A stretch of 63,035 nt of DNA, counting the filler, from Globobulimina sp. (Eukaryota), in NCBI GenBank assembly GCA_003354225.1. It is 54 parts of 54 records of this genome, joined end to end, with 100 filler letters (N's around TTAATTAATTAA, not from the genome) between each part and the next. Parts side by side here need not be neighbours in the genome. Positions count along the whole stretch, not along the records: positions 19,891 to 20,960 come from PIVH01024343.1; 53 more parts are not named here. One strand, 5' to 3'. The translations under genes were made by a program, and so were the position numbers. This document shows positions 1 to 63,035 of the stretch, one piece after another. Each line of letters begins with the position of its first letter. The first letter of the stretch is position 1. The notes under the pieces are model-generated. The model saw only the letters and a program-made list of their open reading frames with translations, searched no databases and had not been told where the DNA came from.

Positions 1-1
1 G

Positions 2-667
2 CGGTGTTTCCAACAACACTTTTTTATCATCAAATGCATCCGTCTCTTGTTGGGAATTAAGAGAATTATACACTCTGCTTTTATGACGATTATATTCACA
101 TATTCTGGCAATACATATACTAAAACTCGTGAGTAAACACAAAGCACCTAATCCAAAGAAAAAATGTATCCACACATTATATTCATCAAACAAGAAAGCT
201 TGAATCACGCCGCCAACTAAAACTGCGCAAAACGCAGAACCTATAATTACTGCCATGGTCAGAGCTAAATGTTTATTACCAAATCTTAATTGGGCATCGC
301 TGGCTGCGCCCAAAAATAATGGCGCCACGAAGATGCCCGACAAGCATTGTATAACAATTAGAAACGTTAAATTGAATGCAACACCAAATGCGATGCTGGA
401 TAAACCCAAACCAAACCAGCATATCGCTAATATTAATGATGGGCAATAGATTTCCAATAATAAGCCAGATGGAATTTGCATTGATGCATAACTAATATAA
501 AAACTTGACGATAATAATCCAATGCCAGCGGATGTAGTGTGTAAATCGTTTTGCAGTGCGTCAGTGATGGCGGCTAAAGAGCCGCGATAAGTAAAACCCA
601 ATGCGTATCCTAAGGATCCTAGGACTAAGGAGACATAATCATACTGGCTGTATTTACTGGTTGACAT
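2..667 (-). CDS. MFS transporter, N-terminal half (runs off contig; absent from ORF track)
   Basis: Manual translation from ATG 667: MSTSKYSQYDYVSLVLGSLGYALGFTYRGSLAAITDALQNDLHTTSAGIGLLSSSFYISYASMQIPSGLLLEIY..., typical MFS TM1-TM6; open to base 2. Confidence 0.85.
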   Translation of the reverse strand, partial: MSTSKYSQYDYVSLVLGSLGYALGFTYRGSLAAITDALQNDLHTTSAGIGLLSSSFYISYASMQIPSGLLLEIYCPSLILAICWFGLGLSSIAFGVAFNLTFLIVIQCLSGIFVAPLFLGAASDAQLRFGNKHLALTMAVIIGSAFCAVLVGGVIQAFLFDEYNVWIHFFFGLGALCLLTSFSICIARICEYNRHKSRVYNSLNSQQETDAFDDKKVLLETP

Positions 668-700
668 TGCTAACAAAACAAAACAAAACTTAGTGAAGAC

Positions 701-1070
701 TCACACAAATCTTTGATCAACAACCGTCAATGTCTGTGCTGTCTGTGTTGCATTGCCAGCAAATCTTACACATATTGCAACTACATCCGGCAAATTAATT
801 TTATAAAACTCATCATAACAATCAATACCAATCTCATTTTTAAATTTCCTATACATAATACCTTGCTTTTTCTTCATATTAATTTCGATAACAACATCAT
901 CTCCGTTGTCCCAAAATACTTTGGATAATTTCCTGCTATTTTTAAATTCCTTTGCCATCAAAATCTTTGTATTCCCATAAACAACCATTCGATGATTATT
1001 ATGTGTATTAATAAATCCTTTCGTCGCAAATCCAATTCCACAATCCGACACATTTACATTTCGCATTGAA
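701..1070 (-). CDS. 3' part of hypothetical protein, possibly B30.2/SPRY-like beta-sandwich
   Basis: CGIGFAT...NGDDVVIEINMKKKQG pattern resembles SPRY (GD-I-h-x-hD) strands; ends 33 bp upstream of the MFS ATG. Confidence 0.45.
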
Positions 1071-1170
1071 NNNNNNNNNNNNNNNNNNNNNNNNNNNNNN
1101 NNNNNNNNNNNNNNTTAATTAATTAANNNNNNNNNNNNNNNNNNNNNNNNNNNNNNNNNNNNNNNNNNNN
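1071..1170. other. Artificial contig-joining spacer N44-TTAATTAATTAA-N44 (first of 53, repeated every ~1170 bp)
   Basis: Identical 100-bp block with stop codons in all six frames recurs throughout; flanking segments shrink from 1070 to 1068 bp (length-sorted contigs). Confidence 0.99.
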
Positions 1171-2228
1171 CCTTTCCTCATTCTGATCATCCAATACTTT
1201 CATGAATGGATGCTTTAATATTTGTTTTAATGAAATTCTTTTACATTCATATCTCAATATGTTCTGCAACAAACCAATAGCACTTCGCGTAACAATTCTT
1301 AATCTTTTCCAATGCTTTAAAATATCTTCAATCCGCCCATTGATCATATAATTAAAGGCTGTATTGTTTGCATGCGGTGTCTTATAAATTGGCGCGCCGA
1401 TTAACATCATAAATAACATATTTCCTAAACAGTAAACATCAGCTAATCGTGCATCATATTTCTGTCTCCGAAATGCCTCCGGTGCCATATATCCCACTTT
1501 GCCAACACGTCCACTATGAATAAAATTATTATTTTCAAACTTTTTACTTAATCCAAAATCAATTAGTTTCACTTGAAATGGCTGACAATTCATATTGGAA
1601 ATCATTGTATTTTCCAGTGACAAATCTAAATGGCAATAATTATGCTCATGCAACCATTCAACGCCTAAACATATTTGCGAAAATATCGACGTTATATGCA
1701 ATACAAATTCATTGGCCACCTTCATACACACTTGTTTTTTACGCGATTCTCTCTCCGTAAATCGTGCATATTCACCATTTTTATGATAATGATTGATCCA
1801 ATCAAATAACTCGCCACCTTGACAGGCCTCCATTGCGTAATAATAACATTTATTATCCTCCCAACTATCCACACCGCAGATTAATGACGAAACTGTGCAA
1901 TTTGTAGTAATTAAGTGCATAATCAGCTTCCTTTCGGATAAGAAATCTTCTGCCACGGATATATTTGTCCTGCTTCGTCCGGAATGCACTAATTTCTTCC
2001 AAGCTTCTTTGACCACACAATCTGCGTTCAATAATAGATCAGATACTAAATATATTCTACCTTGCAATGTTTCGGCAATCTCGCGTTTGAATGCAAACCG
2101 ATCGCTCCCTTTCAATTCCTTTGTGCCGTTATTTAAATCATCCAATGTCTGAAAAGTGGCAATGTCGGCAATCTGGAATGAATCGTCAAATGATATTGTT
2201 GTGGTGGATACAATTTTGTTTTTAAATT
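1171..2228 (-). CDS. Ser/Thr protein kinase (CAMK-like, HLDLSLEN variant), partial
   Basis: VVK, GGELFD, HLDLSLEN, IDFG, GKVGYMAPE, DVYCLG, ILKHPF motifs; frame open upstream of 2145 to a TAG (putative acceptor) near 2229. Confidence 0.95.
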
Positions 2229-2410
2229 CTAAGGAAATAANNNNNNNNNNNNNNNNNNNNNNNNNNNNNNNNNNNNNNNNNNNNTTAATTAATTAANNNN
2301 NNNNNNNNNNNNNNNNNNNNNNNNNNNNNNNNNNNNNNNNTACTTTATCGACATCCATATATTTAATTATAGCATCATAATCATCCAAAAAGAGATCAAT
2401 TGTTTCCGTT

Positions 2411-3052
2411 TTATATAGCAAAAACCGTATCATTTTTATCACTTCTCCATTTTCTATAAATTTCTAATAATTTCATCATTCTATTATATATATTTTGTCT
2501 CTCCTTTTTATCTTTCAAACGCTTCATATCTTCATATTTATCATTATGATCACTGTTTATAATATTAATGTCATCATTGTTTGATTTTGTTTCAATGTCA
2601 ATGTGGCTCTCACTTATCGCTGACAGAGCATCTTGTTCACTGAATCCAGCATTGACTAACTCATTTATCGTTAATTGTATCTGTTTCTGATGTTTTATCG
2701 CCGATAGTATGGTCAATATGACAGCATTCTTATTTATTAAATCTCGCAGTCGCTTTGTATCAAACAATAATCTCTTTCCATTTTCTGTTTTATTAAACCC
2801 AGCATCTATGAGCCAACTTATAAATATTGGATTTTTTACTCTTTTTGTTATTTGTTGAACATTCAAACTGTGGTACTTTTCATTGTTTGGAGATGACAAT
2901 ATATTTTTAAATATCCTCAACAATAAAGCATTTCCTTTATTTATTTCTTCATCACTTTAATAACAAAAACGTGAAATGCTAAAATAGTATCATATATTTA
3001 ATACACAGTACCTCAGTCTTTGTAGATGATATAAAAAATCTGTTTGTTGCAT
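2411..3052 (-). CDS. PUB-domain protein (spliced; intron 2955-3011); 3' end uncertain
   Basis: ATG 3052 MQQTDFLYHLQRLS|DEEINKGNALLLRIFKNILSSPNNEKYHSLN...LIDAGF matches PUB domain; GT-AG intron restores frame. Confidence 0.75.
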
Positions 3053-3934
3053 ATTCACCTGTTTACTGCTGCAACAAAAATGACGACAGAGTTGAGGCAA
3101 GTGAAGTGATGACTAGTTCACTTTGTGAAAACCTCAATATAAGGGTTATGACCTCTTAAACTCCCAGATTTTGTTCATGTTCGACCAGATAGATCTCACC
3201 TCATAAACTATGTAATTATAAGTTTCTTTATTTTCAACATACAGAGTTGGTGTGACTATACCTAATCTTACATATGGAAAAAACAAATAATTTGGTGGTG
3301 TTTCATCATTTTTGGTTAAACGCAAAGTCAGATAAAGCATCAAACCATTTCAGGTCATTATCTTTCCGATTCCTATCATTTATCACATTACTATTTCTAT
3401 TCTGCGGTCCNNNNNNNNNNNNNNNNNNNNNNNNNNNNNNNNNNNNNNNNNNNNTTAATTAATTAANNNNNNNNNNNNNNNNNNNNNNNNNNNNNNNNNN
3501 NNNNNNNNNNAGCATACAGGATTTAGTTCGCATTTTTGGCAAAGAGCAGGAGATGACGGCGCAATATATTTATAAATGTATTCAAAATCAGAAACATCTT
3601 TATTATAAACAGCAAAATGCAAATCAACAGCAAAATATACATCGTCAGCATTATAATAACCATTATCCAGCATATAAATAATTAAACAAACTTTTTTTGT
3701 TTTTTTTTGTTTTCTTTTTAATAATTTACTGTTCGAATTCGTTGCCTTTGTTAATACAAGTTAACATATTAAAATGTGTGCTTCGTAAAAATAAATCTGA
3801 ATAATTTTTTGATTTGTACATTGTTCCACTTCAACAAACACGGTCAGACTCAAGTCTTTTAGTTGTTTTTTTTGTAGGAAAACTAAAACACAAACTGAAA
3901 CTTTTATCACTAGTTTTTTTTTACTTGTCTCCAA

Positions 3935-3996
3935 GGTGGGTGCGGGGTGGTGGGTGGGGGGGTGTGAGGGGTGGGTGTGGGCGTGGGTTGTGGGGG
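3935..3996 (+). repeat. G-rich tract with G-quadruplex potential
   Basis: At least 8 runs of three or more G separated by 1-5 nt, within AT-rich DNA. Confidence 0.6.
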
Positions 3997-4680
3997 TCTA
4001 TTTAGACTGCTGTCCGACTGTCTGACTGCCTTGTGTAAAAATCCATTTTTAAAGCCAACAAATACAAATTATTTTTATTCACCATGGTTCAGAATAGAAA
4101 CATCAGATAATTTACCAAGCCAAGCCAAACCAACTGGTGACAAAATAATTAATTCATTCCTGTTTTTTTGGGTGTTTTTTTGTTAATATAATAGATTCAC
4201 AATGGAATTCCACTTATTTGTTTCATTATATTCTGAATTCCCCATTTTGTCCCTTTCATTCCATACGACATGAGGCGGCATCCATTGAAAAAATATTCAT
4301 TATAAATACTCCATGCTCGACTTTCCCATGGATTGACGGGTTGTAATAATACAATTCTTTCCAAAACAAAAACTTTTCAGTTCTTCTCTCTCAAATGTTT
4401 AATTTCAGTCACCATGGAATGGATATTGGTTCTAAAATGGGTAAAATAAACGCAAAAAGTATCCTCTATAGAGGAAGCAACGTTGTTGATCCTTCTGTCG
4501 GATCCAATACGTCCATTGTTCAACCCCTAAAATAGGTCCAGCATTATTTACGGCCAAGCGCTGCCTATGTTGTGGATATANNNNNNNNNNNNNNNNNNNN
4601 NNNNNNNNNNNNNNNNNNNNNNNNTTAATTAATTAANNNNNNNNNNNNNNNNNNNNNNNNNNNNNNNNNNNNNNNNNNNN

Positions 4681-4980
4681 TTTATTCCATCCGCTAAATA
4701 TCAAAATTTAAAAGAAGAAGTTATGAATTCTGATTATTGTATTTGGACAGAGTTCAAAGAGAAAGTGGTCAAAGCAACAGAATATATGCAAACCAATGCG
4801 GTTAAAAAAATCAAAGCAAAATTTAGTGGATGTTCTCAAGCCTACATTATGGAATAAAAGAAGGACAAGAAATATCATTACAACATTTAAATAGTGTTAT
4901 TTTGTATACTGATTTTTCGGATTTATGTTCATCATTTTCACTTATCCCAATTATTGCGAGAAACAGTTGAATGTTTTGGA
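4681..4980 (+). pseudogene. Frameshifted fragment of the YTD-motif (putative ADP-ribosyltransferase-like) family
   Basis: KYQNLKEEVM...KATEYMQTNAVKKIKA, then another frame HYGIKEGQEISLQHLNSVILYTDFSDLCSSFS, then another shift to LRETVECFG; shares the (I/L)YTD motif with 18721-19790. Confidence 0.5.
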
Positions 4981-5399
4981 TATGATTATTAAAGTTGAAA
5001 ATATATTAAAGCATTATTGCAAAATTAAAATGAGATAAACAGTACTTATATTATAATATGTATTATTATACAGAGTCAGATGAGGAAGAATCAGACGATA
5101 AATTATTTAAAGAGCGCTGAACCAGAGGCTGAAGAACGAAGCCAGAATCAGAACCGAACGATTAGTGAGTAAAAGCCATTTGTGTGATTCACAAATTTGA
5201 ATGAATTGTTGCTGATTTTGTAGGTTTATGTTGTGTGTGTGTTTGTGTCTTGATTTGTGTACCGGTTCTGTTAAATTAAACTGTTAAAAGCAAGTCAGTC
5301 TGCGAAAACTGTAAAACTGTAAAATCGTTCTAACCATCGATCATTTCACTGGAAGCAAAAAGTCATTGGGAAATTTACAAACCAAAACTCACGTACCAT

Positions 5400-5750
5400 A
5401 TGCCTCAAAGATACGGAAAATTCATTCATCAAACTAATGACATAAAAGGACACTCCTTCATTATACGTGATATCCCATTACAACTTATATACGTTTCATC
5501 AATGGATACTATAATGTTGAAAATGAATGTAAATGAGTTACCATTAAATATACTTAATTTTGTGTTAGCTATTTCTTTGCATGGTGGTGATACCAAACAA
5601 CTGTCATTCAACGGTGGATGCACTAAATACTGTGATAAAATTGTTCGATTTGGGGAACCAATGGATTCTATGTGGAAATGTTTTGAATCCATAACAAAAC
5701 AGCAATTGATACATTGTAATAACAACCGCTATATTGACGTGTCACTGTGT
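5400..5750 (+). CDS. Hypothetical protein, partial
   Basis: ATG-initiated ORF open to contig end; no motif recognised. Confidence 0.4.
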
Positions 5751-5923
5751 NNNNNNNNNNNNNNNNNNNNNNNNNNNNNNNNNNNNNNNNNNNNTTAATT
5801 AATTAANNNNNNNNNNNNNNNNNNNNNNNNNNNNNNNNNNNNNNNNNNNNATAATTATTTAATTAAATAAAACGTTTCTGATGTTAAGTTTTTTTTTGCC
5901 TTTTTTTTAAGTAAGTAGTTGTA

Positions 5924-6920
5924 ATGGAATTGGGAATTGAAACATTAACATTACGGCAATGCTTCAGTATGGCCGAACCAAAATGTTTGCACTTCGATAC
6001 ATCTACAATTATACCATCTAGAGCAATAATCGCAAATGCATATATCCACGCATATGATACCAAATGTAGTATTGTTCTAAATCGTAAATGCTCTGATAAT
6101 TTCGAGGCAGGAGATGAAACATCAAAATTATTTAATATTTTGAGTTATGAAATATTTATTCAATGCAAATTCCGAAATGTCTGGCAATATTTGAGAGATA
6201 TAGCACAAGATAAAGAACCATTAACTATTAGTATTTATATACCACAATACGACAAAATACATGCACAATATGACCCATTTGATGAGTTTGATCATATATT
6301 TAATATGTTTTTCTGTCAAAACAAATTAATGATGAAATATTTGATGAATACGCCAAAATTATATAAACCATTTTTATCATTGATAGCCAAGTTAATGAAG
6401 CATGAGTTTCTACATTATATACCAGTATATGGCGCATTATATAGTTTTTTGATGGATACAATGAGATATTTCAAAAAGAAACATATATCATATTTGCTCA
6501 AGAATGACGTGGCAGAATCCTTCGCCATCGCTATTGTCTCAGTCGCCATTGCTATGTCAAAGGTGGCACAATCTGACAAAGAGTGTGCTCGATATTCCGA
6601 TATGATGTCGCGGATTATTATTTCATTCACATTTGTTATCTTTAAAAGAATGACAAAGACTGTTTGGAAACAATATGTTGTATCTTTTGAGAGATCGTTG
6701 GATAAACAAGCTAATAAATCAAGAAATAAAATTTTGAAAGAAACCGTTAATACTTTTAAACATCATTTACATACAATGGCTTTGGTTGATGCTTATGGCC
6801 ATTATCAGAGCATATTAAATGATTTTTGTAATACAGAAAGTAAATGTTGTGCATACCTTAAATGCAAACGATATCAACAGAATAAACAAAAGCAGAAAAG
6901 ATTGAAAATTTGCAAAGGAT
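5924..6920 (+). CDS. MYND zinc-finger protein (finger at truncated C-terminus)
   Basis: Long ORF ending CAYLKC...RLKICKG, the first half of a MYND finger. Confidence 0.7.
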
Positions 6921-7911
6921 NNNNNNNNNNNNNNNNNNNNNNNNNNNNNNNNNNNNNNNNNNNNTTAATTAATTAANNNNNNNNNNNNNNNNNNNNNNNN
7001 NNNNNNNNNNNNNNNNNNNNTTGCAGCCAGGCGATGTATGCTTTTGGGAGACTTTTTGCATGCAGTAGTACCTCTTCCGCGTGATGTGCCTCTAAGGTAT
7101 CGCACCCGGGCTAGATCTGATCGCGGGAGACCCTAGGCTGCCTCCCATCAAGTTGGAACAGGGGGATCAAGGACTGCAAATCACTCTCAGGGTCACCGCA
7201 AACAATATACAGCATTGTCACTGTGTGGTTTGTGTTTACATGGTTGCATACTAGCTCGAGAGGATCGGGGCCACTAGCTGGTATCTAATCTGGAATCCCC
7301 AGTAGGCCCAGTGAAAACCCCGGTCCGACCCTATATTCACAACTGACATATTATTTATTCACATATGAACGAACTATTCGAGGACAAATTTCATTTGAAA
7401 AAAGTTACCATTTCGGTTCATAAAATTTATTAAATTAAAATTAGATATCGTGAAATGTTACACGTGCAGTTCAGAAACGGACCGTGAAATGTCATGTATT
7501 TATACTGAAGACCGTAGGTCTGCGCAAAAATTTCAACGCGCACTTCCTGGTTTTGTTGCACAGCAACAGCTGACATTTAAAGGTCATACTCTGAGAGTAT
7601 TACTCTCCACATTTTAAGAATTATAGAATATGATAATCATCACTAGACGCTTTGGATAATGCACATTCATTTAGTTCGTTTTGTGTATGTACCATTGGTT
7701 CCGTTTGCCACTTCTTGTCCACCTCCTCCATTCTACAAATTGTAATATAATTATAGGCGTGGCTGGTCATTCGGCTTTGGGGGGAGGGGGTGAATGGGGT
7801 AGTCGTTTGGGGGTGCAAAGTAAAAAATGGCCAAAATTTGGTAGGTAGGGGTTGGTTTTTGGGCTATTTTTTGCCTAAAATGCATTTTAAGTCCATTTTT
7901 AGACGTTGTAG

Positions 7912-8066
7912 TAGAGCTCCGATGATATTAAATTTCATGGTTTTAAAAATATCGAAAATGTCGGTATTAAATTTCGTCGATATCGATATCGATATATATT
8001 CAAAAACAGTAGATGATAATATCGACTTTCGATATCGATATCGATATGTATATCGTCCGAGCTCTA
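7912..8066. mobile_element. 155-bp hAT-type MITE
   Basis: TIRs TAGAGCTCCGATGATAT / ATATCGTCCGAGCTCTA (15/17 match); internal (ATATCG)n subterminal repeats; flanks GTTGTAG and GTTGTAAG form an imperfect TSD. Confidence 0.7.
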
Positions 8067-8190
8067 GTTGTAAGGTATTTACCGCCATTANNNNNNNNNN
8101 NNNNNNNNNNNNNNNNNNNNNNNNNNNNNNNNNNTTAATTAATTAANNNNNNNNNNNNNNNNNNNNNNNNNNNNNNNNNNNNNNNNNNNN

Positions 8191-9252
8191 ATGTACTCTT
8201 TCCAATTTGTGGGCTGTTTTTATTATACTACTTATTTTATTATAATCTGTGTTGTAAATACATACTTCTTTCAAAGTAATAAATCCATTTTTTGGATGTT
8301 TAATGGTGTTATTAAAATGCAATGATAATAATTTATGACTAAAATAATGCAATAAATTATCAAAAAAATTAACTGAATTTTCACTGGCTCCAATTAAACA
8401 TAAACCTTTTAAATTGTTAAATATTTTGTTTCTAAATTGTTCATTGTCAAAAATTGAATGCAAATCAGTATTTGAAAGTGAATAACAGTTAAAAAAATCT
8501 ACAAGTTTTACATTTTTGAAACGTTGTAATAAATCACAAAATATATTGATATGATTATCAATTACATTTTGATCATGATATCCGCATAATGTCAGTGCTT
8601 CAATTTTCTCTAAATTCCAACATTTGGTATTTAAAAATTGTTTAACTGTGGATGTGGTACTGGCATTTAATGACAATGATTTTGTGTGTTTTGACAATGA
8701 TAAATTATGAATTGATGTCAAGGCACAAAAGGCGGACATTTGAAACGTAAAATGTTTTACTTTGGTATATTTAGTTGTTAGTAATTGTAAATGTTTCGAT
8801 GAATGATTTTTGTAAAAGCAAAATATATCGCTAAATCTATGCAGATCAATTGTTGTTAATGTATTTGGATCGTTACATCCAATAAATAGTGCTGTAGATA
8901 CATGTTGTAATGAATGATAATCAGTCAATTCTAAATATGATGCGCATTCACCAATAATTGGATATGGCAAATCATTTAATGATAATTGTTGTGATTCTTT
9001 TTTTGATTCGAATTCAATTTCTTTGACTTGTTTTGGAGTTCTTGAACGAATTATTTTTAATAAAATCTTAATTGTTTCGCCTAAATCAGTGTTATTTGAT
9101 TGAGTTTGCATTTGCATATGAAATAAAGAGAATAATCCTTTTAAAATAATACTTTTCTTATCTAAGTTATTGAATATTTGTACTAAAAACGAATTGAATT
9201 CATCGGGTAATAACGAATCCGCTAACCGTCTGAACCGAATTAACTGTTGCAT
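8191..9252 (-). CDS. F-box-like/LRR-like protein, partial
   Basis: LNDLPYPIIGECASYLELTDYHSLQHVS is F-box-like, followed by LxxLxL repeats. Confidence 0.6.
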
Positions 9253-9360
9253 GGTTTGAGNNNNNNNNNNNNNNNNNNNNNNNNNNNNNNNNNNNNNNNN
9301 NNNNTTAATTAATTAANNNNNNNNNNNNNNNNNNNNNNNNNNNNNNNNNNNNNNNNNNNN

Positions 9361-10430
9361 TGTATTTCCGAAATTTGTTCAGTTTTTGATGTATTTTTAA
9401 TTTTAAATGCTTTGAAATTATCCAATATATCATTCCGTATTTCATTTACGTACATATTATTTTTCAATATTTGCATATGTATACATATTGCAAATGCGGT
9501 CCATACGTCATTAATAGGAATGATTCGATGATTTACTGCTTCTGCCACTGTTTCAGGTAATTTTACAATGCACGGAACTTGGTATACGGCGCAATTACAG
9601 CCTCCTTCTCGGCTAATTTTATTAATCTTATTCGTTTTCCTTAGAATTGGTTCTTTCATTGGGAATATTTTACATTTATGGCTTTTTTCAACACTGCAAT
9701 ATCGGGAATGTTGCTTAGTGATTCTTCCACAAATTCCACTGTCTTTATTGTAATGAAAACAAATCCATTCTGAGTCAATATCATTATACGCACCGTGATT
9801 ATAATCGACTATTTGCTTTAAAACAATTGGATTTAAGACAAAAAGACTTGGATTTGTCTCAATGATTAATTCAATTTGTTTTAAGTTATGATATCGGAAA
9901 TAATCCATTTGTTTCTGTTCAATATAAGGGAATGCGATTTGCATTACTATCTTATAGATATTCCACGGTTCATTTTTGTTCATATTTAAGTCAAAGCAAA
10001 TTGTGTCGTTACCATCAATTACGTCGTTATCTGAACTGACTTCATTTTGCCGGTTATATTTACTGCTGTTTTTATTGCTTTTTATTGGGAATTTAAAGGC
10101 AATGTCGTTACTCGTAATGGTATTATGTTCTTTACTTTGTTTATTTCTGTTATTTTTACCTTTCGCCTCAGCTCTTAATGTACGGCTTGTAGGTACTGCA
10201 TTTATCTCTTCTTTACTAAATTGTAATGGTTCCGTTCCGTATGGCGCTAAATATATAATCATATTTTTTAATTCTTTGTCATTCAATGCGGGAATGTTAT
10301 GATTACATTTATTACTTCTACCACATTTTTTCGCTATGATTTGGCACAATAAAATCTTTGGCGAATTCCTATTGATATAATATACTTTGCCGTCGACAGT
10401 CCATTTATCAATTTTTAATATTCGTTTACA
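9361..10430 (-). CDS. Hypothetical protein, internal fragment
   Basis: More than 330 open codons in AT-rich DNA; no motif recognised. Confidence 0.55.
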
Positions 10431-10530
10431 NNNNNNNNNNNNNNNNNNNNNNNNNNNNNNNNNNNNNNNNNNNNTTAATTAATTAANNNNNNNNNNNNNN
10501 NNNNNNNNNNNNNNNNNNNNNNNNNNNNNN

Positions 10531-11599
10531 CCGGATCCTCCAAAAATTATATTTGTCGTCTTGATACACTTGAATTCCATCATAACTCTTAAATTCATCC
10601 TCTTCCGTCGCCAATAATTCCTTTAATGTCATGGACGAAAATTTCTTCTCTTTACCAACATCCGTTTTTGCTGACGATGTCGACCGACTTCGTAAATGTT
10701 TGTCCGAACCTAAAAAAAATAAAAATTATAAATCCGAAAACATAAAAACGTTTCAAACTACATACTTTTTCCTTTTTTACTGGACCTTTTATCTTTTTTC
10801 CCTTTTTTTCCCTTTTTCCCCTTTCGAACATCTTTGACCGGCGCCGATTTATAATCTTGCTTTTCGTCATCCATTTTGCTGTCCTCATTCATATACGAGT
10901 CCCGCGCCCCTTTCATACCGCCACATTCCTCCGGTATCACAATAACAGCGATCGTACGGTCACAACTCACAGAATACAAACTGGTGCCGGTTGGATCGGG
11001 GCAGATATCATACACAATGTCAGTATGATTTTGAAACAATCCCACAATCCGCTCACTTTCTAAATTAATACACCAGATACTCCCAACGGTATCGCCACAA
11101 TATACATAATTGCTATCTGCACTGAAACACAGCGCATAAGTCCTTCCAAACCGCAACGTAGGTCGCGATCGAATGGCATGTTCCACCTCATACTGCAATT
11201 TGCCCTGTTCCATATTCCAAACACACACAAATCCTTCGGCACCATCTCGATATCCAGTGCCCGCCGCCAACAATGTCCCTTTGCTATTCCACGCCAAACT
11301 GTCTATTTTACCGTCGATCCGAGCACACTTAAACACCGCCGTCGTCTTCTCACCCTTCGCTTTGTCCGCAGTCGGGTTAATTCGCCATAACCGCACACTC
11401 ATATCACTAGCACCTAAAATAATCACAAAAACATTCATCATAAATCTGACACAAAAACGTTTCTGAGAAACATACCCGTCGCCACCACGTATCTCGAAGG
11501 GCAAGCTTGCAAATTCCATACTTGCCCGGTATGCGTACTGCGATCGCCATAAAACGCCACGGCTTTCTTCAATAAATACTGCAAATCGCTCATCAACAT
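10531..11599 (-). CDS. WD40-repeat protein, partial (introns 11414-11475 and 10710-10765)
   Basis: Splicing gives HTGQVWNLQACPSRYVVATG|ASDMSVRLW, a complete WD40 repeat; more repeats follow (HTDIVYDICPDPTGTSLYSVSCDRTI), then a K-rich tail. The ORF track reads through intron 1. Confidence 0.88.
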
Positions 11600-13155
11600 T
11601 NNNNNNNNNNNNNNNNNNNNNNNNNNNNNNNNNNNNNNNNNNNNTTAATTAATTAANNNNNNNNNNNNNNNNNNNNNNNNNNNNNNNNNNNNNNNNNNNN
11701 TAGTCCAGAATACTAAATATTATAAATACAGTGTATATTTAGGAGTTGAATTTTGCTTATTTTAAAGACATTGACATTACGAATTGGAAAAAAAAAAACT
11801 TGACCACACTAACTCTTTCGTCATTTTGCTTGCTTTTTGTGTTGTTGTATTGTGTGTGTGTATTGTAAAAGGAAAGACTTCAATTCTTCGATTTGACAAA
11901 GTTAGAAATGAGTCAAATGACCATAAGTTGATCATAAGTTGATATTTTGTTTGTTGTGTGATTTAAAGAATATATTTTGTTATTTTGAACAATATAGACA
12001 GAGCAGCAAACAATTTCAAACAGTTTCATTAACAGCAGATATTATGAAGTTAAGGTCTCCTTTTTTTTAGAAAACAGAAAACAAACACACAGAAAATGAA
12101 ATAAAACCATATTTAACCATACAAAATTAAACAATGCTTCCGTCACATAAATAATTAAAATCTATATAAATTTACAAAAAGAACCTATTTTTATTTTGTT
12201 TATCATAAATAACTCAATTTTTTTATCAGATTATTTTAATTCTACACAGACATTGTTTTTTGTCGCTTTGCATAAAATATCCGATCGAATTTTCTGTGAA
12301 TTTATATACGATTTCCTATGATTTAACATGTTCAATTCGGCGCATTCTTCTTCAAATTGCGACAAATTAAAGGAATCTTTTCTTTTCTTTTCTATTCCAT
12401 TGCTTTGTGCTGTGGTCGGATTTTTGTTGTAACGACCCCGTTGTCACCAAACTATTAAACCCTTTTACAAAATTATTCAAATGCGATTCTTTGGAAACTT
12501 TACCTAACACACAAAACATAATTATTTACAAATATATTGAGTGAATTATATAATCACAAACAAGTTCTTGTAAACATCGCAACATATCAATAGATTCTTA
12601 TTCGCAAACATATTATGCTGTCATTGCTTGGCGTGGTCATGATCAGCACACAAATTATGGACAATAATCTGTTTTTACATCATTGTATACATGATATGAT
12701 TGATTCCAATGCTTCATTGTTGTCAGCTGTCGCTTCTTGAAAATTGGTAGAATGAGTTCATAGGTGATAGNNNNNNNNNNNNNNNNNNNNNNNNNNNNNN
12801 NNNNNNNNNNNNNNTTAATTAATTAANNNNNNNNNNNNNNNNNNNNNNNNNNNNNNNNNNNNNNNNNNNNAAGCATGTATTTTAGGGTGCACAGAAATTG
12901 AATTATTGGTCAAACAGAAGGATATTCCACAAGTACCATTGTTTAACTCTGCTCAATTGCACATTGATGCTGCTGTGGAGGTCCAATTACATCATAAGAA
13001 TGTATGGGATTTTGAACCCAAAACAAGTTTCAAATGTAGATTGTAAAAAAAAAACCTAGCTGACTGTGTTACTGTTAACTCAATGATGTCTTGCGATTTA
13101 CTACAAACATAATCGTGTAAACGTAAACAATGCAATTCTGTCAAATTGATGTTAC

Positions 13156-13790
13156 TTACATTAAATCCTCCGGATACACAATAATCCCTTCATACTTGTC
13201 GCGAAAATACGCCATACTATCCATTCTGGTGACTTTTTGCCCAGTTCCGATGCGCGATCTATGTCGCTTTCGCATCGCGACTCTAGAACCGGCTCTTCTT
13301 AATACCACAAAAAAATTCATGCCAAATATCCCTGTGCTTGGATCATATTTCATTCCTAAATCGATATGCTCAGTGATGCCGAATCCAAAACATCCCGTAT
13401 CATTAAAACAAGAGTTCTTTAATTCGTATTCTTTTACTTTTAATCCACGATCTAATATTTCGCGAGCTTTGGCGCCACGCACCGTGACACAGCAACTTAT
13501 TTTCTCATTCCTCCGGATTCCAAACGTACGAATGGTATAACGCGCTATTTAGATGTTAATTGAGTGCAAGGATGCTATTTTTGTTTTTATTAATCATCAA
13601 TTTTGAATGTACCTCGTCCAAAAATTGGTTCCTGTCCAGTCAATTGCTCCACGACACGCGCGGCTTTGGTCAATCTGTCGCCTGATTCACCCACATTGCA
13701 GTTCACTATTAACTTTTCAATGTAAATGTCCCTCATTGGGTTCGGCTTTGATGGTCGTTTGGCATCTGATTTAACGGCTGGTTGTGCCAT
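13156..13790 (-). CDS. RPL11: 60S ribosomal protein L11 (uL5); two exons, intron 13545-13612
   Basis: [67 protein letters not shown]...[24 protein letters not shown]; 68-bp GT-AG intron. Confidence 0.98.
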
Positions 13791-14040
13791 TTGGTTATTG
13801 TGTGGTTGATTGTAACGGTTTTGATCGCAGGTTACTATCAACTATTCGCTGATTGAAGTACAGTAGTGAGACTTAAGCGTTTTTTTGGATGTTTTTCAGT
13901 TAACACAAGTCTGAAATCTGCATTAAAAATGATGGTTGTGNNNNNNNNNNNNNNNNNNNNNNNNNNNNNNNNNNNNNNNNNNNNTTAATTAATTAANNNN
14001 NNNNNNNNNNNNNNNNNNNNNNNNNNNNNNNNNNNNNNNN

Positions 14041-15110
14041 TACTCATTTTTTCAGGTGTTGGATTATATAATTTATATCCATTTCTTCTGTCTAATTTAA
14101 CCAAAAAAACTAAACATAACATGGCAATCATTGGTAACAACATTTCAAAATATTGCACGTTTTTATATTTTTCATTTCCGTCTTTTTCCTGAGTTAATGC
14201 TCCAACAACAATATATCCCATAGCAACGGATGTAAATCTCAATGAGTTTACGATGCCATATGCGCTTCCAATTAGTTTCTCTGTCTTTGTGTCCAATAAA
14301 AGTGGGATTGCTGGCCATATCATAGAATACAAAATTGCCATTGAGAATGCAAATACAATCACAGTAAACACTGAAAAATAGATATTAATATGTACAAAAC
14401 CAAACAAATAATGTGTTGTACAAAGCAATACAGTGGCAACTAACAGAAAATAACATTTTTTACCAAATTTATCTGTTAAATATCCAAATAACGGCATCAC
14501 GAACATCTGTGTACTGCCATTAAACATAGGTAATAAAGATGCGACGGAATAGCTATATCCATTCATATGATGAAAAAAACTCACTTGTATATTTGAAAAT
14601 GTTTCATTAGACACCATACATAAACACGAAGCACAAACTAATAACCAAAACATTAAAGGCAATTCTTTGAGATCAGCAATCTTAAAATTGTTTGTATCTT
14701 TTGTTATCTCTTCAGTTACGATCAAATGCGTCAATTCAACATCAACTGGTTCTGGATGTGTCTTATGACAGTTATGTGTATATACAAAGTATAACAATAA
14801 CGGCATGGCTAATATTGGACAAATAATGACTGGTATGGCCAATGAAAATTGTATTGAGTTAAACAATGAATAGATTTGATATACAAATATTGAATTTATT
14901 GAGAAGGACGCTGAATAAAAAGAAATTAGGACTGCTAATACTAGCGCATAATGCTTTTTGTCAACGTTGACAACAGCAATTACCTTTAATGCTACATTTA
15001 ATGGTTCGTTACCAATGCCCATTACTACTCTTCCAATACATAACATTGTGAATGATGTGTATGTGGCTGATAATGTAGCAATAACACCTCCAATCATTGT
15101 TAAAAAAATT
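14041..15110 (-). CDS. MFS transporter (MFSD1-like), partial
   Basis: GRVVMGIGNE, FGYLTDKFGKK, WPAIPLL, GSAYG motifs; about 10 TM segments. Confidence 0.88.
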
Positions 15111-15280
15111 NNNNNNNNNNNNNNNNNNNNNNNNNNNNNNNNNNNNNNNNNNNNTTAATTAATTAANNNNNNNNNNNNNNNNNNNNNNNNNNNNNNNNNN
15201 NNNNNNNNNNTTAAGCTGAGTTTTTTAATAGTTAGATCTTTTTGTTTTCAATTTGAAACTCGTTTTAACAGTTATTCAAC

Positions 15281-16280
15281 TTATATGCGACTCACACAAT
15301 ATTCACATTTATCATTCAAACACCTACACTCATTCTGGCTGTCCAGATGCACAAAATATTTTATTTGCTTTGTCTGTGCCCCAACATATTTGGTAAATAT
15401 CTGTTTTTCTTTTCGTTGTTGAATTTGACATTTTCTCCACACACTCTCATGTTTCTCACCATGCTCCGGATGGTACGCATAATTTACATACACATAATCG
15501 CCTCCTTTCAACTGCTTCATACATGGCCGCGACACATAATTCCTGCCACTCACAGACTTATGGCGAGCAATCCATTGCCAATCCTTAACATTAATATGCC
15601 GATCAAACGAGTCATCATAGCCAACATAACGTAATTTAATGAGTCTTTCAGTAATCCCAATCACCTTTGCCTCGAACCAGCTGCCTCTGCCATCTCTTTT
15701 ATCCACAAAATCTCCAATTTTCAAATTTTTACGTTCAGGCAGTGTTAGTAAAACGTCATACAACTTAAATCCCACATTTTTTAAACTTTTATTGTTTATT
15801 ATCTCCAACAACGTATCTGACGATAAAATATCATCGTTTTTAATGGTACTCAATAAATATTCAGTTGACAATTTTTTTAATTTCATGCATTTTAAAAAAT
15901 TATTTTTAAATAACGACTGCCATTCTTCCTCTGTTTCTGATTTGATACAATAATTTTTAACAGCTTCATATTTGCTCGTTTCTGACGGAAACAAATCCGT
16001 TGCAATCACCTTTTGTACGATGAACGGCGTCAATTCAATGAATCTGACATCAGTTACAAGCGCAATTAAATGGTCTTCGATGAATTTAGCATTTCGCAAC
16101 AAATTTGGAATGGTTTCTGCAAAGACAGATGGTGCATATTCTTGAAAGGATGCTAAAATAACAAATAAATCGTCAATGTTTGCGACGGAATGCAATTTTT
16201 GTATGCATTCGTACATTACAATATGGATTAAATATTTCTGTGCAGCATACAATACATCCACAACAATGTCATATGTTAAT
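15281..16280 (-). CDS. BTB/BACK-type protein with C-terminal Tudor/MBT-like repeats, partial
   Basis: VLYAAQKYLI (BTB end), BACK-like helices, LKIGDFVDKRDGRGSWFEAKVIG...LRYVGYDDSFDRHI (Tudor/chromo-barrel pattern). Confidence 0.7.
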
Positions 16281-16395
16281 NNNNNNNNNNNNNNNNNNNN
16301 NNNNNNNNNNNNNNNNNNNNNNNNTTAATTAATTAANNNNNNNNNNNNNNNNNNNNNNNNNNNNNNNNNNNNNNNNNNNNAGTTGATTTTGAGTG

Positions 16396-16660
16396 GATGT
16401 AGTGACTTATTTGACAAGATACGGAGAAAATGGTATGCATTTTCGAAATCAGCATAAAAAACTGAGCAAAACACTTGGTTTTCGTGGCTAAAGTCGAAAT
16501 GTTTTTTTTACGTGGTCTCTGACATGGGTGATTTTGAGCAACCGTAGTGATTGAGTTCTTGAGTTATGGGGAAAATGGTATACATTTTTGAAATCAGCAT
16601 AAAAAGCTGTACAAAATCCTTTATTTTCATGTCTAAATTCGAAAATATTTTTTTTACTCA
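16396..16660. repeat. Diverged direct repeat (two copies, ~140-bp period) in a non-coding contig, probably transposon-derived
   Basis: GAAAATGGTAT(G/A)CATTTT(C/T)GAAATCAGCATAAAAA occurs at ~16426 and ~16571 with similar flanks. Confidence 0.6.
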
Positions 16661-17734
16661 CCCCGAAAATTTTCTTCGACGGTCAAAATCACCCCGTGCC
16701 CCCCCCTAAATCGATATCTCAAATATGTTAGTTATGTTCAGAAATGTTAGAGCTATCGATTTACAGAAGAAAATCCGCCCGCACTGATGACCTAGTGGCC
16801 CAAATATACCAATATGTGAACCATGTTTTACTCAAAATTTTGAACATGGCGATATTTTAGAGCCGTGGAAGCTACACTAGTAGTTGGAATGCCGATATTT
16901 GGTAGTTTTCTGATAGTTCTGATCATTCTGTTTAAAATAAGACCCTTTCCAGCTTTCTAGGTCGATCTGATGAGAAACTGTGACGATTTTTGCAAACATC
17001 CCTCATGTGTGCAAATATATGCAAATTTATGCGACATGCATACAAAGAGTTGCTTACTCTGACCAAACCAAAGGCCGGAGGCCGAAACGGACACCGGATT
17101 CGTGTTTTCCATGGTCGACTTGGGGGGTACATATTCGGTTTTTAGAAATCACAGACTGGTCCAAATCCTTAAGCAATAATGAGGCAAAATGGCTCACTTT
17201 GTAAAAAAGTCGATGTTAACGTTTTCATACTCAATATGTGATATGGTTAAAGTTTCACGCAGGTACATTAAATTCGCATACTTGTTTGTACTACATACAA
17301 TCAACAGTACAAACTAAAACACATGTGGTATATTGTGTATGCATGGAAACAAACATACAGTATTGCATACTACAGCAGAGTACAGCATTAGGACAGCATC
17401 GCGTTGCTGTAAGGAAAGCAAGGTATTTCCGAAGATGGGACCGACAACTTNNNNNNNNNNNNNNNNNNNNNNNNNNNNNNNNNNNNNNNNNNNNTTAATT
17501 AATTAANNNNNNNNNNNNNNNNNNNNNNNNNNNNNNNNNNNNNNNNNNNNTTCGAAAATGGTATTAGTTTATCTTGTATTTTATAAATAGTTTACTCATT
17601 AACAGTGTAAGTTGTCCTCCATACTAGATACAGTATAGAACAAATCATATAAAAATACGTATAATTAAAAAAATAAGCGAAGAAAAAAAAATAAAGAAAA
17701 AATATGAAAAATAACTACCTGATTCTATTAAAAA

Positions 17735-18620
17735 TCACTTACGAACCACTTTAGTATTACTATGTTTATTTTTTTGTTTTTCCATTTTAGCCCTTATCAA
17801 TCTCCGAATCTGTGGTTTATGTCCATGGCCATCATTATCTGTCTCTGCATACTTATCATTTATCCATATTTCAAAATTTGTGTCAAATCTATCCATTGCT
17901 CTTTCCATATAACTCCCATATTTTCGGAAAACAAACCTTGGGACAATTTGACCCATTTCTGCTTGAAACACAGGCAATATTCTCTGCAATTTTTGTTTTT
18001 GCGTTGGAAATGCTTTAGTTTGTCGATGAAAATATAAATCCGCATATAAAACACGTAGAGTATATATCCATGGTTGAGTCCATTGATAATATTTATCATT
18101 CATTGCTGTTTTTAATGTTTTCAAATATTCAAATATTTGTACACGCCGTGTATCGCCTTGACTATAACTTTTATATTCTTCCTGCAATATATCAGTCAAT
18201 GAATATACAAACAGTGGAAATAATTCTGTTTCAAATAAGTCATAAATTTGTTCCCGTTTTGCTGAATCACTTCTTTTATTGGTATCTTTTTCAAATGTTG
18301 CAAAAGTATCATTCATCACATATAATTCTGCGACAATTTCAAAAATCCAACATTTATCTGTGTTGGATTCTGTTGTTAACTTTAATTCCCACCATGCTTC
18401 GAATAAGTTTTGTTCTTCGTCGCTCCCCGAATTACGTTGTGCCAATATTTCATCATAGTGTTCTGTATGATATTTATCACGCATTTGTTGTTTAAATGCT
18501 TGGTATGTTGCGCCCATATCACCAGTGCTTGTTTGCAATCTTGGTAAACCTAATTCAAATTTACAATATTGATAGCAAGTATGCATAAACTGTTTCTTGA
18601 ACTGATTGATCGCAATGGAA
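17735..18620 (-). CDS. Hypothetical alpha-helical protein, 3' part
   Basis: At least 283 open codons; no motif recognised. Confidence 0.6.
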
Positions 18621-18720
18621 NNNNNNNNNNNNNNNNNNNNNNNNNNNNNNNNNNNNNNNNNNNNTTAATTAATTAANNNNNNNNNNNNNNNNNNNNNNNN
18701 NNNNNNNNNNNNNNNNNNNN

Positions 18721-19790
18721 ACAGGGAAAGTATTTAATGTTGATGAATGCTCGTATATTGAAACAATAATAAAAGCGTTGAAGCAATTTGATGAGGCAAA
18801 TATGGATAAAATTAGTATATCCGATGTATTGGCAGCTTATGATCATGTAATATCTGTGCATAATTTGTGTAAAGTTGGGAGTGAGGAGGGAGAACAAAAA
18901 GAATCACAACCATTTGAGAAAATTGATCACATAAAACACAACAATGAATTACAGGAATATATTATTAATGCGTTTAATGGATATTGTAAATCAGAGAAAT
19001 GTATAATACTCAAAAAACATATCATGCGAAGACGAGAACGTGTTATGAATGAAGAAGATGAGAAAAAGGAAGATATAATGAATAATAATGATGATCATAA
19101 CCAGCATACATTGAATGAGATATTAGAGGCTACGATGAATGCGTTGCATTGTTACATTCTCCATGAAAGGAAACAATTATTTCGTTTACAACGAAGAATT
19201 GGAGAGTCGCATTTTATTGCACCGATAATGGATGAAGTAATACAGGATAACATTGATAATGCAAATGTTGTTCCAAATATTAATTTTGGAGTATCAGTTT
19301 TGAACTGGTTGGGTTATTCCGAAGAGTCTTCGTTTGATGAATTCCGTAATGAAATTATACAAAATCCAGAATCAACAATCAATCAAGAAATGTTATTAAA
19401 TTTCGCCCAAGAATGCTACTTCAAAGTCAAAAATAGAAAATATGAGCAATATTTATTGGAGGAAATGATTGCATTGAAAATTTACACCGATTCTAATTCA
19501 TTTCAATCTGCGCTGCGAAGAGCTTTTTGGAAGTCATCAACAATAGAAACAAAAAAGATGTTTTATCAATGGGCCATGTTACTTTATAAAACTTCACTGT
19601 TTCACGCCAGACCAATTCCGAGATGGACACTCAAATCTAATTCACCTCAGAAAATATATCATGGTATGTACAGTATACTGTTTTAATTGCATGATACATA
19701 TATATATATATATATTATATAAAATATTAGGTCTTAATCGCGTTTTTGTTTTGGATAATGCGCGTCCGAAATATAATGGACCAACCTCAA
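18721..19790 (+). CDS. Putative mono-ADP-ribosyltransferase-fold protein, partial (intron 19664-19730)
   Basis: Open from contig start; spliced C-terminus ALKIYTDSNSFQSALRRAFW...KIYHG|LNRVFVLDNARPKYNGPTS resembles the ART YT...Y(R/H)G...STS layout. Confidence 0.5.
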
Positions 19791-20087
19791 NNNNNNNNNN
19801 NNNNNNNNNNNNNNNNNNNNNNNNNNNNNNNNNNTTAATTAATTAANNNNNNNNNNNNNNNNNNNNNNNNNNNNNNNNNNNNNNNNNNNNATCCTTAAAT
19901 GTGACTATATGCGATTTATCGTTGTTGGTTGGGATATTATTGGCATTTAGATAGCGATGCGTGTAATTAATAGCTTTTTGCATCATAGGATACATTTTCT
20001 TGGCTATTTCACTGTACATTTTGTTTGGTTGTAATAAGATAAAATCATTGATCGATATTTTGTCATTCATCGTAGAGTAATTATACG

Positions 20088-20330
20088 TTACATGTAATAA
20101 TTAATGATTAAAATGTAATAATTAATATCATCCATCAGTATTTTTGGTTGGATCTTTGCCAGAATGTTATCGGACTTATCGTATAAAATATAATTCTCAT
20201 TTAAATGCATACCGCGGATTGACATAAATACACCATTGCAAACCGGCGGGGATGAAACCCTGTGAAAACAATGAAACCGGCGGGGAATTATTATTGTTGG
20301 TTTGAAGGTCGTTGAGTGAGTTATATTCAT
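20088..20330 (-). CDS. Small ORF (~80 aa) on the 951-bp unit
   Basis: MNITHSTTFKPT...NYYM*; same strand, ends 17 bp before the ATG of the 172-aa ORF. Confidence 0.35.
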   Translation of the reverse strand: MNITHSTTFKPTIIIPRRFHCFHRVSSPPVCNGVFMSIRGMHLNENYILYDKSDNILAKIQPKILMDDINYYILIINYYM

Positions 20331-20502
20331 CAAGCTCCATTTTTTCACTAAGCTGGTTGTGATAGTGGTTGGTGTGGTTAGTGTTGTTTTCGGTATTTAG
20401 GTTTGGGTGATTTTGATGGTATTTTTTTATTTTGTCTAATAATGTGTGGTTTAATGGTTTGCTGATGAGTTTGATTTGTATACCTAGTTTTTTGGTGATG
20501 AA

Positions 20503-20960
20503 CTAATCAACTAATTTATTCTTGATGTTTGTTTGTGTGATAATAAATTGGTTATACTCATACTCATTCATAAAGAGTATACAATTTACATCATCGGCAT
20601 CCTTGCAATAAATCCATATATTTTCTCTTATTGCATAATTTATGAATTTCACAGTCAAAATCTTGCCGTATTTCTTGTTAAATCTTTCAATGATTTTTGT
20701 TTTTGTCAATGCATAGATTGGTTGCCTACATTTGCGGATTCTTATTTTATTGAATTTAATCATTGATATTTGGATGTTTGTTATGATTGGAATGCATTCA
20801 TTGAATTCTGATTGGAATTGTATCAATTTCTGATAATAATAATCCTTAAATGTGACTATATGCGATTTATCGTTGTTGGTTGGGATATTATTGGCATTTA
20901 GATAGCGATGCGTGTAATTAATAGCTTTTTGCATCATAGGATACATTTTCTTGGCTATTT
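20503..20960 (-). CDS. 172-aa ORF spanning the junction (starts ATG 20070, continues 20960 to 20503), C-terminal degenerate RRM-like fold
   Basis: Track ORFs 19843-20070 and 20503-20946 share MYPMMQKAINY...TFKD and fuse on circularisation; KIRIRK...TKTKIIERFNKKYGKILTVKFI...NIWIYCKDADDVNCILFMN resembles RRM topology. Confidence 0.6.
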
Positions 20961-21060
20961 NNNNNNNNNNNNNNNNNNNNNNNNNNNNNNNNNNNNNNNN
21001 NNNNTTAATTAATTAANNNNNNNNNNNNNNNNNNNNNNNNNNNNNNNNNNNNNNNNNNNN

Positions 21061-22127
21061 GCCAACTCGAAACCGAAAATCGCGGTTATATCCAATTCGA
21101 AGGCTGTCGCATTGTGGCCAACGAAGATGAAAAAGTGGAGATTATGAGCAACGAAGAAAAGAACATCAACGCAATCATGGCGCAGTTACATAGCAATGTA
21201 GCTGGCAATTCCTTCGCCGATTCCATACTAAGCAATCACTTAAATGCTAACAACGTACATAGCAAACCCAAAAAGAAGAAAATGAGTCATCGCTCTCACT
21301 CCAAAAAAGAGAAGAAAAGAGGGAAAAAGAAAAAGAAAACAAAAAGGAAAACAAAGAAAACAGTGCTCCCGATCCAAGTGGAGGTGGATATGGATGATGA
21401 AGATACGGATAAATTGCGTGAGATGGATGAAAATAATGAGTTTGGCATTGGTGCCAATGCAGAGGAACATGTGTGGCAACCACGGAGAGACAGTGTCAGA
21501 GAGAGCAATCGGGAGCATATGCACAGGAATGAGAGAAATGAGATTCATGACAGAATGGAAGAGGTGGACGAGTTTGAGAGGAAGGATACCGATCGCGACA
21601 TTGACGTGAACTTAATGGCAATGTATCAGCGTGGTTTTGAGCAACAATTAAATAAAATGCATTATGCGTCGGATACAGCGTACGAGCAAATCATGGAAGA
21701 CATCTCAACCAATGGCATCTCGCAGAGCCACATCTATCACAAATATCGCATCGATTTCATTCCCGACGAGTCTTCGTTTAAATTGATCTCGCCGCCAAAC
21801 ATATACTTCACCAACAAAAACACGCATAATATCGGCGCGCATCAACACAAGCAGCAACATATCAAAAATAAGGCCTTTGCCAACTTCTATGGCTTAACTC
21901 GAATGCAACAGAAATATATCGAGAGAAACGATGGCGACTATAATCGGAGGCAAAATGATGTACACAACGCCGCGGCGGATACAAATGCAGATATACCCGG
22001 CGAGGACGAGGAGGTGGACGGGGACGTGGACGTAGATATGGATATATTGCACGCTATATTAGGCAGCGCGCCGCCGGATATGTTAGATGTGCTGTTAAAT
22101 CACGACAAATTGCCGCAATGGATGTAG
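21061..22127 (+). CDS. Low-complexity K/E/D-rich hypothetical protein, 3' part
   Basis: 337-aa ORF with poly-K tract and acidic stretches. Confidence 0.6.
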
Positions 22128-22230
22128 GAANNNNNNNNNNNNNNNNNNNNNNNNNNNNNNNNNNNNNNNNNNNNTTAATTAATTAANNNNNNNNNNNNNN
22201 NNNNNNNNNNNNNNNNNNNNNNNNNNNNNN

Positions 22231-23300
22231 AATATTTTACGTTTCTCAAATTGCATTGCGAGTTTACCAAAAATAGGACCACTTACAGCACTCGATAAGA
22301 AAAACCCTCCTGATATTAAACTCGCACTTTCCCGGTCATAGCCAAACTTCACCATCAAATAGCTTATGAACCACATACCTGTTTATTTATAAAACTGCTT
22401 AGTATATGATCAAAAATGTCGGAGCCATCCCGCAAATCTATTGAGAATTCTGTTTTTGTATAGCACTAAACAGAGAATTAATATCGTCAAATTACAATGT
22501 TTCTGTGGGAATGGCTTCGAAATGTCAAATCATATAAGCAACCATTAAATGAATTGACCAAAACTACGCCTCTGAAGCCCCACAATGACAATAACCAATT
22601 CCATTTCAGACAAAAAGCTCTTTTGAATGATTGTTTCAATTCATAGAGAACAGTGTTAGATCCCTCAGTCATAGTATTTGACAATAAATGTGTTTCATCA
22701 TTCTTTAATTTATGCGAATTCGAACTTATAATCAAATTAAAACAACAGATTTTGGAACTGATATTTGATTTAAAATGGCAAAGCTTTTCGGAGAGGCATT
22801 GATTGTTTGGTTGTAATGCAGATACCGTCAAATGGCAAATTGGCCCTTTAAGCTTTTCGTAAAAACGTTACCTTTTTGAAATGAAACATGTTTGTTTACA
22901 CAGCAGTATAACAAAAACATGGTTCATTTCAAAAAGGTAACATTTCAATTATGCTCTCCGGAATGTTTTGTCAATGAAAAAATGAAAAGTTCAAAAAGAT
23001 GTTGCTTTAATTAATACGTACCGCGATGTTAATTGTGTATGTCCACTAAAACTCTTTTCATATTCTTTAATTGAATTAATACCATGACAGCAGAGTAATA
23101 TACAAAATAAAATGGCGGTAAATATGGAAATACAACCTAAGGCCATAAATATGGATCTCCAGTCATCGAATTGAGCATAAATCAATGCTTGAATATAATT
23201 ACCAAAAAACACACCAACGTAAGACAAAAACAGTTGTACTCCCATAACAAATGGAAATTGTGCTCTCGTGAACATATCATCCAAAATAGACATGACACAT
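22231..23300 (-). CDS. MFS transporter, multi-exon fragment (paralogue of 2-667)
   Basis: Exons ~23022-23300, ~22536-22790 and 22231-22378: GNYIQALIYAQFDDWRSIFMALG, WNWLLSLW, GMWFISYLMVKFGYDRESAS...GPIFGKLAMQFEKRK; splice boundaries approximate. Confidence 0.75.
22867..22941. repeat. Intronic inverted repeat (27-bp arms, 1 mismatch)
   Basis: GTTACCTTTTTGAAATGAAACATGTTT ... AAACATGGTTCATTTCAAAAAGGTAAC. Confidence 0.85.
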
Positions 23301-23400
23301 NNNNNNNNNNNNNNNNNNNNNNNNNNNNNNNNNNNNNNNNNNNNTTAATTAATTAANNNNNNNNNNNNNNNNNNNNNNNNNNNNNNNNNNNNNNNNNNNN

Positions 23401-24469
23401 ATCTGATTTATCCCGATCTTTTTGTGTCGTATTTGCATCAGTTTTGATATCCGCCATAAATGATAATATCCGCCCATTATGACCAGTTCTCTGCGAATTT
23501 TTATAATCAAATACCAATCTCGGCAATGATTTATTGACCATATCATCAATTTGATCAGAAGAATAAAATAATTTTAACTTCTCTTTTTGTCGTAATTTAT
23601 ACCCATAAACAATAAAAACCAAACACATCAATACCAGCCACAAAACACAAGCAACATAAAACAAAAATAAATCCGTCTTTTCTCTATACTCTTCGTCGTC
23701 GATTGTCGATATAAATACTGATTCAATCATCACAAGAATTAAAAATAAGTATGACACCAATATATATTTATCAATAAATGTAAGATATGCTACATTGGGC
23801 AATTTATCCTATGTATAAAATACAAATTAAATAAAATATAGAAAAAGTGACTGTGAGCACATAACTTGAATAACAATGCTAAAAGCAACACATGTTAAAA
23901 TCAACGTGATTAACAAACTGAACCTCTCACCAATTTGGTCATGGTGCAAATAAAAAGCACACAAACTTAAGCCACACAACGCACACAACAACAACACAAT
24001 ATTTATCACAAAAACCCTCCATTTCCGTTGCATCTTCAATCTGATCGCGATAGTTGGATAGGAGCGGCCCTTCATGCGACCCGAAGAATCGTCTGCGAAT
24101 TCTATCATTGCAGTGCTTAAGTCCCATTCATCCAAAACAGAATATCGCGGATCGATGCTGGCAAAGGTTGGAGCTCTCAGCTCAGGCAAGAATATATATT
24201 GCTGTTTGTTTACGAAGTTTCCTTTGATAATACAGGATAAGTCCTGACAATCAAAGGGAAACGCCTGCAATTCCAATTCCTCTGCAAATGTTATGTCGCA
24301 TTCTAAGTTGGTTCGAATAAAATGACACAATCGGGGATCAAACTGAGTTTCGTGGCACCTCTCATTCGCGTCATCGACCCAGAAATCTTTGAACATTTCA
24401 ACCTTGTATTTGCCAAATTCTGGATATTCAAATGTTTCCTGTTCATGCATAGAGTGAGAAATGGTTGCG
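23401..24469 (-). CDS. Pentameric ligand-gated ion channel (Cys-less Pro-loop type), partial; intron 23809-23865
   Basis: LELQAFPFDCQDL loop, LDEW, R..VFVINIVL (M1), GERFSLLITLILTCVAF (M2), spliced IQ|DKLPNVAYLTFIDKY (M2-M3), M4. Confidence 0.92.
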
Positions 24470-24763
24470 NNNNNNNNNNNNNNNNNNNNNNNNNNNNNNN
24501 NNNNNNNNNNNNNTTAATTAATTAANNNNNNNNNNNNNNNNNNNNNNNNNNNNNNNNNNNNNNNNNNNNTGTGCACAAACTATTTAGTGTTTATTTTATT
24601 TATTTTGCATTTTTTTAGCTATAGATCTAGATTCTAGACTCGTGTACTTACCACATGGTGAAATATAGGGATTCTTATATCTGTAGAGCTTGTATGACGA
24701 CACTATGATCACTACTCAATACTAACTACTTTAAAAATACAACAAATAAAACCGTCCAACATC

Positions 24764-25638
24764 ATGGCACAAGTAGACAAAAAGGAAGAAAATATGGACA
24801 CATTGAATCTTGGAAACGAGGGTACCATACAATTGTTGATTCAAACCGAGGGCCTTGGAGTCAAAGAGAAAGTAGTCTTTTCCGAGGAGATTGTTAAAAT
24901 AAACAGAAAAGGGAGGAGACAAAATCGATATCTCATGCTGACAAATTATGCAATGTATAATATAAAACCTAAACAATATCAAAAATCAAAACGGAGAGTG
25001 GCCATTCGAGATATCGGCATGTTAACCCTTTCTGCGATCAGTCCAGAATTTGCTATTCATGGTAATTTATGCAATAAGGAATAATCCGTACAAATATAAA
25101 ACACTTTAAATATTAATATATATAGTTCCATCTGAATATGATTATCATTATGAATCAAAGAATAAGGATAAAATTGCAGAATTATTCAAGCGATTATATG
25201 CAGAAGACACAAATAGTAAATTATTAGTCGTTTATTCGGAATTAAGACACTTGAAAGACATCATTCTCACAAAGACACTCTCGAAATTTGAGGTGCGTGT
25301 TTCTCATAATGTTTTTATTAATAATTATAATAATTGCGATTTTGCGATTATTTTATTTTGTGTAGAATCGGAACTCAAAGCATGCGATAAAAGAAACTAT
25401 GATTTCAATGAAGGATGTATTGGAAGAAATTGATCAGAATCAATATGAACCAGAAAGTACCTCAGATAGCAATGATATTATTGGACATAGTGATGACACG
25501 GAAGAAGATGAAGATAATCATTTTAAAAATTTAAACGGCGATCAAAAAGGTGATTGTTGATATTGTTTGCAATTCGAATTAACGCATACTGTACAGTTTA
25601 ATTAATTGATTATTAAAATGTTTAGTTAATACTATTAT
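24764..25638 (+). CDS. PH-domain (myosin-I TH1-like) protein, 5' exons; introns 25062-25125, 25293-25365, ~25550-25625
   Basis: EKVVFSEEIVKINRKGRRQNRYLMLTNYAMYNI...EFAIH|VPSEYDYHYES; GT-AG introns preserve frame. Confidence 0.8.
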
Positions 25639-25738
25639 NNNNNNNNNNNNNNNNNNNNNNNNNNNNNNNNNNNNNNNNNNNNTTAATTAATTAANNNNNN
25701 NNNNNNNNNNNNNNNNNNNNNNNNNNNNNNNNNNNNNN

Positions 25739-25844
25739 TACGCTTTGCCTGCCGTTTTAAATCAGACAAAGCATTGCTGTCTCCCTGTGATCCTGCCAGT
25801 AATAATCCATCCTGAACTCGACTAATCAAACTAAACAAAGACAT
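25739..25844 (-). CDS. SEC22: Longin R-SNARE Sec22, N-terminus (absent from ORF track)
   Basis: MSLFSLISRVQDGLLLAGSQGDSNALSDLKRQAKR resembles the Sec22 start (IARVxDGLPLA...KxQAK). Confidence 0.7.
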
Positions 25845-26320
25845 TACTTAAGCTTTAACATTGCACTCTCTTTTTTTTTTACTCGACAGTCTCGACACAC
25901 AATAGATAGTGGATACCCTCACATAGGGATGTGAATTTGAAATGAAATTCCGAAATAATGGAATGCTTAGTTTTGTAAATGCACTCTATTTTGTCAGTTT
26001 ATTGGGTTGTTATGATTTATTATAAAGTGCGAGAAGATATGAAACAACATGGCCGGGTTTGTATCGTGTTTCCCGTTCGGATTTTATTGGATTTTATTGG
26101 ATTTAGCTAATTTTGGACCAACTCGCTTTGTGGAATTTTATTTTATTGTCTAGCTTTGAGTGAAAAAATGCGACAGCACCGCTGGTCGTCACCATAATTG
26201 AACGGAAAATGATAAATCCTGTGTTATCACCAAGTTGTATACAAATCCGGTGTTAAATGTTAATGAACTTGATCCAAAAAACAGATATGTTTTTAGGACA
26301 TATTATGAATATCGATGCAT

Positions 26321-26410
26321 ATAGAAACAGCAAACCCAACACACACTTATTATAGAAACAGCAAACTTTCCATAGAATTGATAGAAACAGCAAACCCAAC
26401 ACACATTATT
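26321..26410. repeat. Short direct repeats
   Basis: ATAGAAACAGCAAAC occurs three times; copies 1 and 3 extend with CCAACACACA, 60 bp apart. Confidence 0.7.
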
Positions 26411-26907
26411 AGTTTTGACCATTATTAGTTGCAGTATGCACAAACAATATGTTGATGCGAGAATTTTTGAGATGATTAAAATTGTGGTCATTATTGTATT
26501 ATTTGCATCAACCAATTATTGCTACAGGCAATGCAATAAATATCCTTTATATATAACAGATAGTAAAAACATTTGTGCTTTCATTGATTATCCCTGCAAT
26601 AAGGATATTATGTAAAAAACAGTAAACTTTAGTAACCTTTTTTTTACCTTAAACTCACTTTCTAAAAATAAACATAAACAACAAGAAAAAGATGGATAAT
26701 AACAATAACAATTTCAACAAGAAAAAGATGGATAAAATGCCATCAGCATATTACTTTCCCTGTAGATTGGTTCGAAAGGATTACGTTTTAGTTTTACAGA
26801 TTTTTAANNNNNNNNNNNNNNNNNNNNNNNNNNNNNNNNNNNNNNNNNNNNTTAATTAATTAANNNNNNNNNNNNNNNNNNNNNNNNNNNNNNNNNNNNN
26901 NNNNNNN

Positions 26908-27144
26908 TTAACTTTAGGAATGTCTGTCTTTATTAACAGTGGATTTTCTTTATTAATACCATTAGATTTAATGACAAATGCAATCGCTGTATGGTTTATG
27001 TACAGTTTCAATAAAAATAAATGGAATATATGTGTTAAATATATATGTTGCTGTTGTTATTGTTGTATGTATAAAGAGGAATTTATAGTGTCCATGATAT
27101 CATTACATGGCAGGGCTTCTGGCAAAGAAACTGATGAAAGTTAA
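26908..27144 (+). CDS. C-terminus of a multi-pass (7TM/GPCR-like) protein
   Basis: LIPLDLMTNAIAVWFMYSF (last TM) followed by a Cys cluster CCCCYCC. Confidence 0.5.
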   Translation, partial: LTLGMSVFINSGFSLLIPLDLMTNAIAVWFMYSFNKNKWNICVKYICCCCYCCMYKEEFIVSMISLHGRASGKETDES

Positions 27145-27246
27145 AATATGTTGTATTGGTGGTTACTATTATATATATAGCTATTTGCTATTGTGTACAA
27201 ACCTCATTTTTATTAAATAAATAGTTGTAAAAGAACACAAAAATCA

Positions 27247-27976
27247 TCACAAAAACGCAAGCGACGATCTCCTCCTACACGACGACATTTTTGTTTTTTT
27301 AGAAGCTTTAATTATTATCCCCCCATCGGTTTTGCTCACATTTCGAGAAAATAACGCACTTAATGATGAACAACGAGGTCTGTATCTTCTCTCTTCCACA
27401 TCATTGATTTTTCTTTTTTTACTTTTCCGATGATTATCAGCCAGACTCTCCGGATGTTTTCGTTTCTTTTTCCTTTTATTTTTATTCCGCATTTGTTTCA
27501 ATTTATCCTTGTCTTTATTCTGCGTCGATTTATTTTTCACTCTTACTTTCTTTTTCCTCCTTTTTTTATCTCTTTTACTGTTCCTATTCTTTGTATTATT
27601 CCTTTTCAATTCGATAGTCCTCATCGCATCCACTGTTTTTTTGTATATTTCCTTTCTGTTCCTTGCAGTTTGCGGCGTTTCCTTTTGCTTTTCAATTCCG
27701 TTGTTATTTGGGTATGTATTGTCAGGTGGATTTGATGTGATGTTTAGATTTTGAGTTTGTTTGTTAATGAGGTCCAAATTTGTATTGATATCCGTTGAGT
27801 TGTTATCATTGTGTATAGACATGACAATATATGGTATATTGTGATTTTCGCATTCAATTTGTGTCATGTTAATATCCATGGGATTGCTGTCTATGATTTG
27901 TTCGTTATTGTTATTATCCGACAATATTTGTTGCTGTGGTTGAGATAGAATTAAATCATCATCTTCATCACCAATG
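27247..27976 (-). CDS. N/K-rich low-complexity hypothetical protein, 3' part
   Basis: At least 225 open codons with a basic tract. Confidence 0.5.
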
Positions 27977-28076
27977 NNNNNNNNNNNNNNNNNNNNNNNN
28001 NNNNNNNNNNNNNNNNNNNNTTAATTAATTAANNNNNNNNNNNNNNNNNNNNNNNNNNNNNNNNNNNNNNNNNNNN

Positions 28077-28313
28077 ACATAGATCATCACATGTGTTTGC
28101 TAACCAATTCTGATATTCGGTGCTGTTTCGAAGCATATGATCTTTGGATATAATTAATTTTTTGGCTGCTTCACTATTGAAAGTATTCGTTAATTGTGGA
28201 CTCACAAAAAATACTTGAATCAATAGACCTACGCCAACTATGTATAATGCAATCTCTAACACCAAAAGAAATCGTTTTCTTGATTTCGGTGTATAGGTTG
28301 TTTTGCGAAACAT
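28077..28313 (-). CDS. N-terminus of a membrane-anchored protein (CD36-like layout)
   Basis: N-terminal TM followed by NSTEYQNWL; truncated. Confidence 0.35.
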
Positions 28314-29328
28314 GATTAAAAGATGTTATCAAAAGTTTTTCAACTAGAGGTTTTTATGAAGAATTGAATCAAGGTTTCAAGGTTTCAAGGTTTATAGGTC
28401 GGCAAAATCCCGTTATGTTTCTTTCATTTCGGATCTGTAGTGAAAATATTGATCAAACCTAAAAACATAAAAACCTCTGCGATAAATGCAGTTCTTTCAT
28501 TATATAATTATCAGTCCGACAAAAATAATTAAAATATTATAATCTGTTATCTTTCTTGTTGAGTATATTGCTCTGCTTGAAGTTGAACTGCATTTCAAAC
28601 TCATATTTGCATACATTTACATCCTGATTCTGGTCCATTTCATCGAAAGTTATCCCTAATTGTTTGAACATAGCGCTATATTCCTCAGGAATTGACTGTA
28701 GAAATTTTGAAATTCTGCTAGAGAGAGATGCATCAAAAAAAGATTTGATTGGTGGAAGGGTGCTATTGTTAGCAGGAAATGTGAAAATATCGTTATATTC
28801 GTAAATGAAATGATTGTCTGACATAACATGCAGATATAACAACAAAACGACTGCATTCACTGCGTAGTTGAACATTTTCAAGCTTGACTAAAAAACGTTT
28901 GGAGTGGTAGGATATCATGGCAACAATAGTATGCAATGTTCAGTTAGTTTCAGGAAGGAATACGTTTGAAACAATTCAACATTCAAATACACGATGCAAG
29001 AAATTCCACCTCTAACTTATCGATCTCCGCCTTTCCAATAATATTCATCCAACAAACCGAACAAGTTGATTGTGTGTGCGTACAATTCATACTGAATCCA
29101 AATATCTGCTCAAAATCCTCATCATTGAATGTTCCTTTTTGTGCCNNNNNNNNNNNNNNNNNNNNNNNNNNNNNNNNNNNNNNNNNNNNTTAATTAATTA
29201 ANNNNNNNNNNNNNNNNNNNNNNNNNNNNNNNNNNNNNNNNNNNNAATAATCTTAACGGTTTACACCTAAACAAACGAATTTATTTTATATAATAATAAC
29301 AGCACACTAAAACATAGCCGCTGTTTCC

Positions 29329-29344
29329 CGGGACTTTGTTTGCA
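29329..29344 (+). promoter_or_regulatory. Possible sigma-54 (-24/-12) promoter
   Basis: cGGgACtttgtTTGCA has GG-N10-GC spacing; imperfect match to TGGCAC-N5-TTGCW. Confidence 0.3.
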
Positions 29345-29514
29345 TTTGTTGCATCATGTTCCTTTTTTCATGAAACATGGAAAAAGGCGTAAGTCCATGT
29401 CAACCGCTGCAAACGAACCATAAAGACCCAAACAGCCGGCTGATTACCGAAAGGGGGTGATAGTCCGGGATCGATGCTACTGATGAAATTATCTTACTAT
29501 TAACTAAAAATTTT

Positions 29515-29519
29515 GGAGG
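29515..29519 (+). promoter_or_regulatory. Shine-Dalgarno site
   Basis: GGAGG 7 nt upstream of ATG 29527. Confidence 0.85.
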
Positions 29520-29526
29520 AAAAAAG

Positions 29527-30314
29527 ATGACGAAAAAAATATTAGCTATCGCTGTCGTTGCAGTGTGCTTTATTGCATTTGCAATTCCGGCATCAGCACT
29601 TGAAAATGAATTTGGCGGATATTGGCGGACAAGAGCCTACACACAGACTAATTTTACCGGGGAAGATGAGACTGAAACTAACGATGTATCCCAGGTTGAT
29701 ACCCGAACCCGTCTGTACTACACAGCAATCATCAATGACAGCTTGAAACTGGTTAACAAGTTTGAAATGGATGCCACATTTGGTGATGAGAATAGAGGCG
29801 ACATCGGCGCTGACGATGTGAGTATTGAAATTAAAAATACTTATGCAGACTTTACGATTGGCCAGGTAAACACCAAAGTCGGTACACAGGCTTGGAAAAT
29901 TTCACGGGGTTTCCTTTTTGATGATGATTTTTCCGGTCTGGTTATAAAGTATATGGAAGATTCATATGATGTTGAATTTGCATGGGTAAAAGCCTATGAA
30001 GGTGGTATGGGCGGTAAAGACTACAACGATTATGATGTTGATTACTATGTTTTAAACTCTACAATGAAAATGGATGATATTACCCTAAGACCCTATTACT
30101 TCGGCGTTTGGTCAGACGACGTTTCCAATTGGGCAAGAAATCCTATAGGTGGAAGCAGTGATGCTGAAGAGCTTATGTTGCACTTCATAGGTGTTGATGT
30201 GGATTCAAAAATGGATGAGCTCACTGTATTTTTTACCGGTATTTACCAGATCGGTTCTGTTGACTGGCAGGAATCTGCTGGTGGCGGAGATTCCGACATT
30301 GCCGGTTTCTGTGT
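29527..30314 (+). CDS. Bacterial outer-membrane beta-barrel porin, Desulfobacterales-like, partial
   Basis: Sec signal peptide ending ASA; LENEFGGYWRTRAY, VDTRTRLYYTA, LVNKFEMDA, DIGAD, FLFDDDFSG amphipathic strands; SD site; no introns. Taxon is an inference. Confidence 0.8.
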
Positions 30315-30550
30315 NNNNNNNNNNNNNNNNNNNNNNNNNNNNNNNNNNNNNNNNNNNNTTAATTAATTAANNNNNNNNNNNNNNNNNNNNNNNNNNNNNN
30401 NNNNNNNNNNNNNNTGTTTTATAATAATATACTTGCGCAAGAAATAAAAACAGCGATTGTATATAAAATTATATGGTTGTTCTAGTTTATTATCAATACT
30501 AACATAGAAAAAAAAATAACACAACCACAACCTACTGATTTACGAATTAA

Positions 30551-31483
30551 TTACATTGAGAAAGTATCACCAAATCTAAATGTATATATTTGATCACAAG
30601 GCACTGCTATCTCATCAATTGTATCGTTTGTAACATATTCGACCGCATTCATATCCAATAAACTATCATTATCCGAACGATTCTCAATATTATCCAATAT
30701 AACATCATCATAAACATTCTGATCATGAATTGACCTCTTTTCACCTAAATCCATTCCAACAGTATTTGTATTTGATGGCAACACAATATCATTACGTTCA
30801 CCATATGCATTACAATCATTATTTTCAGTTTGTTTCCTCACATTGCCCATAATATTCGCTTCAAAGTCATTCTCGTCCATAAGTGCATTGATTGCATTCA
30901 CAATATCATTATCCATCACATTCTCTTTATTCTCATCATTTTCATTTTCCACTGCATTCATTTCAATTTCTGGAGCATTGTTAGCGTTATGATTAACTTT
31001 TGCTTTCCTGTAATAAACAACGCCAACAATTCCTATTATAAACAAAACAATCAATATAAAGAGAATAATGATGCTTGCAACGACTGCATCATTTCCATTT
31101 TGAGTGATTTGTTTGTCTCTAAAATGAGGTGTTTCTGTAGTTTGAGGTGTAACATTTTGCGGAGCCATAACTTGAATTAATACTGCTTCAAAATTATCAG
31201 TTAATAAGTTTCTTCGTCTTTGTCTTTTATCGATCATATTCTCCAATGCTTGGTTCATTTGATCAGTTACTTCTTTTTTGAATTTGTTTGAAAGCATAAC
31301 ACCAATTAAATATTCTTGATATTCATCCAATTCTCGCTCAGCAATCATATCAAAGGTACCAACTGCAGAAAAGTCCGCATTTACATCCTTTTCATCAGAA
31401 TCTGAGTCTTCTTGGTAAGCTGAACAATTTTGTTTTAAATCAACACTCGTAAAAATAGAACAAATCTCAAAATGAGAAATTCC
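30551..31483 (-). CDS. Single-pass membrane protein, C-terminal part with acidic cytoplasmic tail
   Basis: TM AVVASIIILFILIVLFIIGIVGVVYY followed by RK stop-transfer. Confidence 0.7.
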   Translation of the reverse strand, partial: GISHFEICSIFTSVDLKQNCSAYQEDSDSDEKDVNADFSAVGTFDMIAERELDEYQEYLIGVMLSNKFKKEVTDQMNQALENMIDKRQRRRNLLTDNFEAVLIQVMAPQNVTPQTTETPHFRDKQITQNGNDAVVASIIILFILIVLFIIGIVGVVYYRKAKVNHNANNAPEIEMNAVENENDENKENVMDNDIVNAINALMDENDFEANIMGNVRKQTENNDCNAYGERNDIVLPSNTNTVGMDLGEKRSIHDQNVYDDVILDNIENRSDNDSLLDMNAVEYVTNDTIDEIAVPCDQIYTFRFGDTFSM

Positions 31484-31686
31484 NNNNNNNNNNNNNNNNN
31501 NNNNNNNNNNNNNNNNNNNNNNNNNNNTTAATTAATTAANNNNNNNNNNNNNNNNNNNNNNNNNNNNNNNNNNNNNNNNNNNNTCACTTCAAAAAAACGT
31601 TTTGGAACCGGCGATCACTTCAAAAAAAAGTTGATAATGTCCGCTACAGTATCTCCAAATCCTTGCACATGTACAACATATATAAG

Positions 31687-32652
31687 TTATTCTAAGCTTA
31701 AAGTTGCCTGTTTATGTTCATCAAACCCCCGATGCATATAATCACAATGAACGAACGCTCTTTCCACATACTCAAACTGTTCGATTTTATGCTGCAATTC
31801 CATACAAACATCGTGCGTCACTTCGAGTGTAATGTCTTTCGACATAATCATCTCAACTTCGACCAATATATTCCTCCCAACATGATATCCCACCAACACA
31901 TCCAAACTCGCATACGGGTGATGATTCTCACAAATTATTCTCAACTCATCCAAACTGCCATCATCAGCTCTGCGACCCACCAATTTTTTCACCTCGTCCT
32001 TCCCCGTCCCATACCAGCTCCAAATGATCCACAACGAGATAATAATTGCACCGACGGGATCTAACCATGATAAATTTGCAAAAAAGCCACTGATAATCAG
32101 TGCAATCAACGCAACCATATTGCTGCCCACATCGTTCATATGGTCCTGCGCTAAGGCTTTGCCAATGGGATTGTTTGAAAACTGTCTGCAGTATAACCAT
32201 AGCAGAAATTTTAAAAATATGACACTCGCCAACAGTGAAACGCCAACCACCGACCAGGTAACAGCATGACTTTGCTGTACCAGCGCCTGTACTGATTCTC
32301 GTATCACAGAAACACTTAACATTATCATTAAGACAGAAACAGTTAATATTCCAACTGGCTCCAACCGGGTTTTACCCACTGGGTATTTTAAATCATTTCG
32401 TTTGCTAACTTTCCGATTGGTTAACCATATAATAAATTGTGACAAAATATCTAACACAGAATCCACTAATGAGGCGATCACGGCATAGGAGAAAGTCACT
32501 ACAAAGGCAATTATTTTAGAGACTAATAATAAGAGATTAATCAATAAGGATAGATTTACGGCTAAGGTTACGGAATGGATTGAATTGATATCTGAATTAC
32601 TATCTGTTTCAGAGTTTTTCTCTTCTTTTATTTCCGGCGCGGCTGTGTCAAA
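31687..32652 (-). CDS. Cation diffusion facilitator, Mn-type (MTP8-11-like), partial
   Basis: ASLVDSVLD, YPVGKTRLEPVG, AQDHMNDV, LDPVGA, VERAFVHCD; DxxxD motifs in TM2 and TM5. Confidence 0.93.
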   Translation of the reverse strand, partial: FDTAAPEIKEEKNSETDSNSDINSIHSVTLAVNLSLLINLLLLVSKIIAFVVTFSYAVIASLVDSVLDILSQFIIWLTNRKVSKRNDLKYPVGKTRLEPVGILTVSVLMIMLSVSVIRESVQALVQQSHAVTWSVVGVSLLASVIFLKFLLWLYCRQFSNNPIGKALAQDHMNDVGSNMVALIALIISGFFANLSWLDPVGAIIISLWIIWSWYGTGKDEVKKLVGRRADDGSLDELRIICENHHPYASLDVLVGYHVGRNILVEVEMIMSKDITLEVTHDVCMELQHKIEQFEYVERAFVHCDYMHRGFDEHKQATLSLE

Positions 32653-33154
32653 NNNNNNNNNNNNNNNNNNNNNNNNNNNNNNNNNNNNNNNNNNNNTTAA
32701 TTAATTAANNNNNNNNNNNNNNNNNNNNNNNNNNNNNNNNNNNNNNNNNNNNCAATGACGTTCAAAAGATATTTAAAATGCAAGAAATTGATTTATTAAA
32801 ATTAAAAATGTTTTTGTATTTTGTAAAAACAATTTGTTCAAATTAAAACTGTTTTAGGATAGTTAATTTTTATCTTATTTTAATTATTTTTTTTCGTTTT
32901 TGAAGTTATGATGTGCTATTTCTTTGTTTATGTTTATTTATTATTTTGTATTTTCAATTGTTACGTAACTGCACATTACGTTGACATCTTAGCAAACGAA
33001 AACAATTGAAACAATGTTGCGGTATTTATACTCTGCAGGTGGCGGTATTTGTAATTTATCGCACGCTTCAGTCGTAGCAACAAATGTTTCATGTTTGAAA
33101 TAAGACAATATAATTATCGGAGAAACACAAATTAAAATCAAATTGCGCAAATAT

Positions 33155-33821
33155 TCACAAATCATAGGTTTCTTTTGTTGTAATCGCAGAATTAAGAAAT
33201 TGTTTGAGTTTTATTTGATATTTTGCTGGAAATTTGGCAATATGTGCTTTAATAACTTGTTGCAATTCAGTTTGATGCAAATATTGAAAATGCTTTATAT
33301 TTAGTTGTAATCCATTATTTAATATAAAATATTTTATTGATAAAATAATTGAACAATATGCCTCATCAAACCTTTTAAGTATTGGATGCAAACATAATTG
33401 CATTCGTTCCGCATACAATTGGGAGCATTCAAAATCACCATCAAAATACTTTTTATTTATTTCAATTAATTTCATATTTTCTTTTAATTTTTCCTTCAAT
33501 TCAATCTCCATATTTTTGCTCTCCTCTTCAACACCAAAATATGTATCAATTAACTCTTGATATTCCACATTAATTTCATCAAAATTATCATTTATTTCCT
33601 TACATAAATTACATTCACAATAAAATGCATATTTTTTTATAATATATTCTCTCCGTTCCATTTTTGTTTGATATTTGTTATGAGAAATATAATTACCACT
33701 TATTTCTTCATTTTTGTTAATATCTCTCACAGCAACAACACATTGTTCTTTTTTATTTTCATTCCAATACCACAATGCATTCGGTTTACAGCTATGATTT
33801 ATGCGACAAATTGAAGCAAAT
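33155..33821 (-). CDS. SET-domain (SMYD-like) lysine methyltransferase, 3' part
   Basis: Upstream frame ICRINHSCKPNA, then AVRDINKNEEISGNY and post-SET YAFYCECNLC. Confidence 0.88.
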
Positions 33822-33964
33822 NNNNNNNNNNNNNNNNNNNNNNNNNNNNNNNNNNNNNNNNNNNNTTAATTAATTAANNNNNNNNNNNNNNNNNNNNNNN
33901 NNNNNNNNNNNNNNNNNNNNNCAGCTTTATTCATTTGGGGTTGTACAACAATTTCTCACACTCA

Positions 33965-34642
33965 TCATGAAATAAACCGCAGCGCAACCGACTTATTTGC
34001 ACGAATGGCCGGCCCTGTGTTGTCAACCAATAAATAATCGCGTTTCAATGTTACAAACACATGCTCAGCTACGGCAGGTAGAAAACCAGGATTTCGGTAA
34101 AATAGAAATCTTTGTAAAGTTTCCAATGAATTACCATTCATGACCGCTGGCATGAGGAAAATATAGCTAGCATTTTTGCGAATCGTGCGCATAGAATCAC
34201 CGCCTTTTTGCATGTCTTGTGTTAGAAACCAACATTGAGTGCCCGATCCACTGCCAGCGTGATGACAGAGAACAGTGAACAATCTTTCTATACAATTATC
34301 TTTCAAACCAACTTTGTTAGCCATATCATCAATAATAACAATCTGACTTTCGTCATCTGCCAAAGGTCCTAATTTTGACAAGTTAGCCTCGTTTGGAGCT
34401 TCTTGAAAGAAGCTTACTTCACATTCTGATGATGAAAGTTCATCATAAATATCGCGGTACATTTTCTGCCATGTGTCAAAACATATTATTACACGTTTCA
34501 GTTTAGGTCTGGCAGGGCAAATCGATTTTGACCAATTAAGCAAAGCTTTTTTGACCAGTGTAGATTTACCACTGCAAGATGGCCCGATAACCATCACTGA
34601 ACTAGGGAACGATAAATAGAAGTTGTCAACCTGTTCATACAT
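33965..34642 (-). CDS. Polinton/Maverick (adintovirus-like) A32/FtsK-type DNA-packaging ATPase
   Basis: Walker A GPSCSGKST, Walker B IVIIDD, LFTVLCHH, FLTQD, RTIRKNASY, YLLVD; intronless; AATAAA downstream (33926-33931). Confidence 0.85.
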   Translation of the reverse strand: MYEQVDNFYLSFPSSVMVIGPSCSGKSTLVKKALLNWSKSICPARPKLKRVIICFDTWQKMYRDIYDELSSSECEVSFFQEAPNEANLSKLGPLADDESQIVIIDDMANKVGLKDNCIERLFTVLCHHAGSGSGTQCWFLTQDMQKGGDSMRTIRKNASYIFLMPAVMNGNSLETLQRFLFYRNPGFLPAVAEHVFVTLKRDYLLVDNTGPAIRANKSVALRFIS

Positions 34643-34677
34643 GTTTACAAAACAACAATGAAAAGTTTTCTCCTTTT

Positions 34678-34990
34678 TTATACTTTTCGATCTTGCAACA
34701 TTTGTTTATACTGTTTGCATGTCTGTTTTTCGGCTTTATTTCTCAGTTTACTGCAATCAATCCATGGGCTGTTCAACTTGATCACAGACCCAAAATTTTC
34801 GTTAAACCAATTTAGAACTTGTTGATCAGATAAAATTTGTGTTGTGTTAGGCAATTGTTTCAAAATTGTTTCCATATCCAACCCAGCGCTCAACCAATGA
34901 CCCCAGTACAAACACCACAATCCACACACAGTTGTATACTTTGACTGGATAGCGCGAGGCAAAGTTTTGTAATCACCCCCTGTAACTTCT
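34678..34990 (-). CDS. Adenain-like cysteine protease (Polinton PRO), C-terminal part
   Basis: IQSKYTTVCGLWCLYW matches the Q-x6-CG-x-[YWF]-C catalytic motif; lies 35 bp upstream of the ATPase. Confidence 0.8.
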
Positions 34991-35090
34991 NNNNNNNNNN
35001 NNNNNNNNNNNNNNNNNNNNNNNNNNNNNNNNNNTTAATTAATTAANNNNNNNNNNNNNNNNNNNNNNNNNNNNNNNNNNNNNNNNNNNN

Positions 35091-36159
35091 ACAAGGAGAT
35101 GGTCCCAATATTGTGAAAGAATTGCTGTTGATCCAGCTGGATCTTGTAACCAAAAAATAGAATGTAACATACGATTTCCATTAATATCCATTGTTAAATT
35201 GCTCATATCATCTAAATTAATTATCAATGTTTTCTTACTTGCTAATCTTTTCAATAATCTCAACGTAGAAAAATGATATATTGAATATGATGGAACTAAA
35301 GGTTGTAGCGCAAAAATCCATCCCAAATCATCAACATCAACTGCATTTGATTTCAATTCTAATGCAGTCAAATCATCATTCTGATATTCTTTTTTTAATA
35401 TGATAATTTTTTTCACTTCGGGATGGATAATTTGTTTTTCATCTTCATCGTCTGAATCTGTGTTATAATTAAAATACTGATCATATCGTTTTTGTTTTTG
35501 TAAACTTTTAATTTTTTTTGTTTGGTTCAATGAATGAAGAGATCCACTATAATTTCCATACATATGTATTTCACTCACTTCGTTTTGCATTGCATCATCA
35601 AACATTTTTCTGGGTTGATTGTTAAATTTAATATTATCTCGCTCTACTGAACGAATGCAACCTTTTATTGCTCTTTTAATATGTATACATGGATATTTTA
35701 TAGGGATCATTGCAATGCCTTTAGTATATTATATAATCATTACAATTGCAATGAAAAAAATGAAATTATATATTAATTACCTGCATGGCTATGCTCGATT
35801 AATTCTTGAACACTGAGGAAACCTTCAAACAATGTGACACATTGATCATTTCTATGTGAGCAATGAAATGTTAATTTCAAATCCCATTTATCAATACGTT
35901 GATGTTCTGAATAAGGATATCCTGATTTGCCAATTCTTAAAACTACCTGAGGAAACGATTTTTGGAATTTTTTTGAATTTCGAATCTTAATCAATAATCT
36001 CTGAGCAGATTGTGTATGGTCTCCTTTCCAATCCCATGAATATGTTTCTAATTTATTTTCATGTTCTTCATATTCAATGTCAAATACATTTTGTTTTAAC
36101 CAATTTGATGATATCTCAACCAAAATACCATCATACGGCCATAATGGTCCTGAATAGTT
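35091..36159 (-). CDS. Hypothetical protein, partial; intron 35719-35780 joins two track ORFs
   Basis: 62-bp GT-AG intron fuses ...HSHAG|IAMIPIKYP in frame. Confidence 0.65.
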
Positions 36160-36308
36160 NNNNNNNNNNNNNNNNNNNNNNNNNNNNNNNNNNNNNNNNN
36201 NNNTTAATTAATTAANNNNNNNNNNNNNNNNNNNNNNNNNNNNNNNNNNNNNNNNNNNNATTTCTTTGTATTAACAACTTCAGATTCAAATCGTTATTAT
36301 TTCGTGAA

Positions 36309-37301
36309 ATGATGAAGAAAAAGCTTCAAACAGTGATACCAGAAAAATCAGAAGAGAAAAGTATAAAAGATAAGCCAGATAAAAAAGTGCAAGTTCCATT
36401 TGTAATCTCACCAACAAAATGTATCATGAAAGTTATTGAAATGAGTAAGTTGACATCAAATGATGTATTTGTTGATATTGGATGTGGCGATGGGCGCGTT
36501 TTGATTACAGCCGCTCAAATGGCAAAGTGTAAATGCATTGGAATAGAAATTGAAGACAAATTGATATGCAAAGCCAGACAGTCAGTGAAAGATTCTAACA
36601 CCGCTGATTTAGTACAAATAATTAAATGTGATTTTAAATCCCTTGAAAGCATGCATAATATATTGAGAAAAGCAAGTGTTGTCTTTCTATATTTAATGCC
36701 GTATATAATGCCCTTCATAACGGATATATTAATCAAATCAGTAAAGGACGGCTGTCGTGTTATATCATATAAGTATGAGCTCGGTACACTTATTCCGAAA
36801 CCTGTTGAAAATATAAGAATCACTCAATGGAGTTACCCAACATTTGGAGCAACATTCAGTTTGATGCGGAATAAAATATTTATGACTAGTCTTCATCCGG
36901 ATTTTCAAAGTAAATATGGCATTGAAATTGATAAATTGGACTTTTGTCAGTTGGTTGGCATAAATGATAAGAATTTTGATACTGTTGGCAGTGAATATGA
37001 TTTTATTTTGGCAAAAAGATACTTGTTTGGTGTTATTAGTAATTATTATCAGTTTAGACATGATACGGATTCTGTACATAAATTGGATATGTTATTACGT
37101 TATCGATGTAAACGAGAGTTGTATGGTGATGCATATGATACATTTCGAGATCAACATAAATGGGCGGATACATTTGCTGCAATAAAACCAAATCAAATTG
37201 CGGAGGTTATAAACAAAACAGATGTTTTGGACAAGAGATGTCATTTGAAATTATATAGATTTCCTTTAGCAGAAACTGATTTTGGTTGGAAAAATATTTA
37301 G
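36309..37301 (+). CDS. Class I SAM-dependent methyltransferase (FAM173/DOT1-like)
   Basis: VPFVISP, VFVDIGCGDGRVL, IGIEIE, ASVVFLYL, GCRVISY. Confidence 0.88.
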   Translation: MMKKKLQTVIPEKSEEKSIKDKPDKKVQVPFVISPTKCIMKVIEMSKLTSNDVFVDIGCGDGRVLITAAQMAKCKCIGIEIEDKLICKARQSVKDSNTADLVQIIKCDFKSLESMHNILRKASVVFLYLMPYIMPFITDILIKSVKDGCRVISYKYELGTLIPKPVENIRITQWSYPTFGATFSLMRNKIFMTSLHPDFQSKYGIEIDKLDFCQLVGINDKNFDTVGSEYDFILAKRYLFGVISNYYQFRHDTDSVHKLDMLLRYRCKRELYGDAYDTFRDQHKWADTFAAIKPNQIAEVINKTDVLDKRCHLKLYRFPLAETDFGWKNI

Positions 37302-37428
37302 TAAGTGAACGCAGTAAAAAACACCCGTNNNNNNNNNNNNNNNNNNNNNNNNNNNNNNNNNNNNNNNNNNNNTTAATTAATTAANNNNNNNNNNNNNNNN
37401 NNNNNNNNNNNNNNNNNNNNNNNNNNNN

Positions 37429-37963
37429 TATTGTGGTAGGTTAGGCCATGGAGATGGTAATGATAGATATTCACCAACAAGAATACAATATTTTATTCAA
37501 AACAATATTAAAATTGGTAAAATATGTTGTGGTTATTGGCATAATATATTGCTATCATTAAATAAGAAAGTTTTGATCTTTTTGTGTTGTGTTTATTTAT
37601 TTTTACAAACATATTTTAATAAATAATAAGGTGTATTGTTTTGGAGGGAATGTGTTGTATCAATGTGGTAATGGTTCAGATGAAACTGTATATTTACCGC
37701 AACCAAATGAAACATTAAAAACGGAAACAATTATTGATATTAAATGTGGTGAGTCTCACAATATTGTTAAAACAGCGGATAATAAATATTATTTATGGGG
37801 ATTTAATCAATACAATCAATGTTTATATGTTCGTGATGCCAATCCGCCAAAATACATTAAGAAACCATTATTATTTAATTCAAATTATTTTGATACAGAT
37901 GAAGAAATTCTTGAAATGTATCCTGGATCCAATGAAACACGAATAATAATTTGTAAAATTTGA
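37429..37963 (+). CDS. RCC1-repeat protein, 3' part; intron 37570-37630
   Basis: GRLGHGD...ICCGYWHNILL..NKK|VYCFGGNVLYQCGNG...IKCGESHN...YLWGFNQYNQC. Confidence 0.9.
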
Positions 37964-38252
37964 AAGCACCTTTTTTTTTGTATATTTTATTGGTGGTTAA
38001 TATAAACTGTAATTGTTACAATGAAAAGAAAAGAAAAGTGAATAAATAAATAATTTGGTTCGATGTTCTGTCTCCTTTTCAGTTGCGTTTGGAAAGTGTG
38101 ATCGGATCCTCTTTCTTATAAAATCTCGGTGCCAACTCACTAAGTTCTCTCTCATATATTCCTTGGATTATTCTGATGTGTATAATTCTCGTCCAGTTCT
38201 TCTCGATTACGTTTACGGTTTTGTGTAAAGTACAAGAAAAAAGATATTTATA

Positions 38253-38497
38253 ATGTCAGCGTCTCAATTCTCTCAAACAATGATAATTTTGTTATTGATA
38301 ATACTCGAATCGAGTGCATCCAGTATCATCTCCAAAACAGCTTCAATAAATCCAAATAAGTTACATGATAATGGTGCTACAATAACGCAATTAAACGCAA
38401 TCATTTCAAGAGATCCTCTTCAATGGAAACTGCACGCAAACACAACAGAAGGATTTCATTTACAATTAACATTAAATAGATCCTGGCAATTCCATCC
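38253..38497 (+). CDS. Secreted hypothetical protein, N-terminus
   Basis: Signal-peptide-like start; truncated. Confidence 0.4.
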
Positions 38498-38852
38498 NNN
38501 NNNNNNNNNNNNNNNNNNNNNNNNNNNNNNNNNNNNNNNNNTTAATTAATTAANNNNNNNNNNNNNNNNNNNNNNNNNNNNNNNNNNNNNNNNNNNNCCT
38601 AAACCCTGGAATTTCCGAATATTTGAAAAATGCACAAAATTGAAAAAATCCAAAATATGCAAAATATGCAAAATTGACAAATGCTAAACTCTAAAGGGGA
38701 AATGGTGGAGTTGGTATAAGGGAGTGTTCAAATTCCGAAATATTGAATTTTAGCATTTTAGCAAAATTGCTCATTTTTGAAAAATTTGTAAATTTGCAAT
38801 TATTTGCCAAAAAAAAATACCACACCGTTTCAAAAATAGTAATACTACGGAG

Positions 38853-39509
38853 ATGATGCTTTTATTATCAATGGTATGCCCCTTACTCATATTGGTAGCA
38901 TATGCTGATCCCGCACCTCCCGAATGGCCAGACGCGTATATTATTGGTTCACTGGAAACTTGGTATATTTTTGTAAATGACACGAAAATACCAGCTGGTG
39001 TTAATAAAGCATACTGGTATTATGATTATACCAATGCAAGAATGCGATATGATCATGAAAAAGGTCAATTTGATAATTTTTGCCATATGAATGTCAATGA
39101 GGCAGTATCGTGTTCATTGATATTTGATCCATCGGGAGTTATGTTTGTCAATTATCCGGACATGGATTATTGTTGTCAATTATGTCCAGTTGGGGCATAT
39201 TGTACGGTGTTAAAGCCAACGTGGTTAAAAGGTGCCACATATAATGGAACACGAACAATTACTGCCAGAGAGTGCAATGTATGGAATATTACAGGTGCGG
39301 TTGCAACGGATTATTGGGCACAAGATGATAATAATACACCTTGTGCATATTACGAAGATGTATCTAATGGCAAAGGTAAACGTTTTTGGCATCAATTGGA
39401 TTTTAATGCAACTTCATATATTGTTGGTGAAACAAATGATGATATATTTAAGGTTCCAAGTAACTGTCATCAAATATGTAATAATACCGTCGATCCACCA
39501 ATTGACTGA
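38853..39509 (+). CDS. Secreted Cys-rich protein (At4g14100-like / ependymin-related fold)
   Basis: Signal peptide, PAPPEWP, WYYDYTN, VLKPTWLKGATYNG, CNVW, FKVPSNC; complete 218 aa. Confidence 0.65.
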   Translation: MMLLLSMVCPLLILVAYADPAPPEWPDAYIIGSLETWYIFVNDTKIPAGVNKAYWYYDYTNARMRYDHEKGQFDNFCHMNVNEAVSCSLIFDPSGVMFVNYPDMDYCCQLCPVGAYCTVLKPTWLKGATYNGTRTITARECNVWNITGAVATDYWAQDDNNTPCAYYEDVSNGKGKRFWHQLDFNATSYIVGETNDDIFKVPSNCHQICNNTVDPPID

Positions 39510-39815
39510 CATAATATTAGGGTATTAGTTAAATTGATTTTGTGTACACCCAACACACTCATGTTTCAAGTATATATGATCCAACCTTATGGTAAAAATT
39601 GTATTGCAGATTGGATATAATTTGTTTCATTTTATTTTAGCATAATATTAGTTTTAGATTTATTATNNNNNNNNNNNNNNNNNNNNNNNNNNNNNNNNNN
39701 NNNNNNNNNNTTAATTAATTAANNNNNNNNNNNNNNNNNNNNNNNNNNNNNNNNNNNNNNNNNNNNATCATTTAAAGCTAAAAATTAGCAAAGAAAAAAG
39801 ATTCAAAAACCTAAC

Positions 39816-40666
39816 ATGGCTCCATCACAACTGTATGTTTCCCTGTAATTTTTACATTTTTATTTTTCAATAATATTATTTTTTTGTTTAGCATACAAAT
39901 GGTGGATACGAAAGAGATTTATGTCGAAGCATTGATGAGTGAATCGTTTCTTGTTTTATTTTTTTTCTCAATGACCATTTTATTTATTAGCAATGTGTGG
40001 GCGCAAACTACCAAAAAATACATTGGAACACAAAACAGACGGAATTACTTTGCTGAGACTTTGCTATCTTTTATTCATGCAATTGTCATCTCAGTCACAT
40101 GCTGCACGCAGTTATATTTTAATACGCAATTTACTCGAAATATTTACAGTTATTCGACATCATTGTCATGTGCGTATTTTGTATTTCATGGATTCAGATA
40201 TTTATCATTCAAAACGTCAACAAATATAGCTTTTGTATTGCATCATATTCTCGCGTTTCTTGCTCTTGTTCCATTGACAAATATCAATGCATATTATTTG
40301 CAACAAGATACCGAATGTCACAACGTCATTTACTTCGTGTCTGCAGGATGTCATTTGGTGGAAATATCCACGCTTTGGTTAGACATTCGTATTTTCTCTA
40401 AATTGTTTGACAAACCGCGCACTTATTTTGTATCGACATTATTTTTGGTGGCCACGTACTTCCCATTAAGATGTATTTGGTTAATATATGTTGTATACGT
40501 TATTATGCAGTCAGCGGATGTATTTGGTGCTTGTTTTGGTCATTATTCATTGCATTTGCTCGTCGCAACATTTTCGTTCATTTGGTTAATGAGTTTTATT
40601 TATTCGCTGACAATGTTACAATCAGGAAAAAAATTATTTAATCTCAAGTATTATAAAGATTGTTAA
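39816..40666 (+). CDS. TLC-domain (TRAM/LAG1/CLN8) membrane protein; intron 39833-39891
   Basis: ATG 39816 MAPSQL|IQMVD; SFIHA, LHH, EIST, FPLR motifs. Confidence 0.85.
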
Positions 40667-40935
40667 ATATCATTTTGTATGGAACATTCCCTTTCATTTA
40701 ATAGTTTATATATACTTTACACAATATGACCTTTTATCGATTTTTTAATATATTGTTCGGCTTTGCGCGCATTGTTTTTTATTTAATGAATTGATACTTG
40801 CCTTTTTTTTTCGAGTTACAGTCAGTCAGTCAGTCNNNNNNNNNNNNNNNNNNNNNNNNNNNNNNNNNNNNNNNNNNNNTTAATTAATTAANNNNNNNNN
40901 NNNNNNNNNNNNNNNNNNNNNNNNNNNNNNNNNNN

Positions 40936-41160
40936 TTTCACTAAGAAAGTTTTCACTAAGAAGTTTTTCACTAAGAAGTTTTCACTAAGAAGTTTTTCAC
41001 TAAGAAAGTTTTTCACTAAGAAGTTTTCACTAAGAAGTTTTCACTAAGAAAGTTTTTCACTAAGAAGTTTTCACTAAGAGGTTTTTCACTAAGAAAGTTT
41101 TTCATTAAGAAAGTTTTCACTAAGAAATTTTCACTAAGAAGTTTTCACTAAGAAGTTTTT
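40936..41160. repeat. 14-16-bp minisatellite (TTTTCACTAAGAAG)n
   Basis: Direct tandem array. Confidence 0.97.
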
Positions 41161-41350
41161 CGGAAACGAATTTTGTACATGAATTTCAGAAACGAATTTT
41201 GTACATGAATTTCGGAAACGAATTTTGTACATGAATTTCGGAAACGATTTTGTTCATGAATTTCGGAAACGAATTTTGTACATGAATTTCTGAAACAAAT
41301 TTTGTACATGAATTTCAGAAATGAATTTTGTACATGAATTTCGGAAGCGA
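41161..41350. repeat. 26-bp tandem repeat, ~7 copies (CGGAAACGAATTTTGTACATGAATTT)
   Basis: Head-to-tail copies with no spacers. Confidence 0.95.
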
Positions 41351-41453
41351 ATTTCGCAAAAACTTCTGAGTCACTCAAAAACTTCTAGGTCCAAAAATTT
41401 GAAGGAATAAAAATACCGGAAAATGTTTAAGAAATTTCCGGAAAATTCTGCTT

Positions 41454-41521
41454 CTTGCCTCTGGGTCTACCTTGCCTCGTGATGTATCTTGCCTCTATGT
41501 CTATCTTGCCTCTGGGTCTAT
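41454..41521. repeat. 17-bp tandem repeat, 4 copies (CTTGCCTCTGGGTCTA-like)
   Basis: CTTGCCTC recurs four times. Confidence 0.8.
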
Positions 41522-41649
41522 CGCCCCGAAATGCAACTCTGTTGCCCCCCTAATAGTCTTCTCCCGACACGATACATAAATCTAATTACACCTTTGTCTT
41601 TATTTTAAAAACTGAATGGTATTGGTCCAGGGGAGAATTTCAACTTAAT

Positions 41650-42004
41650 GAAGTTTTTCACTAAGAAGTTTTTCAGTAAGAAATTTTTCAGTAAGAAATT
41701 TTTCAGTAAGAAAGTTTTTCACTAAGAAAGTTTTCACTAAGAAATTTTCACTAAGAAGTTTTTCACTAAGAAAGTTTTTCACTAAGAAGTTTTCACAAAG
41801 AAGTTTTTCACTAAGAAAGTTTTTCACTAAGAAAGTTTTCACTAAGAAATTTTCACTAAGAAGTTTTTCACTAAGAATTTTTCACTAAGAAGTTTTTCAC
41901 TAACAAAGTTTTTCACTAAGAAGTTTTCACTAAGAAGTTTTCACTAAGAAGTTTTTCACTAAGAAAGTTTTTCACTAAGAAGTTTTCACTAAGAAGTTTT
42001 TCAC
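41650..42004. repeat. 14-16-bp minisatellite (TTTTCACTAAGAAG)n, second block
   Basis: Same unit and orientation as 40936-41160. Confidence 0.97.
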
Positions 42005-42106
42005 NNNNNNNNNNNNNNNNNNNNNNNNNNNNNNNNNNNNNNNNNNNNTTAATTAATTAANNNNNNNNNNNNNNNNNNNNNNNNNNNNNNNNNNNNNNNN
42101 NNNNCA

Positions 42107-43033
42107 AATGCAAAATTTAATATACAACGTACATTACGTGGTCATACTGATAAAATACATGCATTGCGATGGTGTGCAGATAATAATCATTTAGTCTCCG
42201 CCTCCAAAGATGGATCATTAATCGTATGGGACATGGTGAGCTACAGAAAGAAATTAGGTATTCCATTACGAATGGCTTGGGTTATGACTGTGGATTATTC
42301 GCCCGATGGGAATCTGATCGCATCCGCAGGTTTAGATAACCTATGCAGTATATTCAATATTAAAGATAAAGTAGGTTGGGCCTCAGAAATGGTTAATACA
42401 CATCGGGAGTTACAACAACATGAAGGATATATATCTTGCAACAGATTTACGTCAAATCAACATATATTAACTGCATCGGGTGACTCCACCATTGTATTAT
42501 GGGATATTGAATGTCAACAACCCGTTTCCGTATTTTGTGGACATAGTGGCGATGTAGAGAGCGTGGAACATAATACGTCGAGCAATAATACATTTGTTTC
42601 TGGCTCTATTGATACGACTGCCAAGTTATGGGATTATCGACTTTCGTCGCATACCGCGTGTATTAATACATTTTCTGGTCATTTGAGCGATATAAATTGG
42701 ATCAAATGGTTCCCAGATTTTAAATCGTTTGCGACTTGTTCAGATGATGGTACTTGTCGCTTATTTGACATTGCCTCGTATCAGACCTTAAATGTGTACG
42801 GTGATAAGTTAAAGGAAGCAAATGCAGCCACTTGTGTTGATTTTAGCAAATCTGGTAATTATTTAACTGCTGCCTATGATGAAGGTGTTATGTGTCTTGC
42901 ATGGAATACGGTGACTGCTGAGGTGGAAACGGATTTGCCTCACGAAATGCGTGTTTCTGCATTGCAATTTCAACCAAATGGAAATTCCCTTGTTACTGGA
43001 TCTTGGGATAAAAGTTTACGAATTTGGGTGTAA
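42107..43033 (+). CDS. GNB: Heterotrimeric G-protein beta subunit, partial
   Basis: RTLRGHTDKIHA, LVSASKDGSLIVWD, IPLRMAWVMT, AGLDNLCSIF, HEGYISC, TASGDST, SDDGTCRLFD, TGSWDKSLRIW. Confidence 0.95.
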   Translation, partial: NAKFNIQRTLRGHTDKIHALRWCADNNHLVSASKDGSLIVWDMVSYRKKLGIPLRMAWVMTVDYSPDGNLIASAGLDNLCSIFNIKDKVGWASEMVNTHRELQQHEGYISCNRFTSNQHILTASGDSTIVLWDIECQQPVSVFCGHSGDVESVEHNTSSNNTFVSGSIDTTAKLWDYRLSSHTACINTFSGHLSDINWIKWFPDFKSFATCSDDGTCRLFDIASYQTLNVYGDKLKEANAATCVDFSKSGNYLTAAYDEGVMCLAWNTVTAEVETDLPHEMRVSALQFQPNGNSLVTGSWDKSLRIWV

Positions 43034-43361
43034 AAAACTAAAATAATAAAAATGTTTTTTGTGTTTTCTTTATTATTGTTTTTGTGTTTAAAGTTTTTTT
43101 AATAGTTCTGACTGACTTTTTTTTTCTTTTTTTCTGATTGAAATGTGTGTCGAATTTAGATTCTCTTTTTAATNNNNNNNNNNNNNNNNNNNNNNNNNNN
43201 NNNNNNNNNNNNNNNNNTTAATTAATTAANNNNNNNNNNNNNNNNNNNNNNNNNNNNNNNNNNNNNNNNNNNNAACGTTTAGGTTCAGGCTGCAAACCTG
43301 AACCAGCGTTAAGCACGGTGTGTTATATTATTAATAATACGCCGTATATACTATATATAGA

Positions 43362-43852
43362 CAGCAGTGGAATACAATCAAATTGAAATGTTAAAAATGT
43401 TAGTTCATTACGGAATGGATATAAATTCCAAATCTGGAGAATTAACCCTATCAAATACACCATTACATCTTGCAGTCACTAAAGGTAATTTAAATATGGT
43501 TGCTACTATTTTGGGTTTAAACGGAGATATCAATTCTCAAAATGATTTGGGATTAACTGCATTGGCGATTGCTACGTTAAAAGGTCATATACAAATTGCA
43601 TTGCATTTGCTACAAAAAGAAGCAGAGCCAACAATTCCAGACAGCGAAGGGAAAACTGCCTATATTCATGCTAAGGAGAACGGAATTGTTGAATTATTAT
43701 CACATTTACCAGAACAGCATTGGTCATTGAATGACGACCCAAAATGGTTAGCATTGATCGAAGCAAAATTAAAACAGAAACAAGACGGCGAAACCAAAAA
43801 AGCAGCAAAAGGAGGTAAAAAAAAAGGTAAAAAGGGTAAAAAGAAGAAATAA
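43362..43852 (+). CDS. Ankyrin-repeat protein, last exon, K-rich tail
   Basis: NTPLHLAV, GLTALAIA, GKTAYIHA repeats. Confidence 0.9.
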
Positions 43853-44033
43853 TCTCAACATCGTAACTATTTCTATAATTTTATTGTAAGCATTCATATT
43901 TAAAATCGTAACTGTTAATTTTGTCACACATAAAATATATTATTCAAACCCAGTATAACAAAAACAGAACGTCTCATACATCCGATTAAAAAACTACTCT
44001 CAAAAACTATTCTTACTAGTGTTACTACTTAAA

Positions 44034-44342
44034 ATGTCATTCAATTCAGACGTACTGGTTTGGTGGGTGGAACAAATAGTCGTATACATTGGATTAATAA
44101 TGTCCACCACTATGTGTGTCATCATTATTAAAGAATTTAAATCATTGCATCACGAATTAGCACCGGCATTACTATTCTTCATGTATGCAGTGCATATAAT
44201 GTGCGTATTATTTTTTGTCGATAGTATGTTATCACTAACCATTTTACCGTTATTTCGTTTCTTTCAAATCACAACAGATCCGGAAACAGCATGTCGTGTA
44301 ACTTACGTCGGTCTATCTGTCCTTGGAGCTGGTTTATTATTG
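44034..44342 (+). CDS. Multi-pass (7TM-like) membrane protein, N-terminus
   Basis: Three hydrophobic helices with a Cys at the start of TM3; truncated. Confidence 0.5.
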
Positions 44343-44443
44343 NNNNNNNNNNNNNNNNNNNNNNNNNNNNNNNNNNNNNNNNNNNNTTAATTAATTAANN
44401 NNNNNNNNNNNNNNNNNNNNNNNNNNNNNNNNNNNNNNNNNNA

Positions 44444-45250
44444 GTGAGTATGATTATTTTGTCAGAAAAAGAGAATAAGAATATTGTATTGAATGAAATG
44501 TGTTTATTATTATTATTGGCGCAAGCGATAAATTGTAAGGATTTGAAGCTAGCCACAATTTATCAAAATAGATTATCAGAATTAGTTTCAACATCGCATG
44601 ATTTGACAGATTTATATTATTTGGAAATGATGTTTTGGAATTCACAAATTAGATTTGAATACGGCGAATATATGGAAGCATCGCGAATTATAAATAATTT
44701 AATCTCTCTTTGCAATCGGCGCTCATTGCAATCCCTAACAATTCCGTACTATTTATTCTTAGCAAAAATACATTTAAAATCACATTGTCAAATTACACAA
44801 ATTATGTCGTATGTATTGAAGGCATGGTCGATATGCAAAACATATCATTTTTATTATTGGTTACCGCAATGTGTGATAGAATTAGCTAAATTGCATTTGG
44901 ACTTAAATAATATTCAACAATCTTTTACTTTGATTCAACAGCATCTACCAATTATACTCAAGAAAAATAATTATTTAATTGTTGAGGCTTATATTAATTT
45001 GGCAAAATGTTGTTTGCAGAATAATCACTTTGTAAATTCAATTCAATATTTTCATATTGCACGTATTTGGTGTCTAAAATTAATGAAAACACAGGAATCA
45101 TTTAAAAATAGTTGTAGTTCAAAGGAATTATTACAGAAAATATATTATTTTCTTGCAAGAATTTATGAAAATATTTCTGATACAGTCAATAGGGATAAAT
45201 CTGCCCAAAAAATGTTTGAAATTGATGACAATAATTATAATGATAACTAA
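44444..45250 (+). CDS. ANAPC5: Anaphase-promoting complex subunit 5-like TPR protein, C-terminal part
   Basis: TPR helices with YVLKAWSICKTY, LAKLHLDL...QHLPIIL, LAKC, IYYFLARIYENISDTVNRDKSA, matching the APC5 C-terminal pattern. Confidence 0.7.
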   Translation: MSMIILSEKENKNIVLNEMCLLLLLAQAINCKDLKLATIYQNRLSELVSTSHDLTDLYYLEMMFWNSQIRFEYGEYMEASRIINNLISLCNRRSLQSLTIPYYLFLAKIHLKSHCQITQIMSYVLKAWSICKTYHFYYWLPQCVIELAKLHLDLNNIQQSFTLIQQHLPIILKKNNYLIVEAYINLAKCCLQNNHFVNSIQYFHIARIWCLKLMKTQESFKNSCSSKELLQKIYYFLARIYENISDTVNRDKSAQKMFEIDDNNYNDN

Positions 45251-45612
45251 TGATATTTTTTACGCTTTTACAATTTATATTCACTTTTCTCAGACTAAAT
45301 TTCTCTGTCATTTTTATTTAAGTGGTCTGCTCACACTGCAAACAAGTTATCTTCACATACAGATAAACAAAAAAAATATAGTTGATCGATCCATGTATTA
45401 TATGGTGACAAAAGTGACTTTCAAGTTTCAAGTGTTTCTCCCCCTATATGCCATTATCTCGGCTCAAGAGATGACTACCTTACTCCGTGAAAACTCCAAA
45501 CTCTCTTTTTTNNNNNNNNNNNNNNNNNNNNNNNNNNNNNNNNNNNNNNNNNNNNTTAATTAATTAANNNNNNNNNNNNNNNNNNNNNNNNNNNNNNNNN
45601 NNNNNNNNNNNA

Positions 45613-46503
45613 GTGACAAGCTCACCATCCAATAATTATAATTTTGTTGAAGAGGAATTGGACGCAATAACATCGATGGAGATAACCCGTAGACATAAAC
45701 TACGAAAACGAAAGAAAAATAAAATAAATAAAAATATCAGTAAAGAGGATGATGTTTATGCCCGTACACCGATATTAAGCGCAGTAAAAAAGGACAATAA
45801 TATTAATAAAAAACAGACGCGATTATCATTTCGGATCAGTGACGGTGTGGACGTGGAGAAATACTTCAATTATGACGACAAATTAATCGATGTGATGAGA
45901 TTTATTATATCAGAGACGGGCATGACTCATTTTTTATTCATCTCACAATATCCGGCGTTGCATATTGATTCCATATATTTGGACAGCAAAATGATAGGAA
46001 AATGCGATGAGAAAAGCAATGAGTCCATGTATGATGCGATCCAAAATAAATTAGAGAAAACATTGTATGAATTGAATTTAGTGCCAAGTTGTCGGGTATT
46101 TATACAGCCAAAATTCAAAGGGCAAGAACGCGGAGTGAGTGAAAGTGATAATGTTATTGTGAAAACCATGCATTTTATTCTTAATTTGGTTAAAATTATT
46201 GTCGAATATGGATATAATGGACTTTTATTTGTGGTTTATATAGTTTGGGAAATAGTGAATGTGCCGTTAAAAATGATGGGGATAACAAAGGAGAAGGATG
46301 TGAAAGAAAATTATGAACGGAAAAGTAAAGGTAATTATAATAAATTAAATGGAAAGAAATCCAAATTACCGCCGTTTAAAAAGAATAAGAGATTACAGGG
46401 CAAAAAATCAAATATGAAAAGATTAACTCATTCAGAAAATGATGAAGATAAAAATCGATACGCAAATGGTAACAGTACAATGTATGGTGGCGATCAGAAA
46501 TGA
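45613..46503 (+). CDS. UBX-domain protein (UBXN4/erasin-like), partial
   Basis: TRLSFRISDG, SQYP, TLYELNLVPS (UBX), hydrophobic hairpin, C-terminal NGNST. Confidence 0.85.
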   Translation: MTSSPSNNYNFVEEELDAITSMEITRRHKLRKRKKNKINKNISKEDDVYARTPILSAVKKDNNINKKQTRLSFRISDGVDVEKYFNYDDKLIDVMRFIISETGMTHFLFISQYPALHIDSIYLDSKMIGKCDEKSNESMYDAIQNKLEKTLYELNLVPSCRVFIQPKFKGQERGVSESDNVIVKTMHFILNLVKIIVEYGYNGLLFVVYIVWEIVNVPLKMMGITKEKDVKENYERKSKGNYNKLNGKKSKLPPFKKNKRLQGKKSNMKRLTHSENDEDKNRYANGNSTMYGGDQK

Positions 46504-47172
46504 GACACTTTACAATTATAATAAGTATTTTATGGGCGTTTTTTTTAAATAAAATTTATCTTTTTTCTTTATATGGCAACTTCCATACACCTCATACACC
46601 AATCCGGTACCATACAATATTAAAACCTTCAACAAGTTTTTTTCTTTTTTCACTGTCAAACAATTAACCACTAACTTACTNNNNNNNNNNNNNNNNNNNN
46701 NNNNNNNNNNNNNNNNNNNNNNNNTTAATTAATTAANNNNNNNNNNNNNNNNNNNNNNNNNNNNNNNNNNNNNNNNNNNNAATTAATTTTATGTTTACTC
46801 AGTGTCGTACAGTGCGTTTTCATAATCATAATCATTGTCGCTTCTTTCAAGTCCGAAAAGCCTATATAGCAAACCGATTCTGGATTTGCAAACTGTTTCT
46901 AGAATAATCGAAAATTATGATAAATGACTGGATGATAAAATCTAGACACCGCTTCACTGATATTATATCCCATAAAATAATCAATGGTATAATAAAGCAG
47001 CACTTATATCTTTTTGATGGTATGATACGTCATAATAATGTGTTATATAACTTATATTATAGTTTCCTTGCTTTTTGCATGATTTATTTGTTTGCTATTT
47101 GAAATCTAATTTATTGATCGGACTTTTATCCTTTTGGTTTTTAACTACAAAAGTAATTTTGAATTGATCATT

Positions 47173-47757
47173 TCATTCATTTTGCTTTTGTACTAAATTT
47201 AGAAGCGATACATATTTTGATTGTAATTCTGGAAACAAATTGGAAACATCATTTTTATCAATCACAACTTGTTCTAGATTTTTAACTTGATCATAGTACG
47301 CTTTCTTGGCCATAACGAAGGTGTTTTTCATTTTGTTAACGTTTTGTGAACAATCTCTCAAACGTTTTGATACAATTTCCAAATGAATCATTTCTCTCTT
47401 TTCAAATTGCTGTATCCACCATTCCCTGGAATGCATTGATTCCCTCAAATGTCCAGTGCCTGTCTGACCTGGTCTCGCTGCGCCAAATACTAAGAATTTG
47501 TCTGTCCTTTCCACCAAAAAATCACACATTGTATTTGAAAACGTAGCGTCAATGTGTTCAGCCACTTCGCTTGAAAATACCAAATCAAATGTTCCGAATG
47601 AATGCAATACTTTTTCATCCACCAAAAATATATTCATCGCCACTTGTGTGGCATGATACTGTTCGGAGCCAAACACTGCAGCATCGAGCATACTCTCTGG
47701 CTCTATTCCGATGAATCTCGAAGAATCTTTATCTGCTGCAATGGAAAAACGTTCCAT
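47173..47757 (-). CDS. SAM-dependent methyltransferase, 3' part
   Basis: IGIEP, FDLVFSSEVAEHI, GAARPGQTGTGH, WWIQQF; 5' boundary uncertain. Confidence 0.8.
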   Translation of the reverse strand: MERFSIAADKDSSRFIGIEPESMLDAAVFGSEQYHATQVAMNIFLVDEKVLHSFGTFDLVFSSEVAEHIDATFSNTMCDFLVERTDKFLVFGAARPGQTGTGHLRESMHSREWWIQQFEKREMIHLEIVSKRLRDCSQNVNKMKNTFVMAKKAYYDQVKNLEQVVIDKNDVSNLFPELQSKYVSLLNLVQKQNE

Positions 47758-47949
47758 GTAATTAAGGTATTGTATTACGGTTATTTACATATAAAATCTC
47801 CGTCTATTTGTATGCATAAAACGAAAAGTTTTGATTCTGTGCAGCTAAANNNNNNNNNNNNNNNNNNNNNNNNNNNNNNNNNNNNNNNNNNNNTTAATTA
47901 ATTAANNNNNNNNNNNNNNNNNNNNNNNNNNNNNNNNNNNNNNNNNNNN

Positions 47950-48351
47950 GTCTGCGTCAGAATTGACAGTGCCGACAAATATGGTTTCATCTAAACATTC
48001 TTCGATGCAGTTTGGGTATAAATTGGAATGGTTTTTATTGGGTGGGAGTGGGTAATAATTCTCAAAATAACAGAAGGAACATTCATCTCTTTCGCCTTGA
48101 ATGGATTGGTCGGCCGTACTAAAAGCGACCCAGTGTTGCGCAGGGAAATAATATTCGAAAAAGATTCTATGCGGCTCGGCATGGACAAATCCACGACCTA
48201 AACCTTGTAAAAAAGCAAATTCAGTTTCATATGTTTGTCCAGCCGGACTACAGTCAAATTGACGATGGGGAAAGAATTCTTCCACTAAAATATCTACAGA
48301 ATCTTCTGCGTGTAATTTACTAACCACTAGCAACAAATATATGAACAACAT
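47950..48351 (-). CDS. Secreted/membrane hypothetical protein, N-terminus
   Basis: Signal peptide; Cys-containing; truncated. Confidence 0.5.
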
Positions 48352-48615
48352 TGTTGCGTCTTTTCTTTTGAGCTATGATATTATATTTTGATGATATTGC
48401 TTTTGTTAAATCAGACTGCTAAGGGGAGGATTCGTTTACGAATATGTGATGATTAGTAGTTTTTACGGTGGTTGTTTTCGGCGTTTTGTGATTGTGGATT
48501 CACGATATCGACTTTATTCCACTGAAAAATTGGCATTTAAAACAAGAATATACATTATTTAGGCATTTGATTGTATACAAGATATATCGGACACCATAGC
48601 TAACGTGGACATATT

Positions 48616-48999
48616 TTATTTGATTTTTTCAATAATAAAACAATTGAGGGTTGCATTTGTTGAATGACTGCCACCACAAACTGAAACAACTTGCAATTTA
48701 TCATTCTTTTTAAGAGCAAATAGTTCACTCATAAAACCACAAGTATAATGTCCACCATGTTGCTTAGACCTAACCGTACCATTTACTTCGAATCGAACAT
48801 GATGATATGAGTTCCAACCATTAGAACAAGTGTCAGTATAATTCATTCTTACCGTAATCCGATAAATACCATCCATTCCAATTACCATTGTTTTATTACT
48901 GTCTGTCTGAGCAACCATTAAATTCAAACTGGGAGCGATTTCTTCCACATCCCAAGTGCTAACAAAAAACACATTGATCATATGTAACAAAAACCACAT
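48616..48999 (-). CDS. C1q/TNF-like beta-sandwich C-terminal domain, partial
   Basis: GIYRITVRM, FEVNG, LKKNDKLQV, FIIEKI strand pattern; 5' end probably intronic. Confidence 0.45.
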   Translation of the reverse strand: MWFLLHMINVFFVSTWDVEEIAPSLNLMVAQTDSNKTMVIGMDGIYRITVRMNYTDTCSNGWNSYHHVRFEVNGTVRSKQHGGHYTCGFMSELFALKKNDKLQVVSVCGGSHSTNATLNCFIIEKIK

Positions 49000-49118
49000 T
49001 TGACAAAAAACACATCACNNNNNNNNNNNNNNNNNNNNNNNNNNNNNNNNNNNNNNNNNNNNTTAATTAATTAANNNNNNNNNNNNNNNNNNNNNNNNNN
49101 NNNNNNNNNNNNNNNNNN

Positions 49119-50041
49119 TGAGCGATGTAATTGTTCCAGTATTTGATCTATCATTACATCTTTGATTGGAAGCACAGTTTGAAGTTATTGTACATTCAGA
49201 AGCACCATCTATTACTATGTTACATGCGTTTGCATTGCATAAATATCCGCCGTCAGCAATAGCCTTTCCGCAATTAGCTTCACCCAATGTATCATAGATT
49301 GTATCCCACAATCCACAGTCCGCATTACTAACTTCCATTACATCTCCAACATTATCAGGTGCATTTGTCCAAAATTCTGAGCAATCACCATTTGCGATAG
49401 TACACGGAGTGCCATCTATCCATTTCCAATTTCCCTCACTCTGTTGATCCTTGGCAATGCATGGTGTAAATTAGACCTTTGGAATTTATGCGGTCGAGTT
49501 CGAGTGCTTCGAGCCAGTGATGGAGTGTATAGGATCTCTAAAGGGGTTTGTATGAAATATATTTCTCTACATCGAGTCGCTTGATATTGAAATAAAAAGA
49601 ATTTATGATTTATATGTTTGCAATTGGTTGTCTCTGAACGACTCGTAGAGAAATATATTTGTATACAAACCCCTTTAGAGATCCTATACACTCCATCACT
49701 GGCTCGAAGCACTCGAACTCAACGCGAATTCGACCGCATAAATTCCAGAGGTCTATTTGCCAATATGTACAAAACAACAATCAGAAAGAAATGCATTATA
49801 CCGTTAAACCAATCCATAAATATGCCCCAGCACTTTGAGCATACGACACTAGACTGGCTCTGTCTTCTTGACTGATAATTGTGGCTAATTCTGTGCCATA
49901 ACGTTGTTCGCATAGAGTGTTGCTTTCTGACCAAGTCTTAAAATTTGAGGATGACAATACTTCCAATACATATTGTCTTTGTGCTGATGAAATGTGTGAT
50001 ATTATGTTTGTCAATAATATAAAAACGGTAACAACAACCAT
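49119..50041 (-). CDS. Secreted C-type lectin-domain protein; intron 49450-49801
   Basis: Signal peptide; KTWSESNTLC..LATI..LWIGLT|DQQSEGNWKWIDGT...ADCG...YLCN reconstructed by splicing. Confidence 0.9.
49472..49755. mobile_element. Foldback MITE with TA target duplication inside the lectin intron
   Basis: TA|GACC...GGTC|TA; ~105-bp nearly perfect inverted arms around an AT-rich spacer. Confidence 0.9.
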
Positions 50042-50448
50042 ATTATATCTGCTCTCGTTTATATGTTTATTAATCTGTTGTTCTCGCTTGAATTAAAAGC
50101 GATACGATTCTGTTTTTTGCATCTCCATGGTTTGTTTGGCTCACTTAAAAAAAAAACGCTTTTCATCTGTAAACAATGTCTTGTCACNNNNNNNNNNNNN
50201 NNNNNNNNNNNNNNNNNNNNNNNNNNNNNNNTTAATTAATTAANNNNNNNNNNNNNNNNNNNNNNNNNNNNNNNNNNNNNNNNNNNNTTATAATGCGAAT
50301 TATGATTATAATTACCATCCATCATTGCGGTTGAGATTGGTTACAAGTACTTGATTTATCTGACCAATCAATTAACTGTGATTGTAATAAAAAGAATAGT
50401 AAAAAGGTGATACTAGAGTGATAATAAATTGTTTGTGTCATTGTTAAA

Positions 50449-50760
50449 TGATGCTCTGACGCCACATAAGCACGCGACGGTAGATTATTTAGTGTGCTTG
50501 GCAGGCCTGAAAAACACTGAGAGCATGTTACTGACGATTTCCATCAAACTAAAGAAATGTTGCGTCCTTGTGCGTAATGGCGTTCTTGCGTCATTGTGTG
50601 TTGTTAATTGACGCTCTGACGCCACATAAGCATATGACAGTAGATTATTTAGTGTGCTTGGGAGGCCAGAAAACCATTGAGAGCATGCTACTTACAAGTT
50701 CTACCGGGAAACTAAACAAATGTTGCGTCATTGTGCGTAATGGCGTCGTTGCGCCATTGG
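50449..50760. repeat. Diverged direct repeat, two copies, 160-bp period
   Basis: GCTCTGACGCCACATAAGCA...GTAGATTATTTAGTGTGCTTGG...GTGCGTAATGGCGT at 50453 and 50613. Confidence 0.85.
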
Positions 50761-51455
50761 ACGTGAGATGGCTAGACAGCGCTTCGACGACACATAAAAA
50801 CCTTAAAAAGTCATCACGGTTGATCAATCATTGGTTGCAGAGGTCGATTCGAGTTGTTTTCATATAATAACGACGGGAATAATGTGGTTAATCACATTAC
50901 AAGTTTCGCTTACGATTTGGCGGTCCATTCTTGGAAAAACGTGGATTGATTTTATTTTAGTATTAAAGTCCATGTTATGAGGAATCGAATGCAAAAAAAA
51001 TTTCTGTTCTACGGTGAAAATTGAGGGAGTTACGGGCGTTTATATTTACAATGGTATATTGGTTTTCCAGCACATAAACGCGAAACTTTTTTTTCGCGGA
51101 ACATTTTGGTCACGAAAGCACCGGCTTTAAGAGTCGATCAAAAAACGAAAAGAACCGCCTTGATGCGCTTTATAATTTGAGAGAAAAAAAGGTCTGCCTA
51201 CCTGAATAGAGTTTTGGACTTTTGGCCCGTTTTAGGACTTCAAAAACTTTCAAGTAAGCATAACTCCTCTAAGACCGCGAATTTTCTGGTCAATTTTTTT
51301 TTTAAATGAAAGGTCTTTTAAAGACGAATCCAATGAAAAAAACATTGAAGCTCTANNNNNNNNNNNNNNNNNNNNNNNNNNNNNNNNNNNNNNNNNNNNT
51401 TAATTAATTAANNNNNNNNNNNNNNNNNNNNNNNNNNNNNNNNNNNNNNNNNNNN

Positions 51456-51815
51456 ATAGATGCAGAGGAATTAAAAGTTGTAATGAGTGCGCTAGGTCAA
51501 GAATGCACGGAGGACGAAATAAAAGATATAATTGAGGTGGCAGATGAGTTAGGAACCGGTCGAATTGATTTCCCATCATTTTTAAAGCAATTCCAGCACG
51601 ACGAAGATGAAGACCCATTGGAAATGCTCGATGAAGCGTATTGTTTGATTGGTGGTGGAGAAAAAATCACAGAATCGACAGTAAAATCATTCTTAGCATC
51701 TGTCGGATGTACGATTATTGATATTGAGGCTGAAGAAATCATAAAAATTTTAGATAAAGATGGAGATGGAAAAGTTGGTTTGGATGATTTTAAAGAAATT
51801 TGGGCCAAACAATAA
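51456..51815 (+). CDS. Calmodulin/centrin-like EF-hand protein, partial
   Basis: IDAEELKVVMSALG, DELGTGRIDFPSF, DKDGDGKVGLDDF. Confidence 0.9.
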   Translation: MDAEELKVVMSALGQECTEDEIKDIIEVADELGTGRIDFPSFLKQFQHDEDEDPLEMLDEAYCLIGGGEKITESTVKSFLASVGCTIIDIEAEEIIKILDKDGDGKVGLDDFKEIWAKQ

Positions 51816-52799
51816 ATTACAGATACATTCATAAATAAATACACTTTTAACAAAATTGTACAATTATCATTTCTTTTGTTTGACGTTCTTTTTTATTGTT
51901 TGGCATCGTAGTACGACTGAAAAACGCAAAGAGAAACAAACAAAATGCGGCGTCATATAGGAAACAGAGAAACGAAGTAACAGGGTTGTAATTGCATTAT
52001 TGCAACCTCTGAGAACGGAAAATCTTAAGTTTAGTGGAGTAGAAATGTCTGAAATGTCTGAAATGGCATCGGAAAAAGAAGCAATATATATGTCCGTTGA
52101 ATGTTATTAAATATCTCTTGGAAATACTAAGAAAGCAAGGTCGTAAGACTCGTAGAGTATAAGTAATGTTTCAATTCCTGAATTCCACAAATCTGTCCAA
52201 AGATTGTTGAAAATTACGTTTGTTGATTAAATGTTGTTTTATTCCAAAAAGTCATTTTTTTTGTAAACGAAATCGTTTTGCGATTATTTAATTGTAGTTT
52301 TTCTTTCTTTTTTGTTTTATTTGTGTTAATATTTCTTCTTCTCTCTGGTTCCAATGATCTACTAATAAATGGTTTTAATGATGGTTTTATTGCATATTTA
52401 TGAGTATTATTGTTATTGTTATTAATTTGATTGTCATTATCATTGTTTTTTTTATTTTTAAATTCTTTTTTCTTTAAATCTTTTTGAATTAAATCATTTT
52501 TATTTGGTATAGTTGGCAATGATNNNNNNNNNNNNNNNNNNNNNNNNNNNNNNNNNNNNNNNNNNNNTTAATTAATTAANNNNNNNNNNNNNNNNNNNNN
52601 NNNNNNNNNNNNNNNNNNNNNNNTTGATGAAAATTGACATTTGTTACATTTATTGTGTTTCAAATCAATTTTTTGACTATTTATGACTACACTAGACTCA
52701 CTTTACTCACTGCCTCACTGTCTGACGGTATTATTGATGACAAGAACTCACCGATAATGCATGAAATAAAAAAATGACATGTTTGAGGATCGCTATCAT

Positions 52800-53410
52800 G
52801 ATGACAATCCACCTAAAAAAAACAAATGCCTTGAAAACATGCAGAGCAACTATCCACCATCATCACTGATACTGCCACAGACTCAATTCTGGAAAGCATT
52901 GGAAAAAAAGGATAAACGAAATGCATCCCACCATTATCATATGGCTCCGAGGAGATGATCGTTGTTCCAGAACGCCAAGCGGAAGTGTTGCACTCTGCAA
53001 TGACCAACCCGAAATTGCATGAAATAAAGGAGAAATTCATCCCATGGCAAAAAGACATTGATGAAAATGTTAATAATAACTCCAACAATAGCTCCAACAA
53101 TTTGAATCCAGAAATTAGACCAAACCTGCAACAATGGCTGGACCAAAAACGCGAATATGAATCATTGCTGGAGCGACTGAGGAAGAAGTCCCCAGAGACA
53201 ATCCACTGGAAATTGATGTGAATTATGCCATGAATCACACAACATTCAACATTCTCAATGACCCAATACAATTGTATGAAATTTCAAGGCCAGTGGACCT
53301 GACAAAATACATAATCTAATGCTAAAAAATGGTGGCCACACATTGAACCTCCAATTATTGTCACTATTTGATAAAATACTCAAAACATGCATGTTCCCAC
53401 TATTAAATAT
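52800..53410 (+). mobile_element. Degraded non-LTR (LINE) retrotransposon ORF2 fragment
   Basis: KASGPDKIHNLMLKNGG...LLSLFDKILKTCMFP (from 53286) is the motif just upstream of LINE RT; surrounded by stops and frameshifts. Confidence 0.65.
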
Positions 53411-53576
53411 AGGGCAGATCCAACATACTCACCATCTGACAGTGATAGCAGCGAATGAAAATGATATTATTGGCACAAATCGGACAGATTCAACTGATTC
53501 CAACAGCAGCGAATCGGACAGACAGCAGCGAATCGGACAGATCCAACATACTCCCCATCGGACTGTTATTGACACA

Positions 53577-53691
53577 AAGAAAATGATATTTTGGAAATTG
53601 TTTTGAATTTAAATGAGCGAACACTGGGCTTTATTGTCAATGGAAAAGATTATGGAATTGCATTTGCAAATGTGAAACAGACAAGTTATCG
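53577..53691 (+). pseudogene. B30.2/SPRY domain fragment
   Basis: KENDILEIVLNLNERTLGFIVNGKDYGIAFANVKQTSY; no intact upstream frame. Confidence 0.6.
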
Positions 53692-53940
53692 NNNNNNNNN
53701 NNNNNNNNNNNNNNNNNNNNNNNNNNNNNNNNNNNTTAATTAATTAANNNNNNNNNNNNNNNNNNNNNNNNNNNNNNNNNNNNNNNNNNNNTCTACCTCT
53801 GTGAGACTTGCACTGACGTTAATAAATTCTTGTCATTGATTCTGGCAAAGTCATTTTCATTTTCACTATGACGTAATAAAAAACCGTCCTGTTCATCTGT
53901 GTCAACATTAAACAAATCGCAAATAAAAACATATACTATA

Positions 53941-54309
53941 CTATACTAAGTTGTCAGCGCCTTTGGAATTATTTCTCTTTGAGTTGCACCAAACGCACGT
54001 CTCTACAACCACTGAGTCATAGCAATAATCTCTGTTGTTTATTGTATTCGAATACATTGGTTGATGGTGATGGAAAGTACCCGGCGGTTGACAGTAAATA
54101 TGCCACATTGGATGGTTTTTATCCTTTGCACACGACAAAAACCGATACCACTGAGTTCTACAAACATCGTTGCAACGTGGACACTTTGGAAAACATCTAT
54201 ATTCTCCCTTTTTGATGCAGTATCTTGTAAACATTAATGGCACCGGTGAGTTTTGGAAGTTTTTTGCCGAATATCGTTTGTGGTTTTTTGATGGCAAGGC
54301 TTGCATCAC
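53941..54309 (-). CDS. Cys-rich hypothetical protein exon (probably joined to acidic exon 54573-54815)
   Basis: Several CxxC motifs; upstream SSDD-repeat ORF; splicing not resolved. Confidence 0.35.
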   Translation of the reverse strand: MMQALPSKNHKRYSAKNFQNSPVPLMFTRYCIKKGEYRCFPKCPRCNDVCRTQWYRFLSCAKDKNHPMWHIYCQPPGTFHHHQPMYSNTINNRDYCYDSVVVETCVWCNSKRNNSKGADNLV

Positions 54310-55223
54310 TCTGTTTCTGTATGTCGACCACTAATTCTCCATTTTTATATTTAGTCTTGTTGCTGATATTTTGGATAATGTTTTTAAATTTTCGGGTTGT
54401 CACTGATAACTTTCCATTGCCTCAATTTCTAGCTGCTGTCAATATATATTGTTTGTAAGATGATAAATTTAATATGCAATACTGAAAATAAAATATTGCA
54501 AACATTACACTCACGTCGACATCACAATCAATAAACTGATTCCTCGAAAATGAATATTGAAAAATAACAGAGTTAATTACTAATAAAATAAATCGATATT
54601 ATGTCGCCATCATTCATATCTTTTGCCTCATTAAATTGATAACTATCGACTATGTTTTGTTCGTCATATTTTTCTTCATATTTTTCGTCATTTAGTGGAC
54701 GTGCATCAAAAAGTTCGTCATCACTTGAATCATCACTTGAATCACTTGAATCATCACTTGAATCATCTTCATCAAAAAGGGTCCACAAACAGCAAGTCGT
54801 AGCCAGCTGCGTCATCGCCGTGCTTTTCCAGCATTATGTTAAAGAATTCCGCCTAAGACNNNNNNNNNNNNNNNNNNNNNNNNNNNNNNNNNNNNNNNNN
54901 NNNTTAATTAATTAANNNNNNNNNNNNNNNNNNNNNNNNNNNNNNNNNNNNNNNNNNNNAATTAATAAAAATATAGATAAAATTTTGCGCAAAAACTAAA
55001 GATCGAAATAACACGCATAAAATTTAATAGTTACCACATATTTATATAATGACAATGAGGAAATTATTAAATGATAAAAATGAATTAATTCAAAGCCGTA
55101 ACAAATAATTTAAACACAAGAAAAACAAAACAAAAATCAACTCATATTCAAACAATGCATGTTATACTTATGACTTGTAAATTGAAAAAATATTTTTTTG
55201 CACAATCTAATCAATCAAATGGC

Positions 55224-55469
55224 CTATTTAGTCCTACTGGTAATCTTCACGCAATATTTTGCTGCTATTTTATGAGAGGTGTTTTTGAATGAACACTTTA
55301 ATGCAACAGCCAATAATAAATAACATCCCATTTCGCTTAAACTCCAAAACAAATGGCTAGAATAAATTGCGTCTGCTCCAAGTAATGGTGATGACACATA
55401 ACTGCAAATGGCTAGAAAAATAACAACATACAATCCATATTTAACCTGACTCTGTGCAGCGTACGCCAT
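55224..55469 (-). CDS. Short or truncated paralogue of the adjacent 7TM-like gene
   Basis: LFWSLSEMGCYLLLAVALKCSFKNTSHKI versus LFWNLGEIACYCLFVDRLKHSFKNTSHSI in the neighbour. Confidence 0.55.
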   Translation of the reverse strand: MAYAAQSQVKYGLYVVIFLAICSYVSSPLLGADAIYSSHLFWSLSEMGCYLLLAVALKCSFKNTSHKIAAKYCVKITSRTK

Positions 55470-55518
55470 TATTAGTGAACAGTTTTTTAATTGAAGTACG
55501 TATACTCAGGTCAACATC

Positions 55519-56027
55519 ATGGCACATGATGGGTATCATGAACTGTTTGATATAATATTGGCAGCTTTAAACATTATAATCGGTTTATTATCATTATTGT
55601 TCCTTTGCCAATTGATACGTCTGTATAAAAATCATGAACAACAATACGAAACAAAAGAATATGCGCTATTAATGGACAATGCTAGTTTTCATTATCAAAC
55701 AGCACTATCGACACAAACACAAACTGACATAAAAGAAACCAAAAATATGTTATATTTTGTGATATTTGGTATAATCTGTGTCTGTGTGGCATCGTTATGC
55801 GGTGCCATATATTTTTCAGAGACATATGTCAAATACCAATCAAATATGACAACGGCTGCATTTGAATCAATGTTTGAATTGTTTTGGAATTTAGGGGAAA
55901 TTGCATGTTATTGTTTATTTGTAGATCGTTTAAAACATTCATTCAAAAATACATCACATTCGATATCGACTATACAAGTTGTTATATTTTGGATTACTAT
56001 CATTATTTATTTATTATGTGTTGTCAC
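55519..56027 (+). CDS. Multi-pass (7TM/GPCR-like) membrane protein, partial
   Basis: Four TM helices; YxLFxDRL..SF.NT motif at the end of TM3. Confidence 0.65.
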
Positions 56028-56127
56028 NNNNNNNNNNNNNNNNNNNNNNNNNNNNNNNNNNNNNNNNNNNNTTAATTAATTAANNNNNNNNNNNNNNNNN
56101 NNNNNNNNNNNNNNNNNNNNNNNNNNN

Positions 56128-57195
56128 GAATCAGGTTATTGGGCTCCTATTCGTTTGGTTAATACATGTACAAACAATGGACCATGGCAGTTCCAGGTAC
56201 AAGCAAACCCTCAATACTTACAACTGTCAAAGAATTATCTATGTGTCAAACTACGCATTGTGAGAGGAGACGGAACAAACTTGGTTGTTGATCAACCTGC
56301 AGTAGCAGATGCGGCTGCGGTGCCAGGCGATTTTGTGGGACCTATTAACATGATTGGAAAAACTTTGTTCAAGCAAATAAAAGTTTCTTTGAATGGACGT
56401 CAAGCTTTCGACAGTGGGGACAACTACGCGTACCGGGCCTTCCTGGAAACCGAACTAAACTATGGTGAAGCGGCAAAGTCTACTCAATTAACAGCGGCCA
56501 TTTACTCTAAAGATCGTCCAGCCAATCAAGTCGATACAGTCCACAATCAGGGGTTGATGTGGCGAAGGGCCTGGTTCAATGGCAGTCAAGTAGTCGAAGT
56601 AATGGCACCCATCCATTGCGAGTTGTTTCAATCTGAACGATTGCTTTTGGACAATACCGAAGTATACTTGGAACTGCATAGAAACAATGACGCTTTCACC
56701 TTGATGTCTTTTGCCGAAGGTGCCAATTACAAAGTAGAGGTAGTAGATATGGTATGGTCTGTTAGGAAAGTAGAAATACTCAAATCGGTGCAAATGGGGC
56801 TCGAAGCTACTCTACTACGTCATCCTGCCAAGTACCCGATCAGACGTATTCAAGTGACAAAACTACATGTAACTCCTGGACGACGTTCGGTTCCTACAAA
56901 TACTTTGTTTACCGGACAGATCCCTAGACGTTTAGTGCTCGGATTTGTCGATATGGACGCATACTATGGAAACTATCAGAAATCGCCCTTCCGTTTCCAA
57001 AACTATTCGATCAGAAAAATCAAAGTTACAGCAGGTGGACAAGTGTTCCCAAGAGAACCAATAGAAATGGACTTTGTCAACAATCAGTATATGAAACCAT
57101 ACATAAACTTATTTGAAGGTTTGGGACAAGCTAGAGATGATGTCGGAAACGGTATATCGCTATTCGATTTCAAAAACTCTCATTGTCTCTTCATT
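56128..57195 (+). CDS. Polinton/Maverick (adintovirus-like) double-jelly-roll major capsid protein, internal fragment
   Basis: LFKQIKVSLNG, YAYRAFLETELNY, PIHCELFQSERLL, AKYPIRR, LFTGQIPRRLVLGFV, GNYQKSPFRFQNY; intronless, higher GC than neighbours. Confidence 0.9.
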
Positions 57196-57295
57196 NNNNN
57201 NNNNNNNNNNNNNNNNNNNNNNNNNNNNNNNNNNNNNNNTTAATTAATTAANNNNNNNNNNNNNNNNNNNNNNNNNNNNNNNNNNNNNNNNNNNN

Positions 57296-58363
57296 GACAC
57301 CCGAAGAGCTAGCAGGCAGTTTGCCATGCGCTTTGATGGTTTTATTCCGATTACTATCCAATTTCTTCATTAATTCATTTCTTTTTGCTTTCGTTTTTTC
57401 AAACTCGCGAATCATTTCATTTTTCAGTTGTTTCTTCCCTTTAAAACCAAAAATCTCTCTCTCCGCAACCTTAATAATTTCATTTAATTTGTCAATTGGA
57501 TCCATATCAATGTCATACTCATTCTTTCGATGACATTCGTCGTGGTTTTTATATTTATTTTTATAGGATTTATCCGAATGTTTCTCTATTTTCTTACAAC
57601 ATTTCTTATATTTTCTGCCTGAGCCACAACTGCATTTATCATTTCCTTTGACACTCCATCCACTCTTAGAATTACCATCGGCTTCTCGGCCATCACCGCC
57701 ATCACTATGCTTACAACTGTTTTTGTGTTTATTTTTGTATTTTTCCCATGGTTTCTCATATGAATCCATCTCGTTTTTGAGCTCAGTTTCATCAAAATCA
57801 TATTGTGGGTCAGCATAATATGTCTCTGTCACACCATTCACACTCTCTTTGTCATTGCCGCACGCACTGCAAATGCTGACATTGCAGTCATTAATTAGTG
57901 TACATGCACATTTCCATCCTTTTTTATTATTTTTCCGCTCATTTTTGTTATTTTTCCGCTCATTTTTATTATTTTTGCCTGTTTTTTTGGGCTTATGATT
58001 GGAACACATTTTGCATTTTAAATGGGATGGCTTATTCTCAAAGGTACATTGACTACAAATCCAACCAAATTCATTCACTTTTTTCTGTTGTTTTTTTGGT
58101 TTTGGCTTTGTTTTTGGTTTATTGTTTTGTATCGCCATTGCTACCCAATTTGCGCTGGGATTTACATCATTTTTGTGTGACGTTAACAGTGGATAATCAT
58201 TGTCAGATTGTTTGGTAATATTTTTATTGTTATGCTTGACAGCAACACCATTACACATTGAACAAACCATACAGTTTTGGTTCGACTTTGGGTTCACAAA
58301 AGTGCATTTTTTACACGTCCAATATCTATACATAAACTTCTTATATTTCTGATAAAGCTGCAA
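57296..58363 (-). CDS. Protein with three RanBP2-type zinc fingers and a SEC-C motif, partial
   Basis: WTCKKCTFVN..CMVC, WICSQCTFEN..CKMC, WKCACTLIN..CSAC; GNDKCSCGSGRKYKKCC. Confidence 0.85.
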
Positions 58364-58463
58364 NNNNNNNNNNNNNNNNNNNNNNNNNNNNNNNNNNNNN
58401 NNNNNNNTTAATTAATTAANNNNNNNNNNNNNNNNNNNNNNNNNNNNNNNNNNNNNNNNNNNN

Positions 58464-59220
58464 AACGACTTTATTTTTAGTGTTTATGCATTGGTTGAGT
58501 TATATTAATGCGACAGAAATGTTTTCACGCTATGGAACAAAAATAGTTTGTAATATCTTAGATTTATATCGTAGTGTTACTGACCCGTTTCAACACCAAA
58601 ATATGATCAAACCACTGTGGATGAATTTTATTGTCCCTGCCGTCAATGATAAATATAATTCCTCATCCAAAACTAGCGCACAATTAATGATGGATACTTA
58701 TTTACATTCATTTCAGTTGGATCATTCGTACGAAATGAATAAAGAATACTGTCATGTATTTGATTATGCAGTTTCTACTTTGATATGGATTCCATCAAAT
58801 TACCATTATTTTACATTAATAAATTTGAAGCAGTTGAATATAAATATCAAAACTAGATATTTCGAAGATTGGCTTACAGGGAATTCTGTAATGGGAGTGA
58901 AACCTGGAAATCTGTGGCCACCCAATTTCCTCATTGTTAACATGTTTTTGGAACAATATTTATTCGACAATATGGATGTAGTCAGTAATATGAAGGAACA
59001 TATAAATAAAGCCTTTCAATATTCAGAATTAGCATGTAATATACAGGCAGAAAATCCTTCGAATTCCACATATTTTGAATATATATACTATGTTAATTAT
59101 GATACAGCAATAATATTACAACGTGCATGTCAAAAATATAGCGTTATGGACTGCATTCACACAACTCCATATCTGCAGAAATTGTTCAATAATGCACGCG
59201 CACGCAATATAATTGTATAA
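58464..59220 (+). CDS. Hypothetical protein, 3' part
   Basis: At least 246 open codons; no motif recognised. Confidence 0.55.
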
Positions 59221-59631
59221 TTAATATAATAATTTTTTAAATTTAATTTCCATTTTTTCATTTATTAATAATTGTTATTTCTTTCTCAAAATAAGTTATA
59301 ATTACGATGAAACATCATTAAGTTTATATAACCAATCAAAAATATTTTCAAACATATAAAAAATCAAAACACAAAGAAGAAAAAGTAAACAAACAGCAGC
59401 TGGATAATTTTTGAAGAGTGTGGACACTTTCTCAGGGGTTTTAAAATTGTGGGTTGAACATTTGAGTAACATGTTCAACATGTTGTCTAAGAGCTGGCTG
59501 CACCAAATCTAATATGCCAGCATTATGCCTGNNNNNNNNNNNNNNNNNNNNNNNNNNNNNNNNNNNNNNNNNNNNTTAATTAATTAANNNNNNNNNNNNN
59601 NNNNNNNNNNNNNNNNNNNNNNNNNNNNNNN

Positions 59632-60512
59632 AGCGAGACATTGCCATTCAAAACATTCACGGGAAAGGTCCAAAATATTGCATATAAAACCAATAAGATC
59701 CATAGCAAAATGTAGATGGCCAGGCTCATGTTCTGTAATCTGGCGCTATATTCCGGACAGTACACACATTCAAAATCAACTGATATCCAAAAAGTAATAC
59801 ATAAAATGAGCAGGAAATGCGAAGCGAGTCTTTGTAGACAGACATATGACGCCGCATTGCGCCTTAATTCCTCCTGTGTTTTGTTCTCATTCTGTTTATG
59901 AATCAAAGTGACTGAGCTGAGCATGACACATTGATATAGATCCAAAATATAATGAAACTCACAGTTGTATGCATTAAACAAACACCACATACATTCGCAC
60001 AAAATGAGGCAATAAAACGCGAGGAAGCCCATGGTCATTATGCACGAATAAAAGATCGATAATCGGAAAATGATATCAATGTGACGCCATATAATACGAA
60101 AGATGTACGACGGGCTCATGGACAGTTTGCCGCAGAGACAGTGGCTATTTTTGAGGTGAATGAATTGCAAATCAATGCCGTGACTTAACCGGTTTGTGTC
60201 GTCCATGGTAAATGCAGTTAACATGGAGATGTAATTGAATATAATGCAGGTTAGGTAGAGGTAATACAGGTTGTTGTTATAATTCTCGTTTACGTTGATA
60301 TAAATGACTAAAAATAAGACAAACCAGAAAGACATCACAGAGGACAGAAACACGTGGCTGTGGGATAAGGGTATTATGATTGAGCTATGTCTGTATTTGT
60401 TGACTTTGCAAGTGATGTAAAAGCTGTATATGACTTCGAAATCAATGAATAAATTGACGAAGAGTCTACGTATTGACTTTGTGTATTTGTATATGATCCA
60501 GTTGCAGATCAA
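59632..60512 (-). CDS. Multi-pass membrane protein, possibly XK-related, partial
   Basis: Several TM helices; FRIIWRHIDIIFRL resembles the XK-family F..E...R motif. Confidence 0.45.
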
Positions 60513-61135
60513 ATAGTTGAATCGACCGAGTGTTTCAAAGATATAACCGGTATTGATATATCCTCAAACAATATCAAGCACCAATGGTTGGCGAAAATTG
60601 AGAATCCCAACTTGAGGTTACGTCAAAATTTATTAACATCTAACGATGATAACTCACCAAGATTATTTGAATATGAATTACAGCACAGTTCAGACAATCN
60701 NNNNNNNNNNNNNNNNNNNNNNNNNNNNNNNNNNNNNNNNNNNTTAATTAATTAANNNNNNNNNNNNNNNNNNNNNNNNNNNNNNNNNNNNNNNNNNNNT
60801 GCGTTTACGAATTTAAAACATGGTGAGTTTAAAATAAGCTCTTTAAATCAAAAATTTCCAAAAGGCAATATTCTAAACACGTCCTATTCTAAAGTAACTT
60901 ATTGAATGTCGATAACAAGTATTAAAGTTATGTTTTCATACAAAGTTTTCTTAAAGTTTTGAAGTGTTTGCCAATACCTTTTCTGTAATACATTCCTACA
61001 GATCAACATTCCGTCATTGTTAAATACAAAGCCTTGACGCCATCGGAATCATCATATTGCCTGTTGACATATTTAAGGTCCAACAAATAATAATCATCGA
61101 CACCAAATCTCCTGAAGCATAATATTAAAATTAAT

Positions 61136-61867
61136 ATGAGCGATAAGAATGAGATTGACAGTGATTATGATGATAGTGATGATATCTCCCTTCCTATACA
61201 TCCACGAGGAAGAGATATGTATGGAATTAACACTGATACTCAACCACAACGACCACATATCCAACTTAATTTTAGTGCCGATTTAAATGCTGAAACAAAT
61301 GAAGTGTTGAAACAAATTCAAATGCAATCGGAACATAATAATTCCATATTGCATTCAAATAATAATAATAATCTCAACCAAGAACAAGCAATCAATGAAC
61401 TACGCGGTAGTGTCCAGCAAATAGTATCAAATCAACAAATGATTAATAAATCCACTGTTAACAGTTTTCTTTTACACACACAACAACAAAGCCAAATACA
61501 GCAACAACAAAGGCAAATACAACAAATACAACAAATACAAGCACAACAATGGCCAAACGCAAACAACACAAATAATCTCAACACTGATTTAAATAATCTC
61601 AGAGTATGCCATTCGAGAATTGAATATGATATGGATATCGATGGGAAATATCCATTTTTAGATTCCTTTGCTAAAACAAATGGATTACATTTACGCAAAT
61701 CATCAAAATGTAGCACCAACAACAATAATAATAATATGCCACAAAAAACAACAACGATGACAAATAATAATAATAGTAAAAATATTGATTGTTTGTTAAA
61801 TTTGACTGCAAATAATGTAAAAGAGAATCAATTTGCAAATACAAAAACAAAAAAATTGGCAAATTAT
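61136..61867 (+). CDS. Q/N-rich low-complexity protein, partial
   Basis: ATG-initiated ORF with poly-Q/N tracts, open to contig end. Confidence 0.5.
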
Positions 61868-61967
61868 NNNNNNNNNNNNNNNNNNNNNNNNNNNNNNNNN
61901 NNNNNNNNNNNTTAATTAATTAANNNNNNNNNNNNNNNNNNNNNNNNNNNNNNNNNNNNNNNNNNNN

Positions 61968-63035
61968 CATAATTAAACATAAATATATTGAAATTTCCAG
62001 AAAATAAAAGAAATTAAAAAAAAAGCACTTAACTGTTTCAAGAATACAAAATCTATCATATAATTGCCGATGGCTATGGATATGAAACGATTTCCATTTA
62101 TTTTGCAATTGATTCAAATTTGTTAATAATTGGTACGATATGAAATTTTGTGGTATATTATTTAATAAATAATCCAATTCATTATCATAGGACAAGCCGT
62201 TATTGATTTTTTCTTCAAATTTATAGATTATGTTATTTAATTCTGATAAACTTAAAAAAAACTTATTATTCCCATCATACCATGCCATGACTTTCTCCAA
62301 TACACGGATATCAATGCTAAATTTCGCTAATTTATCCAATCGATTCCTTCGCTCATTCTCCATATGCTCCATTTGTTGGATCATTTGTTCGCCATATTCC
62401 GCCCGCATCTCTTCGAATATTGAGACCATCTCATCATAGGATTTGCGGCCTTCCTCCAATGCCTCTAAATTTTCTGCCAAAAATGCACTTTTCTCTGCCA
62501 AATCTCTCTCCAATTCTTGGATAGTATCTAATTTCTATTTATTTATATATTCGCACTATGATATGGCGCCGACATCGCACATTCGCATACCTCCTCCACC
62601 AATTTGTTAATCTCTCAATATCTTTCTCATTGCGCTCCCTTTGGCTCTCTGCCTCTTTCTCTATCTCAACGGCAGTGCTTTCATCCTTATGTTCCTTATC
62701 GACCCTATCATTCGCCAATGCCATTTCAAACACTTCATTTTTTATTGTTTCATATTTTTCAATCAATTCATACGTTTCCGGGGTTTCCTTCGTTTCGCCA
62801 ATCACTGTAATTTGCAATGTTGTGGTTGGTTGTGGTTCCGGCTCTGGTTCAGGCTCTGGCTCTGCCTTTGGAGTTGGTTGAGGCTCAGGTTTGGGTGTTG
62901 GTGGTGTTGGTGGTGTTGGTTTAGGTTTCGGTTTGTGTGTTGGTTTTGGTTTTGGTTTTTTATATGACGATGATTGTACTGCCGGTTTTGGTTTCGGTTT
63001 CGGTTTCGGTAATTTATAGACAGAAGTCAACGTTT
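61968..63035 (-). CDS. Mitofilin/Mic60-like protein, internal fragment (intron near 62535-62590, boundaries uncertain)
   Basis: P/K-rich linker, coiled coil, ENERRNRLDKL..IRVLEK, SYDNELDYL, SHRQLYDRF resemble the Mic60 coiled-coil/LBS region. Confidence 0.55.

Follow-up and report, generated by a model that had tools for sequence, protein, structure and literature searches.

The closed 951-bp unit in this window (the whole stretch of 63,035 nucleotides analysed here) is very probably a relic of a LINE reverse transcriptase (RT), and no novel gene pair. ORF1, ORF2 and a 47-aa frame on its minus strand appear to be frame-shifted pieces of the RT of an APE-type non-LTR retrotransposon. An initial annotation had described two co-oriented ORFs that fitted no class. 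This description was not supported, in view of the RVT_1 match of a related protein (P0011) and of a family profile that matched the ORF1 frame with an iE of 1.3e-47. Taken as a whole, the unit is probably a transposable-element relic and no autonomous replicon, most likely of chromosomal location.

The window consisted of 54 contigs of 1068–1070 bp each, sorted by length and separated by N44-TTAATTAATTAA-N44 spacers. Only one of the 54, at 19891–20960, carried a terminal overlap (119 nt, 100% identity, spacing 951), which gave a 951-bp cycle. Its features are listed in Table 1. The unit was 30.5% G+C and strongly asymmetric between the strands, with 42% T and 19% G on the plus strand. Direct comparison confirmed the earlier claim of identical 119-bp ends, and 119 is a default MEGAHIT k. 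The overlap is an arbitrary cut point of the loop and no biological junction, because it lies inside ORF1, where the related proteins are colinear with the unit. The non-native adjacency of the loop sits at segment R.

Table 1. Positions of the features in the closed contig, counted along the window.
Feature	Position	Strand	Remarks
Whole contig	19891–20960	none	Non-redundant unit 19891–20841, 951 bp
Terminal overlap (119 bp), first copy	19891–20009		Inside ORF1
Terminal overlap (119 bp), second copy	20842–20960		100% identical to first copy
ORF1, N-terminal 60 aa (P0003)	19891–20070	-	Contains NIPTNNDKSH (19938–19909)
ORF1, C-terminal part and stop	20503–20841	-	Stop TAG at 20505–20503
ORF2, 86 aa	20088–20348	-	GTG start; 20348 to 20091, stop 20090–20088
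47-aa frame	20197–20340	-	Same frame as ORF1; carries SLFSQGFIPAGLQWCIYVNP; SLFSQG at 20274–20257
Frameshift	near 20200–20225	-	Parts the 47-aa frame from the ORF2 frame
14-nt direct repeat, spacing 21	20092–20105 and 20113–20126		21-bp tandem duplication
13-nt exact direct repeat AAACCGGCGGGGA	20240–20252 and 20274–20286		Second copy straddles the border at 20283
Segment R, ~220 bp	20283–20500	none	Unmatched by the LINE profile; G+T-rich on plus strand

Blastn of the unit against the rest of the window returned only the unit itself, the next best match being 30 nt long (E 0.014). The 12 tblastn matches of the nine related proteins in the whole window all fell in this contig. Other contigs of the window matched a G-protein beta subunit (WD40_Gbeta, E 3e-84, at 42105–43173) and a protein kinase (E 6e-36). 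One other contig gave a weak match to a bacterial porin, and the assembly is therefore mixed.

On the minus strand of the closed unit, ORF1 ran as an ATG ORF of 172 aa from 20070 to 19891 and on from 20841 to 20506. In the linear contig it was split into pieces of 60 aa and 151 aa, which overlapped by 39 aa and summed to 172. ORF2 ended 17 nt before the ATG of ORF1. Both findings agreed with the initial annotation, which had an ORF of 172 aa upon closing and a second one of ~80 aa ending 17 bp upstream. The ORF1 frame was open for 182 codons from stop to stop. When the circle was shuffled 1000 times with its dinucleotides preserved, a frame of at least 172 codons arose once, so that ORF1 was longer than expected by chance. 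Such a length is unusual for decayed DNA, and the copy may therefore be young, or ORF1 may have been kept for some reason.

The ORF pieces gave no significant match in Pfam or PHROGs, and none of the three (P0001–P0003) matched RVT_1 in Pfam at E ≤ 10. RVT_1 also missed two of the relatives, P0006 and P0009; the family has diverged far, and the ORF pieces offer little length for a match. A word-index protein search with ORF1 returned seven candidates, none of which was scored.

The relatives were found with phmmer, using the 151-aa piece of ORF1 against 1.84 billion representatives (E ≤ 1e-3). Six proteins were obtained: P0004 (130 aa, E 9e-30, 52% identity), P0005 (898 aa, E 7e-13), P0006 (413 aa, E 6.3e-9), P0007 (215 aa, E 6.6e-9), P0008 (108 aa, E 9.9e-8) and P0009 (390 aa, E 5.6e-5). 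The ORF1-like part was internal in P0005 (residues 74–231) and in P0006 (residues 225–359). A profile of the six brought in three more proteins, for a total of nine. Only these nine turned up in the two protein searches, of the 1.84 billion representatives and, by word index, of 5.8 billion clusters, and all were singletons. One belonged to a EukProt record that bears the label of the foraminiferan Bolivina argentea, and the others came from ENA or NCBI contigs. The word-index search with P0005 returned only P0005 itself, and nothing relevant came up among PDB sequences when P0005, P0009 and profile A1 were used as queries.

In the longer relatives, the region directly upstream of the ORF1-like part aligned with the C-terminal half of ORF2 (AKIQPKILMDD), and the region further upstream aligned with the 47-aa frame, where the SLFSQGFIPAGLQWCIYVNP stretch was homologous to the block that the relatives carry upstream of xMDD. 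From these colinear matches, ORF1 and ORF2 would be adjacent pieces of one ancestral frame. The same order was obtained by tblastn of the relatives against the unit. All nine relatives were also built into an HMM, which was searched against each frame of the minus strand of the circle, stops being written as X. In the ORF1 frame it gave one continuous match that began at 20283, crossed the junction and ended at 20506 (iE 1.3e-47; positions 247–520 of the 1187 in the profile), and in the ORF2 frame a second match, from 20183 to 20097 (iE 5e-6).

The domains of the relatives identified the family. P0011 matched RVT_1 of Pfam (E 1.1e-9) at residues 108–301, ending at LMDD, and its 38.7 bits exceeded the cutoff of 29.6. 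P0013, of 1234 aa, matched the domain of the APE endonuclease, Exo_endo_phos (E 4.1e-8), with 33.7 bits where 24.5 is the cutoff. P0005 gave a weak RNase_H match that was below the cutoff (E 0.0095). Its nearest named ESM-Atlas clusters contained RNase_H in 96% and RVT_1 in 85% of their members (score 0.93), a lead in keeping with the other evidence. The order endonuclease, RT, RNase H is the architecture of APE-type non-LTR retrotransposons. By eye, the C-terminus of P0005 showed a Cys/His knuckle resembling those in which LINE ORF2 tails end.

ORF2 matched P0011 by BLASTP (E 4e-9) over AKIQPK(I/V)LMDD, within the RVT_1 match of P0011; homology to a protein with a curated RVT_1 domain was found in this way. 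The RT link of the ORFs is transitive, running through the relatives, because none of the three ORF pieces matched RVT_1 directly. Pairwise, ORF1 and the endonuclease-bearing P0013 gave non-significant values (E 1.5–2.1).

The homology of ORF2 to the relatives was limited to its C-terminal ~45 aa. Its LMDD, at 20138–20127, aligned with the LMDD or MMDD of five relatives and fell inside the RVT_1 match of P0011; it is presumably the catalytic palm block of the RT (xMDD). NIPTNNDKSH in ORF1 was the most conserved block of the family, and we take it to be the block that follows the catalytic motif, as in the motifs of LINE RTs. The C-terminal part of ORF1 corresponded to the stretch from this block to the 'ILGxxLD' that the relatives carry.

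The blocks and the lesions can be read directly along the minus strand. The QG block (SLFSQG), in the ORF1 frame, was followed by the frameshift, by LMDD in the ORF2 frame, and by the 21-bp duplication with the stop of ORF2. The duplication doubled 'INYY' immediately before this stop, and appears to be one lesion between the ORF2 and ORF1 pieces. ORF1 then resumed the first frame with NIPTNNDKSH, continued through a long family-specific insert, and ended at TAG. The frame was thus broken by at least one frameshift, by the duplication with its stop, and by the stop ending ORF1. In the relatives, the insert was followed by the 'ILGxxLD' block and a thumb-like region, and in P0005 then by the weak RNase H match; the unit contained none of these three parts. 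Judged from its sequence, the unit would be a broken internal fragment of an RT, unable to encode an active enzyme because of these lesions and the missing 'ILGxxLD', thumb-like and RNase H parts.

The insert was ~110–150 aa long in the family and separated two RT blocks between which there is usually little distance. A model of the ORF1 piece was of fair quality (pLDDT 74.4, pTM 0.65) and showed a long helix and, after it, a beta-alpha-alpha-beta-beta unit. With this model, Foldseek returned nothing from the PDB at E ≤ 0.001; winged-helix proteins headed its list, at E 0.03–0.3. The model of P0006 was poor (pLDDT 47.5), and a wide fold search gave only winged-helix-like rows, with Z of 6–8, within the noise. 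A winged-helix-like insert is a lead only from these predicted structures.

Segment R was open in the ORF1 frame, and no part of it was matched by the HMM of the nine relatives. Its translation gave z ≤ 1.24 in local alignments against shuffles with all seven relatives compared. By eye it could be read as an 'LGI' block downstream of ORF1 or as what precedes the QG block, and neither placement was supported by these alignments (z ≤ 1.24) or by the HMM. Pfam returned nothing for segment R, and a tRNA search of it found none. The six Rfam matches in the whole contig were all at E ≥ 1.6, far below the gathering scores. An exact 25-nt word of segment R had no match in JGI metagenomes or in IMG/VR. 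In folding, the plus strand gave a z of 0.22. The minus strand gave a z of -2.88 but just -15.5 kcal/mol, and we do not take this weak fold as an RNA gene.

Run X1 was the only public run that contained the unit, with 81% of the sampled words present. No RNA run was among the public runs listed as containing it. No Logan contigs of runs X2 and X3, from the same sample as X1, were placed on the unit, which is no proof of absence. Logan contigs are built with k=31, in a separate assembly, possibly of the same reads. In run X1, a Logan contig passed directly from 20841 to 19891. A head-to-tail junction of identical units was therefore found both as the exact 119-bp overlap and as a Logan contig that returned 951, and head-to-tail continuity was seen in two assemblies. 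Logan record 1 (19963–20312) crossed 20283, and record 8 (20472–20841 and on to 19891) crossed 20500, both in the version of the window. Between 20312 and 20472, the Logan path went through shared contigs only.

The unit-specific Logan contigs had word depths of 7.4–8.2, and a variant copy had 8.8; these depths are not copy numbers. At 20275–20500, on the other hand, there were several short Logan contigs with depths of 12.9–59.8, summed to 60–181 per bin (again not copy numbers). These abundant contigs differed from the window at 20334, 20335 and 20391, and entered unlike sequence at 20283 and at 20499/20501. Segment R, with these borders, was also part of other, more abundant sequences in run X1, a sharing that had been missed in an earlier reading. 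The borders defined by sharing (20283 and 20499–20501) coincided with those of the LINE homology (20283 and 20506), as two independent lines of evidence. Inspected by eye in 30-letter consensus strings, the main flanks of the abundant copies kept the ORF1 frame open, and the flank past 20500 resembled the end of ORF1 with indels.

We interpreted the unit as an internal piece, now dead, of an APE-type non-LTR retrotransposon. About 730 bp would be RT, starting shortly before the 'QG' block and running past xMDD to the end of the family-specific insert. The remaining ~220 bp, segment R, would be unrelated or unrecognisable sequence, and it is found as well in further repeats of the sample that are more abundant. 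ORF1, ORF2 and the 47-aa frame would be the remains of one reading frame after the frameshift, the 21-bp duplication and the stop. The loop would most likely represent chromosomal DNA in which the LINE fragment and segment R stand head to tail. It could have arisen by tandem duplication, or as a short transposon-derived tandem array through unequal exchange or slippage, and the assembler would have put it out as a cycle with a k-sized overlap. In eukaryotic data, chromosomal head-to-tail repeats are the usual source of such loops. We hold the chromosomal head-to-tail repeat tentatively, at somewhat less than an even chance. Against it, the loop closed cleanly, with no flank seen to lead out of the unit; the depth of the unit was about that of the variant copy, with no sign of high copy number (depths not being copy numbers); and a conserved core with a variable part is a pattern also expected of a family of small circles.

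The clean closure with a k-sized overlap and no flanks could also come from an extrachromosomal circle, a covalently closed DNA of 951 bp. This could be an eccDNA excised once from a locus that carries a LINE, or it could belong to a family of ~1-kb circles. In such a family, segment R would be the common core through which the host or a helper replicates the circles, and the dead LINE piece would be variable junk. The sharing of segment R with other, more abundant sequences, its sharp borders at the end of the LINE homology, the 13-nt exact direct repeat at one of these borders, and the presence of the unit in a single public run are all in keeping with a circle. However, neither a replication protein nor an origin-like stem-loop was present in the unit, segment R showed no structured or known RNA, and the word depth of the unit was no higher than that of the variant copy. 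The contigs sharing segment R had one main flank on each side, with the ORF1 frame open by eye; segment R therefore looks like the inside of a longer repeated coding sequence and no replication core. There was also no second circle, since a terminal overlap occurred in just one of the 54 contigs of the window. We consider an extrachromosomal circle unlikely. Its boldest form, a family of self-closing ~1-kb circles in a foraminifer-like protist, with segment R as the maintenance core and a variable, partly transposon-derived filler, is very unlikely.

The presence of segment R in several versions within run X1 raised the further question of an assembly collapse. If the genome had one LINE fragment with a nearly identical copy of R on either side (R-X-R), or LINE paralogues sharing R, the clipping of short dead ends where coverage was low could give a loop that corresponds to no real molecule. 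The bridging of 20312–20472 by shared Logan contigs only is consistent with this, and so is position 20391, where the sole Logan contig had a letter unlike that of the window. The assembly was also fragmented, all neighbouring contigs being ~1.07 kb long. On the other hand, an exact-k loop requires that both flank branches be missing, and the segment R of the window differed from the abundant copies at three positions (20334, 20335 and 20391), so that a k=119 path should have stayed separate. R-X-R is, moreover, itself a partial head-to-tail duplication. A collapse has a low probability in our estimate.

The suggestion in the initial annotation of an episome or a tandem array stood in part. 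The cycle exists, and these are still the two main topologies for it; a replicon with genes of its own fell with the homology to LINE RT. From this homology, the ORFs would be transposon relics and not the gene set of a minicircle, a satellite or a virus segment. The statement that Rep, a nonanucleotide stem-loop and an integrase are absent held: Pfam and PHROGs found no Rep, integrase or phage family in the unit, and the two matches to NANTATTAC both lay in the 21-bp duplication, with no flanking stems or inverted repeat. The universal 12-mer in the conserved region is the mark of kinetoplast minicircles, and its best match in the unit was 10 of 12, at 20365. Compared with an autonomous LINE, the unit lacked the endonuclease, which was seen only in the relative P0013, as well as a complete RT with thumb, an intact ORF2 and a 3' end. 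By its sequence content, nothing in the unit appears able to replicate or move it.

The size of the unit, its closed topology, the co-oriented ORFs and the shared region nevertheless resemble those of nanovirus segments or minicircles, and the significant length of ORF1 (1 in 1000 shuffles) would suit a small replicon, autonomous or dependent on a helper (minicircle, satellite or virus segment), with the two ORFs as its own genes. Against such a replicon, both ORFs were colinear pieces of a LINE RT, cut by frameshifts and stops. No Rep or stem-loop was present, and the kinetoplast 12-mer reached 10 of 12 at best. Searches with the family alignment gave 123 pattern matches in IMG/VR and 54 in JGI metagenome contigs, of which none was confirmed, and blastn against the PLSDB plasmids found no match to the unit. 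A replicon of this kind is extremely improbable.

Among known systems, the unit resembled the APE-type LINEs with an RNase H domain, whose clades include I, Tad and Ingi. Its relatives carried Exo_endo_phos, RVT_1 and, weakly, RNase_H in LINE order, and the unit itself had the xMDD palm block and the neighbouring blocks. It differed from these elements in being ~730 bp of broken RT without endonuclease, thumb, RNase H or 3' end, and its family differed in the ~110–150-aa insert between two RT blocks.

Circles of nanoviruses and ssDNA satellites are closed and ~1 kb in size; each has a single ORF of ~170 aa, and the molecules have a region in common. The unit was alike in size, in closure in the assembly, in an ORF of ~170 aa and in the shared region, but it had no HUH Rep, no stem-loop at NANTATTAC and no relatives in IMG/VR, and its ORFs appear to be RT relics. 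Kinetoplast minicircles and the 'empty' minicircles of dinoflagellates combine a conserved core of ~100–200 bp with a variable part. The unit shared the core-and-variable layout and a strong strand asymmetry, its circularity being at the level of the assembly, whereas the kinetoplast 12-mer was present only at 10 of 12 and the variable part would be a LINE fragment.

Satellites derived from LINE ORF2 are on record: PROsat of Phodopus, Pvc20 of Phoca and chicken HinfI/CR1 are entries in a table of PMC9659126, and as tabulated there they resemble the unit in having an internal fragment of LINE ORF2 as the head-to-tail repeat. The 951-bp unit differs from them in that it also contains segment R, which is not LINE, and in its host, which appears to be a protist to judge by the relative labelled Bolivina argentea.

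The unit would be one more transposon-derived repeat that was closed into a loop by a de Bruijn assembler, and as such it matters little. The finding would become interesting if segment R were the core of a circle family; such a family would be a minicircle-like class without Rep, stem-loop origin or known RNA. The case carries a caution that short 'circular' contigs with orphan ORFs can be broken pieces of LINEs. The LINE family to which the unit would belong is barely sampled, with nine singleton relatives of which one is labelled as foraminiferan. The insert in its RT, predicted to be winged-helix-like, may be of interest for the transposon content of Rhizaria.

The window consists of 54 unrelated contigs, each 1068-1070 bp long, arranged by length and separated by spacers of N44-TTAATTAATTAA-N44. 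The initial annotation had set the unit, the LINE-derived contig, against 'neighbouring genes'; because the contigs are unrelated, spacer-joined and length-sorted, this adjacency does not exist in the genome. The window is of mixed content: it has eukaryotic genes as well as a weak match to a Gram-negative porin (see table).

Features of other contigs in the window
Feature	Position	Strand	Remark
Protein kinase gene	1171-2238		eukaryotic
Gram-negative porin, weak match	29464-30312		Porin_4, E 4.7e-4, below cutoff
246-aa frame	33965-34705	-	P-loop-like GPSCSGKST stretch, by eye
G-beta gene	42107-43030		eukaryotic
356-aa open frame	56128-57195	+	spans entire contig

The contig at 40936-42004 is composed of short tandem arrays with periods of 14-15, 26 and 17. 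The arrays of period 14-15 have the unit TTTTCACTAAGAAGT, in 15 and 24 copies. Many matches to this 14-15-nt unit were given by a TTTTCACTAAGC-like 12-mer (20341-20352) in R, the segment of the LINE-derived unit that the family profile does not match. This likeness is probably a coincidence.

The 356-aa frame had no match in the Pfam scan. Its nearest ESM-Atlas clusters, at a score of 0.98, carry the names 'Major capsid protein' or F54H12.2-like, and the double-jelly-roll domain PF21738 is present in 16% of their members. This frame is possibly the capsid gene of a virus or of a Polinton/Maverick-like element. The 246-aa frame, also lacking a Pfam match at E<=0.001, could encode a packaging-type ATPase that would go with this capsid-like contig.

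For two protein relatives of the unit's ORFs, P0011 and P0007, the source contig has the same length, 10708 bp. P0011 stops shortly past the LMDD block, and P0007 begins at the ORF1-like part. If the two lie on one contig, the break in that copy would fall roughly where the unit is broken, between ORF2 and ORF1.

In P0007, and likewise in the relatives P0005, P0006 and P0013, an insert of ~110-150 aa separates the NxxTNxxK and ILGxxLD blocks of the reverse transcriptase. Modelled from ORF1, the insert of this LINE family looks winged-helix-like. Such an insert is unusual among LINE reverse transcriptases.
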